Positions 1 through 64,000 of a DNA stretch of 64,000 nt are shown here, one piece after another; within the stretch, counting starts at the first letter, position 1, and each line of letters begins with the position of its first letter. Below the pieces are notes generated by a model. That model searched no databases. It saw only the letters and a program-made list of their open reading frames with translations, and was not told where the DNA came from. Location: contig OZ004614.1 in assembly GCA_963924565.1 (NCBI GenBank), forward strand, positions 8,122,001 to 8,186,000, given 5' to 3'. The position numbers and the translations under genes are program-made. This DNA comes from Ascidiella aspersa (taxonomy: Eukaryota).

Positions 1-2776
1 CCGACGACATAAAACTATACACAACAGTTGCTTTAATTACGTGAAAAAAATCGCTACTTTTCGGATAAAACACATCAATCTTCGGTTTACTGTTAAAAAT
101 CCGATAGCTGTCTTGTGACTAATCGTGACCGATCGCCTATGAACGACTTAATATAGATGCGACTGCCAACCCGTTGACCTCTATCTCTCTCGTTCACGGC
201 GGCCGATCCTCTACCGACCCGGATTGTTTGACATCTAGAGGTCACGGGGTCACAGGGGTCACCTTACGGCACTTCAAAAGCGCCCGACAAGCTCAGCCTA
301 GCTGTCTTGTTGTTTTGATGGATAGCACGCACGCGTCGTAATCGGCGTGGTTTTAGAAAGGACTTAAATCTTACAAACGCTCACTTTGGCTTCTTGGTGG
401 TGGACTGACGCCTAGTGAGCGCATCTGTGTACATTTGCCGGTTATGTAATGTTCGGTATGCGTGGGACTTTGGGATCTTGTGTAAACGTCCCCTGTCGCG
501 GTACGTCTGGCTGAGGAGGCCACTTGGAAGCATCAGCGCTTTAAAAGTATCCATTTTCGATCGAAATGTATGCTAAAAAGGCATCAGAATGACATCGGTA
601 TTTAACGAGATACTTGCTACCCCAAATGGCCGGGTATCTAATTTTCTGTTTTTTTGCCATCAATTTACCAACAGTTCGCCAATTGGTGAAACAATATTGT
701 TGTTTTCCAGCTTAAAATCATTTAAAAACTCAATAATCCTAACAAAAAATAAATTAAAAACCTAATAGATTTTACTGTCCACAAACAGAATCGTTATGTC
801 GTATATAAATGCATATACACGAAAAACATTTTCTTCGCAAATGAAACATAAATCAAGAAACACAAAACATACGTTTTTTAGCTTTTAAAAGCAAAACTTA
901 CGGTCTTTTGCTTAATAACAGTTAAAGCTCATTTCTCCGCGGTCGCTTCTCCATCGATTTCGGCGCTTGGCCGTCGTCCTAAAAAGGATCTCCTGCGGGT
1001 TTTGATCCTTCCGATCCCCCCTTTACCCTCTCGAGCAACGAAAACACCCCCGAAGAGCTTCTATTGTCCCCGGCGACGTTCGGAGTGCGTTGCGTTACGC
1101 AAGGGCGGCCGCGAAATACACAGACGTCGCTCGTGTGATTTTAGCCACTTTGCCGCCTGCCGCGTAGCGTCGTGTTGCTGTAATGTCCACTAATCCTAGT
1201 GCTTTGGGATAAGAAGCGAGCGTGTTGCCAGTAAAAAGTTTAGCACACAAGCCGGGACAACCGGCTGTAAAATCGAAATATTCAAGCACCCGCCTTATGA
1301 AAATTGCTCAGATCCAGTTTCACAACTTGCTGAACAAGCAGCTCATCTAAAGTTATGACACGCTGATACGAATATGAAAAAAAAAACTTTCATGGTCTTC
1401 CGTTTTCGATCTACAATTGTGGCGGAAAGAGGGTCTAAAATTAATAAGTGTACAAAACACCGATCAGTTTGAAACATGCCCATTAAAAGCTATTTTACCG
1501 AGTCATTTTTTTAGTTTTTTGTTACGATTTGCGTTTAGAATTGCGCACTTTCAACAATAGGAAGTCTATAAATTTTCCGCCAATTATTTCATGTCATATA
1601 TATGAAAAATCATGCTTAAAATCTCTGTGTGGCATTGTCAGCCAAAATATCAATATAAAATAAAAACGCATTTAGAGCAAAATCGCCCTGAAATATCAAG
1701 GCGTCTCCAGCCACTCCATGTATCACCCCTTAAACAGGCGTACTTCCTGAATATAAGCTCGGATATGCGCCACAGGTGCGCCTAGATATAGCGGCCAATC
1801 AGTGGCAAGCAAAATACGCTGACAGATGTGGCAGCGAGCTATGGTGACCCATCGCCTCTATGTGGGGTCCGCTGATTACGGTAAACGGCAGCCGGTTACC
1901 GAAACCGCGCGCACCCCTGTTACGCATAATTTCACGCGCTTGACGTGGGTCCTCGTGGGGGCACGTAAGGCCCCATTAGCACCGTTCGCTTACCCAATCG
2001 TTTGGCCCCCGAATAGCGATGGGTATTAGAACGCTGACGTATGGCCGTTCGGTCAAAGCTTGCATCAAGCGAAACTAATCCCCCGATGTATTGCGCCGGT
2101 TGTTTTAGCGCTGGGTTTTGGGGTTTGGGGTTCAGGGGGGTGATGGGTGATGATAAAATCGCGCTACGATTGCGCCGGATTTGACGCTACCTGTCAACGC
2201 TATGACGGAGCACTGATTTTTTTTAAAATGCGGATTTTTTGCATCATTGACATGGTTTGTGGTATTGCTGTACGTGTTTGCTTTGATGTAGAAAATGTTG
2301 TGTGACCTTTCTTGGGAAATTTGGGCTACGGACTCCCTTATTTTTCTACAAGTATTATTATTTATTTAGATAATAACAAGATATCTACCGATTTCGAAAA
2401 ATAGGTGATTTGATTGTTTTATATGAAAAACTATGTCATATTTCGTAAAAAAATATCGGCCAAACTGTCGACTCGAACTTATCGATACCAATATGTCGCT
2501 GGAAGAAAAATATCGGCCGATATTAACGGTTTAGAATAATAAGATCAAAAAAACAACTTCAAATTGTCGTGGTGTCTGTTCATGTTAATAGGTGTATTAT
2601 AAGTTAATTGCATTGCATTAAATTACATTGCCGCTTAAAAGTCTGGTGACTCTTACAGCGTAAAATAATGAACCCGGCTGCTAACCGTAACAAACAAACA
2701 ACCACACCTATCGATCGGTGGGAGTCCCCCTTTTCTTCGCCATTCACAAAAAAACGCAACATTTCCTTTTCAACAG

Positions 2777-5700
2777 TGAACGAGGACTACGTGGGCATCA
2801 GCAAGACCCTGGAATTCGCGCCGGGCATCGAGAAACAGACTATCAAGGTGGCCATCATCGATGACCTGGGCAGTCCGGTGCTGGAGGGACCCGAAACCTT
2901 TGACCTGGCCCTCAGTATGCCGGTGGCCGCCAGCCTTGGCGCCCCAGAACGCGTTACAGTGACCATCAACGACTCCGTTTCCGACTGTGAGTGTTTCCTG
3001 TTTGTTGTGTTATAGGGTGCCGGGTAAAATGCGGAAGGCGCGGACCGGATGTGGAACGTTAGGTTAATGGTGCAATTGGTGCATGTTTGTAGGGTTTTTC
3101 GTTTTTTATTGGAATTGGAAATTAGGGTTTTAAAATATTGGAAAATCTTGTTTTAATATATATTTTGGCATGTTAGCGACGCAAATTAACAATTACCCTT
3201 CTACATCTAGCCCCGTTTGAAAGGTAAAATACCTATTTTGGGCACAAATAAAAATGTTTGCTAAATTACTAGCTGTTCTATCAAGCGGTAATTTTTTAGA
3301 GCAAAACACTTTTAAAGAGCGAGATAAAGTATATCCTATGTCGCTAAGCAAGTAAAACAAATGCAAAGATCTTGGAAAAAAAAGAAAGAAACAAAAACTA
3401 TTGCCTCGCTAGAATTCTTGAGAAAAAATGCTTTTGCCGCGTTAGAATTAATAATTTAAAAACAAAGCATAGCATTATTTTGTGCTTTACAGCAAACATG
3501 AATGTGATTAGCCGTCGTGCTTTTGCGGAATCGTACGAAACAAAAATGACGTGGAATTTGCGTTGCTTCTTTCACCCGGCGTCCGTAAAAAATCAAAAAC
3601 AAAATCGCGTTAAATTGTACTCGGGCGTCATCTTCAACCTTACACAAAACTGTACGTTTTTCTTGCAGTGCCGCTAATGCAGTTCGCCAAGGGTGAGGTC
3701 GAGATAAACGAAGAAGAAGGAAGCCTTTCGGCGCTGATCGTGCGCAGTGGCGACCTCCGGCAGTCGTCCAGCGTGCGTTGCTTCACCCGCCAGGGGTCGG
3801 CAGAGGTGATGATGGACTTTGCCGAGCGACCCGACACGGATGGGTCGTTGGTGCAGTTCGAACCCGGTACGTATAGATTTGCGATCGAGGTGTAAACCGG
3901 TTTCAGCTGAAACTGTTCACTGGTTCGTACAGATCTGAGCTAAATCTAGTTATAGCAGCTTTTTGTGACTGTGGACCACACTGTGGATTATTCAACAAGC
4001 TTTAAATAGTATCCTACACAAATGTAACGTTGATCCTAATTTTTGTCATTATAACAAGATGGGACATTAACACGTCAAAAAATACGTTACATTATACTAC
4101 AATACTCGGCACTAGTCTCTAAAACCATGGTAATATTGTATTACAGCTATCATACCTCCATTGCACATACATGTTTTATTGCATAAAAAGTTAAGAGGTA
4201 AAATGTGCAGCAATTGCTATAGACCTATTTCATTTGCACTGTGAAAATATCGTTTAAAACTAACATAACATTTTCATATTGTATTGATAAGCTCAATAAC
4301 TATAGAAATCGCTCGACATAAAATGAAAAATTACCCTATTGGTAAAGAATCGAAGGCAAAAGTTTGCAAGATATATCAGTTTTTAGCCGCATTTTAAGCT
4401 AAGCCAAAAAATGATATATTAGTGCGTTTAAGTAACAATTGGTATTCAAAACCCGCCTACACCACAAAAATACAAGAACAATTAGCAGAACAAGTCACTT
4501 AAAAGCAGAATACTCAAGCAAGTAATTTGGTCAGACACTTTTTTATAGATGTTAAATATTTATGTAATATATATAATTACATATATATATTTCGCCAGCA
4601 AAAGCATCGTCAGTAAATCTTAATTGGAACGAAGGCTTGAGTCTCACCCAGGGTCGATCTTCGGATTCAGCAAAAGATAATAAAAAAAAAAATCGTGTCC
4701 CAATCATTCCAGTCAGACTAATTGCTTTCAGACTTCCTGCGAACTCGTTCCGTCGCTCGCATCAACTAACTATTCAGTCCCTCGCCTATATTTATCGACT
4801 GTCAAAACACAAATCCGAGCCCCGGTGTTATCCCGGTCATCTTATTAATTGCTTACCCCCGCAACGCCGTGGGGGCTTTATCAGGGTGAAGGGGCGGCCC
4901 CGATCGCGGCGGATTAACGTTGGAGTGTGATCGACTCCCGAAACGGGGTCAAATGTCACCGCGCTGGGGTTGCACTTGGCTTTGCGCCAGCGTCGCGCGT
5001 CCGGATGTGGCCTGGGTCTTGTTACCAAGCAACGACAAACACGGGTTTTTTTCAGGAGAAAAGCGTCTTCGTTTAACGCGGGTTGGAATTTCTTTTAATC
5101 ACAAGTTAAATACCAAAGCGTTATTTAAGCTCGTTCTTTAGCTTTATTAAGGCTGTTAAATCCCCGCCTGTCAATCAACTACCGGGAACCGACTGTACAC
5201 ACAACATATTGTTTCGCTAAATTTGCTGTTACTGATTAAAAGTTCGAAGGCAACGGGTCAGGGTTTTTGTTGTTGATTGACCCAGTTAAGGCGAGCAGAA
5301 ATTCCACTCGAGTAAAATGATCTCTCCTTTGGTACAATTGGCGAAAACCGATCGATTTTAAACACACACACACACAGCGACTGGCCTGTGTTCTGAACGT
5401 AAAACCCTATAATATAAACCTAAAACAAACTTCCCCAATATGTTGAGCAATAAAAGTCTATTTGAAAAACATATTCCTTTTCAATATAAGGTTTGAATCC
5501 AAATCATTATGTGATTCCCTATTTTCCAAGACGCGGATTTTTTGTGTTTTTTTAAATAAAACTTTATATTTTGAAATTAAAAATCCTACATACGAACTAC
5601 GAAAAAACATTGAAAAAAAGCAATAATATTATAGAGAGGTCAAATTGTTCAACAACATTTTAAACGCAAGACAAAAAAGATGGTGCCATCACTATTCTTC

Positions 5701-8700
5701 TCGGCGGCCCCTTACCACATATTTTGACAGCACCACGGCAAATTTCCGCTGCCTAACGGGCGACCAAGTATTAGGGTTCGCCTCGTAAAAAAACGACGCA
5801 AAACCCGGCGTCGTTAAAAGAAAAGGACTTCAGCGCGTAGCCGGTTTTTACGGCGCGCCAGCACTTCGCAACCCGGAAGCGGTGAATTCCCACCACCGCC
5901 CGTTAACTTTCCCACGGCAATATTCAAGCCTGCGCTGCTGAGTAATGGAAATTGATACGTTTTTACGGTCGATTTAGGCGTGTCCGTCTCTCCCTGACAT
6001 CATCATCTACTGTAAAGTCCCGCCAGCAGCTGCATTAAACTGTACATTAGTGTTTTGTCAACCTTTAGTCTTGGCAAACCACACACTATAAGCGTAAGTC
6101 TAAAAGCGACGCCTTGGCGACCTAACATTTTCCGACCCTGTTACATTGAAGTTTTGTAGGCTGACAAAACATTTAGCGCGTGTAAGTTCGAATTAATTTG
6201 TTATGAGCACTGCCTTCGTATTGCTTCCGCAGTGTTCTCAAGTTAAATTTTCTCAAGATAATTTTTTGCTCACAATCAATTACAATGAATTCTAACAATA
6301 TAAAAGTACACTACAGTCGGCGACCCAACCAAATCAAACGGCGACACGATTTTGTTGGGAGTATTGGAGAAATTTAGCTCACACCCCATTTTAATAAATG
6401 TAACCATATAAAGGTACAACAGACGGAGGCATAACCAAATCAAACTGCAACACAATTTTGTTGGTAATATTAGAGAAATTTAGCTCACACCCCATCTTAA
6501 TAAATTTAGCAATATAAAAGTACAACAGTCGGCGACACAATTTTGTTGGGCCCATGGGTTGACAAACTTTGCTGTACGCAGACCCCAGACGAATGAGCAC
6601 AATTAGGACCGACTGTAGGGCGCTATTCAGAGTCGTACAAGCCCGATTTTAGCTTTTCTGGCCACTTAGCAAGAAAAAACGCCCTTTTCTGAGCTGAACG
6701 CCGCCGATCATAGCCCACTGACAAAGTCCATACGTCAGTTTTTCGCCTTGCCCCCCAAACGGCGGCCAACACCCCCTTCGGTCGTCGATGATCGATTCGG
6801 CTGTTTCCAATAATCGTTCGCTTTTACGCACCAACTGGTTTGATGTTGACACAATTTAAGACAATGCATCAAGATAAGGTCTTAGAGCCATGCGCCGGCA
6901 AACCGTTTGGTAAGGCGTCGATTTATTTCTTTTGTGGTTCGATGTTGCGGCACTAATGCTCTTCAGCAGATAAATCGCCCACGTGGTAATTTTTCTCCAC
7001 CGATATCCCGTTTGAATCGCTATCTGCCGGATGCCATCCCAGCTGTAATTTTGCCCGTTTGACATTTTCACATCATAAAAGTCTGGTTTTTCTATGCTGC
7101 TATACGCGGTGTAATGATTCGCGGTTTTGGATTTCAAAGATTCCCACGCGTTTTAAGATAAGCAGAGGTTGGGAAGTTTTAATTCACGAAAAATATCACT
7201 CTGAGACCGATTACCCGTTGATCAAGAAATTCTTTTCAAACATCCGTTTATCGCTATTAAACGTCTTGTTAAGCTACTATATTCAGTCTGGCTAGAAAAT
7301 ATCTTCGGGCTGGTGAGGCAGTGTACATCCTGATGTTACGGTTAATGTTTTAAGAGAAATGTTGGGTTAAATTAATAATATAAGCATAAAACAACAATTA
7401 TTATCTTATGCAATAATTCCTAATTTGTATTGTTATTTGCCAACTGTCTATACTCCATATCTTTGAAATTCAAAGTAATTCGTTTTAGTAGGCTAAGTTT
7501 ACGAATTTAGGTCGCAGAAAAAATGACTGTTACTATTTGCGGCTGTTAAAGCAAGAAGTAAATACAAAAAGGACAAAAAGCTTGTTCCTGAAAGTATTTG
7601 ATCGATAATAGCAGAAGTTTCTTTTCGAAATTTTAAATGTCTTTTCATAATCTTTTACCAAACAAAAATAATTTGCACCAATCAAATTTTTCCCCAATCA
7701 AAATTATAAAGGTATTTACGACCGATCAATCGCCCTTTACCCCTCACTATTTGCGAACTTGACATCCAAAACAGTTTAGCACCCGCACCAAGCCTATCAC
7801 GCGTCTACATTCGATACAAGATGTCTATTTCGCAAACACCTCAGTGGGATCAAAGCCCCCAGGGTCCCATTACCCCTCTGGGGGTGTTGTGGTAGGTCAG
7901 GGGGGAGGGGATATTCGTTGGGGTCGATTTGCAAGCCAAACCGGCGTGTTTGTGGAATTAGGCGCTGCACTGACGGCGTTGCGTTATTAACCCAATGGCA
8001 GTTCATCACAATACGCCCTGGGTATTAGCCTTGTCACTTGGGATACCGCGATTCGGCAAGTTTATCGCCTTTTTCTCTAACTAGGGTTTCCTTTCGAGCC
8101 GCCATCGCTCTACACGTGTTTTTTTTCTTGAACTTTGCAAGTTTTTTTTTGGCAAATATAGAGATGAGATATAAAATGACGGAAAGTCTAAAGAATATAA
8201 TTGAACTTTTATACTCATTGTCGTCATTTACCTGTGAGGGCGAGGAGATTTCTTCTCTTTTTCCTTGTTCAGTTTGCCATGCAATATGTTAAGTTTAAAC
8301 AAGTTTGAATGAATCTTTGTGCCGCTTCGTGTGTACGTTAAATATCTTCTGGCCAACACGCTATTAGATTCAATGCAACTAGCAACAAACAAAATCACAT
8401 CCACAAATGAACTTCAGTAAAGGAATATTATCATGATGAGTAATGCATTACCTGACTGTTCGGCCGAGTAATCACGGTTAAACTAAACTTAGTTTTTTAA
8501 TTTGACACCTGGCTTTTTTACTGGATAGAATTTTTTTGTCACTTTTCCAATTAAGAATAGTTATTTCATTAACTACAGATGACTGGGTCCGAGTTGGTAT
8601 TTGACGAAATATCTATTTTGTCGAATAAACTGCTTTAACTTGAGCCCATCCCTGTCAAGTCGCACCTAACAGTGTGCTACGAGACTATGAATTGTTAAAA

Positions 8701-11700
8701 AAATATATATTTTTGACTTTGAACATCGCTAATACTTTTTGTGACTAATTGACTCAACCGTAGGCAATTATACATAAAAAAGACAAAATATTATCAATAC
8801 ACCGGGTGTGTATTCCCATGTTGATTTTATCACTTAGTTATTGCAGATCCATGTTATCCAACAAACAGTAGCAATGCAACAGTTTAAATGAAATTATTTC
8901 CAACAAGAATCACTTTGACTCAGAATTTACCAATCCAAGAATGCTTTTTCATGTCTTGCACCGAAAACCACCCCGCACCTTTAATAACCGCATATTGCAA
9001 TTTATCCAACACAGGTCAGTCTGAGGCGATGTGTGTCGTAGTCCTTGAGGACGACCAGGTCCACGAGAAGGATCCGGAGCAGTTCCGACTTGTGCTCGGC
9101 ACGCCAACTAGCGACAGCGCGGGAGGAGCGCGCGTTGGCAAACAGGCTGAGATGTTGGTGACAATCCAGGATCATTCGGACAGTAAGAGAAGACCTTTTT
9201 GTGTTTGTTTTGTCTTTTTTTCTATTTTCTTTTGTCTCACGATTTTCTAGGATATCTACGTCGTATAGAATGATATTAAAAAGCCTCTTTAGAATAAATT
9301 TTGTTGAACAAATATTGCTCTTTTGAAAACTTGCAATATCTAGTTAAAAATATGCAAAAAAAAAACTTTTGAACAAAAGGGCACATTTGATAAGGTTGTC
9401 CTGTTGTCGGGCTTTATCTAGTTTTTTTGCCTTGGTCTTGTAACCCGTGTTCCATTGTGTTTTTTCTTAATTTTTTGGCTATTAGATATGTCTTTCGCTC
9501 ATTTGTCAGTTCATTGCAATTAAGGAGATTTTCTGTGTAGGTTATCGAAACACTGGTAGATTTATAAAAAACATATATTCCGGGAAAACAATTTTCTAAT
9601 ATTGATTGTATCGATACAATACCTGACAGCAACAGTATATTCATTTAATAGCACTTCTGGAAATTGCAAACAAGTGGCGTTATTTGCAATCAATGGCGCA
9701 CTTTTTGCAAAACACAAGCAAAGGCGGTAGTGTTGACCCCAAAGTCCAAAGACCGCGAGTTCGAGTCCCGGCAGGAACCCGAATGACTTTAGCGGCCACA
9801 AAAGGCAGAAGCGATTTCGCTTACTATTTTGTTGTCTACAGCAGCTTGTGATGCGCAACTTTTTAATACTGTTTGCTTTGCTGTCCGCAAATGCGAGCGA
9901 ACGCTAACCGACTTCAGATGCGCCCAGCCTATACTTAGTATAGCAACACTAATGTGACTGCGAAATAAGGCTGATAAACGATCGCGCCTAATTATGACAA
10001 ACGACCACGAAGCGATTTGTACCGTTCTCTTCAATTTTTCGTTCAACGCCGATTGCTGCCATTTTTTACCTCTTCGTTTCCACTTGAAATGAGTATTGTA
10101 CGACTTTTTTGGCATGTCATATACGCGAAGTTAGATAGAAATGATGAAAGTCTAAAAAAACGTTAACATTATTCGATTTTTTAAATTAAATTCAGCCGAC
10201 GTTTGGAAGTTAAATTGAATCATTCATACGAAATCGATGTTCCTTTATTTTTTTAATACATTTTTCGATCCAACTGTTCTAAATTATTTTATAGAGCATG
10301 ATGACTGAAATGTGTAGTTAGATGTAGAAATATTATAAAGGCGCATAGAGAAGTAGGTATATATATTTTTTTTTTTTAATCGTTGGAAACGTTTAATATA
10401 TGCTACCAACTTCTGAATGGGCCTTGGATATTTTTTTAAATCTACATTTTGCGTTTTTAAATCCGGTTATACCGTTTCTATTATATTTAAACTCACTGTA
10501 ACACTTTTCCGAACCTGCGCAGAGCCTGTGATCGAATTCGGCAGCACGACGTTCGAAGTCACTGAACCGGAAAGCGAGGATGACGTCAGACTGGTGCGTA
10601 TCCCGGTGGTGAGGAGGGGAGACACGAGTCAGGCGTCGTCGGTTCGATTCTACACCAAGGACGGTAACGCCGAATCGGGACTCGACTACAATCCGGTCAG
10701 CCGAGGTGGGGAACTGTTTTTTTGCCTGTCTAAAATTTTAAAAGGGTTTTAAAATTTTGCGCAGCTGATATAATGATATATCTGTTAGTTTCGACCTTAG
10801 ACTGTCTTGGTGGAAAAATACTTTTGGCTTGTCTAAGTATCACAAAATTTATAAAAACGGTCAGCTATAATAATGAAAAATGGTCAGCTATAACCTTTTT
10901 ATTTGTCAAGCGTCAGAAGAATAGAAAATTTACGTACTATATCTCTTTTCAAATCTGTCGAGGTGGAAAAATTGTTTTGTCTTGTCTAACTCTAAAGTAT
11001 CAAAAAGGTATAAAAAATTGCCCGCTATAATTATTCCTGTAAAAGTGTCTGAAGGATTATAAAAATTGTCCGTGTAGTAATAAATATACCTAAATTTGCA
11101 ACCCAGTCTGTAGATGTAAGAAAATGGTCTTATCATGTCTAAAATAATTCAAAATGAATGGAAACTTGTTGCCAGTGATTATAACTATAAAAGTGTCCTA
11201 AGTAATATAAAATTTGTCCGTCTAATAATAATAAATTTTCGTCAGTCTAAATTTCAACTCCTATCCTGCCTCTTGTTAGTTTCTCGTTTGGCCATGTGTC
11301 TGTTAATCTCTTTAGCTCTTTGTGTGTAAATCCCAATCTTCCCGTGTCTTCAGTGCTGGACTTCAGCGAGGGAGTCGAGGAGATTGTCGTGGAGATCGAA
11401 GTCCTCTTCGACGAGGAAAAGGAAATCCGAGAATCCTTCACCGTCCGACTGGACCAGGACACCAACATGGTCGCCCAGCTTGGGGTTAGTTTGCCTGTAT
11501 TTTGGTTTGGACAGTTTTCTAAAACGCTGTAAGTCCAAAGATTTTTTTTCGATCATTTGTTGTATCAAATTTTTTCCAGTACCTATAAATGTTTTTTTGG
11601 GGATTTGACCGAGGTTGTGAGTTCGATCCTTACCATTGGCTATAGTTGGTAAGGTGTCCTTGCTTACAATACAATCCTTACTCGATAGACTGAATCGGCT

Positions 11701-14700
11701 AATAATTTCGGTGTCGTTGTATACTTTTTCTAGTATATGGCATACGTACACTTCAAAACTCTTTGTTAGGCACTTTGTCCAGCTTACTATTAAATAAAAC
11801 TTATCTCGGGGTGTTTTTTAGTAGATAACTCGCCACATGCCCCTACTTAAACTCTTTATCTAAACTACAAAACATGTAGCAAACAGGCAATCAGTAATTA
11901 AAATAGATAGTATATTAAACGGTTTATATATTTCGTGTGCAACTCAAACTAGAGGATGTAAATCACACGGAAATCAGTCAGATAAAATAAAAAAAACTAT
12001 CAAACGTTTAGAGGAAAACTGTTTTTTTCTGCTTTAACTAGACTATGTATGTTTTTATAGTTTGTTTTTAAATAAACCTTTATTTCTCATAGTGAGTCAG
12101 TATAGGTAAAAGTTATTCCACAGAAATCAAGGCAACAGTACCTTAAAAAGTAAGAAGTAAAAGAAAAAAGTGACAAGGCAGCACTCGTAACGCGCTGCGT
12201 CCGTCAAGCTGAAGTTCAAACATAGTGGTTGCGGTTCGGTGTCAGAGACGCAAAAATCGTGTTTGACTTTTCCCCTTACAAAACACAGCGGCGTGGCTCA
12301 AAGCTTGTGTTACTTGGCGGCGTGCTATAAGAGGAGTTAGCGAAAAACCAACGGCACGTCGACACACCGTTGAGTTATCGTCCGAGACAGCTGTCTAGGC
12401 AAAGTAGATAAAGAAAAGCGGAATGTTAATCTCGCTTGCAAACATACAGCCGCTGTGGTCCACGAAACCGCCTAACCAGCCTTGCCGATATCGGCCGTGT
12501 TGTGAATGCACACCTGAAAGCGACCGCAAACCAGGTTCGTTGGCACCCCGATTCGCGCCTTTACCCACCGTCTAGCGTTAAATGACTTCTGGACGTGCAG
12601 CAAAACCGCTTTCTTTTTTTGGTAAAGGGTATGATTAGGCTGCAATGGATTACTGACAGGCAGAGGTGTAATCTAAAGGTTCAAATCGGCTTTTTGGTTC
12701 TTTTAGTGTTAGTCGCCTTAGAAGTAGAAATACACTTTAGCGTCAGTGACAATCAGTGCGATTGCAATTTGTAAACGGGATCCAGAGGGGACGTGCGGTC
12801 TAGTTTGATAGGGCCTCAACCGCAATGCGACATCATAATAATGGCTGTAAAGACGACGCGCCTTTAAATCAATGAGTCACAACACACAAAAAGGCAGTTA
12901 CCGTTGATTTTTTAATTCGCATGTATGAACTAGCAACTAAGGCGTGTCCTTGAGTGTATGGATCACAAACACACGAACAAATTAAAATTATAAAAAAAAC
13001 AGTAACCTTTGAATTCTAACTCGCAAGTAGGAACTAGTGGAATAGCTTTTATGACACCCCTCTCGATTGCCAGTTGCAATCATTAGGCCGCCCTTTGTGG
13101 TGTAATGTGTTCTAATGGAAGGCAAGATTCAAGCTTGGATGAACAAAAAATGACACAAAATAGGGCACAATAAAGTAAAAATAAAACTTCCAGGTTTTTG
13201 TAATACACACCAAGCCACATTAAACGTAATGTAAAAATAGACCAAAAACGAAGAATCTATTTTGCTTATCATATTAACATCATATATCTTTGCAGGAACA
13301 ACGCGCCATCGTCTACATCAACCAGCAGCATATCCTCGCCAGTGTGACCTTTCCCTCCAAGCCCAACGTCATCTCGTTACGTCACTATGACGTCATGGCC
13401 GAGGCGCCCGAGCAGCCGCCGGCCGGTTACCCGGTCATCTGCGTTTCGGTAAGTTTTAGACGAGTAATTGCGGCCGTCTTTTTAGAGACCACCTTGAAAG
13501 TACCTGAAAATATCTTGATTTCGCCCCCTGTTGGGCTCGTTTGCCTTAGGCTGCCTTAATAATAAGAACGTTGTACAAAAACTGATCTGGTTAATAGAGT
13601 TACTACAAGTCGGTTTTAAGATAGTTTTGGTGTCTATTTCATATCTTATAAAAACGAGCTTACGGTCGTGCTTAAATATTAAGTTTTAACGTAAAACGTT
13701 GCTCGGTTGAGTTTAAAATCTGCTGGAGATTGAGGTTCACTTATTGTGCCTGACTGTTTTTCCAAACATTACCAGCGTAAGCTCTTATTTGTGACGATCA
13801 GTCACTTTGTTGTTAATCTTTATAACGGATTTCAATTGGTGATGCACAAAATTTCGAGTTCTGTAATTCAACTACGAGTTTTGTAATGCGTCATTTTCCC
13901 ACTTCCAGCCTTGCAACCCGAAACACAGCGAGTATGAGCAAGTCTCGTCACTTTGTGAGAGCGAAGAACTCGACGACAGCGCCACAAAGTTCAGGTGAGC
14001 TGAGCCGAAAAATTCAATGTTAGGTTTTTGTCCCTCCAATAGTGAAAAAACGTGCATGGAAAGTAGGCTGCACTTTGATGATGCACGGGTATTTGAAATT
14101 GAAACTTACTATGATATTTATTAAGGTTGATTTATCTATGAAAATATGAATAGTTCTGTAATATGTCAGTTGTTTTGTGTGGCCATCCGTTTTTACCGAT
14201 GATGATTCTATAACGTCATTGCCTTGGGGTCCCTGTATCTACTCAGCTCTGTTAACAGAAACAAACAGTATTTAAATATGAAACTAGTATTTATTAAATG
14301 TGTAAATGTGTTATCAGTTAGTGATACTTTACAAAGCTAATCAGCACTTAGTAACAAGGTGTACAACACTACAAAACAACATCAACCAAGTTGAACATCG
14401 CTTTATGCAAAAACAGGTGGCTTATAGCGGCACCCAGCGGCACCGACGGAGTGACTAACCCTCTCCGCGAGGTGGCGCAAAACACCTTCTTTACCAGCAC
14501 GAATCGAATCACACTGGACAGCATTTACTTCCAGGCTGGAAGCAGAATTTCGTGCGCGGCTAGAGCTGTGACTAACAGCGGGGACACTGGCCTGGAATCG
14601 ATTTCGAATCCGGTCACGGGTAAGAAATTAGCAATTGTTTCAGAGGCACGATTAATTGCGGGTTATAAGTATGCTGTTGCTGCTATGGGCATTGGGCACA

Positions 14701-17700
14701 GTGTACTGTTAAGTTAATCGCCGGTTATTTTTGTGATTTCATTGGTTAGTAGAACGCCTGCTTCTCGGATGATAGCGGGCTTGATGTTTTTAACAACCTC
14801 TATTTAATAATGGGCAGTTGACTAAACGTTGATGGGTTATTTAATTACTTCCTGCTGCTCAAAATTCAATCTGCCAAAAGCACAATAACAGTAAAAACTG
14901 TTGACGTCTTATAATATTTCGTTTATTTTTTACCGATAATAATACGACATTAATATAGGTATTTTTTAACAGATAAAACGCCATGTTTAAGTTTAATTTA
15001 AGAATTTAATTTTTTTGCAAAATATAAAGTTTTGCCGTGCGATCAAATCATGTATAAATCACATTACAAAAACCTATTTATTTGAATTAAAATTATTAGT
15101 AATGTGGATTAAATCAAATTTTACCAGAATTGTGGATATTACTTAATCTACTTTTTGCAGAAAAAACAGTGACTCATAATATTGCCAAAATTACACCGAT
15201 ACAAATGCCAATTTCCCCCATTGGGGTCAGTTACCCATAAGCCAAAATCCACTGTCCCAGAAGAGAAATAATTCGCACCTTGGTTAACCATTCCGTGTCT
15301 TTCCGCGCAGTGAGCAGCGATCACGGCATCTGTATGCCGCGGGTTCCCGGTTCCGTCGGCGCCGAGCCTTTTACGGCCAAGATTCGCTACACGGGCCCCT
15401 CGGACCCCACTCACCCCAACCTGATCAGGGTGTCGGTCCTGATGCCCCACGTCGACGGCCTACTCCCCGCAATTAGCACCCGACAACTCAGCAACTTCGA
15501 GATCGCGCTGAGCAACGACGGGTCTCGGATCGGCAACCACAGGTGGGCGGCCGGATTCGAACCCGCGATCTCGGGAACTTTTCGAGCGACGAGTTTTAAT
15601 CTTGAACGCAGTATCCAAAGCGTGAATTGTGTTGTAAAGCAGATTGGACGCGAAATGTGCTGTACAGATGCTTTGGTGCGAAATGAATATATCTAATTAA
15701 CTTTTAAACTATATATTTGTAATTTTAGCTCGTTTTTTCTCGCTTTAATTGCGATAACGTCAGCCGGTAATTTTTGTTGCCAGTCTACATAGGACGCAAA
15801 ACGTGGGTACAAAAACACAATTGTCCAACAAAAAAAAACAGCTTCACAGTTTGAAATGGTTCGTTCAACCCAAAACTCAAACCAGACACACTAGTTTTAA
15901 CAAGTTTCCAAAAAATGCGCAGATGTTCGAACGTGATCAATTTCGACGAGATTGTGACAAAGCACGGCTTTCTGAGCGAGGCCACCCGTAACCCGAACGT
16001 GGTTAGCGCGGCCTACCCCTACTTCTACAGCCCCGAATTGCGTGGAAACGACACGCTAAGATTCTACAGGTAAGTGATTTTTTCTATTTAATTTATGCTA
16101 TTTTTCTATTTTTTGTATGGTATTTTTAAGGGGTTTTCGTAAATTTAGTGGGCGTGTATTTTCCGGCAATAATTTTCTGGGATTTTTTAGGGTCAAGACT
16201 TTTTATTTTTTCGTCTTTTATTCTCTATACATTTTTTGCACTTTACGAATGGGCAGAAAAATAAAACAGGCTGTCCTTGAAAAAAAAAATTATATGGGCT
16301 ACATTTATGGACAAGGATGCAAAAAAATATTGGTGTCCGTACACCCCCATTGTTGTAAATGCACCCTTTAACTAACTGTACACGTTGAAACTGAAACTTT
16401 TGTATGCCGCTCGTGTAAATATTTTGCTCAATTTAGGCTAGGTTACAATTTCGCCGTTTGTAAAAGGCCCTTATCAACAGAACACATTCACTTTACAATA
16501 GGGTTAACAATTTTCACTGTCTTTGGAAAAGAACAATTATATGGGCTTCATTTTTGGACAAGGATGCAAAAGTTTTGTGGTGGCCGTGCACCTACAGTTT
16601 TGTAAAGGCACCCTTTAACTGTATACGTTATTTGCATCCATCAAGACCAGTTTAGGATTTCTTGCATGTAAAGGTCCTTATCAATAGGACGCGACCCATG
16701 CGTAATCATCCTTATGCGTACGATTGCAGAAACCTCAACTTGGAGGCCTGTCTCTGGGAGTTCACGAGCTACTACGACATGTCGGAACTTCTGACTGAAT
16801 GCGGAGGAAACGTGGGGACAGATGGACAGGTAAAAAACGACTTACTTACAGATTTGCTCGACACATTTTGGCGAATATGGACAAAACAAACGTTGACCCA
16901 GTTTTGTCTTTGATATTATTGATATCCGCCTAATTCTTCTTGGTTCTTAATTTGGCAACAGTTGGTTTCAAAATGTGTGCTGAGACAAACCAGTGTGACT
17001 TGAGAGATTCTTAAATATGGCGCGGAATTTTTTGTTAACTTAACCCATTCGTAATATGAGGAGGTTAAGTATACTAAATTAATTCCCAGCAAAAGGGTAT
17101 TTGAGATTGACAAGATTCGCGCAAAATTTTGGATTTCTGAAGCACCCCATTTTTGAACTTCTGGCTTCTGAATGTTCTGTTTTTATACGAAATAACTATA
17201 AATCTGTCTTTATAAGGAGTTAAATGCTTTCTGTCACAAAAAACCACCTGATTGTGTCAAACATTTTTTCGGTAGAATAAGCAGAATTGATGTAGAGCGT
17301 AAGATCTAAAAGGCAGTGCCTAAGCGAAAAATGGATTTACGTCGTGTTTGTTTGTCCAGGCGATAAAGTGTGGTCCAATTAACACGAACGGCGGGCTTAA
17401 GAGCTTTAAATGAAGTAAAAACATTTATTTTGACAGAAACAGTATTGCCCCAATCTGTAGGCTCGCCAAGCCACTGAAGAAAAACCCGCCTTGTTTAGTG
17501 GGCGGTTGAAACGGCGAACATGAGTTTACGGGCAATTACGGACGCAAACAACAGCCAATTTTCCCACACGTGGTAGACTTTTCAAAAAACAAATTCAACA
17601 AAACGATTTGTACGATTGAAATGCCAACGCGGGTGAAACTGTGCTCATATTTGACCCCTGGGACCCGCGAGCGCATCGAGTGTCCACCAAAGGTGTGTTT

Positions 17701-20700
17701 TGGGAGCTTTGCAACACGAGAAAATGCAAACGCGGCGGCCGCCTTCAAAGCGATGAGCTCTCTCGCCCAGGATAAATATATTGCCGCCGAACTTGGCTTT
17801 TCTTCACCGTAAAACCCGACCGCCGTAACATCGCCTATTCGCTGCGGTTTGACGGCTTTGCCAAAGCCAGTCAATCAAGGTTAAACGGGGTGCGGCGATG
17901 TGATGCTTCTTTCTTTAACCCCTGATATAGTATAAACATTTTTTTGTGAAAATTGAAAAGTAATGCTAAAGCCTGTATGAACCAGAGTTGAATGATTCAC
18001 CGTTTTTCTTTTTTAGCCAGTTAAATGAGAATTTTAGGATTTCATTATGACCTTATGACTTACAAATAAGTGTTGAGAGTCACTGAACAATTTATTCTAC
18101 TCCAAAGCGTTACACTGTATAACGGGCCTAAAATGCCATATATGCAAATCTAGCTTGTTTAGAACGGCAGGATATACAGGGCCTACTAAACTGTTTTTAA
18201 TTCGTTGAAGAACATAGCTGTTTCGTTTTTTTTTGTATTGAACTAACAATGGGCAAATAGCAATGCACACCTTGACATTTCTATTGAAATTAGCGAAAAA
18301 CAATTACCGTTAGGTTGAGATGAAAGCCGTCAAGGCGGTGAAGGTTGTTTAGTAAATACGGAAATGTGTTTACCTGACCCTTACGAAAGTCAATGCACCA
18401 ATCTAATGCTATCTCCGTGTGCACAGATGGGCAATCGTCTCGGAATATTGACAAAGTTTGGCTTATCTGTTTTATCACGGTTTAAGGTATCGCTCAAATA
18501 ACCTTATCTCACTCAAAAGTCACCCAACGCACTAAAACACAAATTCGGTGGCAATTTTACCCCCTGTAACCTATCAACGCCCCACCTTCGTCATTCGACG
18601 CCCTCGGGGAAGCTTAAACGGGCGATGATGGAGAGTGTGGCCTTTCGGGGGCAAACAAGACCCCGGCCATTACCCCCTATTAAGCCGCGATGAAAACCCA
18701 GCGCTGCGGTTAAAGTGCGTTATTCGGCGTGTGGTTGTACACAACAATCCGCTTGAATGTGGCACTATTTACACACGTACCAGCCTAAATAGCCGGCGAA
18801 TTTCGACCTGGGTGTTAGGTTACCGGCCACTAACACTTGGCTTTGAATTCGCGCTTAAATCGCGTTTGTTTGACTTCTTCTAATGGCTCTGCGTCTGGTT
18901 TGTCTTCGCACATTCCGGGCTTAATTTATGCGTCGCCCAAGCTTCTTAAACCGTCATGTTTTGGGCCAATGGCGTGCAGTTTAAGTTACGCGATCGTGTC
19001 TCGGCAAACAGCGGTATATACCGACTGGTTTCTTTTGGCCAAAAAGCTATCGAGTTAGTTTAAATAAACACGTTAATTCGTTGATGGAATTCATCATACC
19101 TTCTTGCCTTTTTTGGAAATATCTCAAAGGTCTGCAGCGAAATGCTGTATCGTAGTGGGTTATACATGGGAGTTTAAGCATGCAATTTACTATTGATGCG
19201 AAACTAAGCTTGCATATTGGATATTATCAGATCAAGCATAAATGTTACGTAATGATAATGCAATAATTTACCGATCTAATAGAAAACTGTAACATTTAGA
19301 AATGCTTTGCGACCCTCCTAAAATACTTTCGCGACCCAAATATCTCCAAGTTCTGCAGCGAAATGCTGTATCGTAGTGGGTTATACATGGAAGTTCAAGC
19401 GGTATATACGTGTGAAACAAACGTTTTTTTTAACGTGGAAAATGTAAAACTCGGATTTATTTGGATTTTATTTATTAAGCATCCAAACAAAAACTTAAGT
19501 TTGTGCAACTGTTTTGATGTTTGAATTAGATCGTTCAAAACCGTTTTCTACGCTGAATGGCGAATGTATTTACAAAAGCATAACGAACAATATAGGGTTG
19601 GAAATACGTTTGTGTTTTTATACAAATTTTAGTTTCATTTCAATTATATTATGAACTTAAAATGTACTTTTGTACGATAACTATTATTTTTTTATTTTTG
19701 AAGTATAGGTTATAATAGAAACAATGGTGAATTATCTAAGGCTCTACTCGTGTTTGTTTATTTTCTCTTTAAAAATGTTGAGTCCACTTCAGGCCAACAT
19801 TAAACCTGTCAATTCAGAGTTGTCAATGCAAATCAGTTTCACAGCTTCGGAGTGTATATTTCTGTTAAAATCACTCAAAAAACACATTTTACCACAAACA
19901 ACAGCTAAAACCACTAAAATTACAAACACTTTGATTTCAGGTCCTGGACCAATCACAGTCATACGTGTCGCTTCAAGTTCCTCTATACGTCTCCTACATA
20001 TTCCACTCCCCTGTCGGCAAGGGATGGCAACATTTCGACCAACAGACCGAACTCCGACTCACCTTCGTGTACGATACCGCCATCTTGTGGGAAAAGGGCA
20101 TCGGAACACCCCCCGAAGCGGAACTACAAGGTATGTTTTGTTTTGGAGTTTTTTTTTTTGAGTTTGTTAATTTTTTCAGATAAACGCACAAAAAAGCGTT
20201 TATATTGAGCTTTATATTGGCTTTGTTTACAATTTATTAAATAATTATTTATTGGTATACAATCTTTATTTTAAGTTATACAACCTTATTTTTTTCTTAT
20301 TTAATTCAACTGTAAAAAATCCTGCATTTCCACCTATCGCTAATTTTACCGCTCTTTTTCACAGGCCAAAATAATTTCCCCGACCAATCCAACTCTATAA
20401 AATCGCACGTTCAAACGCCGCCGATTTTCACACACCCCCTCTTTTTCACCGCCCAAAAAAATCAACACCACGGCTTTTCACCACAGGTTAAAATAAATTC
20501 CCCAATTCCCCACAAATTTAACTCTATAAAATCCCGCATTCAAACGCTGCCGATTTTCACACACCCCGCTTTTTCACCACCCAAAAAAATTCCCACCCCC
20601 CCACGCCCAAAAAAATTCCCCACACCACGGCTTTTCACCACAGGTTAAAATAAATTCCCCACAAATTTAACTCTATAAAATCCCGCATTCAAACGCATCC

Positions 20701-23700
20701 GATTTTCACGCACCGCGGTTTTTCACCGGCGAATATATTCCCCACAAATTTACCTATATAAAATGCCGCCTTCCACCTGTCGCCGATTTTCACGTGCCTC
20801 TCTTTTTCCCAACCCGTCACAGGCTACCTGTACCCGACCAGCATGCGAATCCAAGAGGACGGCCGCCTAGTGGTGAAGTTCCGCACCGAGGCCCGGTTCC
20901 GGGGTCAGTTCGTGGCCGAGCACCCCAGTGCCGACGGCGCCGCCATGGTCATGAGTGCCGCCCACCCAGAACTCGAGATGTCCCTGAATCTTGTGCGCAG
21001 CGAGACCACCTATAACAATCCGCGACAGGAGTGGTCATTTGTCTCCGATTACGCCGTAAGTTTTATGAATTCATTCGAATTAAGAGACTGATCATGCCTT
21101 ATTTTGTGGAAAAATATATTTCTCTTTTAAATAACTAGAACTTAGCTTATTAATGAATGAATTTAACTAAGATAGGGAAGTCTAAAGAGTACTTGCTTTC
21201 ATATGATTGTCGTCATTTACGTGTAAGGGCGAGGAAATATCTTTATATTTTACACATTCAGTTTGTCACTGGAGTAAGGTTTAGATATGCTTTTGAACTA
21301 TTTAAATCTTGAGACGTGCCCCAAATAGCTTATCAACATAATTGGAAACTTGGTGGAATGCAAAACATGCGCAGATCGCATTTTTTCCGTAAAAATTGCA
21401 TAATTTCGGACATATTTTTTTGAAATAGAATGTTTTTGCCTTCTTCAGATCCGCGACTACTCCGGCAGTTACACGATCAAGCTGATACCATGTACATCGC
21501 CTCCAGGCCAAGCTTACACAATCCCGATCGTCTGCAATCCACGGGAGCCGCTCACTTTTGACATGGACATTAGGTTTCAGCAGGTGAGACTAAACCTCTA
21601 AGGCTAAAGTACTCCTTTGAGATTTTTACTTTTTGTACTAATGAGAATTTTTTGTTACACAAGCATAAAAACTCGAACATTAGAGGGAAAATTTAACCTA
21701 AACATTCCATTAAATCCGTTTGCCGTATAGCTCGATAAAAGATAAGTCACACGTTTAAATCTAAAATTCTGAGCCTATGAGCATGATTTGTTAATAATGT
21801 GGGATGGTAAAAAGTATTACCGACGCATAACCTTTAAAACGTTTTTAAATCTAAAAAATAGCCACTGATTTTTAAATCTCTTTTTGCACTCTGCACTCAG
21901 CAGTTTATTACAGCTGATTTAGTAAACAAATGACAGAGAACTTTGGCTTCAAGAATTTGTAAGCTTGATTCATATTGGCTTTAAATTCGAAAGTCCCTTT
22001 CCATTATGGTCAAATAATTTGGAATTTATTCGGTAATTTCTTATTTCCATAATGTTTGCATGTTTGACATCTATAGAATTAACACTTATATGCTTTTGCG
22101 GTGATTTATTTCAGGTCAGCGACCCTGTGGCAGCAGAATTCAGCCTCGACACCAACTTCTACCTTCTCAGCAAGAAGGCTCTCTACCTCAGCGACGGTTC
22201 GATGGGATTTTCTGAGGAGGGCGACGTGGCTTTCACTGAAGGTATGTTTTTTCAACAGAAACCAACACCGCAATATGTTGGAACTGGTAGTAAAGAGCCT
22301 TATAGATGACGTAGTACTCAGAAAAATGTTAGACTAATTCCATTGGGTATAAAAGCAAACTTAAATTTCTTGGCTACGATTTTATACGTGGTTGGCTTTC
22401 GTTTATATTTCATTATTAGTCAATGTGGATTTATGGTGAGAAGTTTTTTTTACAAATATAAACGTTTTCGATTAAAGGTCCAATAGGCTTTACCATCATT
22501 GTGTGCTGTAGTCTTTCATCAAATGATTTCATTAGCATGCATGATGTCACCGTCTATAAGTATTTTGTATGACTCTCAATATTTTAAAACTACCTAAAAT
22601 AATCCTTTACTCATTATTAAAGTAGCAAACGCACTCCTGATAGCATCTTACATATCTATAAACAGAAAAATGAAATATTTGAATGTCTAACGAGACTTGG
22701 ACACCCTAAACCAGGGGTTCTTTAACTGGGGTCCATGAAGGCCAAATTGAAATATTAGTGTATATTTAAGATGTAATCACTTTTTAAAGAAAAGAGTTTA
22801 ACTAAAAAACAGCGTTTAAGCACTGAATGTATTTAGAATCCATTTAACCTAAATCATCAGCATATTTCTGAAGTCTATTTGATGGTGACGTCAATGTGTG
22901 ACTTATTTTTTGAAAATTTGCTTACCGTGGTCAACGCGAACCAAAAAAAAACTAGGGGTCGGCGGTAAAAAAAATTGTAGAACCCCTTCCCTATACGAAA
23001 TCACAAAAAAATCTAACCTCTTCTTTTCCTCGTGTTCTTCTTTAGGAGCCGAGATATTCGGTCGCGTGGTTGTGGATCCTCTTCAGCAGCTTGGAAGCTC
23101 GTTCGATGCCAACATTGAGAAGGTGTTCGTTTGCTGCGGACGCGACGGATACGTTCCCAAGTACAACCCGGAGAACGGCGAGTACGGCTGCCTGGCTGAC
23201 AGCCCGAACCTGCGCAAACGATACAAAGTGCTGGTAAGAAGTCCTATTTGCTGGTTGTTGACCATTTTTTCGTGTTAGAGTTACAATTTAGTTTGATTCG
23301 AGCATTTGGGATATTGTAAAACAGAGGTTCGCAAAATGTGAGTCGCGACGCCCTGGTGCGTCGTTTATTTTTTAAGGGCGTCGAAAAACGATTTTGGTTC
23401 GTGTCTAATCTCAACTGCGGTTTTAGAATGTTCTCAAATATTTTGATTTCTGTTACAACAAAAAGCGTCGCAAGGAAAAGTTAAATAACCACATTCGTAA
23501 GACTTGTTTTTCTCCTTGCAAAACTCTTGCCACAATAATTTATTAGGTAAATAAGCATTAAACGCTTTTACAAAAAACAGAAATGGCTTCGTGCAAACCG
23601 GTTTGTATATGTGTGCACTGTACAGCATTCACAAGGTGGCCTTGACCCAAATAGGTTTGGTTTGAGGTGGAATGTTCCTGAAACGTGGGCAAAATATTTC

Positions 23701-26700
23701 GCTCGTTTAGTTCTCATCGTTTATCAACTCCGAAAGGCGCCTTTTGCAGACATCGCCATCATTTGTAAAGGCCACTTATCGGACCGCTGTCCATTTCACA
23801 TGCGCAAAAGCGCTTTTTTAGCACCAACGCTGCAAAATAGAAACAGTGGCCTGTGGACTGATACTTTAAAACACACACACACACACATGCAGAGCGTCTG
23901 ATGCCAAACTGTCTGGCCCAATGTCCATTATATGTTTCGTTGATTCTTTTTAAAGCCCGCCTTGAACGAGGGTTGGGAGGGGGTTTTGTTGCTTCTATCT
24001 TAAGGGGTGATGACGGAGGTCTCCGTGTAATCCCCCCAAACAGAGAAGCGACGCCGGCTCGCCTGCTGCCCTGTAGTCGTTGACTACATCTTGCCCCAAC
24101 CCTTAACACGCCGGTCATTTATCGTCTGGTCTTCTTCATTTTTTTTCTTTTTTTTGGCACGCCTTTTTTTCGGCACGCCGTTCTATTTTTCGGCACGCCA
24201 GAAAGCTTTGGTTTCGTCCGCCTTCTTTAAATTAAAGGTTTGATAAATTTCTGGTAAACTTTGGCGAATATGGCCACCCTTTTAGAATAGGCTACTCTGT
24301 CGCATAGTTGTTCCTAACCATTTCGAATTGTAGAGGAGACTTTGATAATTGAGGAAATCACTTGTCATAAAACAGAAATAAAATTGAGTTGTGTTACAAA
24401 TTTTTAGATATTTCTAAATCATTGATTTGTTGAAAAATAATGTATCAGTTTATCTAAAGAGTACTCCAATCATCATTAATGTGTAGACGTATAGTCACTC
24501 GCGTTAAATATAAGTAATACGCATTTAAAATGCAGGGTTTATCTGCCAAGCAGACTTGAGTAGACTCCGATCCGAATCTCTCTCTTATACAAATATAATC
24601 GTTTAGATATGTTTTAGAAACTTTTACACAATATAGTCTTTGTATTCTGTTAGTTCCTTTGATTTTTATCACATACATACTGCTACAGAATTGAACAGTT
24701 GTACTTCAATGTTTCTATTTTGTTGACAACGTTACCTTTTTATCCAACATGAGTTTTAATTGTTTGATGAGCATAAAACTTTTTAAATCGTTCATCAAGT
24801 AAAAATAGATTGCCTTGGTGATTTAAGTTGAATATTGTGAAACCTTGGTAATGATTGCCGACTTTCCTAACTTATAAACATAGCGTAAAAAATTCGTCGT
24901 TAATCCCTCTCTTATACAAATATAATCTATTTTGGCCGGACACGCAGTTCACGGAAATTAATCAAGCCTTATCTCTTCACCCCAGGACAAGGAGCAGCCA
25001 GTGTGCAGACTCCCACCATCATTAATGATGTAGACGTACATACGTTAAATATGAGTAATCTTCATTTGAATTGCCGGGTTTATCTGTCAAGCAAACTTCT
25101 TCGCTCTAATCCAAATCTCACTGAAATGTATATAATCTATTTTCGCCGGACACGCAGTTCACGGAAATTAATAAATCCTTATCTCTTTATCCCAGGACAA
25201 GGAGCAGCCAGACACGCAAGACACCAACGCCGACAACGTCGCTTTCAACGCTCGCCTCGCTCTCGACGACCCAGAGTCGCTTCCCATCGTCCGTCAACCT
25301 GGAACCGACGGTTTCCGCCTGGGATCCGCTCCGCTTTTCACCGTAAGTCGTCCGCAGTCCGCATCCTGAATATGTACATGTTTTAGCGCTAACCCTTGTA
25401 TGCTGTATACCTACCTCGTGTTGTAGAATAGAGTTTTTTTTCCTTTTTTCGTATAACCTTCGCTTTGACCCTGATAGGCGTATTTTTACTGAATGACGAT
25501 AAACTATTTAATTTTATACTATATTTCGGGCCGTGCACAACTTAATTTTTCCTAATTTAGGTAACAGTGAACTATAGGGAATGAATATCTTAAATTGACA
25601 GCTAACAATCAAGGGCGAATTTAACCTATTTTCCATTATTAACAGTATTCAAGAAATTTTGATATATATTTCTGAATATAAAACACAAATTAAAACCTCG
25701 GTCACTCATTGTTAAACATTTTTTTGTGATACTGATTTATAAGATTTTAACGAAATTTGATTTTGTAGTACTTCTCATATATTCAAAATTTTACGCTTGC
25801 ATTAACGTTAAATAAACGGCGACACGCTTGCCAAGAAGTTAAAGTTTTTTTTAGTTCGGAAACCGAATTGCGATCTCGTTTTTTATCCCTTATCAATACA
25901 CGCGCGTCCATCAAACGAAATAATTGCGGCACCAAAACAAGACCAAAAATACCGGCCCCCAGTTTGCGCGGTATGCCGATTGCTAAAGAAGCGTTATTTG
26001 TGGTTACTACAGAAAGCGATAGGTAGGCGGCGAAATCGGAGCGTCTCTTTAATCCGGCTGTTGCGCCTTTTCTCGCGTAACTCACTTCCGTTTTGTCGGC
26101 GCTAAAAATCGTTAGCGCAATCGAGACGAGCCTGTCTGTCATTTTGTTCCAGTCTTGGCCTCTTATCGCAACATCTTCCGTATAGCGGACAAACTTTGGC
26201 TTTATGTTCAACTTCGATTTCAATCAAGGCAACTACAAGATAACCAAAAACGTACAGCTACTCATACCCGTTCAGTTTACTTGACTTACAACTTGAAGAA
26301 TTCTATAAAACCTATACCAGATCGAAATTCGTTTTTAATGTCTAATTTTTTTATTAACAGTATCTTTACGATTTTGTACTACAATATCGACTTGACAACA
26401 CCAGAATGACTTGCTTTGATATTGAGTTGTGTCGTAAGGGGCTTGGGTCGAAAGTGTTGTAGAAAAATCGGGACAAAACAAAAGAGAAAACATTCAGAGA
26501 AATGAAAATCGTGTTCGAAAATGGCTCAACTTCAATTTAAGTTACCTATATGATGACTTAACTTGGACTTGTTTATTTGCCATCTAACTATTTCGTTCGA
26601 TTTGATTGTATTGTAAATGTCTTGACTTGGACTTGTGTTATGTCGCAAACGACTTGAATTGAACCCGGATCCAAGTCGTATTTATAAGGATATAATTAAA

Positions 26701-27651
26701 CAGCTGACATTATGCCATTTTGAAATTGACTATAAGTTAGGTTTAGAGTTGAAATTTGTATTTCCTAAACGGTTCGAAACCCTGTGTAAAGTTACCACAA
26801 GTGACGCATCTTCACAACTAGGGATGTCAAGTGTCGGTACTCGTCCGGTACTAGGGTGGTATCGGTGCCGATCCGATATTAAATTAATTAAACGAGAATA
26901 GTCTTGGAAGCCAACGCAGCGATTCTAGGTTAACAACTGAAAGTTCTAAACTTGCGAATTTCGGTCTACCAATCCAGTAAGAAAATAGTTTTGAACGCTA
27001 CAATTTCATCAATTTTGTTGTTTAAGCATGGCGAAGACGTATTTTGGTAATGCCCCATATAGGACATCCCTATTGACATCAGTTCTGTTTACGCAGGCGG
27101 CAGTGGGCAAGGAATGGTACATGCACACCATCTACACGGTCAAGTCGAGCGACCTGCGAAAGCGACGCTCGGTGGTGCGGACCTACCACGCCCTCACGCG
27201 GACAGGAGAGGGAAGAAGAAGAGCAAGACGAGCGGCGGAGGAGGACCTTGCCTCCACAATCGGCAAGGAGCAAGACAGAGGCACGCAGATGATGCACATC
27301 AAGCTCATTTCCAAGGCCAAGACAAACGCGGATCTAAGCGGCGGTCGTAATGCTGATGGAGAGTTCGACGTTGATGGCGGCGGCTCTTCCGATTCTTCCT
27401 TTCCTATATTGGCGCTCATAATCGGAGCCGCCGCTCTTTTGGCTGTGGTTGTCATAGTGGTTGGAGTTGTGCTTTACAAGCGACGCGAGCCCGCCCAGGC
27501 GCCAAAGGACGTCGCCAGCAAAGGCCGCTACAAGGGCGGCAAGCATATCGTCGTTGCCGGAAAACGAGGCTCGAAAGCCCGCAGCGCCGGCGCCGGCGGC
27601 ACGATGTCGAACAGCAGCGGCTACAGCAGCTCCGACGGCTCGGAGGTCTGA
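2777..27651 (+). CDS. FREM2: FRAS1-related extracellular matrix protein 2 / ECM3-like, 5'-partial (18 exons): Calx-beta repeats, C-terminal conserved region, TM helix, PDZ-binding tail
   Basis: Exons with AG/GT ends and consistent phases: 2777-2986, 3669-3866, 9015-9182, 10523-10705, 11354-11484, 13296-13448, 13909-13994, 14417-14619, 15311-15542, 15923-16069, 16730-16829, 19941-20130, 20823-21055, 21449-21583, 22115-22241, 23046-23233, 25196-25342, 27097-27651 (3386 nt, one open frame to TGA). Calx-beta motifs ([14 protein letters not shown]; [22 protein letters not shown]; [27 protein letters not shown]), FREM2-like blocks ([80 protein letters not shown]), [27 protein letters not shown]-terminus SDGSEV. 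FREM2 vs FREM3/ECM3 orthology cannot be settled without phylogeny. Confidence 0.92.
6295..6550. repeat. Tandem repeat, about 108-bp unit x ~2.3
   Basis: AACCAAATCAAAC...ATTTTGTTGG...GAGAAATTTAGCTCACACCCCAT...ATATAAA(A/G)GTACAACAG recurs at ~108-bp spacing. Confidence 0.75.
10730..11250. repeat. Degenerate AT-rich minisatellite in FREM2 intron
   Basis: Recurring TGTC(T/C).....AT(A)AAAA-type short units; period irregular. Confidence 0.4.
16270..16695. repeat. Intronic tandem duplication, about 250-bp spacing
   Basis: AATTATATGGGCT...TGGACAAGGATGCAAAA...GCACCC(C)TTTAACT and TGTAAA(A)GG(C/T)CCTTATCAA each occur twice. Confidence 0.7.
19117..19400. repeat. Direct repeat of ~63 bp (19117-19179 and 19338-19400)
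   Basis: Shared core TCTGCAGCGAAATGCTGTATCGTAGTGGGTTATACATGG is identical in both copies. Confidence 0.85.
20310..20800. repeat. C-rich tandem repeat (~120-150-bp unit, ~4 copies) upstream of exon 20823
   Basis: AACTCTATAAAATC(C/G)C(G/A)C(A/G)TTCAAACGC..CCGATTTTCAC...TTTTTCACC...AAATAAATTCCCC repeated. Confidence 0.85.
22712..22988. mobile_element. hAT-type MITE
   Basis: Ends CAGGGGTTCT / AGAACCCCTT; flanking 8-mers CCCTAAAC / CCCTATAC (7/8). Confidence 0.65.
24460..25211 (+). repeat. Partial tandem duplication including the 3' splice site and first 16 nt of exon 25196
   Basis: GCCGGACACGCAGTTCACGGAAATTAAT...CCTTATCTCTT...CCCAG|GACAAGGAGCAGCCAG at ~24934-25001 and ~25145-25211; upstream block CATCATTAATG..TAGACGTA...GGGTTTATCTG.CAAGCA.ACTT at ~24470 and ~25015. 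Confidence 0.85.
26819..27072. mobile_element. Ac-like hAT MITE (TAGGGATGTC termini)
   Basis: TIR TAGGGATGTC / GACATCCCTA; flanks TTCACAAC / TTGACATC (6/8); internal CCGAT/ATCGG motifs. Confidence 0.6.
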
Positions 27652-28172
27652 GTTCTGCCCGTCGGTTGTTTTTTATTGTTATTTACCTGCCCTGACCTGA
27701 TTCGCCGCGAAGGCCGGCACACAACTCGGTATTAACTAGCTAGGAAATTGCCCCGGTTTCTCAGCACCCACTCCGGCTGTTATACTAACCTGTTGTTTTG
27801 TTGTTGTTTTTTCACGTTGAAACATACCTATATATGTATTTTGTAGATAGAGAGAGACCAACGTCTACCGGCGGGTTTAGAAAACTTTAGATTTTTTGTG
27901 GTAAATTTTTAGACCGCGGCGCTGCTAACGTGCAGTTGCCCGCTGAACAAAACGGTAGAGGTTCGACATAAGTACAGGTATATGCGCAACTGTTACAAAA
28001 AAGTGTACTTAGCTTAGTGCGTTTCCCCCGACTCGCGACAATCCCTCGTTTTCCTTTTTGTATTTATTCAAAGAAAGGCCCTGGAGGTCGGCCACCTAGT
28101 GTTGGCCTTTTTATTTCGACTTTGACCGGCAGGTGACGCCATTGACTGTGTGTTCACCAAAGCGCAAATCCC

Positions 28173-28678
28173 TAGGGTGATGTCGGTACGAGTTTGCAAC
28201 ACATTACGCAGTGTCTGAAGCATAAAGTGCCTTGTGCCCCTGCGTGGTATAATTCGACCGTAACTCTTTACTTAGCTAGATTCAAATAGGTATGTACGAT
28301 ACTTGACATTTAATCCCGATAACCGATATTTGAGGCAAATCGTACCGCGATCCGATCCGATACCAAATGACGTCATTACTACGCTTAAAAAAGCAAAAAT
28401 GTGAAGTTGAAACCTTCACAGATAATTCGTTTCAGGTGTTTTCGGTCACAATTTGCTTAAGGGCTACGAAGTTTAGTTATTACGAGTTATTATTAACCTT
28501 TTATGTGTTAATAAGTATGCCTTATTGGGTAAAAAACAAAAAGTAAGGTCGCAAGTCTTGACTAAAATTCGTTTTGAGTAACGGATCGGCAGCGATACCA
28601 CTCTAGTATCGGACGAGTTGCAATACTACCACTTGGTACGGGTATCAATTTCCATCCGATATTATCGGACAAACCTTA
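28173..28678. mobile_element. Degenerate MITE with CCGAT(A/C) subterminal repeats
   Basis: Starts TAGGGTGATGTCGG, ends CGGACAAACCTTA; clustered CCGATCCGATACC / GTATCGG motifs, related to 26819-27072 and ~38500-38620. Confidence 0.4.
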
Positions 28679-30679
28679 TTTCAAAGTACAAACAAAACCG
28701 CGACTGTTAAAGTAAGGCGCTTGTTGCTTCAAAAAGCTCGTGCGAATTTCAACGAAAAAACGCCGCGTTTGAAAACTTAGTTTGACGACGACGACACTGC
28801 TTAGAGAGTGGACATTACCTTTCACCGCTTTGTCATCCATATACGCGCCTTCAGTTCGCCAAATCAGCATCTAGTTTGTACAGCAACTGTTGCGGTCCCG
28901 ACACCCTGTTTTTCATGCTGTGGCAATCCGGGCCGTTCGCGGCCTTTTGTTGGACCCGGCTCGTTTATCTGTTTTTTTTCGGCCTGTTTTTACCTGCTCA
29001 GTCCGCCCATTGCGCGGAATTAACCGTTTTTGTGTCGCCGTTTTATTTTGGCGGCTTTTTCTCGTCTCTTGAGACCCTTTACGCTGTGTTTTGAACTAAC
29101 CGAACATATATTTAACCTATTTCAAGCGCCGTTTTTCGCCAGTTTTGTTGCTCTACGACCGCCGCGTGAACGCAAACCGCACCCTAGGCTCGCTACGGAC
29201 CAACGAGGAATCCCAAAGAACGCGTCAACAGCTATATTTTATTTAAACTGTCATATGCTAACACTTACGGTCAGCGTTGATCCAATTAACCTGTACCATT
29301 AAGGCGTCTTTACCAATTGCCTTGGTGTTATTTGAACCAATCTGGCGTGCTATCGTATCTAGTGACAATTCATCCTTCCGACTAACACAAAAACCCATGG
29401 TTTTTCACAGCCTAAAAACTATGCCTGGCAAAATTGGGAATCCCAAATATTTACGACTGCATAGCGATTGCTGTAGAAATCTTTGCGCCCAGCTATTTAG
29501 CGTTGCTTTGAATAGGCGCCCACCAAAATGCATTGGCTCCTATTGTAAGATCTTAACGTCCCAAAATTATTGTAATATGTTTTCTTGCGAGGGCTCAAAA
29601 AATCACAAATGTTGTAAAACCCATGCATATCAAACACCTTCCGAGAACTTGGCTTTTGCGTTGCCAAAAATCAGCTTTTGAAGTTTAGTCCGGCGTTCAA
29701 CGAAAACGACAGAAGTGAACAAAGCTTTTCCAGTTAAGCGGTAGTTGCCAGTAGTCCTTATTTATTTTGTTGCGATTTCGCTTCGCACCCACGCCCAACC
29801 AACCTTTCGGTGGCCGAATTACCCCCCTGCTCCGCTATGTACCTTACCTCCCCCTCTAATTCTGTACCAACGCGCCAAACTTTGTTGCTTTGCGTCTTTC
29901 GCTTTGCCGCTAATGTTTTGACCTGTCATTGCGTCGGCTAAACTTTGGCTTCTAAATCGACATTTAGTCTCACTTTAAATAATCCGCTTTTATTTTAGGC
30001 CTTTTCAAAAATAGCAGAAGTAGAGTTCCCACCTTCCAGCAATAATGTTTTGTAGAGAAACACAAATTGTCTGTGTCGACTATTGGCAAAAAATATGCGC
30101 CGGGGTAAATAACCATTTAAACATCCAAACAAAAAATCGGAGAACTCATTTATAATTTTTCGGTGTACAAGGGGAGTTTCGACGACGATTTTCACCAAAT
30201 CGAAAGGCTTAAAGTGTCATTAGGGCGAAACAAAACTATAGGCATTAGTTATGACTCAAAAATACAACGATCGTTTGGTCAGTTACCGGTTGTTTTTAAC
30301 GCTTAAAATCTCTGTTGTTTTGTTTGTTTGTTTCGCTTCGCGTAACTTTCTCTCCTTACCAACACATACAGCATATTGTTCGTTTCGTAACAACTTTGTC
30401 CTTACCCGTGTCATTATCGCGCGGCTACACTCGTGTTTTTTACATATATTTTATACCTTTTAGCGCTCGCTCGCCCGCTCGCTCGCTTGCTCGTATTAAG
30501 CACAACAAATTGCATTTTTCGCTTACGCTCGTGTGACCCGCTACCGCCACCCGGCGGCAATTCGTTTTGTCATAGTTTCGTGGTCGACCCGTCTGGCGCC
30601 ACCATGCGGTACCGCGCTCGCTCGCCCTATTTGCAAAAAAAAGCGGCTGGATTTCGTGTTTTTCTTCGCCCAGTGTGAT

Positions 30680-30726
30680 AATAAACCGCATCTCCCACGA
30701 GATCTGCAGCTTGTGATTTTTTTGTG
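30680..30726 (+). terminator. Candidate FREM2 polyadenylation signal with downstream GU/U-rich element
   Basis: AATAAA at 30680-30685 followed by TTGTGATTTTTTTGTG at ~30711-30726; implies a ~3-kb 3' UTR. Confidence 0.4.
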
Positions 30727-31099
30727 AAATATTAGGGCATTAAAATCTTAAGAAATCGACTAGTCAGAAATTGAAGTCACCATTTTAGCCCTAAGGTTAA
30801 AATAGTGTATTTATATTCCGAAGATTTTTGCATGATAAGAAACATACCATTGTTGTGGTGTTCAATATTGCTTTTCAAAACGACCAAACTTCAAATTATA
30901 AACAGCTTTAGGCATTTTTAGCAAAACGAAAAAATTTGAGCTGCCATTTATAAACTAAACAAACTGTTACTGGAGAATGAGCTACAGATTAAAGATATGG
31001 GTTTATACTTCTCAAAAAGACAAAGGATTACGACACGTTCTTAAATACACAAAGATTGTCTATGTGTCTATAAAAAGTTTAGAACGGTATAAAGTAAAT

Positions 31100-31533
31100 A
31101 ACTTGATTTAATTTACTGTGTTCAAATTCCTTGACTTGACTTGAGTCTTTTGGACAGATTACTTGACTTGGACTTGAGTCATTGTATCAAATAACTTAGT
31201 GTTTTTATGGAACTGTTTTCTTAAGATTGGTTTATTTATCTCGATTTTGCGCGTAAAACAATTTGCCTGCTACAGTTTGCTTATTGGGTAATATTTTTCA
31301 TTTCGATATCATTGACGAGTTTAACTTTAAGTTCAATAGTTTACCGTTCTGATGTTATATCAATGACTTAAACTTGGAATTGTCTTGCTCCAGCAATAAC
31401 TTGACCAGGACTTGACTTGAGCAATCGGTGATTTGGACTGGTATTTTTTCTGCTAAAGACTTGGACTTAAGTTATTTTGCAAAGGTCTTGACTGGGACTC
31501 AAGTCATTTCAAAATGATTTATCTACCACTCTG
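31100..31533 (+). mobile_element. GACTTG-repeat MITE family copy (degenerate)
   Basis: Clusters of GACTTGACTTGAGTC / GGACTTAAGT and the family 3' end AAGTCATTTCAAAATGA...CTG shared with 34796-35262. Confidence 0.65.
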
Positions 31534-32002
31534 ATCCTAACCATGCCTTACTTGCACGCGAGTTTTCATTAGGCCGACTAATTCCCGGTAACAGCTTTTC
31601 CGTAGGTTTCTCTACGACCTGAGTGCAAGTTTAAAAAGAGAATTAAGGCAACACAAAGTTAAACTTAACTTTGCATGTTCAGAACACTGTCATCTAATAT
31701 TAATATTACTCAAACGAAGACATATATACAGAACACTAGCTTAACTCACCAAGGTATTGCTTCGCCTATTGACAAGTTACCATGGAAATATGAAGACCTA
31801 ACCAATTACAATTTCGCACATTTGTAAACCATCACTGATTCCAAATATAATGACTTAGTCGGTTTATATCATTTAAATACACAAGATATAACCCATAAAG
31901 CGCTAAAATAGGCCAGAAAAGAGTCAAACTTGGACAATCGTGTTTTAAGGATATAATTTGAACTTTGGCGTACAAGGCAAACAACAATCAATCATCTATA
32001 AG

Positions 32003-35000
32003 TCAACAAGGGTCATTTTTGTCGGTATGATTGCAGCTGGACGAGTTTTTCTCGCTTTTTAATCGTGACGTCTCCGACCTGATGACATCAGCAAGTCGAC
32101 GGAGTCCCTGCGAATAACAAACACAAAAAACGGTTCGTAGCGATATTTTGACGAACGATTCAAACTGTTTTAATTTCTCGTTTAACGTAACACATTAAGC
32201 AGTTTAAGTAAACTTGGAAAAAAATGTTTTGCCAGGTGGTCGAAGTCTTAAAGCCGCCGTCACCATTCTGTCTCGAATAATGCGTTTCAAATGGTATGAT
32301 TCTTTATTTTTTATGGATTTTATGTAATGGTAAACTTTTTTTTATTTTATGTGATGAAGAACTTAATTAACCTAAACAAATACTTTGTGATCATTTTATA
32401 TCGACTTTGGATAACCCTATTATATATCAGCATATAGCCTATAATAGGTTTCTGTTTTGCCTGGATTTCCTTGTACGATATAATAATGAATTGAAAATAA
32501 ACACTGTAAAACCGGCGGAAGTAATCGAGTAGTTTACCCCGACAGTCTAAATCAGTAGTCACCGAATTTTTTTCATAAACGGCCGGATCACTCAAAGACC
32601 TGGACATTGCGGGGCAGACAACAGTAAGGCTGGACGAACGAGGGCCAGATAGGCCTATACAATTTTGTGTCAATTGTACAGTGTTACAATGAAACATGAA
32701 CACACATGTGTGTTTACAACTGAAATCTAGCCCTTCTGAAGGATATGTAAGCCGTAATCGTTGGTCAAAAAGCAGCTTCAGAAGGGCTAGATTTCAGTTG
32801 TAAACACACATGTGTGTTCATGTTTCATTGCATATGATATGGTACTGTGAATCCCCTTCAATTGAAGTTGCTTGTACTAACACATTGAGCAAGCATTGGC
32901 GTATGGTTGTTTCTCGACTCGTTCCCTTCTGAGCCTGCATAGCTCAGTTGGTAGAGCGACGGTCCCGGCTTGACCGGAGGTTCGTGAGTTCGAACCTCAC
33001 TGCAGGCTAGTTGTTTTTCTAGTCTGCCCTGCTTGCATCATTGATCGACAGATTCGGTTAGAGTCTGCAATGGCTTTCGGTTGTACAGTGTTAACTTGAT
33101 TATCGTTAAACGAATGAAATATAAAATATTATGCAACAAGAACTGTAGTTAGCCGTAATAAATTGTCGATCAAGTCAACAAAGTTCTCGCAAATTTAGTT
33201 TAGGATTGTATCCTACAATATTTCAACTGTACCTTATCTTAATAAAGGAAATATGCTGCAGGCGGGTAGAATTACTTCAGGGGCAGGATATGGCTCACGG
33301 GCCCTAGTTTGGTGACCCCTGTTTTTATGCACCGTTCTTTTTTTCGTCTTTATTTTTCTAAAGTATTGTATTCTTTTTTTTAACTAAAAGAAAGTAAGAG
33401 TAAAGTAAAGGGTAAGAGGGTAGTGGCTCCTTCTTCCCATTGGCCAAAAAGGAGGCCGGGAATGCCTGAAGTGCCAGTAATGGTTCAAGCCCAGTCCTCA
33501 GGACAACCATTCCGAAAATGAGATGGTGTCGCCGCTTGGAGGTAGGGCCCGAGTTAAACTGCGCATCGGTAGAAGCTCAACATTTTCGCCTTTTTGGTTA
33601 TAGTGTAGGTAATATTGTAAGTGTCAGTATAAGTAATAATTTTAGTATTTTACTGGCCAGAAAACCCCGGTGTTACCCAGGAAAAAATGCCAGGACACAA
33701 ACCTCACAGTGATCCGGTTAAAGACCCCCCGTCAGGAGGTAATTAAAAGGTTTATTACTCATGGGCGTCGAAGTAAAGTTGTACACAACAACGAAAAGCA
33801 CCCAAAGTTAAATAGGGCGCAGAATGCAATCATCAATCATCATTTCAACGTAAACTCATAATTACTGCGCCTTAGGGACGCTAGTGAAATACCAACGCGA
33901 GCAACGTGTGCATAAGGCGTGCATGCAGCAAGGCAGTAGACTCATATAGTGCAATGGTTCCCAAACTCACATAGTGCAGTGGTTCCCAAGTGAGTGCATG
34001 TTAAGTGGGCCATAGAGATATTCGAAAATATTGCAACTATACATTTTGTAATACTAAAATAGTTCTTCGTATATGTAAAATATCTTGTGAAAACTCTGCG
34101 TGCGAGTTGTTTAACTTTGACACCCTGGAAACTTGGAATAAAAATCCTTATAATATTGGAAAACTTTTGTTAATCAATATGCAATAGTCATTACCAGAGG
34201 TGAAAAAAACGATGGGCCACGATCTGTTTTGTAAAAAAGCATTGGGCCACTGAATAAAAAGTTTGGGAACCACTGATATGGTGTGACAACAAAACACAGG
34301 AGATGAAATTAGTGCAATGGTCGAACTCCATGGCACTAAGAGCATTGATCTAACCTCGTCAAAAGTTTCCTCTTCTCCGATGGAGAATGTCAACCTGAAG
34401 CTTTTGCTCGATTCGCCGTAAAGTGAGAAGACTCGTCCCGGGATGACGAGTACACCCTTCTCGAAGGTTCGCGGCGTGAAGAGAAAAGAGGAGTCGTCGA
34501 GATCTTTCAGCGTGAACCAGACGAACAGACCGCTGTGGGGAGTTTGCCACGTTGCGAGATCTTGTAAGGTCGTAAAAGGTAAACCGCTATCAGATAACTG
34601 TTATGTTTGCCAGTGTCGTAGTGACTATAGTCTATAACGTTATACACTTAAGTCGCTGTTTTTAAATGACTTGACATGACCTAATATGCAAAAGTTCTGG
34701 ACAAGTGACTTGACTTGGACAGTGTTTCTATATTAAATTTTGGGTTAAATTAGCTGCTCGTAAAGTTTGCTGTCTATATTTAACTTAACGGGTACCAGTG
34801 TTGTTATGACTTAAATCAATGACTTGACTTAAGTGCACTTTAGTCACTGTTTTTTAATGACTTGAAGGGACTTAAGTCATTTGGACAAATGACTTAGGTT
34901 AAAATAAATTGTTTTAATTAAGCAATTATTTATAAAATTGCGTTATTTATCCCAATCTTTGCACATAAAACAATTTGCTTGCAATATGTTGCTTTTGTGT

Positions 35001-38000
35001 TATTTTTTTGCTTGAGTTGCTCATACTCGGAAGAGTTTGCCGGTTTTCATAATTTAAAGTTTAATTTTTTTTTACAAGGGCTGGACTTGAAGTTGACTTG
35101 CTCTAACTATGACTTTGACTGGGACTTGACTTGGGCAACCCATGACTTAGACTGGGACTTGACTTGTTATTTATTCAAAAAGACTTGACTTGGACTTAAG
35201 TTATTTTACGAATGACTTGACTGGGACTTAAGTCATTTCAAAATGACTTGTTTACAAGACTGACGGGTACTAAGGACTCGACTTGGTATTTTTCGCAAAT
35301 GACTTGAACTTAAGTTAGTTAATATTTCAACGCCTTAATATTTCGAGAACCTTAGAGGAAAACCCCAAGGCAGCATTGTAAAGAATTAAGATAGGGTTTA
35401 GACTGGCTAAATATTAAGCTAATATCGCCACAATACTTACCACTTAGGTGCTTGCGCGCTGCTTTCTCTGCCATATCCCTTTTCTTCCTGTAGAAACTGC
35501 GAATTTCGTCAATGTGCCGCCAAAACCCGTCCAGGCCCCAGTTGTTCAGCAGCATGCCAAGGAATGCCTTCGAAAATACAGGTTCAAAACGTTTACATAA
35601 AATCACGGTTGAAGTCGTATGCACAAATCAGATGCAGTAGATTCATCGAAACCGTTCTTGGGTTTTATTTATACTGGTCTTATCGCTTATATAGACTGTA
35701 AAACTTAGATGATATAGTTCAGGGGTTCTCAACGGTGACCTTAAACCCCTATAGTAGACTACAGAGCAATGTGCGGGGACATTGAGCATGTAATATTTTG
35801 TTTATTTGTTAGTCAAACTAAAATTTGTGTTTTTAAATATGATTTCGGAGACATCCCTTGTAACGTTTTGTGAGTTTTTCACCAAAAGGGGGCAAAATAT
35901 AGTAAGAGTCTATGGAATGGGGGGCACGTATAATGAAAGGTTGGGGACCACTGGTATATATATAGACAAAGCTAAGGTTCGGGTATGACCAAGGTCGTGA
36001 GTTCGAATCTCACCGCTTTCAGCTGTGGGTCTCTGCCTTTCTTGCCTGTCGTGTTTTTAAATCGAATGGTTTCGGTGAGCTGCAAACTGTATATTTGTTT
36101 AACTTTGCTACGACGTTTGCAAATTTCACTGTCTTTAAAAACGTAAATCTTCAAGTTGTATTTGAAACGGGTGCAGCAACATTTCTCGCCATTAAACAAA
36201 TAGAAAATGCCTTCTCATGCAAAGTCCATACCTGCTCCATGTGTCCAGTGCCGAGAATGGTGTTGGTCAGTATTGTCCAGAGACGTTTGATGATACCCTG
36301 ATGACCGGAGATCCAACCACATCTCATTCCGGCTGCAATGATCTGCGAAATTTCACAAGCCTTTTATGCGCAGTACCGAAATATTATGTAAAGCAAATCA
36401 GAAAAAAATATCGCTGTAACTTTGTGATATATTTACTGTGATCATCATTTCGTCATTGCATTGTGAATGATTGCAAAATAACAAATGTTCTTGCTTGCAA
36501 AATAACAAATGTTCTTGCAATGTATAAGACTTGAATACTTTAATTAAGGCATGTTACGCGGACAATACAAATGAACAAATCAAAATAAATCTGTTAACCT
36601 TAAATATATATTTTTTTATCCGCTTTTTTAACACTACAGGCTCTACTTTGTGCACAGCAAGTTGTATATTACAAGAAAATTTAGCAATTTCGTTGTTGGT
36701 ATTAGGTAACTTGTAAAAAGAACATTATTTAAGTGAAATGAGAGATGGTTCGCAAAACATAACTTTCTTTCTATATTGCTCTTAGCGCCATATTGCGCAA
36801 ACGTATTTAGGCTAACAGTTAACAACTTTAATTGAAGCACAATCACAATGATGAGTGGACTTACTATTGGAAAACGCAATTTCCAGAAATGTATAGCAAA
36901 CTCTGAGTTTTCATGCCGAGCAAATAAATTATAAAACCTCCTAAGGTAGTGCTTCTTAAACTTTTTTAATTTTGTTCATCCCTAGCATATATCTCCACAT
37001 TGTATTCATCCTTCTTCATCACGATATGATAAAACTATCTCGTCTATATATAACAGCACAAAATGATTTGGGTTGTTTCGATTTTTGTTAAGATAACTCA
37101 AACTAAGTTTTCTTATTGTAAATCTATAATTTCTCTCCAGAGATATAAAGCTACAAAAGCACAAAACACAGTCACCAAAAAACACCAACAAATAACAGTT
37201 TAATAGTCGATTAACTGCAGAGCTATCATCCATTTCTGACGGTTCACCCTTATCCTCTTTTGGTTGGTTCACCCCTGCAAAAAAATCATTCACACTGGGG
37301 TGAACCATTCACCTGTTTAAGAAACACTGTCCTAAGGTACGCATATAAAATCAAATCTTACTTTTGACGCAGAGTCGATTCTCACAACTCGTCCGTCTTC
37401 ATCAATCGACTGGTAACTTGGCGTCAATTTCTAAATTATCCGGTTGTTTGATTAACACTAAAAGCAATTTCGAGTTAAAAGTTCCTTCGCCTTTAAGTCC
37501 TCTGTGTTATTGAATTGCTATAGTCTAGTCCTAGTCGATTTATATACGTCGCAAAACCATAGTCAAAATACAATGTGTTACTAGGCAAATTTTTATAATA
37601 GGTTTGCATTTGTGATATCCTAAAAAGCGGCAAACTTCGTTTAAAATATATAATCTGTTGCTACCGGGAGAATTTTAAATAGAAATATCTCCTCTGACAA
37701 TAATAATAGGTATTCGGTGATCTAAGTGGCCTTTTTCTGGGTGAATGATACCCAACACTCTTAAAACCATGTATTACGAAAATTCGCCAAAACTATTTCA
37801 GGACACCATTAAGTAGAAACAAAATTTATACCACTATAGAATTAGTTTGTATAATAAATTTGGACGTATTTCCTTAGTGCACGCAACGTCAGAGATCATA
37901 CTAGTAATGTGCTTTAACTTGCTAACTTCGTTATCCGACATAATCAGATTAAAAGGTTGGTAAAATGTGTTCTTCGTTGGTCGTTTGTGAGAAAGGTTTG

Positions 38001-41000
38001 GCTTTTATTAGGGCAAACAAATTTAACTCTCAATGGCAAACTTACGTCGTTGTATTGCAGGAAGTGATAAGGGTCGTCCTCCACAATTAACATGTCATAC
38101 TTTTGTGCAACCTAACAAAATTCGTAAATTTGCATATTAGTTTATTTATTTAACTTGAGCGTTTCCTATTTAACAAATAAATGTGTCTGTACAAGCGATC
38201 GAGTCAAGAAACAATTACGACTGCTCAATACTTCGTATTGTGTCCCCATGCCGATACCAGATATTTTAGGCAGTGTCAAATGACGTCATTTGTAAGTACA
38301 AACAAGCAAACAATATTAATAAAATTGAACTTGCCAACCTACTGTTTGCTACTGTTAGTAGTTGAGCCAATATTTGTTTCGGCGCTGAAAAATGCGGTTA
38401 ACTTTGGTTGTCGATGTGCCATTTTTTTAGAAAATTAGGCTACTTTTAAAGGGAAAAACCCTTAGTTATAGGTTGCAAACCATAGCTAAAATGTACAAAT
38501 TAATTTGGGATCGGGTCATACAGATACCAACTCAGTATTGACCTAGTACAGATACTAGGCTATTTACTATATTACTTGACATCGGTTCGGCTCCGATTGA
38601 TTATTATTATCAGACATCCCAAATTGAGAAATTTAAGGCGGTAATTTTTACCTTATCAGATATCACTTTAAAAGCGAGGTTTATTTCCAACCCCTACTAC
38701 AACCGACCTGATAGATTTCCCGCTTCCGCTCCAACAGAGTACTGCATCCGAGCGGGTTATGCCCAGTTGGAACCGTGTATATCATCTTCGGAACTTCGCC
38801 CTTCGCCTTCCTGTACGCTTCAATCTGCTGCGCGAGGTCAATTGGTTTTATTCCCTGCTCGTCGCACTGAACCCCGATCTTCTGGCATCCGGTGAAATTT
38901 AACTAAAAGTTCACGGGTGTAACGCTTAAGTATGGAATGTCCTGTGAACCAGAACTAGGCTGGTCAACAAGTAATTTTGAAATGACTCAAGTCCAATTCA
39001 AGTCATTTGTCCGAAAGAATTAAGTCAAATCAAGTTATTTCGGTCAAACGACTTAAGTCAAAGTCAAGTCAAAAAAATAGTGACTCAACTGCGCTTAAGT
39101 CAAGTCATTAGCTTAAGTCATTACAAAACTGACCAGAACCGTCTGGTTAAAGCAGTGGTTCCCAACCGGGTCTGCACCCTGGGATGCTACTTATTAGGCT
39201 CCAGGGTGCCAAGAAATATTTGGGAGTAATCAAAAATCTGATTTTTTTCTCAATTGGTAAGCCTCTTATAACTCGTTGCACGATTGGAGGGTAATAAATT
39301 AAATTATATTTTCCCACATTGTGTAGAGTTGTGTGTTGTTCTAGTCTCGTTTATTGTTACATTATATTAAAGTACGAATATTCTGGTATAGTGGTACCGC
39401 AATCTATTTGTTATAGTCGAGGGGTTTTGGAATCCAGAAAAGGTTGGGAACCACTTAGCGGCAAGTTAGATCCATCCATTGTTTCTAAAACTGGGTTTCG
39501 CGGACCACGTGGTTAATCTGTAAGTAAGTTTTAACGGTATCTGCGTAACAGCGTTAAAAACCATCGACTGAAAATATATTTTAGCCACAGCACATCATTG
39601 TCACTGATTGATTTTAACTATAATAAATCCTTTTAACCATATTTACAGATAGTATTATATATAAGTGATGATTTAAAAGTTTCAGTAATTATCCTGCCGT
39701 GTTTTGCAACTTGAGTGTTTCAAAGTTGATTGGACCGCCATTGTTCTATTCCGAATGCCGGCGCGTATACATGACATTTTACTGAACTGAACTTTGCCTA
39801 TAGAAGTACACTGGAGAAATAAATCCTTTGATTGGCCAATATTTTTCAATGAAAATAACTGAAAAAAAGATGTGCTGTTGATTTTCGATGTTGTACAGTG
39901 TATTAGCTCTCTACTGTCACTTAGCTGTCGCTTTGTTCAACTCTTTAGCTCCTCCAGTGGTTTAGTTACATAACATAACTATTGATGTAATACTCGCCTA
40001 TATTTACCTAAATACCATTTTTTATCCAAAAGCAGTCGCATTATATGACCATTGGTTTAATTTGACGAATGTGGTGAATGACAAAGTCACCGCCATTTAG
40101 CATCCATGCGTGGTATTTTTAACGTAGTGTGTGTAATATGCAGTAAGAAAATGCTACGTCTCACAACACGATGACAAGTCACGACACAGACGCTCCCTAA
40201 TGACAATCGAAAACGCGACCGTAAAAATACACGACCTATTGCTCTACGTAACGAGTGGTATTATCGCAAGTTATCCTTAAGAAGACCAATGCTTTTACGG
40301 CAACAGTCAAATTTAAACGAATTTGCAAGATATTTTTTGTTTAAAGAGTAATTTGCAAGATATGTTTGTTTAAAGTGACATTTTAATGTTTTAGCTATCC
40401 TTTTGTATTGCCAGTCTTCTTTTGGTGGCCTTAAAGCGGTTGCGTACCTCTTGAAAGTTCTTTATCTGAGTTTTTTTGCAGCAAGAACCTATAATATAAA
40501 TATACCTCGAACATTTGTAAAATGTCAATCATTAAGTAATCATGCTGGTAATCGGAAACCTATTACGGACTTTCTGAAAATACTCCTTCGGGTGCACAGC
40601 AGAGTTGGATTAATTACATTAATTCTGGTAAATTGCAATTACTTTACAATTACAATTACAATTACAATTACGTTAAAACTGTAATTAATTACATCAATTA
40701 CAATTACAAATTCTATTGCCGCTGAAATATGGCAAACCGTTTATGTCGCATTGCTTCCCTAAGAAAATAAACAACGTGGAACAATATTAAAACTTCAAAT
40801 TTCTCAATATCAATGTATTGAGCTAAAATTTCAGTAAATTATAATTACAATTAGAATTACACAGAATGAAACTGCTTTAATTACATAACAATTACATTAA
40901 AAACTGTAATTAATGACACAAATTACAATTACAAATAATAATTGATCCAACTCTGGTCCACAGACCCCGAAATAACAGGCGAAGGGCTGCTCCACACCAA

Positions 41001-44000
41001 AACAAGAAGCACAAACGAACGTACCAGAGCGTTTCCGCCAGAATAGCAGGGCTTTTCCACCATCACTGCGTCAGCGGGTCCCAGCATGCTGCGAAAGATC
41101 AGGTCCATGCCCCCCTGGGCTCCGTTGGTGACCACGACCCCTACGTCACTCTTTTGGCGGGCGAAGGGCGGCTTGTGGTAGGTGAAGTGAAACTCCTCGA
41201 GCCAGTTTTTAAGGTCTGGGAATCTGATGGAACATGGGATTATTTGCTTGTGACCGGCCAATGCGAACGTATAGTGGAGAGCGATACATAGCCGGTGTCG
41301 TGGTGTTCGACCATTGCCCTAATTTCGTACCACGTGTTTTTTTGTGTGTGTGTCTGTGTGTGTCTGTATGTCTCTGTGTGTGTCTGAGTGTGTCTGTGTG
41401 CGTATGTGTGTGTCTGAGTGTGTCTGCGTGTGTCTGAGTGTGTCTGANNNNNNNNNNNNNNNNNNNNNNNNNNNNNNNNNNNNNNNNNNNNNNNNNNNNN
41501 NNNNNNNNNNNNNNNNNNNNNNNNNNNNNNNNNNNNNNNNNNNNNNNNNNNNNNNNNNNNNNNNNNNNNNNNNNNNNNNNNNNNNNNNNNNNNNNNNNNN
41601 NNNNNNNTAGGAGTCCGTTGGTCTCGACGTTATATGATTTTTCTAGTTATAACTATACAAATTATTTATGGAAGGTAAACCGAAACAGGACGAGACGGAA
41701 CTATTTCATTGTGAACTTAAACAAAACAATAGACAGCAAATGAATGAAACATTTATCTGAATTTAACGTTTAGAATAGAATATGAAAGATACACACAAGC
41801 GCGTTTACAACAACTGTGATCTAGGCCATCAGAACCTGCTTTTTGGCCAACGATTACGACTTACAAATCATAGTAACTCGGAAGCCATTGCACAATAACC
41901 GAATCCAAATGATACAAGCAAGGCAGGTTTGAAAAACAACAAACAACGTTTTCTAGTCGGCTTGCTTGCATCATTGGTCGTCAGATTCGTTTAGTGTGCT
42001 ATGGCTTGCGGCCTTATTAGGTTTTTTGTGTTGTCAAGCGATGGAATACAAATTAGTTGTTTTTTTGGGTTGATGCAAAACTCAGCAAAAAGTTTCGAGC
42101 TGAACCCAATGCGATAGACCACTAGGCCTAAGTGGGTAATTCTGCCAGCTCGTCTACACCGTATATAGCTCTAATGTAGATATACAGTTAAAATCGCCGA
42201 AATATTACTTTTTTTTTGATAAACTGAACGACAATTTCAAACAGATAAATATAGCTATTTTTAATTTTGTAAACGATTTATGTACATTTTTAACCGATTT
42301 TGACTTGAAATAATTTTGACAAATTTGGACCTAACGTGTAAATTTCGACAACATTTTGACTTTAAAAAAAAATAATCGCCCTACTTATGAGCTATAAAAT
42401 CGCACTCACCCTTCAGCCCCGGGGTACTGGACGATTCTAGTCACAGTCTTAGCATCGGTAACAAGTTCCTTTCCGTCGACCATTTTAAAGGTCATTTCTT
42501 GAACGGGAAAAAGGCTGGGGTTGGGCATCCCTGTTCCGAGACTAATAATATCCTCATACTTCATTGCAGTTGTCACCGCTCGCCTAAAAACAACGAGTTC
42601 CGAAAAGCTTTTCGAGCTGGAATTTTGTTGACCCGGTTTTTGAACGTTAGGTTATCTTTTTTGTTTATTTTGACACCTGAGTAATTAGAATTTTCTTAGG
42701 AATAACTGAATCTGCCCGAAACCGAATGGTGAAAACAAACGATTCTGGTTGCACATCAATGATAAAGATTAAAAGTATGCAGAACTTATAGTAAACCGGA
42801 AATTAGTTTCACTAATAAAGACTTGAACCAAAAACATGCCTAGAACTGTTGGTTTGTTTTTATTAGCGTATATATCTTGTCTTATATTGTGTTATGAATT
42901 TAGATACTGACGATGCTTTTATGAGCGAAGTATATTTATCATATTATAACATCCACAACAAAGTTTTCGGTTTACCAAGTTATGTACTTAATTCAATCTT
43001 TATTTTTACACCTCAGTTTCCAACGTATGTATTTGCCGAAGTCATTTTTTCGACTCAAATATGTGGGAAATGAACTATTGGTTTTTATGAGTGGGCCATA
43101 CAACTATTGCGTTAACTGCATTTTGTTTTAATTTTTCTGGTACGTTAATATTATTTTATGCCAATACAATCTACGTGTAGACTTTAGACATAAAGTTGTT
43201 TCCGTATATAAAGCTGGGCAACGAAACAGTATCGTTAATGTCGTTTGGGACCCCGGTGCAAAGTCTACTATGTATACCGTAAATTTTTATTGTATAATAA
43301 AAGCTAGCTATTTTCTCGACAAAAAAACAATGTTTTTTGTGGTAATAATATTATTTTAGAAAATAAGTAACGCTATATGGTAACTGCAGAGTTTCTCGAA
43401 AACCGCGGTGGTCGTTGCACAATGCCACGATCGAAAAAGTATATACCGACTCAATGGTAAAGTAAAATTTACTGGATGGGGTCAAGGCTTCCATGTCACC
43501 ATGTAAGGCCAAATTTCAATTTCAATGCACATAGTAGCCTACACATTGAATATGCTTTTGCAAAACCTTGCTGCAAATATAATTGTAGACTATTAATACA
43601 CCCCAAGGAGTGTGTTGGACCTCAATCAAATATATATTCACTCTTGAAGTATGTGTGCAAGTGCGCTGCGGCGGTGAAAAGCATGTGTGTTGCACTTATC
43701 AAGATTTTATAATAACTATTTTGTCGAAACGGAAGATTTTACAAACACTGAACTGTGTTTAACTACAGGTATTAAGATTTAATTTCCATCAATACAAAAC
43801 TGTTTGGATACGGGTCTCTTATAGTAGGTTGAAACAAAACAATCCAGTTTTAAACGGATATTTTGCACAAAAATCATTTATACAAAATGTAAAATCCAGC
43901 AACGCGGGGACCCTTTCTTTTTGTAGCCTGCTGAACTGGTTCTGCCACAAAAAATATGTTTGGAAATGTTTGCAAGCAAAATACAAAATCTTAGCGCCCA

Positions 44001-44266
44001 CTACAACAGCTTAAAGTACAAACAAAATACTATTTTATCTACAGTTGACACTGTGGTAGTACCTGAGATCAGAAACTCGACAGTTTTTCATGTTTTCAAC
44101 GAAGAATCTGGAAAAAACAACAACGTACGGTTTAGTTTAACCGACCACTCAAATTATATTTTGGTTTCAGTCAGGGCGAAATGTTTTATTGCACAATCGA
44201 CAAATAACATGATAAACATTTTAAGCTATAACTAAGAACTATTTTCTTTCACCTGTCGTAATCCAT
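32003..44266 (-). CDS. AADAT: Kynurenine/alpha-aminoadipate aminotransferase (KAT II)-like PLP-dependent class I aminotransferase, 11 exons, 436 aa
   Basis: Minus-strand exons 44266-44253, 44107-44063, 42583-42410, 41223-41025, 38902-38708, 38111-38046, 37430-37362, 36342-36232, 35567-35441, 34560-34355, 32107-32003 (1311 nt, in frame). MDYDRFF...IISLGTGMPNPSLFP...VQYPGAEGFPDLKNWL...VTNGAQGG...EKPCYSG...IYTVPTGHNPLG...IVEDDPYHFLQY...DGRVVRIDSASK(PLP Lys)IIAAGMRCGW...GLFVW...VIPG...FRLTFS...GLRRLA. May be a lineage-specific paralogue. Confidence 0.9.
32687..33080 (+). mobile_element. tRNA-containing repeat insertion (circularly permuted unit with 5' fold-back), flanked by a 13-bp direct repeat
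   Basis: TTGTACAGTGTTA at 32674-32686 and 33081-33093; perfect 55-bp inverted repeat 32687-32741 / 32776-32830; tRNA-like 32933-33008; homology to 41782-42011. Confidence 0.8.
32933..33008 (+). tRNA. tRNA-like cloverleaf (SINE head or pseudo-tRNA; nominal GGC anticodon, non-canonical loop)
   Basis: Acceptor GCCTGCA/TGCAGGC, D arm GCTC-AGTTGGTA-GAGC (A box), T arm GTGAG-TTCGAAC-CTCAC (B box), stem CGGTC/GACCG with loop CCGGCTT lacking U33 and purine-37; TTTTT at 33014-33018. Confidence 0.6.
33952..34275. mobile_element. hAT (Charlie/Buster-like) MITE with duplicated left end
   Basis: CA(A/G)TGGTTCCCAA at 33952 and 33977; right end TTTGGGAACCACTG; flanks ATATAGTG / ATATGGTG. Confidence 0.65.
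34796..35262 (+). mobile_element. hAT-type MITE with GACTTG subterminal repeats (family reference copy)
   Basis: Ends CAGTGTTGT / ACAAGACTG; perfect 8-bp TSD ACGGGTAC (34788-34795, 35263-35270). Confidence 0.85.
35720..35953. mobile_element. Old hAT MITE
   Basis: CAGGGGTTCTCAAC ... GGTTGGGGACCACTG; no clean TSD. Confidence 0.5.
36947..37329. mobile_element. hAT MITE
   Basis: TIR TAGTGCTTCTTAAAC / GTTTAAGAAACACTG; perfect TSD TCCTAAGG (36939-36946, 37330-37337). Confidence 0.8.
38956..39131 (-). mobile_element. Short internally deleted copy of the GACTTG-repeat MITE
   Basis: CAAGTC repeats; perfect TSD ACCAGAAC (38948-38955, 39132-39139). Confidence 0.75.
39153..39455. mobile_element. hAT MITE
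   Basis: CAGTGGTTCCCAACC ... GGTTGGGAACCACT; TSD not evident. Confidence 0.6.
40600..40955. mobile_element. hAT MITE with AATTAC subterminal repeats
   Basis: TIR CAGAGTTGGAT(T)AATTA / TAATTGATCCAACTCTG; TSD GTGCACAG / GTCCACAG (7/8). Confidence 0.8.
41343..41447. repeat. (TG)n / TGTC microsatellite
   Basis: TGTGTGTGTCTG-type units running into the gap. Confidence 0.95.
41448..41607. other. Assembly gap (160 N) inside AADAT intron 3
   Basis: Run of N. Confidence 0.99.
41782..42011. mobile_element. Headless inverted pair of the tRNA-associated repeat body (41782-41940 minus; ~41947-42011 plus)
   Basis: Reverse complement of 41782-41940 aligns with 33010-33080 followed by 32742-32828; 41947-42011 aligns with ~33013-33080. 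Confidence 0.75.
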
Positions 44267-44924
44267 TCTTGCAGTTGACTTTTCTGCTGATGTCAAGAGA
44301 TTTTCCTTAAGCCGTATAACTATGTAAAAGCTGCAAATATACGCATAAGCTACGTCAATGTTAACGTCTGCTAACCGGACACACGACTGTATCCGCGGGC
44401 GAAATAAATGCAAAGTGAAAGGTGGAACATAAACTTTATTTTGATTTCTGTCAACATGTGTTCACCGCCTATCCGAACCTTTCCAGGTAAAAAATGTTGA
44501 CCAAAACAAATAATTTCTCGATGTAAACATTGCAAAATCTTTTCAAGAATTGTTTTATAACGTGACTCTTAACAAGTGGTTCTCAACGTTTTCCAGTTGA
44601 GTTTCACCTACTGGATTTTCGATACCGATGACCAGCTGGTGCAAAGGCAACCGTCAAATTTACTTATTTGCTATAACCTTCCTTCCAGTTCTAGCTGCAG
44701 ATATGATTAATAGGCGCATTTAAACAATAACAAACTGTTTTAATGACACCATTTTACAATCAAATACTTAAAACTAAAACACAAAACTGTTTAAAAATAA
44801 TGTAATAATGTTTTTTTTCCAAAATGAAAAAGCGATAAATTAAAGGGTGTATTAATCAAAAAACAGCTCCTCTGGTAATTGTAATTGCCTGGTAGCAACA
44901 GTTCATAGTGCTGTAAACAAGGTA

Positions 44925-45310
44925 GAACCCAAGTCAAGTTTTTTAAAAACACAACAAAACCAAGTCCAAGAAATAATACCCCGAAATAATCAGTTGCCCA
45001 ATTAAAATAAGCCTACCAGTCAATTAATTATAAGAGCAAGTCATCTCCAAGTCAAATTACTGATATCAAATAATACGATAAACTATTAAAGTCGGTAAAT
45101 TTGCAATAAGTCAACTAAAACAAGCAACATGTAGCAGTCTAATTATTTCAAGTGCAAAACTTTTTTTTCCCTTAAATAATGTTAATTGAAAACAGTCACT
45201 AAAATAATGTTAATCGAAAACAGTCCAAGTCAAGTATTTTGTCAAAAAGAGTTAAGTCAAGTCAACTAATTTTACCAGAACGATTTAAGTCAAGTCATGT
45301 CATTTATAAA
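44925..45310 (-). mobile_element. GACTTG-repeat MITE family copy (degenerate, reverse)
   Basis: Multiple CAAGTCAAGT / TTAAGTCAAGTCA motifs. Confidence 0.55.
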
Positions 45311-46450
45311 CAGTAAGCCCGTTTATATGCACCTTTCGCAGGCAGATTTGATTAAGGTTCAATCCGAATTGAAAAGCAACCCTTTCTAGCGTCGTAATTA
45401 TATGACGCAAAATTCACGCCAGCTTAAGTGTACAAACTGCACTAATATGCATGTTTCTTTGTCACAAAACAGGCAATTTTTCGGAAAATTTTAAACTACC
45501 AAACACGCTACTGTTTCAACCTGAACTGCGCCAGTTTAAAACCACAGTTGCTGTACGTTATAGTCCAGTATTGTATGCTGCATTTCAGTAAACTTATGAC
45601 GTAGCCTACAACCGAATTTTCGGCTTACTCGTTGCGTTATCAATCTAATGTTGCTTGTTCCTTTTTGGAAAACCTAAAAATGAAAATGCAAGAACTACTT
45701 ACGCGAGTATTATTTAATAATATTTCTTAGCCTATCCAAACCCGCATCCTAACCCAAATAATGTATAGACCAGCGCCTTCATTTTCCTTTTTTTTGATTT
45801 ACAAAGCAATATTTCCACAGCAGTGGCTTTAAGTCAAATCCGAACGATCTGCAAATAATTTCCTGTCACGGCCTTCGCAGGAAAGAAATGTTTTTTTTAG
45901 ATCAACGTCTCGATTTCCTAACAAGCTGACACTTATTTTGAAAGTCGAGCAAAATACTTGTCGTGCTTTATGTCGGGCTTTATCATTATTAACGATTTAT
46001 TCATCGTTTTTTTGTTCTTCTGAATGTGATCATTTACTTTTTTTACCAACGGTTCAAAATTATTTTGCGTCATAAGATCAGATCAAATAAGATCTAAATT
46101 AGAATTAGAACAAATAAGATCTAAATTATAAATTTTAATAAAATAGGTATGAAGTTATTGCATTTTACTATTAACTGTAGCCGAAATAGCCGGCGTTGCC
46201 CAGATTGAAAGGGTGTTTACCAGTTTATCGCTATAGGTCTCCCTAATCTTACTGTGATAAAAGATTGTTTGGCCAACTGGCGTTGTACAGGAACGTAAAG
46301 CAACAACCGCTGGATTAAGCGCATTAATTTGTGAAATCTACCTAAACTTTGTTTGGTTAAATAAAATAAACCAATGAATTAAATATAACGATTATTACAG
46401 TTCATGCAACCAAAAAAATAATGAGATAGCGTTACATACTGGATATAGTG

Positions 46451-47364
46451 CAAGGGTCTCAAACTCAAATTGCTCTGAGGGCCAAATGAGGACGTGTAAA
46501 TGCCCAAGGGCCGCAATTCACAATAAATAAGAACACAATATAATATAAACACATGCAGGCTGGTTTTAGGCTACAGTTATTTGTTCTGGCTACTTTACTG
46601 GCAGCGTTTTTCAAGGACAAGAATCTCGATATCGGGCTTTAAATTGTCAGCAGAAACAAATCTTAGAGTTGCTTGCAGATGTGGACTGCCTAATATTGGC
46701 AAAAAAACTTCTTTTTTTGCAAAATGCTGGTTTAACTTTTTAGTTTTTTACTTTGCCCTGGTAAGCATATTATTTATCGCGGTGCATTGTTTCGAAGTGC
46801 AAACCCTTGTTATACGTTTTCATAACAGCGATCTTCTGCCGGCAAATGAGGCAATAACTAGTACCTCTGACCGCGGTAACAAAATATAACTCCTCCCCCT
46901 TATCTTGAAAAACTTTTCTTTCGTCTGTGATTTTTCTCATTTTTGAAGCAAAAGACAAGTGTAATTTAGCTTTTTAAGCTATAGAAATTTATTTCAATAC
47001 TAGGCTAGAACAATCAAAGCCTACAACTCGACAATCAATTTATACATTTTGAGATGACCAATTACACTAACACCTAACTGACGCACTTTCCAGCGTTATT
47101 GTGACAACTGTACAGAGTTGAATGGGCAATGTGACGTAATAGTAGATATTTTACCGCATAAATGATAGCGTTTGAAAGTAATATGACAGTGAAGTTTGGT
47201 GAGTATAGTTTCAGTTTTTTGAAGCAATTTTAGAGTGAATTTTAACGTTCAAATCTGACTAAAAAAGATATGTGGCTCTTAAATATGGTTAAATACTTGG
47301 AAATCCAAAATTTCTACACGGGCCGCACAAAATGTTCTCGCGGGCCGCGTGTTTAAGACCCTTG
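46451..47364 (-). mobile_element. Non-autonomous SPIN/Buster-like hAT element (internal deletion derivative)
   Basis: TIR CAAGGGTCTCAAAC / GTTTAAGACCCTTG; perfect TSD ATATAGTG (46443-46450, 47365-47372); GGGCCGC subterminal motifs; transposase remnants inside. Confidence 0.88.
46598..46958 (-). pseudogene. hAT transposase remnant: N-terminal zinc-finger region joined to the extreme C-terminus
   Basis: RKITDERKVFQDKGEELYFV...CLICRQKIAVMKTYNKGLHFETMH (SPIN/GTF2IRD2-type N-terminus), stop, then in another frame HLQATLRFVSADNLKPDIEILVLEKRCQ (hAT dimerization-domain end). Confidence 0.75.
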
Positions 47365-50300
47365 ATATAGTGCTAAATAAAGCATAAATATTTTTTGAAA
47401 TGTCAGAAATTCAATTTTAACCCCTAAAGTGTTGCGCAACGTGGCGCAAACGACACGTTCGTTGAATCTATTTTTCATTTAATGATGTTTTTTTTTATAT
47501 TGTACGACGATTGAAAAGCATGTGGCCCACATTGTCAAATTACAAAGACGCTTGAGTATTTTACTGACATGTCACTATAAATGGAACTAAAACAAAACAA
47601 CACAATCAACATAAAACATGTAGGAAGATGTCATTTTATACAATGGTCTCTAATCGTCCAAAAATATTTGCATCAAGAATCTCACCAGTTGAGCAAAAAT
47701 CAGATTCTTAAAAAATTCTCAAATACCTATCGACAACCTTGAGTATTAGAAATTGGTCATCAGGGCGCCGCGACACCCCGGTTGAGAACCACTAAATCCT
47801 CACAATGTTTTGCAAAATATGTGGACCATCTCTTGGCGTATAACAGCATAAAACTTTTCTAACAGCAAAAAACTTTAACGAGATTATCGCACTGAGTGAC
47901 CACATAATTATTTGTAAAAATTATTTTATTTAATCCTAAAACGTTTTTGTCAGGCGAAATAAGTTTAGGCTTACTTTCTCACGTTTAGGAAAACTGTTCC
48001 GTTAAAACGTTTTAAAAAAAAACAAATATAATCCTTTTTTCCTAATAAAACTGGCCTACTAATTTACAGGTTAAAACACTCGTTGTTTCTGAAATGTACA
48101 TGTTAAAAAGGCACTAACTGCCGAATGGTGGCGGCATAGCTTAATAAATTCGGACACGTTGCATGCAGCCCTAAAAGGCGACACCTAACGGCATGGGTAT
48201 TGCCAACATAGGAACTAAGTTGGTAAAATTTCAAAAGCGCACAAACTAATACACACCGACTAGCACCAACGAATATAACAGGAATAGTGACAAATAATCT
48301 ACTTTTAAAAGAAAATATTTGTCGTCTCACAATAGTAAGATAATCAATAAACGAATCGTAAACTATGAGTAATAGGTGGATTGCTTAACTCCTAAATTTA
48401 GCAGTTTAAAGTACAGAAAAACTTTTCACAATAAAACGTTCATTGCCACTGAAAACCACCAAAGTTTTTCAGTGTTACCCAAATTTGAGTTTTACGGACG
48501 GTATACTGCCACGTAATAGCCTATATAGTTAGTTTAAAATTTAGATAACTCTTATCAAACAGTTTAATAAGGTTTAATGGTGTATTATTCCACTGACGTT
48601 TTTCGGAATTAATGTCACAAGGTTACGTCATAAAACAACGATTCCTAAAAACTGTTGTTTTCGATCTAATTAGTGAGCAAAATGTATGTGAACCTTCGTT
48701 TAATCGCGCGAGAAATTTGAGCGTCTCAGTCTGACAAAAATGTGAAAAAGGCAAAACAATATTTCTAGAAATTGCTGCCCAAAATATTGGAAAATCTTGC
48801 CTCACACGAAACAACACTATTGCGAAAGAGGAAAACAGACATTGCCCATTCCTAGAAAAACGGCACATTTTAATGTTGAGTGGTTTTATAAACAACTATA
48901 CCTTTTTTTGATTTTTACCTTCTTTGATAGTTAGTTTTTACGCCCTTAATTAAACATGTGCTATTTTATGGTTTACACTATTTTATGAATGTGGCTTAGA
49001 GTTGGGATCATGCGTTTTTGCCATCTTTACATTGTAAAGCATGAATTTACGAAAATTATTTTAATTACCCTCGAGGTATATGAAATATTCGAAATCACCC
49101 TTTTCTGCATTGTTGACATTCATCAACGTATGATAGACTGCAAACTACAAGCATTAATAAATCTGTTCTTTTTACAAATATAATTGCCTTATTCGAAGAT
49201 TGTTGTTTGTAGCCTATGTTAGGGCGAAAAAATGAAGATCGGGTTTGTGTATAGAGGTAGAGAAGTTATCCAAGTGTTAGATTACGGTACCTGCAAAAGA
49301 TAATTACATTCAACTATATCAGCAAAAATAATAACATTTTGGACAGTATACCTAAATTTTTTTCGTTTTTACATTGACGTTTTAGCAATCTAAATATCTT
49401 AACTGAACTTTTGTAAACCTAAAGGTAACAAAACAAAAACAAGACAAAATCAATTTTTTTAATGTAATGAGAGCTATCTCTCCGTATTTCTTCAAATTTT
49501 TCAATTTTTTTTGCAATTTTGCTAAGAACCAATCTCAATAAGTAACTCAAGCTCTTGTCTTTTACTGCAGTAGGCCACCCACTCAAATCAAACGGTCGAC
49601 CAAGTTTAGGGTCTCGGCTCATAAAGATTAAGTGGTTAAAAGTACTTTTTTTCGTAAATCAGACTCTAAGTAGCCCAACTATAGGTGTAATTACTAGAGA
49701 ATGTCTGGTGTGTAAAGGTGACCATCAAAACGGATAATTGTGGTCATTAAAACGAGGTAATATTTTAAATGTAGGAAATACTTGATAATGAATTGATGAT
49801 GTCGATCTACTCAACCTTTTTGGTTTTGTAATTTAATGTCAAGCTACATTACAGATTCGTGCATATAGTGTACCTCGGCAATACTTAAGTGCCTGTTAAA
49901 AGAAACGTTTCTGTTGTTGGAGAGGCAAAATCACGAGGCACTTTGAGTGAACTGCGAAGCTTTTTGGCAGGCCTATTGTCGGCGCCTTTTAAGAATAAAA
50001 GCCATAAAAAGCGACGTTTCGGGGCGTTTGCCGCTTTCCACGCAATAACGGGCGTTCTCCGTTTCGCACGAACTTCGCAAAAGCAAACACCCGAAGAAGG
50101 TCGGTGCGATATAATGCAGGGCAACACAAAACAACACAAGCCTCATGTGGCGTCACTTAGCAAATAATAAGTTCGTTTCGCACCAATACAGTACAATGAA
50201 AAGGGCGTTATCGCGTAGGTCATGCTACTGCAAAGCAAACGAGAATAATCCGCAAAAAATGTTTAGGACACTCACGCTCGCCCCTTGGGATTCCCTGCTT

Positions 50301-51215
50301 TCCTTAAGGATAAACTAAGAACCGTTAAACCTTCCAATTTATGTCAAATCCATGCCAGAACTTTGTATTACACTGTGACTGGCGCCTCTTTGAAAGAACA
50401 AACTAAAATACTTTTAGATTAACGCGCTTTTGTGGTGACGGATTTTACGGCGCACTTAGGGTGTTTCCTTGTTTACGAAGGTAAAGTGCCTGAAACAGCA
50501 TCAGATCAACAAAGTCGCTAACGTTGGAAATCTTTGGGTTCCGAAGCCGGGCCCCGTAAAAACATCACTCTTAATTTCAGGACAAGTAAGGATGTTTTAA
50601 ATGCCAACTTTGTAAAGAATTAACTAAATGCCAGGAATGTTAATTAGACTAATTTGTTTCTTGTAAATCGTATGTTTTTTGGAGTCCCATATCCGTATAT
50701 TTTTCTCCAAAATTAGATATTCCCCGAATCAATCAAGACTTTTAAACGGTAACATACAGTCATTTTTTCTTATATTTTGCTTGGATTGCTTTGTCTGTAA
50801 ATGAAGTTTTATCTTCCCTGTATAAATAAAACTTTTTAAATAGTAAAATTCTGTCCAGTATCTCCTATATGTTATAAAAGGACGTATCTTTATTGAATCC
50901 AAAACCATTGGCAACAGGTTTCTGCTTGTCGATCACTATTCCGCTGACGCGTATATCAACAACATTAACTCCTATTATGTTGTTCGGATTCGCAAATATC
51001 CATGTAAGCTTTTCTCTACAATTCGATAATGCTCGACACCTAAACTGCAGTCCTTATACTTCAACTGTCGTCCAAAGAAATAGAAGTGATTTGACTGCTC
51101 TACTTTGTATTTCGATTTATGTACAATTCGAATCAGCACAAAGCATATTCGGCCAACAGGATGTGATGTGCAAATGGTCAACATTAAACAGAGATGACGT
51201 CATCTTCAGGTCTCT

Positions 51216-54200
51216 TTAGTAATAGAACCTGCAAAGTAGGCTTTGTTAGTTTTCACAAAAGACGTCGTGAAAGACGTGTTTGTAACTATAAATCAACTAT
51301 AAATTAAATGCGATTTGGTACATCGGGCGAATGACAAACTACTGTTCCTAAACTCAGATAAAATTAATTTTAGTGGATTTTCAGTTTCGATCGAGAATCG
51401 GTTAAAACTCTTTTAATGTATTTGTATATGACAAAGCTTGTGCACAGCCATGCGCCGTCCACTCTCAGGTATTACCCGTCAGTTATGCCCTAAAGTTTCT
51501 AAAGTAGATGAACACAGCTGACGGCTAAGATGTTATCAACAATAAGTCAAAAAAAAACGACAAAACAATTTATTTTAGCGCGCATATGATAATCAAAACG
51601 ACATAAAAAGTGCCCCTCTATTGTACAATGTCTACTGTTGTAATAACTTTTTGCAATGACTTGACCTAAGTCTGAAAACTGACTTTAGGACTTATGTTAT
51701 CAAGTGTTTTGTTACTTTTGTTTTGTGAAATTGAGTTATTATCTCAATTTATGCTTATAAATCTTTTTTTTGGCTTTATGACAGGGAAGATTGGTTGTTT
51801 CGTTGTATATCAGTGATAATCGGAAGTTATTACTCATCATCGGATGACTTTGTGAATTTTAATAGTTTAACGTTTTAGGTGTATGCCAATTAGCTACATT
51901 AAATGGAGTTGAATTGCTGTAATAATAATTTGGACGAGGACTTGGGAAACTAATGACTTGGAGTGGGGATTGACTTTTATTTGTTGAAAAATACGTGCTT
52001 TTTGATCAAGCTATTTTACAAATGACGTGACTGAGACTCAAAAGTCACTTCAAAATGACTTGTTTTCAACACTGCCAAATTAACAACAGCACCTGCCTTA
52101 TCGATGGCAATCAAAAAAAATTAAAAAAAGATTTGAAAAAAAACTTACTTTTCACGGTCGACCTTGATTGCGTAGACCTTGTTCGCGTTCTTCCCCCCGT
52201 TATATTTTCCAACGCATGCCTTACTGGGCCCGAAACGCTTGTAGGTGTACTTGGCGGTTCGAGAGCCCATGCACATACCGCCATCCTGCAGAGCTATCAC
52301 GTTGTACCCAGCCGCGTAGCCAGCAGCCACACACTGGGCCAGGGCGTCGTCCCGCCTCTTGTAGTTGCCGCGCAAGTAGACCCGGGTGCTGATTCGGCCC
52401 TCCATTGTCGGAATGGCCATGAAGTTTGCATCCTGCCAGCAGCCCAGCGTCCATGCGCGAACTGCGAGCAAAAAATGTACACCACAAAACTTATTTTATG
52501 AAACGAATACGACGAGTCTGTTTGTTCTAGGGTTTAAATTGCATTTTGACTTCAAAGCAATGAGCTTTCTGCCAATACTCTGTTACCGGATACGGTATTA
52601 TGCACAAAAGGAAAATCACCGTACAGTTGTTAGAACCGTACCAGTTCTAAGAATAACAATTTTAATCAACGGGTCGCTGGGAACATAGGAGGCACCAAAC
52701 CAGTCCAATGATGTCCGCATTTTTCTCACTGTCGCTTGGAAAACAATCCCCAAGGCTGCTAAGGATTAGATTTATCTTTACTTATACAAAAAAAATCTAC
52801 ACAAGTGTACCTACCCGAATGCCGGTTGTGCTAGAATTTTGTCTGATCAGCTCGGTCATTATCTGACGAACACAAACGCTATGAAATGCTGAGAATCGGG
52901 CACGAAGATATTATACAACGGCACAAAACTTCCCAAAAAACAATTATTTACCAAAGGAAATGAGATTTGGGTGCGGCCCGATCTAATAACAGTTCTAGTA
53001 AACAGGCCTATTACTCGAAAGTTCGACACAAAACGAATTTGCGAACTCACCTTTTCCAGCCTTTTTAATTTCGTATACTTGGTTGGCCCACGGTCCTCCT
53101 TCTCCGTCCGCTCGACATCTCTTTGATCTTCCGTACTTGCGGTAGTTCGTCCTGGCGTATGCCGAGGAGGCGCACCAACCCCCGTTCTATTACACGGGCG
53201 CAGTGGTACAGGATAAGACATTTAAATGACCCAAATTTAAGGCAAGATATTATCAATAACTAACAAATGAAGTCCCAAACAAGACAATTCACAATACAGG
53301 TGATTGCAGTATCACGTCAATTTCCAGCCGAGTCATGGGTTTAAAAAAACTATACGTGTAAAATTAATGTAAACAACCCATTTTTAGACGACCAAAAAAA
53401 ATGTAGTATAGTTCGCTGCTTTTTTGGCACATGTGGCGTCGCAAGTAAAAAAATGTTCAAAACTTATGAGTAAAACAGAGTTAGGTGTTTTTTATGTCTA
53501 AATCCTGCAAATAAAATATATATATATATAGTTTTATCAAAGCAAACGTATTTAATTTCAGGAATTCGTGTTTTACTTTTGTTATAGGCTATAAATTGAT
53601 TTTTTCCAAACTGCAAACTGTACCAAGACAATGACTTATGGTACGTACATACGCTGTTGGGAAAAAATTATATTTCTATACAAGAGATTTTACAAGCGTT
53701 ACGAGAGACTGTAGTATGTACAAAGTAGAACTAGAATTTTCGTGTCCGGTGCAAAATACCTGAACGGCGAACATGTCGTTATTGTCCTTATCAGCAACTC
53801 TTCCACACGCTTGTATCGGCAACCTCCGTTTTTGGTATAGGCCTGGTAATAAGGAGTGACCTTCTTGCGTTTTAATTGCTCTGTCTCGCTTGTCTGTCCA
53901 GCAACCCAAATTGTTGTAGATTACTGAAATGCAAGATTGGTGTGTTGGTTAGTACGGTAAGCCAAAATCAGCGCAAAACAATTGTGTATAAGGTCAGTAG
54001 CCTAATAGACAACATAAAAATGCTTGTTTAAAAGTGTCTGTTTAAAATAAAAGACCTATTTCTATTTTGTTTGGAGTTGCAAGGCGAGGTGAGCAAAACA
54101 AGATTAAGCCTTAATTTTTGAGGGAAAAAAAGTCGAACTTATTTGTTACATTGCCCAAAAAAGATTAAATATAATTTTTATACTGTAACTTTTTAATGGC

Positions 54201-54386
54201 TGTCTGCACTGCGAATAGACTAGGTATTTAAATGATTATAACGACGAATCTACGGATACAATCATATCCCGCTTGTGATTTGCTAAACCATCGTAATGTC
54301 ATTATTCAATGTTTCTTACTTGGATAAAAGTCCAAAGCCAGACCAAGGTGGCACAAGGCCGCCAAAATAGCCAGAGCAAGCTTCAT
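51216..54386 (-). CDS. Secreted protein with two tandem WSC-like cysteine repeats, 5 exons, 230 aa
   Basis: Exons 54386-54320, 53923-53760, 53186-53051, 52461-52149, 51228-51216 (693 nt). Signal peptide MKLALAILAALCHLGLA; repeats LGCWxD...AI...EG...GxYxxR...C...A(V/L)Q(N/D)GGxC...YxxYG/FGxSxxC...GGxxANxVY; AATAAA at 50894-50889. Confidence 0.8.
51633..52074 (+). mobile_element. GACTTG-repeat MITE family copy
   Basis: ATGACTTGACCTAAGT near the left end; family right end AAGTCACTTCAAAATGACTTGTTTTCAACACTG. Confidence 0.6.
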
Positions 54387-54468
54387 TGTGCTGTCTTTAA
54401 TTCTTCAATATCTGCGAACGAAATATGGTGCTGTCAAACGAATACGCCACTGTTGTATCTACGCGAGC

Positions 54469-54475
54469 TTTTATA
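54469..54475 (-). promoter_or_regulatory. TATA box of the secreted WSC-like gene
   Basis: TATAAAA on the minus strand ~85 nt upstream of the ATG at 54386. Confidence 0.5.
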
Positions 54476-55389
54476 GTTTACAGGTAAGGATCTCCCCCTT
54501 TTTCTTGGCTTTCAGGTAAATATCACACCTTTTTAAAGTTTTTGTCTGGTGTATTTTTTTTACTGAACTCATAAAAAGAAAAATTCTTGAGAATAAACTC
54601 CGTGTGTAGATAAAAAGTGGTTTTGGGAAAAAAAATTAAAAAGCGATTTTGTTCTAGAAACACAAAACCACAGGAAAAAGTTATGGTTTTTATCGGGAGA
54701 TTGAAACATTCCATGTCGCTAAAAGAACAATTCCAAAAAACACTACATCGTCAGTGGTGTAAAACTTACCTTACAGTTACAGGTAGAGGCGAATGGCAGA
54801 CAACGCCGGGCATCGAACTCGAGTCATCCAATCAATATGACTAATTAGGATACGAAGTCAGTAAATACACCGGAAAAGTATAGACGAGTATATAACGCTA
54901 TTCCTTGGTTGCCTAAATAATTTTATTTGCGGAGAAGAATCCAATTCAATCGATAGCAACAAATTATTTAGTAAGTCAAGATGACTTAAAAAATTAAAAG
55001 AAAAATAATTTGTAAACAGAGTTGAAAAGTAGAAAGAACCGAGCAGCTTGGATTTGCTCCGATCTCAAAACATTTTTGTTTTAAAAATATCGAGCAAGTT
55101 TTCCCCTTTAGCGAATTTTATCGTCGTCATCAATCAAATTCAGCTGTATTAGGTCATGGGCACAACTAAACCAATAGATTTCCAACGCGTGCGACATAAT
55201 ATTTACAAATATTTTTTTTTTTTTTTATAAACTATGTGTAAGTATTCTATGATATTTTGGTAAAATAATATTTCTCTGGCGCCTCTGGCGATTAAACATC
55301 TGGTAATATATTATCTCTTGAAGTTGAATTGAATTGAACGAACGTAGTTTTGCAAAAAGGTTTTCTTCTCAACAAATAAAAACTCAAAA

Positions 55390-58300
55390 ATGGCCAACAT
55401 GAATGCACCACCAAACCTGGAACCACAAATCCAAAGTTCGATGCCAATTCCTATAATGCAGGTACATATTGGAATACTCGATTGCAATTCCCATTCAAAG
55501 CACAACTAGTCTGCATTTCATGGCACTTTTTTTTCGAGATTCCTAGTTTGTTTTAGTTAAATTTAAGCAATCATAGTTTGATGCAGTCCCTGTTTTTCAA
55601 AATCTGACCACATCTGAACCTTTTTCTCAAATTAAGGTTTGCAATTTACTGAAATTCTGCTGTGCATGCATACAGTTTTTAAACCTTTGTATGTATAATA
55701 GAACGCACGTGTAGGCTTGATTGACCTTACACTGTTATTTTTCTATTTTACACATGGTCTATTTTAATTGAAGTTTTCTTCAAAGTATCCTCTGAAAATA
55801 TAAGTCCTTTCCATCATCCTAAAAATTGAAAAGTAATATTAATATTTCTAATTTAAAAATTGGTTTGTTTTATTTTTCAAAGTTCAAATTATGTGTATGG
55901 TTGCATATTCCATGTTGCAAACTATGTTTGTACGCCGCACTTGTAAGACAACTGAAGGCCTGTTTACACTACAGCTGCGCTGAGCTGGGCGCGCAATTGT
56001 TTTTCACTACAGCTGTGCTAAGCTGAGCTGGGCGTAAAAATTGCTGAAAAACGTATCGTTTTTCTATAGCTGAATAGGCTTTCTCTAGCTGCAAGTTTTC
56101 GTGAAAATGGCTTCAAAGCGTATTTTTTTCCAGTTGTACAGAGCCATTTTTTTTCCAGCTGTTAAGCAAAGCAAGAAAAGCTTGAAACAATAGAATTTAT
56201 ATGCAAACTATGCTTTGCTCAACTTAGTGCAGCTTTAGTGTAAACAGGCCTTACAGGTGCATGTTAAATTATTTTTTTTGAAAGATACGAAATTCCAACT
56301 GAGTTTTGATTTTATGAATCTTTACCTTACTTAGAGTTTTACCTGGTAAGAGTATGGATGCTTTCTTACACATCTAACTTACATTGTGTTTTTTTGGCAG
56401 TATGTAAACCAGTACACCGCGGAAGCAGTAAGGAGAGGCACCTGCCCAAAACCTCCCCAACCACCTAAAGAGTCGTACCAGATGTTTGGTCAGACCTGTC
56501 ACCAAGATGATGCCATTATGCGACCCCTTGAGGCCCAAGTAAATAAGACTAGTGTGCATATTCTAGCCTAGACTCATTGTTTTATTTTGGTTGTTTTGGA
56601 AAAGAACCACTGGTTTAATGCATACATGCCAACAGCGGGCAATACTTTATCTTTACATCTGCTATTCTGGTAACCTACAAAGCAGAAATTGGTGATAAAA
56701 CAAGTTTTGTAATAGGCATACTTGGGTAACTAGGTTATTATATAGAAGTTTCCTTAATCAACCAGTAAAATACAGTAAAAATTCAAAGTTTTTGTAAGTT
56801 TTTAAACCCTTCCATCAAATAATACCACAGGACAGTGGCGTAGCCAGCCGAAAATTTTTGGAGGGGGGCAAAAAGTTTGAATTTTTTGTTTAGCTTTTGT
56901 CATTGTATTAACCGCCTTAACGAACACAATAACAATGTTAGCAAACCGTTTCGAGCAGCAACTGACTGAGTGTTAACACAATACTCCAATTTCAAAATAA
57001 TAAATTTTTTAGGGTAAAATATTTATAAATTTTGGGGGGGCCAGGCCCCTCAGGCCCCTCTCTGGCTACGCCTATGCCTCACATGATTGTGGTACATGGT
57101 TCTTAGTTATCTGCTATGCTTAACTCAGTGATATTTCAACTGTTATACCATCAAAGGTTATTCAGTATTTCTTCAAATTTGCATTTTTCTGAACTTTGTT
57201 TCCTATCAAATGTTTTAACCATCACATGCCAAGTATCTTTAAAAAATATGTGGTGAATAACTTACATGTATATTAGGGTTGTTCAAAAAAACGCTTTTTT
57301 GTCGAATTTCAATGGGGTCCCCCCAGAAATTGTTAGGTTGACTCTAAAAATGTTTGCTATTTTTCGTACAAAATAGCCCAACATATGTTGTTGAAATGTA
57401 ACATTTGTACCATGACTACTCACTTTTTTACTGTAAATCAGGTTAATTTATAGCTATTCAAGTGCAACAATGCAAAAAAAGTAGAAAAAAAAAAATTTTC
57501 AGGGGAGGATAATTTATTTTTTTCAAAAATTTCAACCTAAATATTAATTTTCAAATTGACGTAGCACGGTCAACACTGAACCAAAAGTGCTCAGATTTGG
57601 TTTGTGGGGTTTTTAGACACAACCTAAGAATTCCAGGGTGTCCGCACTGAAATTTGACAAAGAAGTGTTTTTTTGAACAACCCTAATGTATATATATAAA
57701 ACAGTCATTTCATTTATTGTGCCATTTTAAGGGAAAAAAATAAAATGAATAATAAGTTTGCATAACTGTTGCATTGTAAAATACCATTTCTGTCTTTAAA
57801 AAAAATGCCATATAGAAAGTAAAAACACTGCCACCTATTTTGATGGAACCAAGCAAGTTAGATACTAAACCAACCCCTTAACTACTTTGCAAAGGGTTTA
57901 CTCAGACTTCACCCAGAACCCTACAACAAACGAGAAGAGCTGAAGAAAATAACTGTGTCAATTCTGTGCAACTTTCTTGATCTTCTTGATATTCTCGTAA
58001 AAGCAGGAACCTCTCCTGGCAGAGATCAGAAAATTGAAGATCTCAATCTTCTGTTCATTCACATGCACCATCTTATCAATGAATTTAGGTAAGTTTTCCA
58101 TTAAATCTATAAAAATGTATAACAGACTTTTGCTGTGTTGGTATTATCTGATTTACTAATAAAAGCAAAAGTATCCGGTCAGCTTCTATTGAAAGTTATT
58201 CACTTTTTTTGCGTATATGGCTGCTTTGCCCTTACTAAATTACTTTGTTGAAGAGAAGAGAAAGCATAATATATATTGATTTGACTTGGGGATCAGGGCA

Positions 58301-59894
58301 TGTCTTTACTAGTTTCAGGATTTTATTTTAATGTAATATAGCTAATATTTCATGGCCTTTAGTTTTATAGCAACATTATATTAAATTTAAATCCACAGGC
58401 CTCACCAAGCCAGAGAAACCCTCAAAGTCATGATGAACATGCAGAAAAAAAACATGGTGGATGCCGGGGAACAATTGGGAAAACACATCAATAAAGCTGC
58501 TGAAATATTGCACCAATGCTCTGAAGACCTGGTGCTCCTAAAGTGTACTGTAAGTCAACGTTGCCTGTTAAATCTTTGTCAAGAAAATGTGAACATCTGA
58601 TTTATAGATGTGGGGTACCCAATCAAGTTTATTTTGCTCGACCGTTATTGTTCATGTTAACCTTTTCAAAACAGATTAGTACTGAAGGGTATGTGATAAC
58701 TCAATTTGTGTTGGCGCTTGTAAAACTAGATTATCTTAGCTTTAAGTATATTAAGTGCCGACAGCAAATGCCTTAATATTCAGTTTAAACAGAATTATGG
58801 AAGTGTGCTCATATTTCAATAACAGCCTAATCATGTGTATTTTATGCAAGTAAGTTTATTATAACTATTTATACAACGTCATTTGTATAGACTAAAGGTG
58901 AAGAACCTTTTTAGCGTAGGGTGCCATCACTGCCATGTAGCTGCATATTTTTTGATGTATTTGCGTGAATTTTAATAATATTTTTCAACGTCTGGTTTTG
59001 AGAAGCAAAAATTGTGTTTTAATAGGGCTGCTAAGTTAGGTTTATATTTGAAAAACAGAACGCTTTAAGCAAGGATAAGGAATTGACCAAGTTTGTAAAA
59101 ATTTTATTGCTGAGTATCATGTTTCACAAACGTGGCGTTTGAGCTAAATAAATTACTCTAAAACAGGCTAAGATAAACTACATATTGAAATAATCAATTT
59201 ACCTTTTCGCGCGGCGCGATGCCGTACATTGTTTTCTTAAGATCGACAAAAAGCTCTGTGCAATTCAACTTGGACATAATCGTCTTAACTAACTTTTGTT
59301 TGTGCTAAATAAGCGAAATGCCGAAACTAATTTTTGCAAATGAAGCTACGAGCTTAGTTAATCTAATCACTTGATATGCAAACAGGTTTTAAAAAGTGTG
59401 TATTACTTACAGTTACAGAACTATATTTGTGTGTGTTTTTTTGCAAACAATTTTTCTAGTTTTAAAAATAAATTGCGTATGGTAACAAAAAAATTGAACC
59501 ACAATCCCGCAGATGTAGCGACAAGCAACTTACATTCGTGGTATGCAGTTCGTACAACTTGCAACATCGAGTAAAAAAACAGGTCCGCAGCCCCGAATCC
59601 ACATATTTGAACTTGATCTCAAAAAAGTGACCTTGAGGGCTGACACCAAGGTCAAATATGTGTGTTTTGTATAAAAAAAAATTGTGTGTTCTACTTTAAC
59701 CCTGTTGCTGTTTCGCCAAGGACGACTCGAGCGACCAGACCGAGGCCGAAGCCATGGACACCGAGGGTGCCGACGGCCCCGAGCCCGGCGCCGTGATGGC
59801 CAACGGACTCCCCGGCCCGGAAAGTGACGTCACGGCTAACCACGACGACAAGGACTCGATTATGTGCGGGATGGTGGACGGTATCAACGACTGA
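55390..59894 (+). CDS. MED7: Mediator of RNA polymerase II transcription subunit 7, 5 exons, 242 aa
   Basis: Exons 55390-55461, 56401-56538, 57895-58088, 58399-58549, 59721-59894 (729 nt). PIPIMQYVNQYT...PKPPQP...SYQMFG...DDAIMRPLEAQGLLRLHP...ELKK...SILCNFLDLLDIL...[36 protein letters not shown]...KDSIMCGMVD. Confidence 0.95.
55957..56250. mobile_element. PIF/Harbinger (Tourist-like) MITE
   Basis: TIR GGCCTGTTTACACTA(C)AGCTGC / GCAGCT(T)TAGTGTAAACAGGCC; flanks GAA / TTA. Confidence 0.65.
56833..57076. mobile_element. MITE with G-rich subtermini
   Basis: CAGTGGCGTAGCCAG ... GGGGGGGCCAGGCCCC...CTGGCTACGCCTATG; TSD not clean. Confidence 0.6.
57274..57685. mobile_element. hAT (hATm-like) MITE with long imperfect TIRs (~75 bp)
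   Basis: TAGGGTTGTTCAAAAAAAC...TTAGGTTG / CAACCTAA...GTTTTTTTGAACAACCCTA; perfect TSD ATGTATAT (57266-57273, 57686-57693). Confidence 0.8.
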
Positions 59895-62246
59895 CGACCC
59901 GGGTCAAAGTGAAATGGTTATATTAGGGTTCAAACGAAAAATTCCCCATTCCCAGGGGCTGGGGTCCTCTAGGTTGGATTAAGAGGGACCTGCTGGCTTC
60001 GGAGTTGCACCCGACATTCCTGTGTTGTTTTTCCAATGATCTTGCGCAGAAGAGGCCAAAGCGTGGCGCATGTGGCTCTTACGTTCTGGTTGAATTTGAG
60101 AATTCAAGATGTCCAGTGTCAGTTTTCATGTGCTTAATATTTGTCCTATTTTTACTACTTAAATGCATTTTTTTCTCGCTTAACGCGAAAGTTAAAACTC
60201 CAGTATGCCTGTTTTGAGAAATCTTGTCAGCATAAACACGCCTTGCGTCTCACGGCAGGTTTGCTCACTTCTAAAGTCAATAAATTAGAATTTTCTGGTG
60301 CACTCTGAATGAAAACTATAGCTTCAATGCAGCCTAATCTTTATTGTTAGTGTGCAACATAATAAATCTAGCTAAGCAAAGGTATATATATATATATGAG
60401 GAAGAAACACGGTGGTATTTAATTCAGGCTATATAAAAGGTGTGGCTCTTTGAGGTTAACCAAGAAAGAAATGTGGCTCTTGGTCTCTGTCCGGTTGGCC
60501 ACCCCTGGGCTTAAGGGTTTGTACAGCGCATATGGGTTTGTTTTGTATTTTTTTTTTATCTAAATCACACACTTTGTTTTGTTTTTGACATACGTTAGTT
60601 TGCTGATCCTATTATGTTGTCTAATACGTCGCTCCACTCCCAAATACCAGTCTTCGGTAAAACAAGACACGCCACAATGTACTGCCACGCTGCTGAAAAA
60701 AGCGTAATTTTCGCAATAAATTGATTTCGCATTTTTAACAGTGTTTTTAAAACAATTTTTTGGGTGATTCATAAAAAGTAAAGTAATTGCTTGTTGTATA
60801 ACCATTTCAGCTAATGTTAATCTGGAAGTGAAACAAACTAAAGAAGCAAGTCGCGTGTCATTGGAAATGGACCAACTCATATCATTGTGTCCTCTATTTT
60901 TGCACTTGAGCCGAAAAACAGTGCGCAAAGTGCCTAAATTACCAAACGTAAAAGTGCCCGAAATCGAGGTCTCGAAAAGACGATTGGCATCCGAAAATTG
61001 TAAAATTATTATTTGTATTTGCGGTTTAAATGAAAAAAGAGTGCCAAAAATTTGCGCAATAAAATTCGCTTAGCGGGGACACTGGATCACAGATTTATAT
61101 TATTTGTCTTGTGTTTCAGTATTGTCGTTAATAAACTAGCTCAGCAGTCGTTCTACTTTCTAACACTCTTAATTGATTGGAAATGTTAACTATTGTCATA
61201 CTCTGGCTGCTACTGAAATATTTATACACAATAGTGCAGAACTGCAATCTGGCATTTCAGAAGTCCTACTGCCAATTGTCAAAAAATAACGGCACACATA
61301 TAGCCTTGGCGATAACATTTGATCAATTAGGAATTTTCGTGCAAGCATGGCCCGTGACCAGGCAAACAAATTAACTAGCCTGCGATTCGGTTTTAACTCA
61401 CGGTCTCGACCAAACCGGTAAGGCTCTGAGGTGAACAAGATAAACAATCCTATCTGTGACTGCGAAGTGTTTATTTTAGATGTGACCAATTCGACCATTA
61501 AGTACATTGCGATGGAGTGCGAACATTAGTAGTAATTACGTCAAGGTGTGATTCGTAACTTAAAATATTACGTCATTGTGGTGTGGTTGCGTAAGTAATT
61601 ACTTAAGTGCGTAAAATGTTGATAAAATAAATGCAATCATCTTCAATTTATTGATGATACAATAGTGAGAACTGGTGGTGCATTGCCTAACTATAGAAGG
61701 TAATAATAGTTGTGGTCGTAAACGACTCTGTAACTGGGCTGAGGAATGAAGTATATAATATTTTACGCACAGATGAAAAGTAAACTGTGCCAGTTTAAAT
61801 GGTTTTGTAAAAAAAAGTCTGACCGAATACCCCAATTTTTAGCAGAGAAAAAAAAATACATATCGACCACAAGTTCAAACACCTGTGCCCTGACTATTTG
61901 GACCGACTATAATAAAAAAAAAAACTCCTTCGTAGATTCTGTTCGTACGTCCCTGGAAAAAATTTTAAGATAACTATTTGAAGTTGTACCCACAACAGTA
62001 CAAGTGTTAGCGGGGCCGGCTTCCAGTATTACTGCGAACATCAAACAGTACAATCAGCGTATCATTCACACAAGAAGCAAGCACGCAGACATTTGTGAGA
62101 GAAATACAACAGTTCACTTCACAAACTAAACTCTAGTGTATTGCCAGGTTGCCTTATCGTGCTTTAAAATAATATAGTAATATAGCAGTGTACGTAATCT
62201 CAAAGGTGACTAGAATATGAATTTTCCTATCACGAAATCTTTCTGC

Positions 62247-63598
62247 TCATTTGCTTCTTCCTTGATCTATTCCCGACTCTGCTCCTTTGTCTAAAATTAA
62301 AAATCATATAAAATTTAAATGTGAGTGTTTTGTTTCGTTCTAAAAAACATTCAAAATAGTCTATGGCAGTGATTCTCAACCGCGGCTCTCAGAGCCGCAT
62401 GCGGCTCTCAACTGTACATTTTGCGGCTCTCACTAACGGAGTGAAAAATTAGTTCGCAGTAGCAGAATTGCAACAAAGGAAGTAAGAGAAACCAAAAGTG
62501 AATAAATTTGATCAGCAAGGATCCCGAGTACGAAGTACTAATCTTACCGGGTTACTTCCGTCCGGCTCTTTAAAATAATTTTGTGGTTTGTTACGTCACA
62601 ATATATTTAGTCCTGATCGACAAGCTATGGCAATAGGCAAAGCTATGGCAAAAATTAGTTAGCCTAGGCTAGCGTAATGTATATTTGTTGTTTTCTTGTT
62701 GCTATTTTAATGTTTTTTTAATTATGCCTACTGTTGTTTTTATGCGGCTCCTTGCAAACCTTGGGTTTGAAATGCGGCTCTGGCTCTAAAAAAGGTTGAG
62801 AATCACTGGTCTATGGCAAATGGAAAAAATGACTTACTTTCGCTATTTAAAACCAAATTTTTTTTAATTTGGAACCCAATTCAATTCAATTCAATTCAAT
62901 TTTTATTGTTTTGGCACATAACGTTGAAACAACAACAAAAGCAGTACGATTATTTAATATTCCGCGAGGCACCGATACAACCAACAGGTTTACCAGTCAA
63001 GGTGCCCCCTATCACAATATATATTAGCAAACACAAGAATTATTTAAACTTATTAATACTAATATTATTTAAATTATTACAAGTTTTTAAATTATTTACC
63101 CAAGAAACCTAAGCCATTTTAAGCCACGTTTTAAGAAGGTAGAAGTGGCATTCTTCAAGATAAAAATTAAATTAAAGAATATTTAAAAAAAAAAAAACAG
63201 GTAAAATGTGTTTTTTTCAAAAATCTTAAATAAGCCAATTGTCGTAGTTATGTAGCAGGCAGTGATTCTCAAACGGTGTACCACGACAGACCAGTGTGCC
63301 TCGAAAAATCCATGTATTCCACAACCAAAAAAGCAAAGTCAATTTTATAGGTTAGCCTATATACACAGTGGACATAACGCTATGAGCCGTTTCTTAATGA
63401 AACTAAGTGGACAACATTCACTCTTACCCATAACCTTTGAATAGCGCAAGAAGCTGTCGATGACCTTCGGGTTGCTCTGTTGGTTCAGCAGTTTGACCAG
63501 GTCTGGCTGGCTTTGCTTGTTGCGAAACTCAGTTTCGTATGAAGTCTTGCCCTTGATCAGCTCCTGGTTTCTCACATGATCTTTTGTCACTGTCGGTA
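62247..63598 (-). CDS. Probable last two exons of an unidentified gene entering from beyond the window end
   Basis: CAG acceptor, exon 63598-63428 (only one open frame: PTVTKDHVRNQELIKGKTSYETEFRNKQSQPDLVKLLNQQSNPKVIDSFLRYSKVM), GTAAGA donor, then TTTTAG acceptor and 62290-62247 (DKGAESGIDQGRSK*); coding-like composition. Confidence 0.55.
62367..62808. mobile_element. hAT (Charlie/Buster-like) MITE
   Basis: 15-bp TIR CAGTGATTCTCAACC / GGTTGAGAATCACTG; perfect TSD GTCTATGG (62359-62366, 62809-62816); GCGGCTC subterminal repeats. Confidence 0.9.
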
Positions 63599-64000
63599 CT
63601 GAAGTGGAATCAAGCAACGGTTAAATATAGATTTCGTTCACTGGGTTCACCAAATGACCGTATTGACGAAGTTACCCTTCTGACCCACGTCATATTTCCC
63701 TAATAAACCGAAATTACGTTTATTGATAGTTTAATAACACAAAAGTTTGTCGGATGCAAATCTGAACTGATTTTTAGGAAGTTTGTATCTAAACGGCAAT
63801 TTTACAAAAATCACTCTTCATAGAGCTTGATAAATTATTTTCCAAGTTTCATTCTTTAAATAATATCCAAATTGCCAAATTTTGGACCAACATTTTATGT
63901 CCAGCTTGTGATATTCAGTCCCTACAGTTATCCGGCCCGCGAACTCCAGTTTACAGTTAGCCGGCCCAACATTAAAAGTCGGGCAACCCATGTTAGCCTA

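Follow-up and report, generated by a model that had tools for sequence, protein, structure and literature searches.

A young, non-coding 351-nt repeat family with a tRNA-like module and Penelope-like insertion features in Ascidiella aspersa

The sequence at positions 32674-33093 of the window (the whole stretch of 64,000 nucleotides of Ascidiella aspersa DNA that was analysed) is one recent, very young insertion, and it is a normal member of its repeat family, not a circularly permuted one. We consider it probable that this copy is a non-autonomous, non-coding retroelement that spread by target-primed reverse transcription of the type associated with Penelope-like elements (PLEs). The unit of the family is 351 nt in length, is ordered B-tRNA-A and contains no ORF. 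The outward (tail) ends of its insertions fall at two sites only in 84/91 cases: S1, which is the unit end (positions 339-351), and S2 (positions 82-102, about 92). The features of the window copy are as follows.

32674..32686, no strand: target-site duplication (TSD), left copy, 13 bp (TTGTACAGTGTTA); the mode of the family's TSDs is also 13 bp
32687..32741, minus strand: inverted arm, the reverse complement of unit 36-92 (segment B1), identified by complementarity to 32776-32830
32742..33080, plus strand: forward unit (B - tRNA-like - A), spanning unit positions 2-344
32776..32830, plus strand: partner of the inverted arm, within the forward unit (unit 36-92)
32835..32842, plus strand: motif TGATATGG, internal copy, immediately 3' of the S2 tail site
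32933..33008, plus strand: tRNA-like module (ARAGORN, Rfam)
33010..33080, plus strand: segment A, which stops 7 nt before the full unit end (S1 tail)
33014..33018, plus strand: T5 run resembling a Pol III terminator, within the loop of a hairpin that is conserved
33081..33093, no strand: TSD, right copy, matching the left copy in sequence

A reading made from the letters alone had described this locus as a tRNA-containing mobile unit, retro-inserted with a 13-bp target duplication and a perfect 5' fold-back, and our analysis supports each of these elements. The two copies of TTGTACAGTGTTA are identical at 13/13 positions, and the inverted-repeat arms are 55 nt each, 100% complementary and separated by a 34-nt spacer. 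Inside the duplication the order is inverted piece, B, tRNA, A. Position 32687, the outward end of the inverted arm, corresponds to the S2 tail of the family, and the forward unit starts at the commonest 5' end of the family and finishes at the S1 tail. Of the 351-nt array unit, positions 1 and 345-351 are missing from the window copy, in agreement with the earlier estimate that about 7 nt were lost; compared with its own sub-subfamily, it carries one private change only. The motif TGATATGG also opens the unit, directly after S1, and the last ~14 nt of segment A are able to pair with the first ~14 nt of the unit in a predicted head-tail panhandle. A contig of run X1, possibly derived from the same sample as the assembly, matches 32300-32713 without difference, a span that covers the flank, the TSD and 27 nt of the inverted arm.

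The window contains a second, older copy, which consists of two parts.

41782..41940, minus strand: old copy, unit 272->351->1->90, with its S2 tail at 41782; about 86% identical (134/155)
41949..42011, plus strand: second, inverted arm belonging to the old copy, spanning unit 277->343, with its S1 tail at 42011

Read from 41940 to 41782, segment A runs directly into B, as the sequence-only reading had stated. It had taken this arrangement as the native order; the copy is instead a 5'-truncated fold-back of the same kind as the window copy, with its head-to-head junction at the 3' border of the tRNA. The inverted A piece at 41949-42011 was absent from that reading.

Across the genome we found about 3,960 matches to the tRNA module, compared with 0 for the control. 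The A->B junction occurs 1,747 times, and the B-to-tRNA junction, which had been singled out as special, occurs 1,464 times. Arrays have a period of 351/348 and reach up to 12 units, and members of subfamily 2 lie 0.6-0.9% from their consensus, marking it as very young. Insertion anatomy was determined for 63 reconstructed insertions, sampled via two biased queries. Exact TSDs of 10-15 bp (mode 13) flank 36/63 of these, whereas exact flanking repeats of at least 10 bp occurred in 0.3% of shuffled flank pairs. Insertions within single TSDs comprise 1.3 to 4 units, with variable phase and variable 5' truncation, which sustains the earlier proposal of a template more than one unit long. The units inside one insertion were near-identical at birth, and the commonest full-length copy has the simple form 1-351+1-9x.

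The tails of the insertions follow strict rules. S1 and S2 are both AU-rich, and each lies directly 5' of the repeated motif TGATA[T/C]GG. Tails terminate in ...GGTATACTAA or ...CATTGGATAA, with no simple repeat and no poly(A), and often have a few bases in common with the target (microhomology). The T/C position of the motif seemed to covary between S1 and S2, but this was rejected, as a third head variant, TGATACGT, has 0/11 matching S2 motifs; the variable T/C site is a CpG. Three pattern searches for the S2 motif of another subfamily gave no match. Head-to-head fold-backs make up 28/63 insertions (44%) and tail-to-tail arrangements 0. Where an inverted piece is present, both outward ends are therefore 3' tails, and these were one S1 tail plus one S2 tail in all 23 of the 23 classifiable fold-backs (P about 1e-7 under random pairing).

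Head-type ends are concentrated at unit 1-3, the start of B, which accounts for about a quarter of 91 (11/35 outer heads, plus about a dozen at inner junctions); only about 5 lie by the tRNA 5' end. Because heads cluster at 1-3, B-tRNA-A is the standard phase and the window unit 2-344 is an ordinary full-length monomer, and the proposals of a native order tRNA-A-B and of circular permutation find no support. In two fold-backs the junction falls at a matching coordinate in both arms (11|11; 23|22), which a turn-around template switch explains better than a pair of separate priming events. In many fold-backs the arms are long and overlap, so that a multi-unit RNA or two RNAs would be required. 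Both observations count against the mechanism favoured below.

Insertions of PLEs are described as partially tandem, with a 5'-truncated copy in inverted orientation and a tail at one end only (PMC8557442; PMC8969392). We observed all of these in the 351-nt family, together with target duplications of 12-15 bp. The TSD-flanked multi-unit insertions are partial head-to-tail tandems (pLTR-like), the inverted 5'-truncated copy lies on the 5' side with tails outward (the window copy included), and the S1+S2 pairing places a tail extension at one end only. The likeness to Penelope-like insertions that the sequence-only reading had remarked upon is real, and is now quantified by the fold-backs, the S1+S2 pairing and the genome's own PLE copies. 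In the mechanism that we favour, the template would be the commonest RNA form of the family, one unit (1-351) with B1 repeated after it (1 to about 97), or 1.26 units. On the first target strand, cDNA would be primed at the S2 end and copied from 92 back to 36; on the opposite strand, priming would occur at the internal S1 site, and synthesis would run from 344 back to 2, the RNA 5' end. The two cDNAs would then be joined head to head, and the presence of B1 twice in the template RNA would thereby produce the perfect 55-nt inverted repeat. We infer that the reverse transcriptase/endonuclease would be supplied by a putative PLE.

The genome encodes a PLE with RVT_1 and, at the C terminus, a GIY-YIG domain; the family of its ORF was confirmed in the protein atlas, and the GIY-YIG matches that were read comprised one canonical PLE family and two bacterial contigs. 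In 7/7 fold-backs of this PLE a long tail is combined with a short one, and 5 of the 7 have exact TSDs of 11-12 bp. These TSDs are ~1 bp shorter than those of the 351-nt family, and the unit has no sequence similarity to the one canonical PLE family compared; both points count against the favoured mechanism.

The tRNA-like module is internal to the unit, at positions 196-271. Both ARAGORN and Rfam (tRNA, 50 bits, E 1.5e-8) detected the fold at 32932/3-33008/9 on the plus strand, upholding the earlier description of it. The A/B-box-like sequences are intact, the acceptor stem is 7 bp, the anticodon loop is 9 nt, and the hairpin that holds the T5 run overlaps the 3' strand of the acceptor. Between subfamily consensuses the module differs at 1/76 positions, compared with 16-27% elsewhere in the unit; divergence within subfamilies is flat along the unit. 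This pattern suggests that the module is kept by selection in source copies, and its probable role is that of a promoter element bound by Pol III/TFIIIC, or else of an RNA handle. Like the pLTR of Penelope, the module in an upstream partial unit may drive transcription from unit position 1. Counted against the favoured explanation are the sharp 5' end at position 1, where boxes for Pol III lying 200 nt downstream would not set the start, and the T5 run right behind the tRNA, which would terminate Pol III. A genuine tRNA gene was rejected on the basis of the 9-nt loop, the mismatched first anticodon-stem pair and the location of the module in about 4,000 repeat units. A metagenome scan with the anticodon-arm pattern gave no match.

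An unlikely alternative is that the template was a circular RNA or rolling-circle product, as in retrozymes, and that the insertions are permuted readings of the circle. The unit would then be cut from multimers by host tRNA enzymes that recognise the tRNA fold or by an as yet unrecognised self-cleaving motif at S1/S2, and ligated. The multi-unit, variable-phase insertions within single TSDs, the near-identity of the units in each insertion and the sharp ends that flank S1 on either side all favour such a model, and the predicted panhandle of monomer head and tail could hold the ends for ligation. RtcB circularises animal retrozymes (PMC7229834), and this was also counted for the circle. The plus strand folds far below shuffles (z = -4.2), but the folding of the minus strand is equally strong (z = -4.3). 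Heads cluster at position 1 with either tail, a pattern that a circle, lacking any 5' end, does not predict, and as a linear element the commonest form, 1-351+1-92, is capable of self-regeneration.

The searches for processing sites also weigh against a circle. No hammerhead candidate emerged when dimers of the two subfamilies were scanned with a descriptor on either strand, in line with the earlier statement that the unit has no intact hammerhead core, and the same scan recovered the minimal hammerhead (min-HHR) of the PLE as a positive control. Rfam cmscan (E<=1-5) of unit arrays of both subfamilies detected a tRNA only and no ribozyme; Rfam was replaced by the descriptor scan because it had missed the min-HHR that the PLE carries. 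The sequence CTGATGA in subfamily 2 (loose-end consensus) was rejected as a hammerhead core, as it lacks helix II and GAAA. A bulge-helix-bulge site for tRNA-splicing endonuclease, formed from two TGATAYGG motifs, was rejected by inspection because subfamily 2 has lost the AUAU self-pairing at its centre, and HDV-like or RNase P-type folds starting at S1/S2 found no support, the partial pairings differing between subfamilies. The ends of copies do not coincide with RNase P/Z sites: none of the mapped tail ends lies at the tRNA 5' border (RNase P site), and head ends by the tRNA 3' border (RNase Z site) show weak enrichment at most, so that RNase P/Z processing, proposed earlier as the source of the ends, is not borne out.

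RNA reads came from a stranded cDNA library that would miss small circles. In this library the RNA/DNA depth ratio was flat at 0.025-0.031 with both strands equal, and junction-spanning reads were not enriched in RNA relative to DNA (0.021 versus 0.027). Reads showed no pile-up of ends and no strand bias, and we therefore saw no discrete transcript; such reads are uninformative on small or circular RNA.

A more specific form of the circle model, to which we likewise attach a low probability, is a ribozyme-free 'retrozyme' in which a tRNA mimic stands in place of the hammerhead within a life cycle that passes through circular RNA and depends on PLEs. RNA processing would take place at S1 and S2, through a novel motif around UAA|UGAUAYGG that cleaves itself or, alternatively, through a host nuclease acting on a single-stranded linker and apex. 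The panhandle would present the monomer ends for ligation to a circle, and the invariant module would attract tRNA enzymes of the host (ligase, export, CCA-adding).

It is quite unlikely that the family is an ordinary tRNA-derived SINE that a LINE mobilises, the 5' inversion arising from L1-type twin priming. Such an element would account for the tRNA-like Pol III module, the TSDs of 10-15 bp, the 5' truncation and the tail/target microhomology. However, the tRNA is internal (196-271) rather than 5', head ends lie at 1-3 and not at about 196, and the tail has neither poly(A) nor simple repeat. Inversion occurs in 44% of insertions, head-to-tail multimers are common, and the two fixed tails pair obligatorily as S1+S2; these are hallmarks of PLEs and are undescribed for LINE-driven SINEs.

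We regard as very improbable a DNA-level origin, in which the copies would represent a foldback/MITE-type transposon or satellite DNA reinserted via extrachromosomal circles. The many copies with inverted repeats, the arrays of up to 12 units and the equal folding of both strands are consistent with this, but simple copies have no terminal inverted repeats, 3' ends are fixed and 5' ends variable, TSD length varies from 10 to 15 bp, tails show microhomology and strand switches are exclusively head-to-head. Least probable of all is an assembly artefact or a pair of adjacent independent insertions: neither a single read nor a contig was shown across the whole 144-nt hairpin or the right junction, but an artefact is very unlikely because 28 independent loci on many chromosomes share the architecture, with one TSD each, and at this locus the entire structure lies within one 13-bp duplication, the arms are 55/55 identical and the left junction is present in an independent contig, that of run X1.

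As a probable PLE-type retroelement, the family may aid the study of PLEs, the integration mechanism of which is still unexplained (Craig et al. 2021, PMC8557442), since it is short (351 nt), very young, present in thousands of copies and displays all PLE hallmarks. It adds two rules, namely that there are two initiation sites only and that fold-backs obligatorily pair one of each, and these rules constrain models of how the target strands are used. The family also suggests that a PLE-style non-autonomous element is possible without a hammerhead and with a tRNA-like module under strong selection, and raises the question of whether the module is a promoter in an upstream partial unit, an RNA handle or a processing signal. 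In genome annotation, copies are liable to be misread as tRNA genes, MITEs or SINEs.

Among known systems, tRNA-derived SINEs resemble the family in their tRNA-related module with A and B boxes, their thousands of copies and their TSDs. Here the module is not 5', there is no LINE-type or A-rich tail, and insertions are multimeric and inverted. L1 twin priming reportedly leaves two segments within a single TSD, the 5' one inverted and the 3' one direct, with a short stretch deleted where they meet, and the window copy similarly misses 42 nt of RNA between unit 344 and the next 36. Unlike in twin priming, internal priming is confined to a fixed site (S1 or S2), the inverted form represents 44% of insertions and some junctions are turn-around-like. 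The schistosome Sm-alpha/Sj-alpha elements are said to be SINE-like repeats of roughly 330 nt with tRNA-type Pol III boxes, tandem and dispersed, and Sm-alpha reportedly carries an active hammerhead. The 351-nt family is alike in repeat length, boxes and tandem plus dispersed occurrence; it differs in having no hammerhead, and in its complete mid-unit cloverleaf with a T5 run behind it.

Animal non-LTR retrozymes (Cervera & de la Pena 2020, PMC7229834; Li et al. 2026 preprint, 10.64898/2026.07.22.740005) are also non-coding, with units of 170-400 nt, dispersed and tandem occurrence, TSDs >4 bp, structured RNA and a proposed dependence on PLEs. Tandem units in this size range with TSDs >4 bp are found here as well (period 351/348, TSD mode 13), but a tRNA-like module takes the place of the type I hammerhead that defines retrozymes. 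PLEs and their non-autonomous derivatives (such as MRC1/Chlamys of Chlamydomonas; Craig et al. 2021, PMC8557442) share frequent 5' truncation, partial tandems (pLTR-like), an inverted 5'-truncated copy that creates flanking inverted repeats, one-ended tail extension and the lack of poly(A), and the PLE copies of this genome show the same features. The 351-nt unit departs from PLEs in that it has no ORF, does not detectably resemble the 3' end of the examined PLE family and carries a conserved tRNA-like Pol III-type module, and its extension, the second B1, is about 92-97 nt compared with 30-40 nt in PLEs.

The insertion at 32674-33093 of the window proved to be built as the sequence-only reading had described it, with a 13-bp duplication, a perfect inverted piece, segment B, a tRNA-like fold and segment A. 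Its features are listed here by window coordinates or by position in the repeat unit (order B, tRNA-like fold, A); S1, at the unit end, and S2, at about position 92, are the two sites of tails, meaning outward 3' ends in unit sense.

32674-32686 and 33081-33093: left and right copies of the 13-bp direct repeat, bracketing 394 bp
32687-32741: inverted arm, the first 55 nt of the insert; perfect reverse complement of 32776-32830; unit 36-92, its outward end an S2 tail
Unit 2-344: forward part, from the family's commonest 5' end to a stop in the S1 tail
32933-33008: tRNA-like fold, after segment B; Ala-GGC with a 9-nt anticodon loop by ARAGORN, Rfam tRNA 50 bits
33014-33018: T5 run, after the tRNA-like fold and before the end of segment A
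Up to 33080: segment A, the last part of the insert

Because the forward part starts at the commonest 5' end and stops in an S1 tail, and the arm ends in an S2 tail, the copy is a typical family member with two standard tails and not, as had been proposed, circularly permuted. A single private base distinguishes it from its sub-subfamily, in agreement with the intact duplication and identical arms.

The 394 bp were used as a query against the copy's own 308-Mb genome, and gave 168 scored matches among 3,763 first-look candidates. A 23-nt pattern of the T arm and acceptor stem occurred 3,960 times, against none for a control, and the A-to-B junction 1,747 times. With 1,464 occurrences in the genome, the B-to-tRNA junction is not confined to the window, a possibility that the sequence-only reading had raised. 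Tandem arrays of up to 12 units gave unit lengths of 351 nt in sf1, the subfamily of the window copy, and 348 nt in sf2, a second, young subfamily; one sf2 array (G000 C1:37349876-37353721) has at least 12 units with an exact 348-bp period. DNA read depth in a run labelled as the same species was 8,000-14,000-fold on the unit versus 1-7-fold on its flanks, and the unit was also present in contigs of run X2, which carries another species label. No ORF was found in the unit, the longest stop-free stretch of a trimer being 45-86 amino acids. The assembly also includes two small bacterial contigs, from a contaminant or symbiont: one (C35:36721-39927) carries a 16S-23S rRNA operon and the other (C11:2088-5303) UvrC and an ATP-synthase-type gene.

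We reconstructed 63 independent composite insertions from 60 loci of the two subfamilies, the window copy and one copy in a locus of a Penelope-like element (PLE). Sampling was by two biased queries, one for the matches closest to the window copy and the other for an sf2 motif. In 36 of the 63 the flanking duplication was exact and 10-15 bp long (13 bp in 18), compared with 0.3% of shuffled flank pairs. Insertions ranged from 0.3 to 4 units in size, and their 5' ends varied. Among simple full-length copies the commonest form (L011, L019, L021, L022, L028, L039 and L056) ran through unit 1-351 and on into a second 1-9x, a total of about 443 bp with the same 92 nt in direct orientation at either end. 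Tails fell at two sites, S1 at unit 339-351 with 41 of the 91 and S2 at unit 82-102 with 43; seven lay elsewhere. Directly downstream of both sites lies a repeated motif, which in sf2 is TGATACGG at S1 and S2 alike.

S1, unit boundary: ...ACTAA followed by TGATATG
S2, position 98: ...GGATAA followed by TGATATGG

The tail and the start of the duplication often have 1-5 nt in common, which annealing of the RNA to a nicked target would predict. At the nick beside each tail, 61 target sites in loci L001-L066 showed a weak preference for T at -6 (61%), C at -1 (37%) and T at +1 (58%), within AT-rich surroundings.

Of the 91 head ends, 35 were outer and 56 lay at inner junctions; approximately one quarter mapped to unit 1-3 (11 outer and about a dozen junction ends), and the remainder were scattered. 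A head-to-head strand switch was seen in 28 of the 63 insertions, so that both outer ends are tails, and tail-to-tail switches were absent. The 23 fold-backs that could be classified paired S2 with S1 in 16 cases and S1 with S2 in seven, but never S1 with S1 or S2 with S2 (P ~1e-7 under random tail pairing). The copy at 41782-41940, previously read as independent, is indeed a family member running from A into B, but it is itself part of an S2/S1 fold-back like the window copy, spanning 41782-42011, old and ~86% identical.

41782-41940: S2-tailed arm, unit 272 to 351, then 1 to 90
41949-42011: inverted S1-tailed arm, unit 277 to 343, after an 8-nt gap

Its head-to-head junction (unit 272|277) falls where the tRNA module ends on its 3' side; reverse transcription may have stopped at the fold there.

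We propose that the template was an RNA of the form unit 1-351 plus 1-9x, copied from both target strands. A first cDNA, with its priming site at the 3' end (S2), would copy 92 back to 36, and a second, primed at the internal S1 site, would copy 344 back to 2. Joined head to head, with 42 nt of RNA lost at the junction, the two would yield duplication, reverse complement of 92-36, 2-344, duplication. The observed order follows exactly from such copying, and the 55-nt inverted repeat would be perfect because B1 occurs twice in the template. The two-strand priming model also predicts S2 arms ending at unit 1, the S1 priming site, and in three other fold-backs (L031, L042 and L066) the arm reaches exactly that position.

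Young insertions showed 0-1 differences among their own units, with private variants common to them; the units of one insertion were thus near-identical at the time of insertion. This fits repeated copying of one sequence, whether from a circle, from a homogeneous tandem transcript or by template jumps from end to end. That heads cluster at unit 1 with either type of tail favours a linear RNA whose 5' end is defined. In Penelope the promoter is carried in an upstream pLTR (PMC8557442) and, by analogy, a partial unit lying upstream (tRNA and A) may be what drives transcripts that begin at unit 1.

RNase P/Z processing, suggested earlier as the source of the termini, does not explain them, since no tails were found at around unit 195, the tRNA 5' border, and head ends near unit 271 were only marginally in excess. 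Rfam covariance models found tRNA as the sole family in unit arrays of both subfamilies. The genome's canonical PLE (L063-L072, for example G000 C1:15310224-15313478), which encodes a reverse transcriptase with a C-terminal GIY-YIG domain, has a minimal, dimer-type hammerhead, recognized by eye and descriptor scan, which lies some 100 nt short of the element's 3' end and has the palindrome AAGCUU as the loop of helix III. The same Rfam models did not report this hammerhead (L063 and L066, E<=1), making an Rfam negative weak evidence in this genome, and a descriptor scan was therefore run ([C/U]UGAN[G/A]A, helix II, then GAAA). It recovered the PLE motif as a positive control and matched nothing on either strand of sf1 or sf2 dimers, bearing out the earlier report of no intact hammerhead core. 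A CTGATGA in sf2 was rejected as a core, having neither helix II nor GAAA.

Predicted folding lay far below that of shuffles on the plus strand (z = -4.2) and equally so on the minus strand (z = -4.3). An alignment fold of ten units predicted a head-tail panhandle (unit ~3-15 with ~333-347), a long B hairpin and a hairpin that draws on the 3' strand of the acceptor stem and places the T5 run in the loop. Three compensatory pairs support this predicted fold, suggestively only, as they come from just two lineages. The sf1 and sf2 consensuses differ at 1 of 76 tRNA positions, compared with 26.5% in B1, 17% in B2 (the two parts of B) and 16% in A; the T5 run is likewise conserved, and divergence within each subfamily is even across regions. 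From these comparisons, apparent selection on the tRNA module is the clearest signal.

The RNA library is stranded: reads on the neighbouring repeat at 33407-33500 came from a single strand, which shows that the repeat at 33366-33500 is transcribed directionally. This is another dispersed repeat, with a DNA depth of ~200 versus 1-7 on unique flanks. On the unit, plus- and minus-strand reads were equal, the RNA/DNA depth ratio was flat (0.025-0.031), A-to-B junction reads were not enriched (0.021) and start or end pile-ups were not seen. These reads look like passive read-through or DNA carry-over, and neither show nor exclude a small RNA, whether circular or made by Pol III.

The sampled loci contained ten PLE copies, eight of them clear of locus ends. 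Seven of these eight were tail-outward fold-backs, all seven with one long tail and one 36 nt shorter, and five had exact duplications of 11-12 bp. Two tRNA-unit insertions (L066:2129-2479 and L069:2990-3255) lie 60-700 bp from PLE copies, a proximity that may reflect common target preference or chance. No sequence in common was found between the unit and the one PLE family compared; hammerheads are absent from some PLE clades and from some non-autonomous derivatives (Naiad; MRC1) (PMC8557442). The Penelope-like resemblance noted in the sequence-only reading is borne out, as the tRNA unit has every one of these insertion traits of the genome's PLE copies, differing in duplications that are ~1 bp longer.
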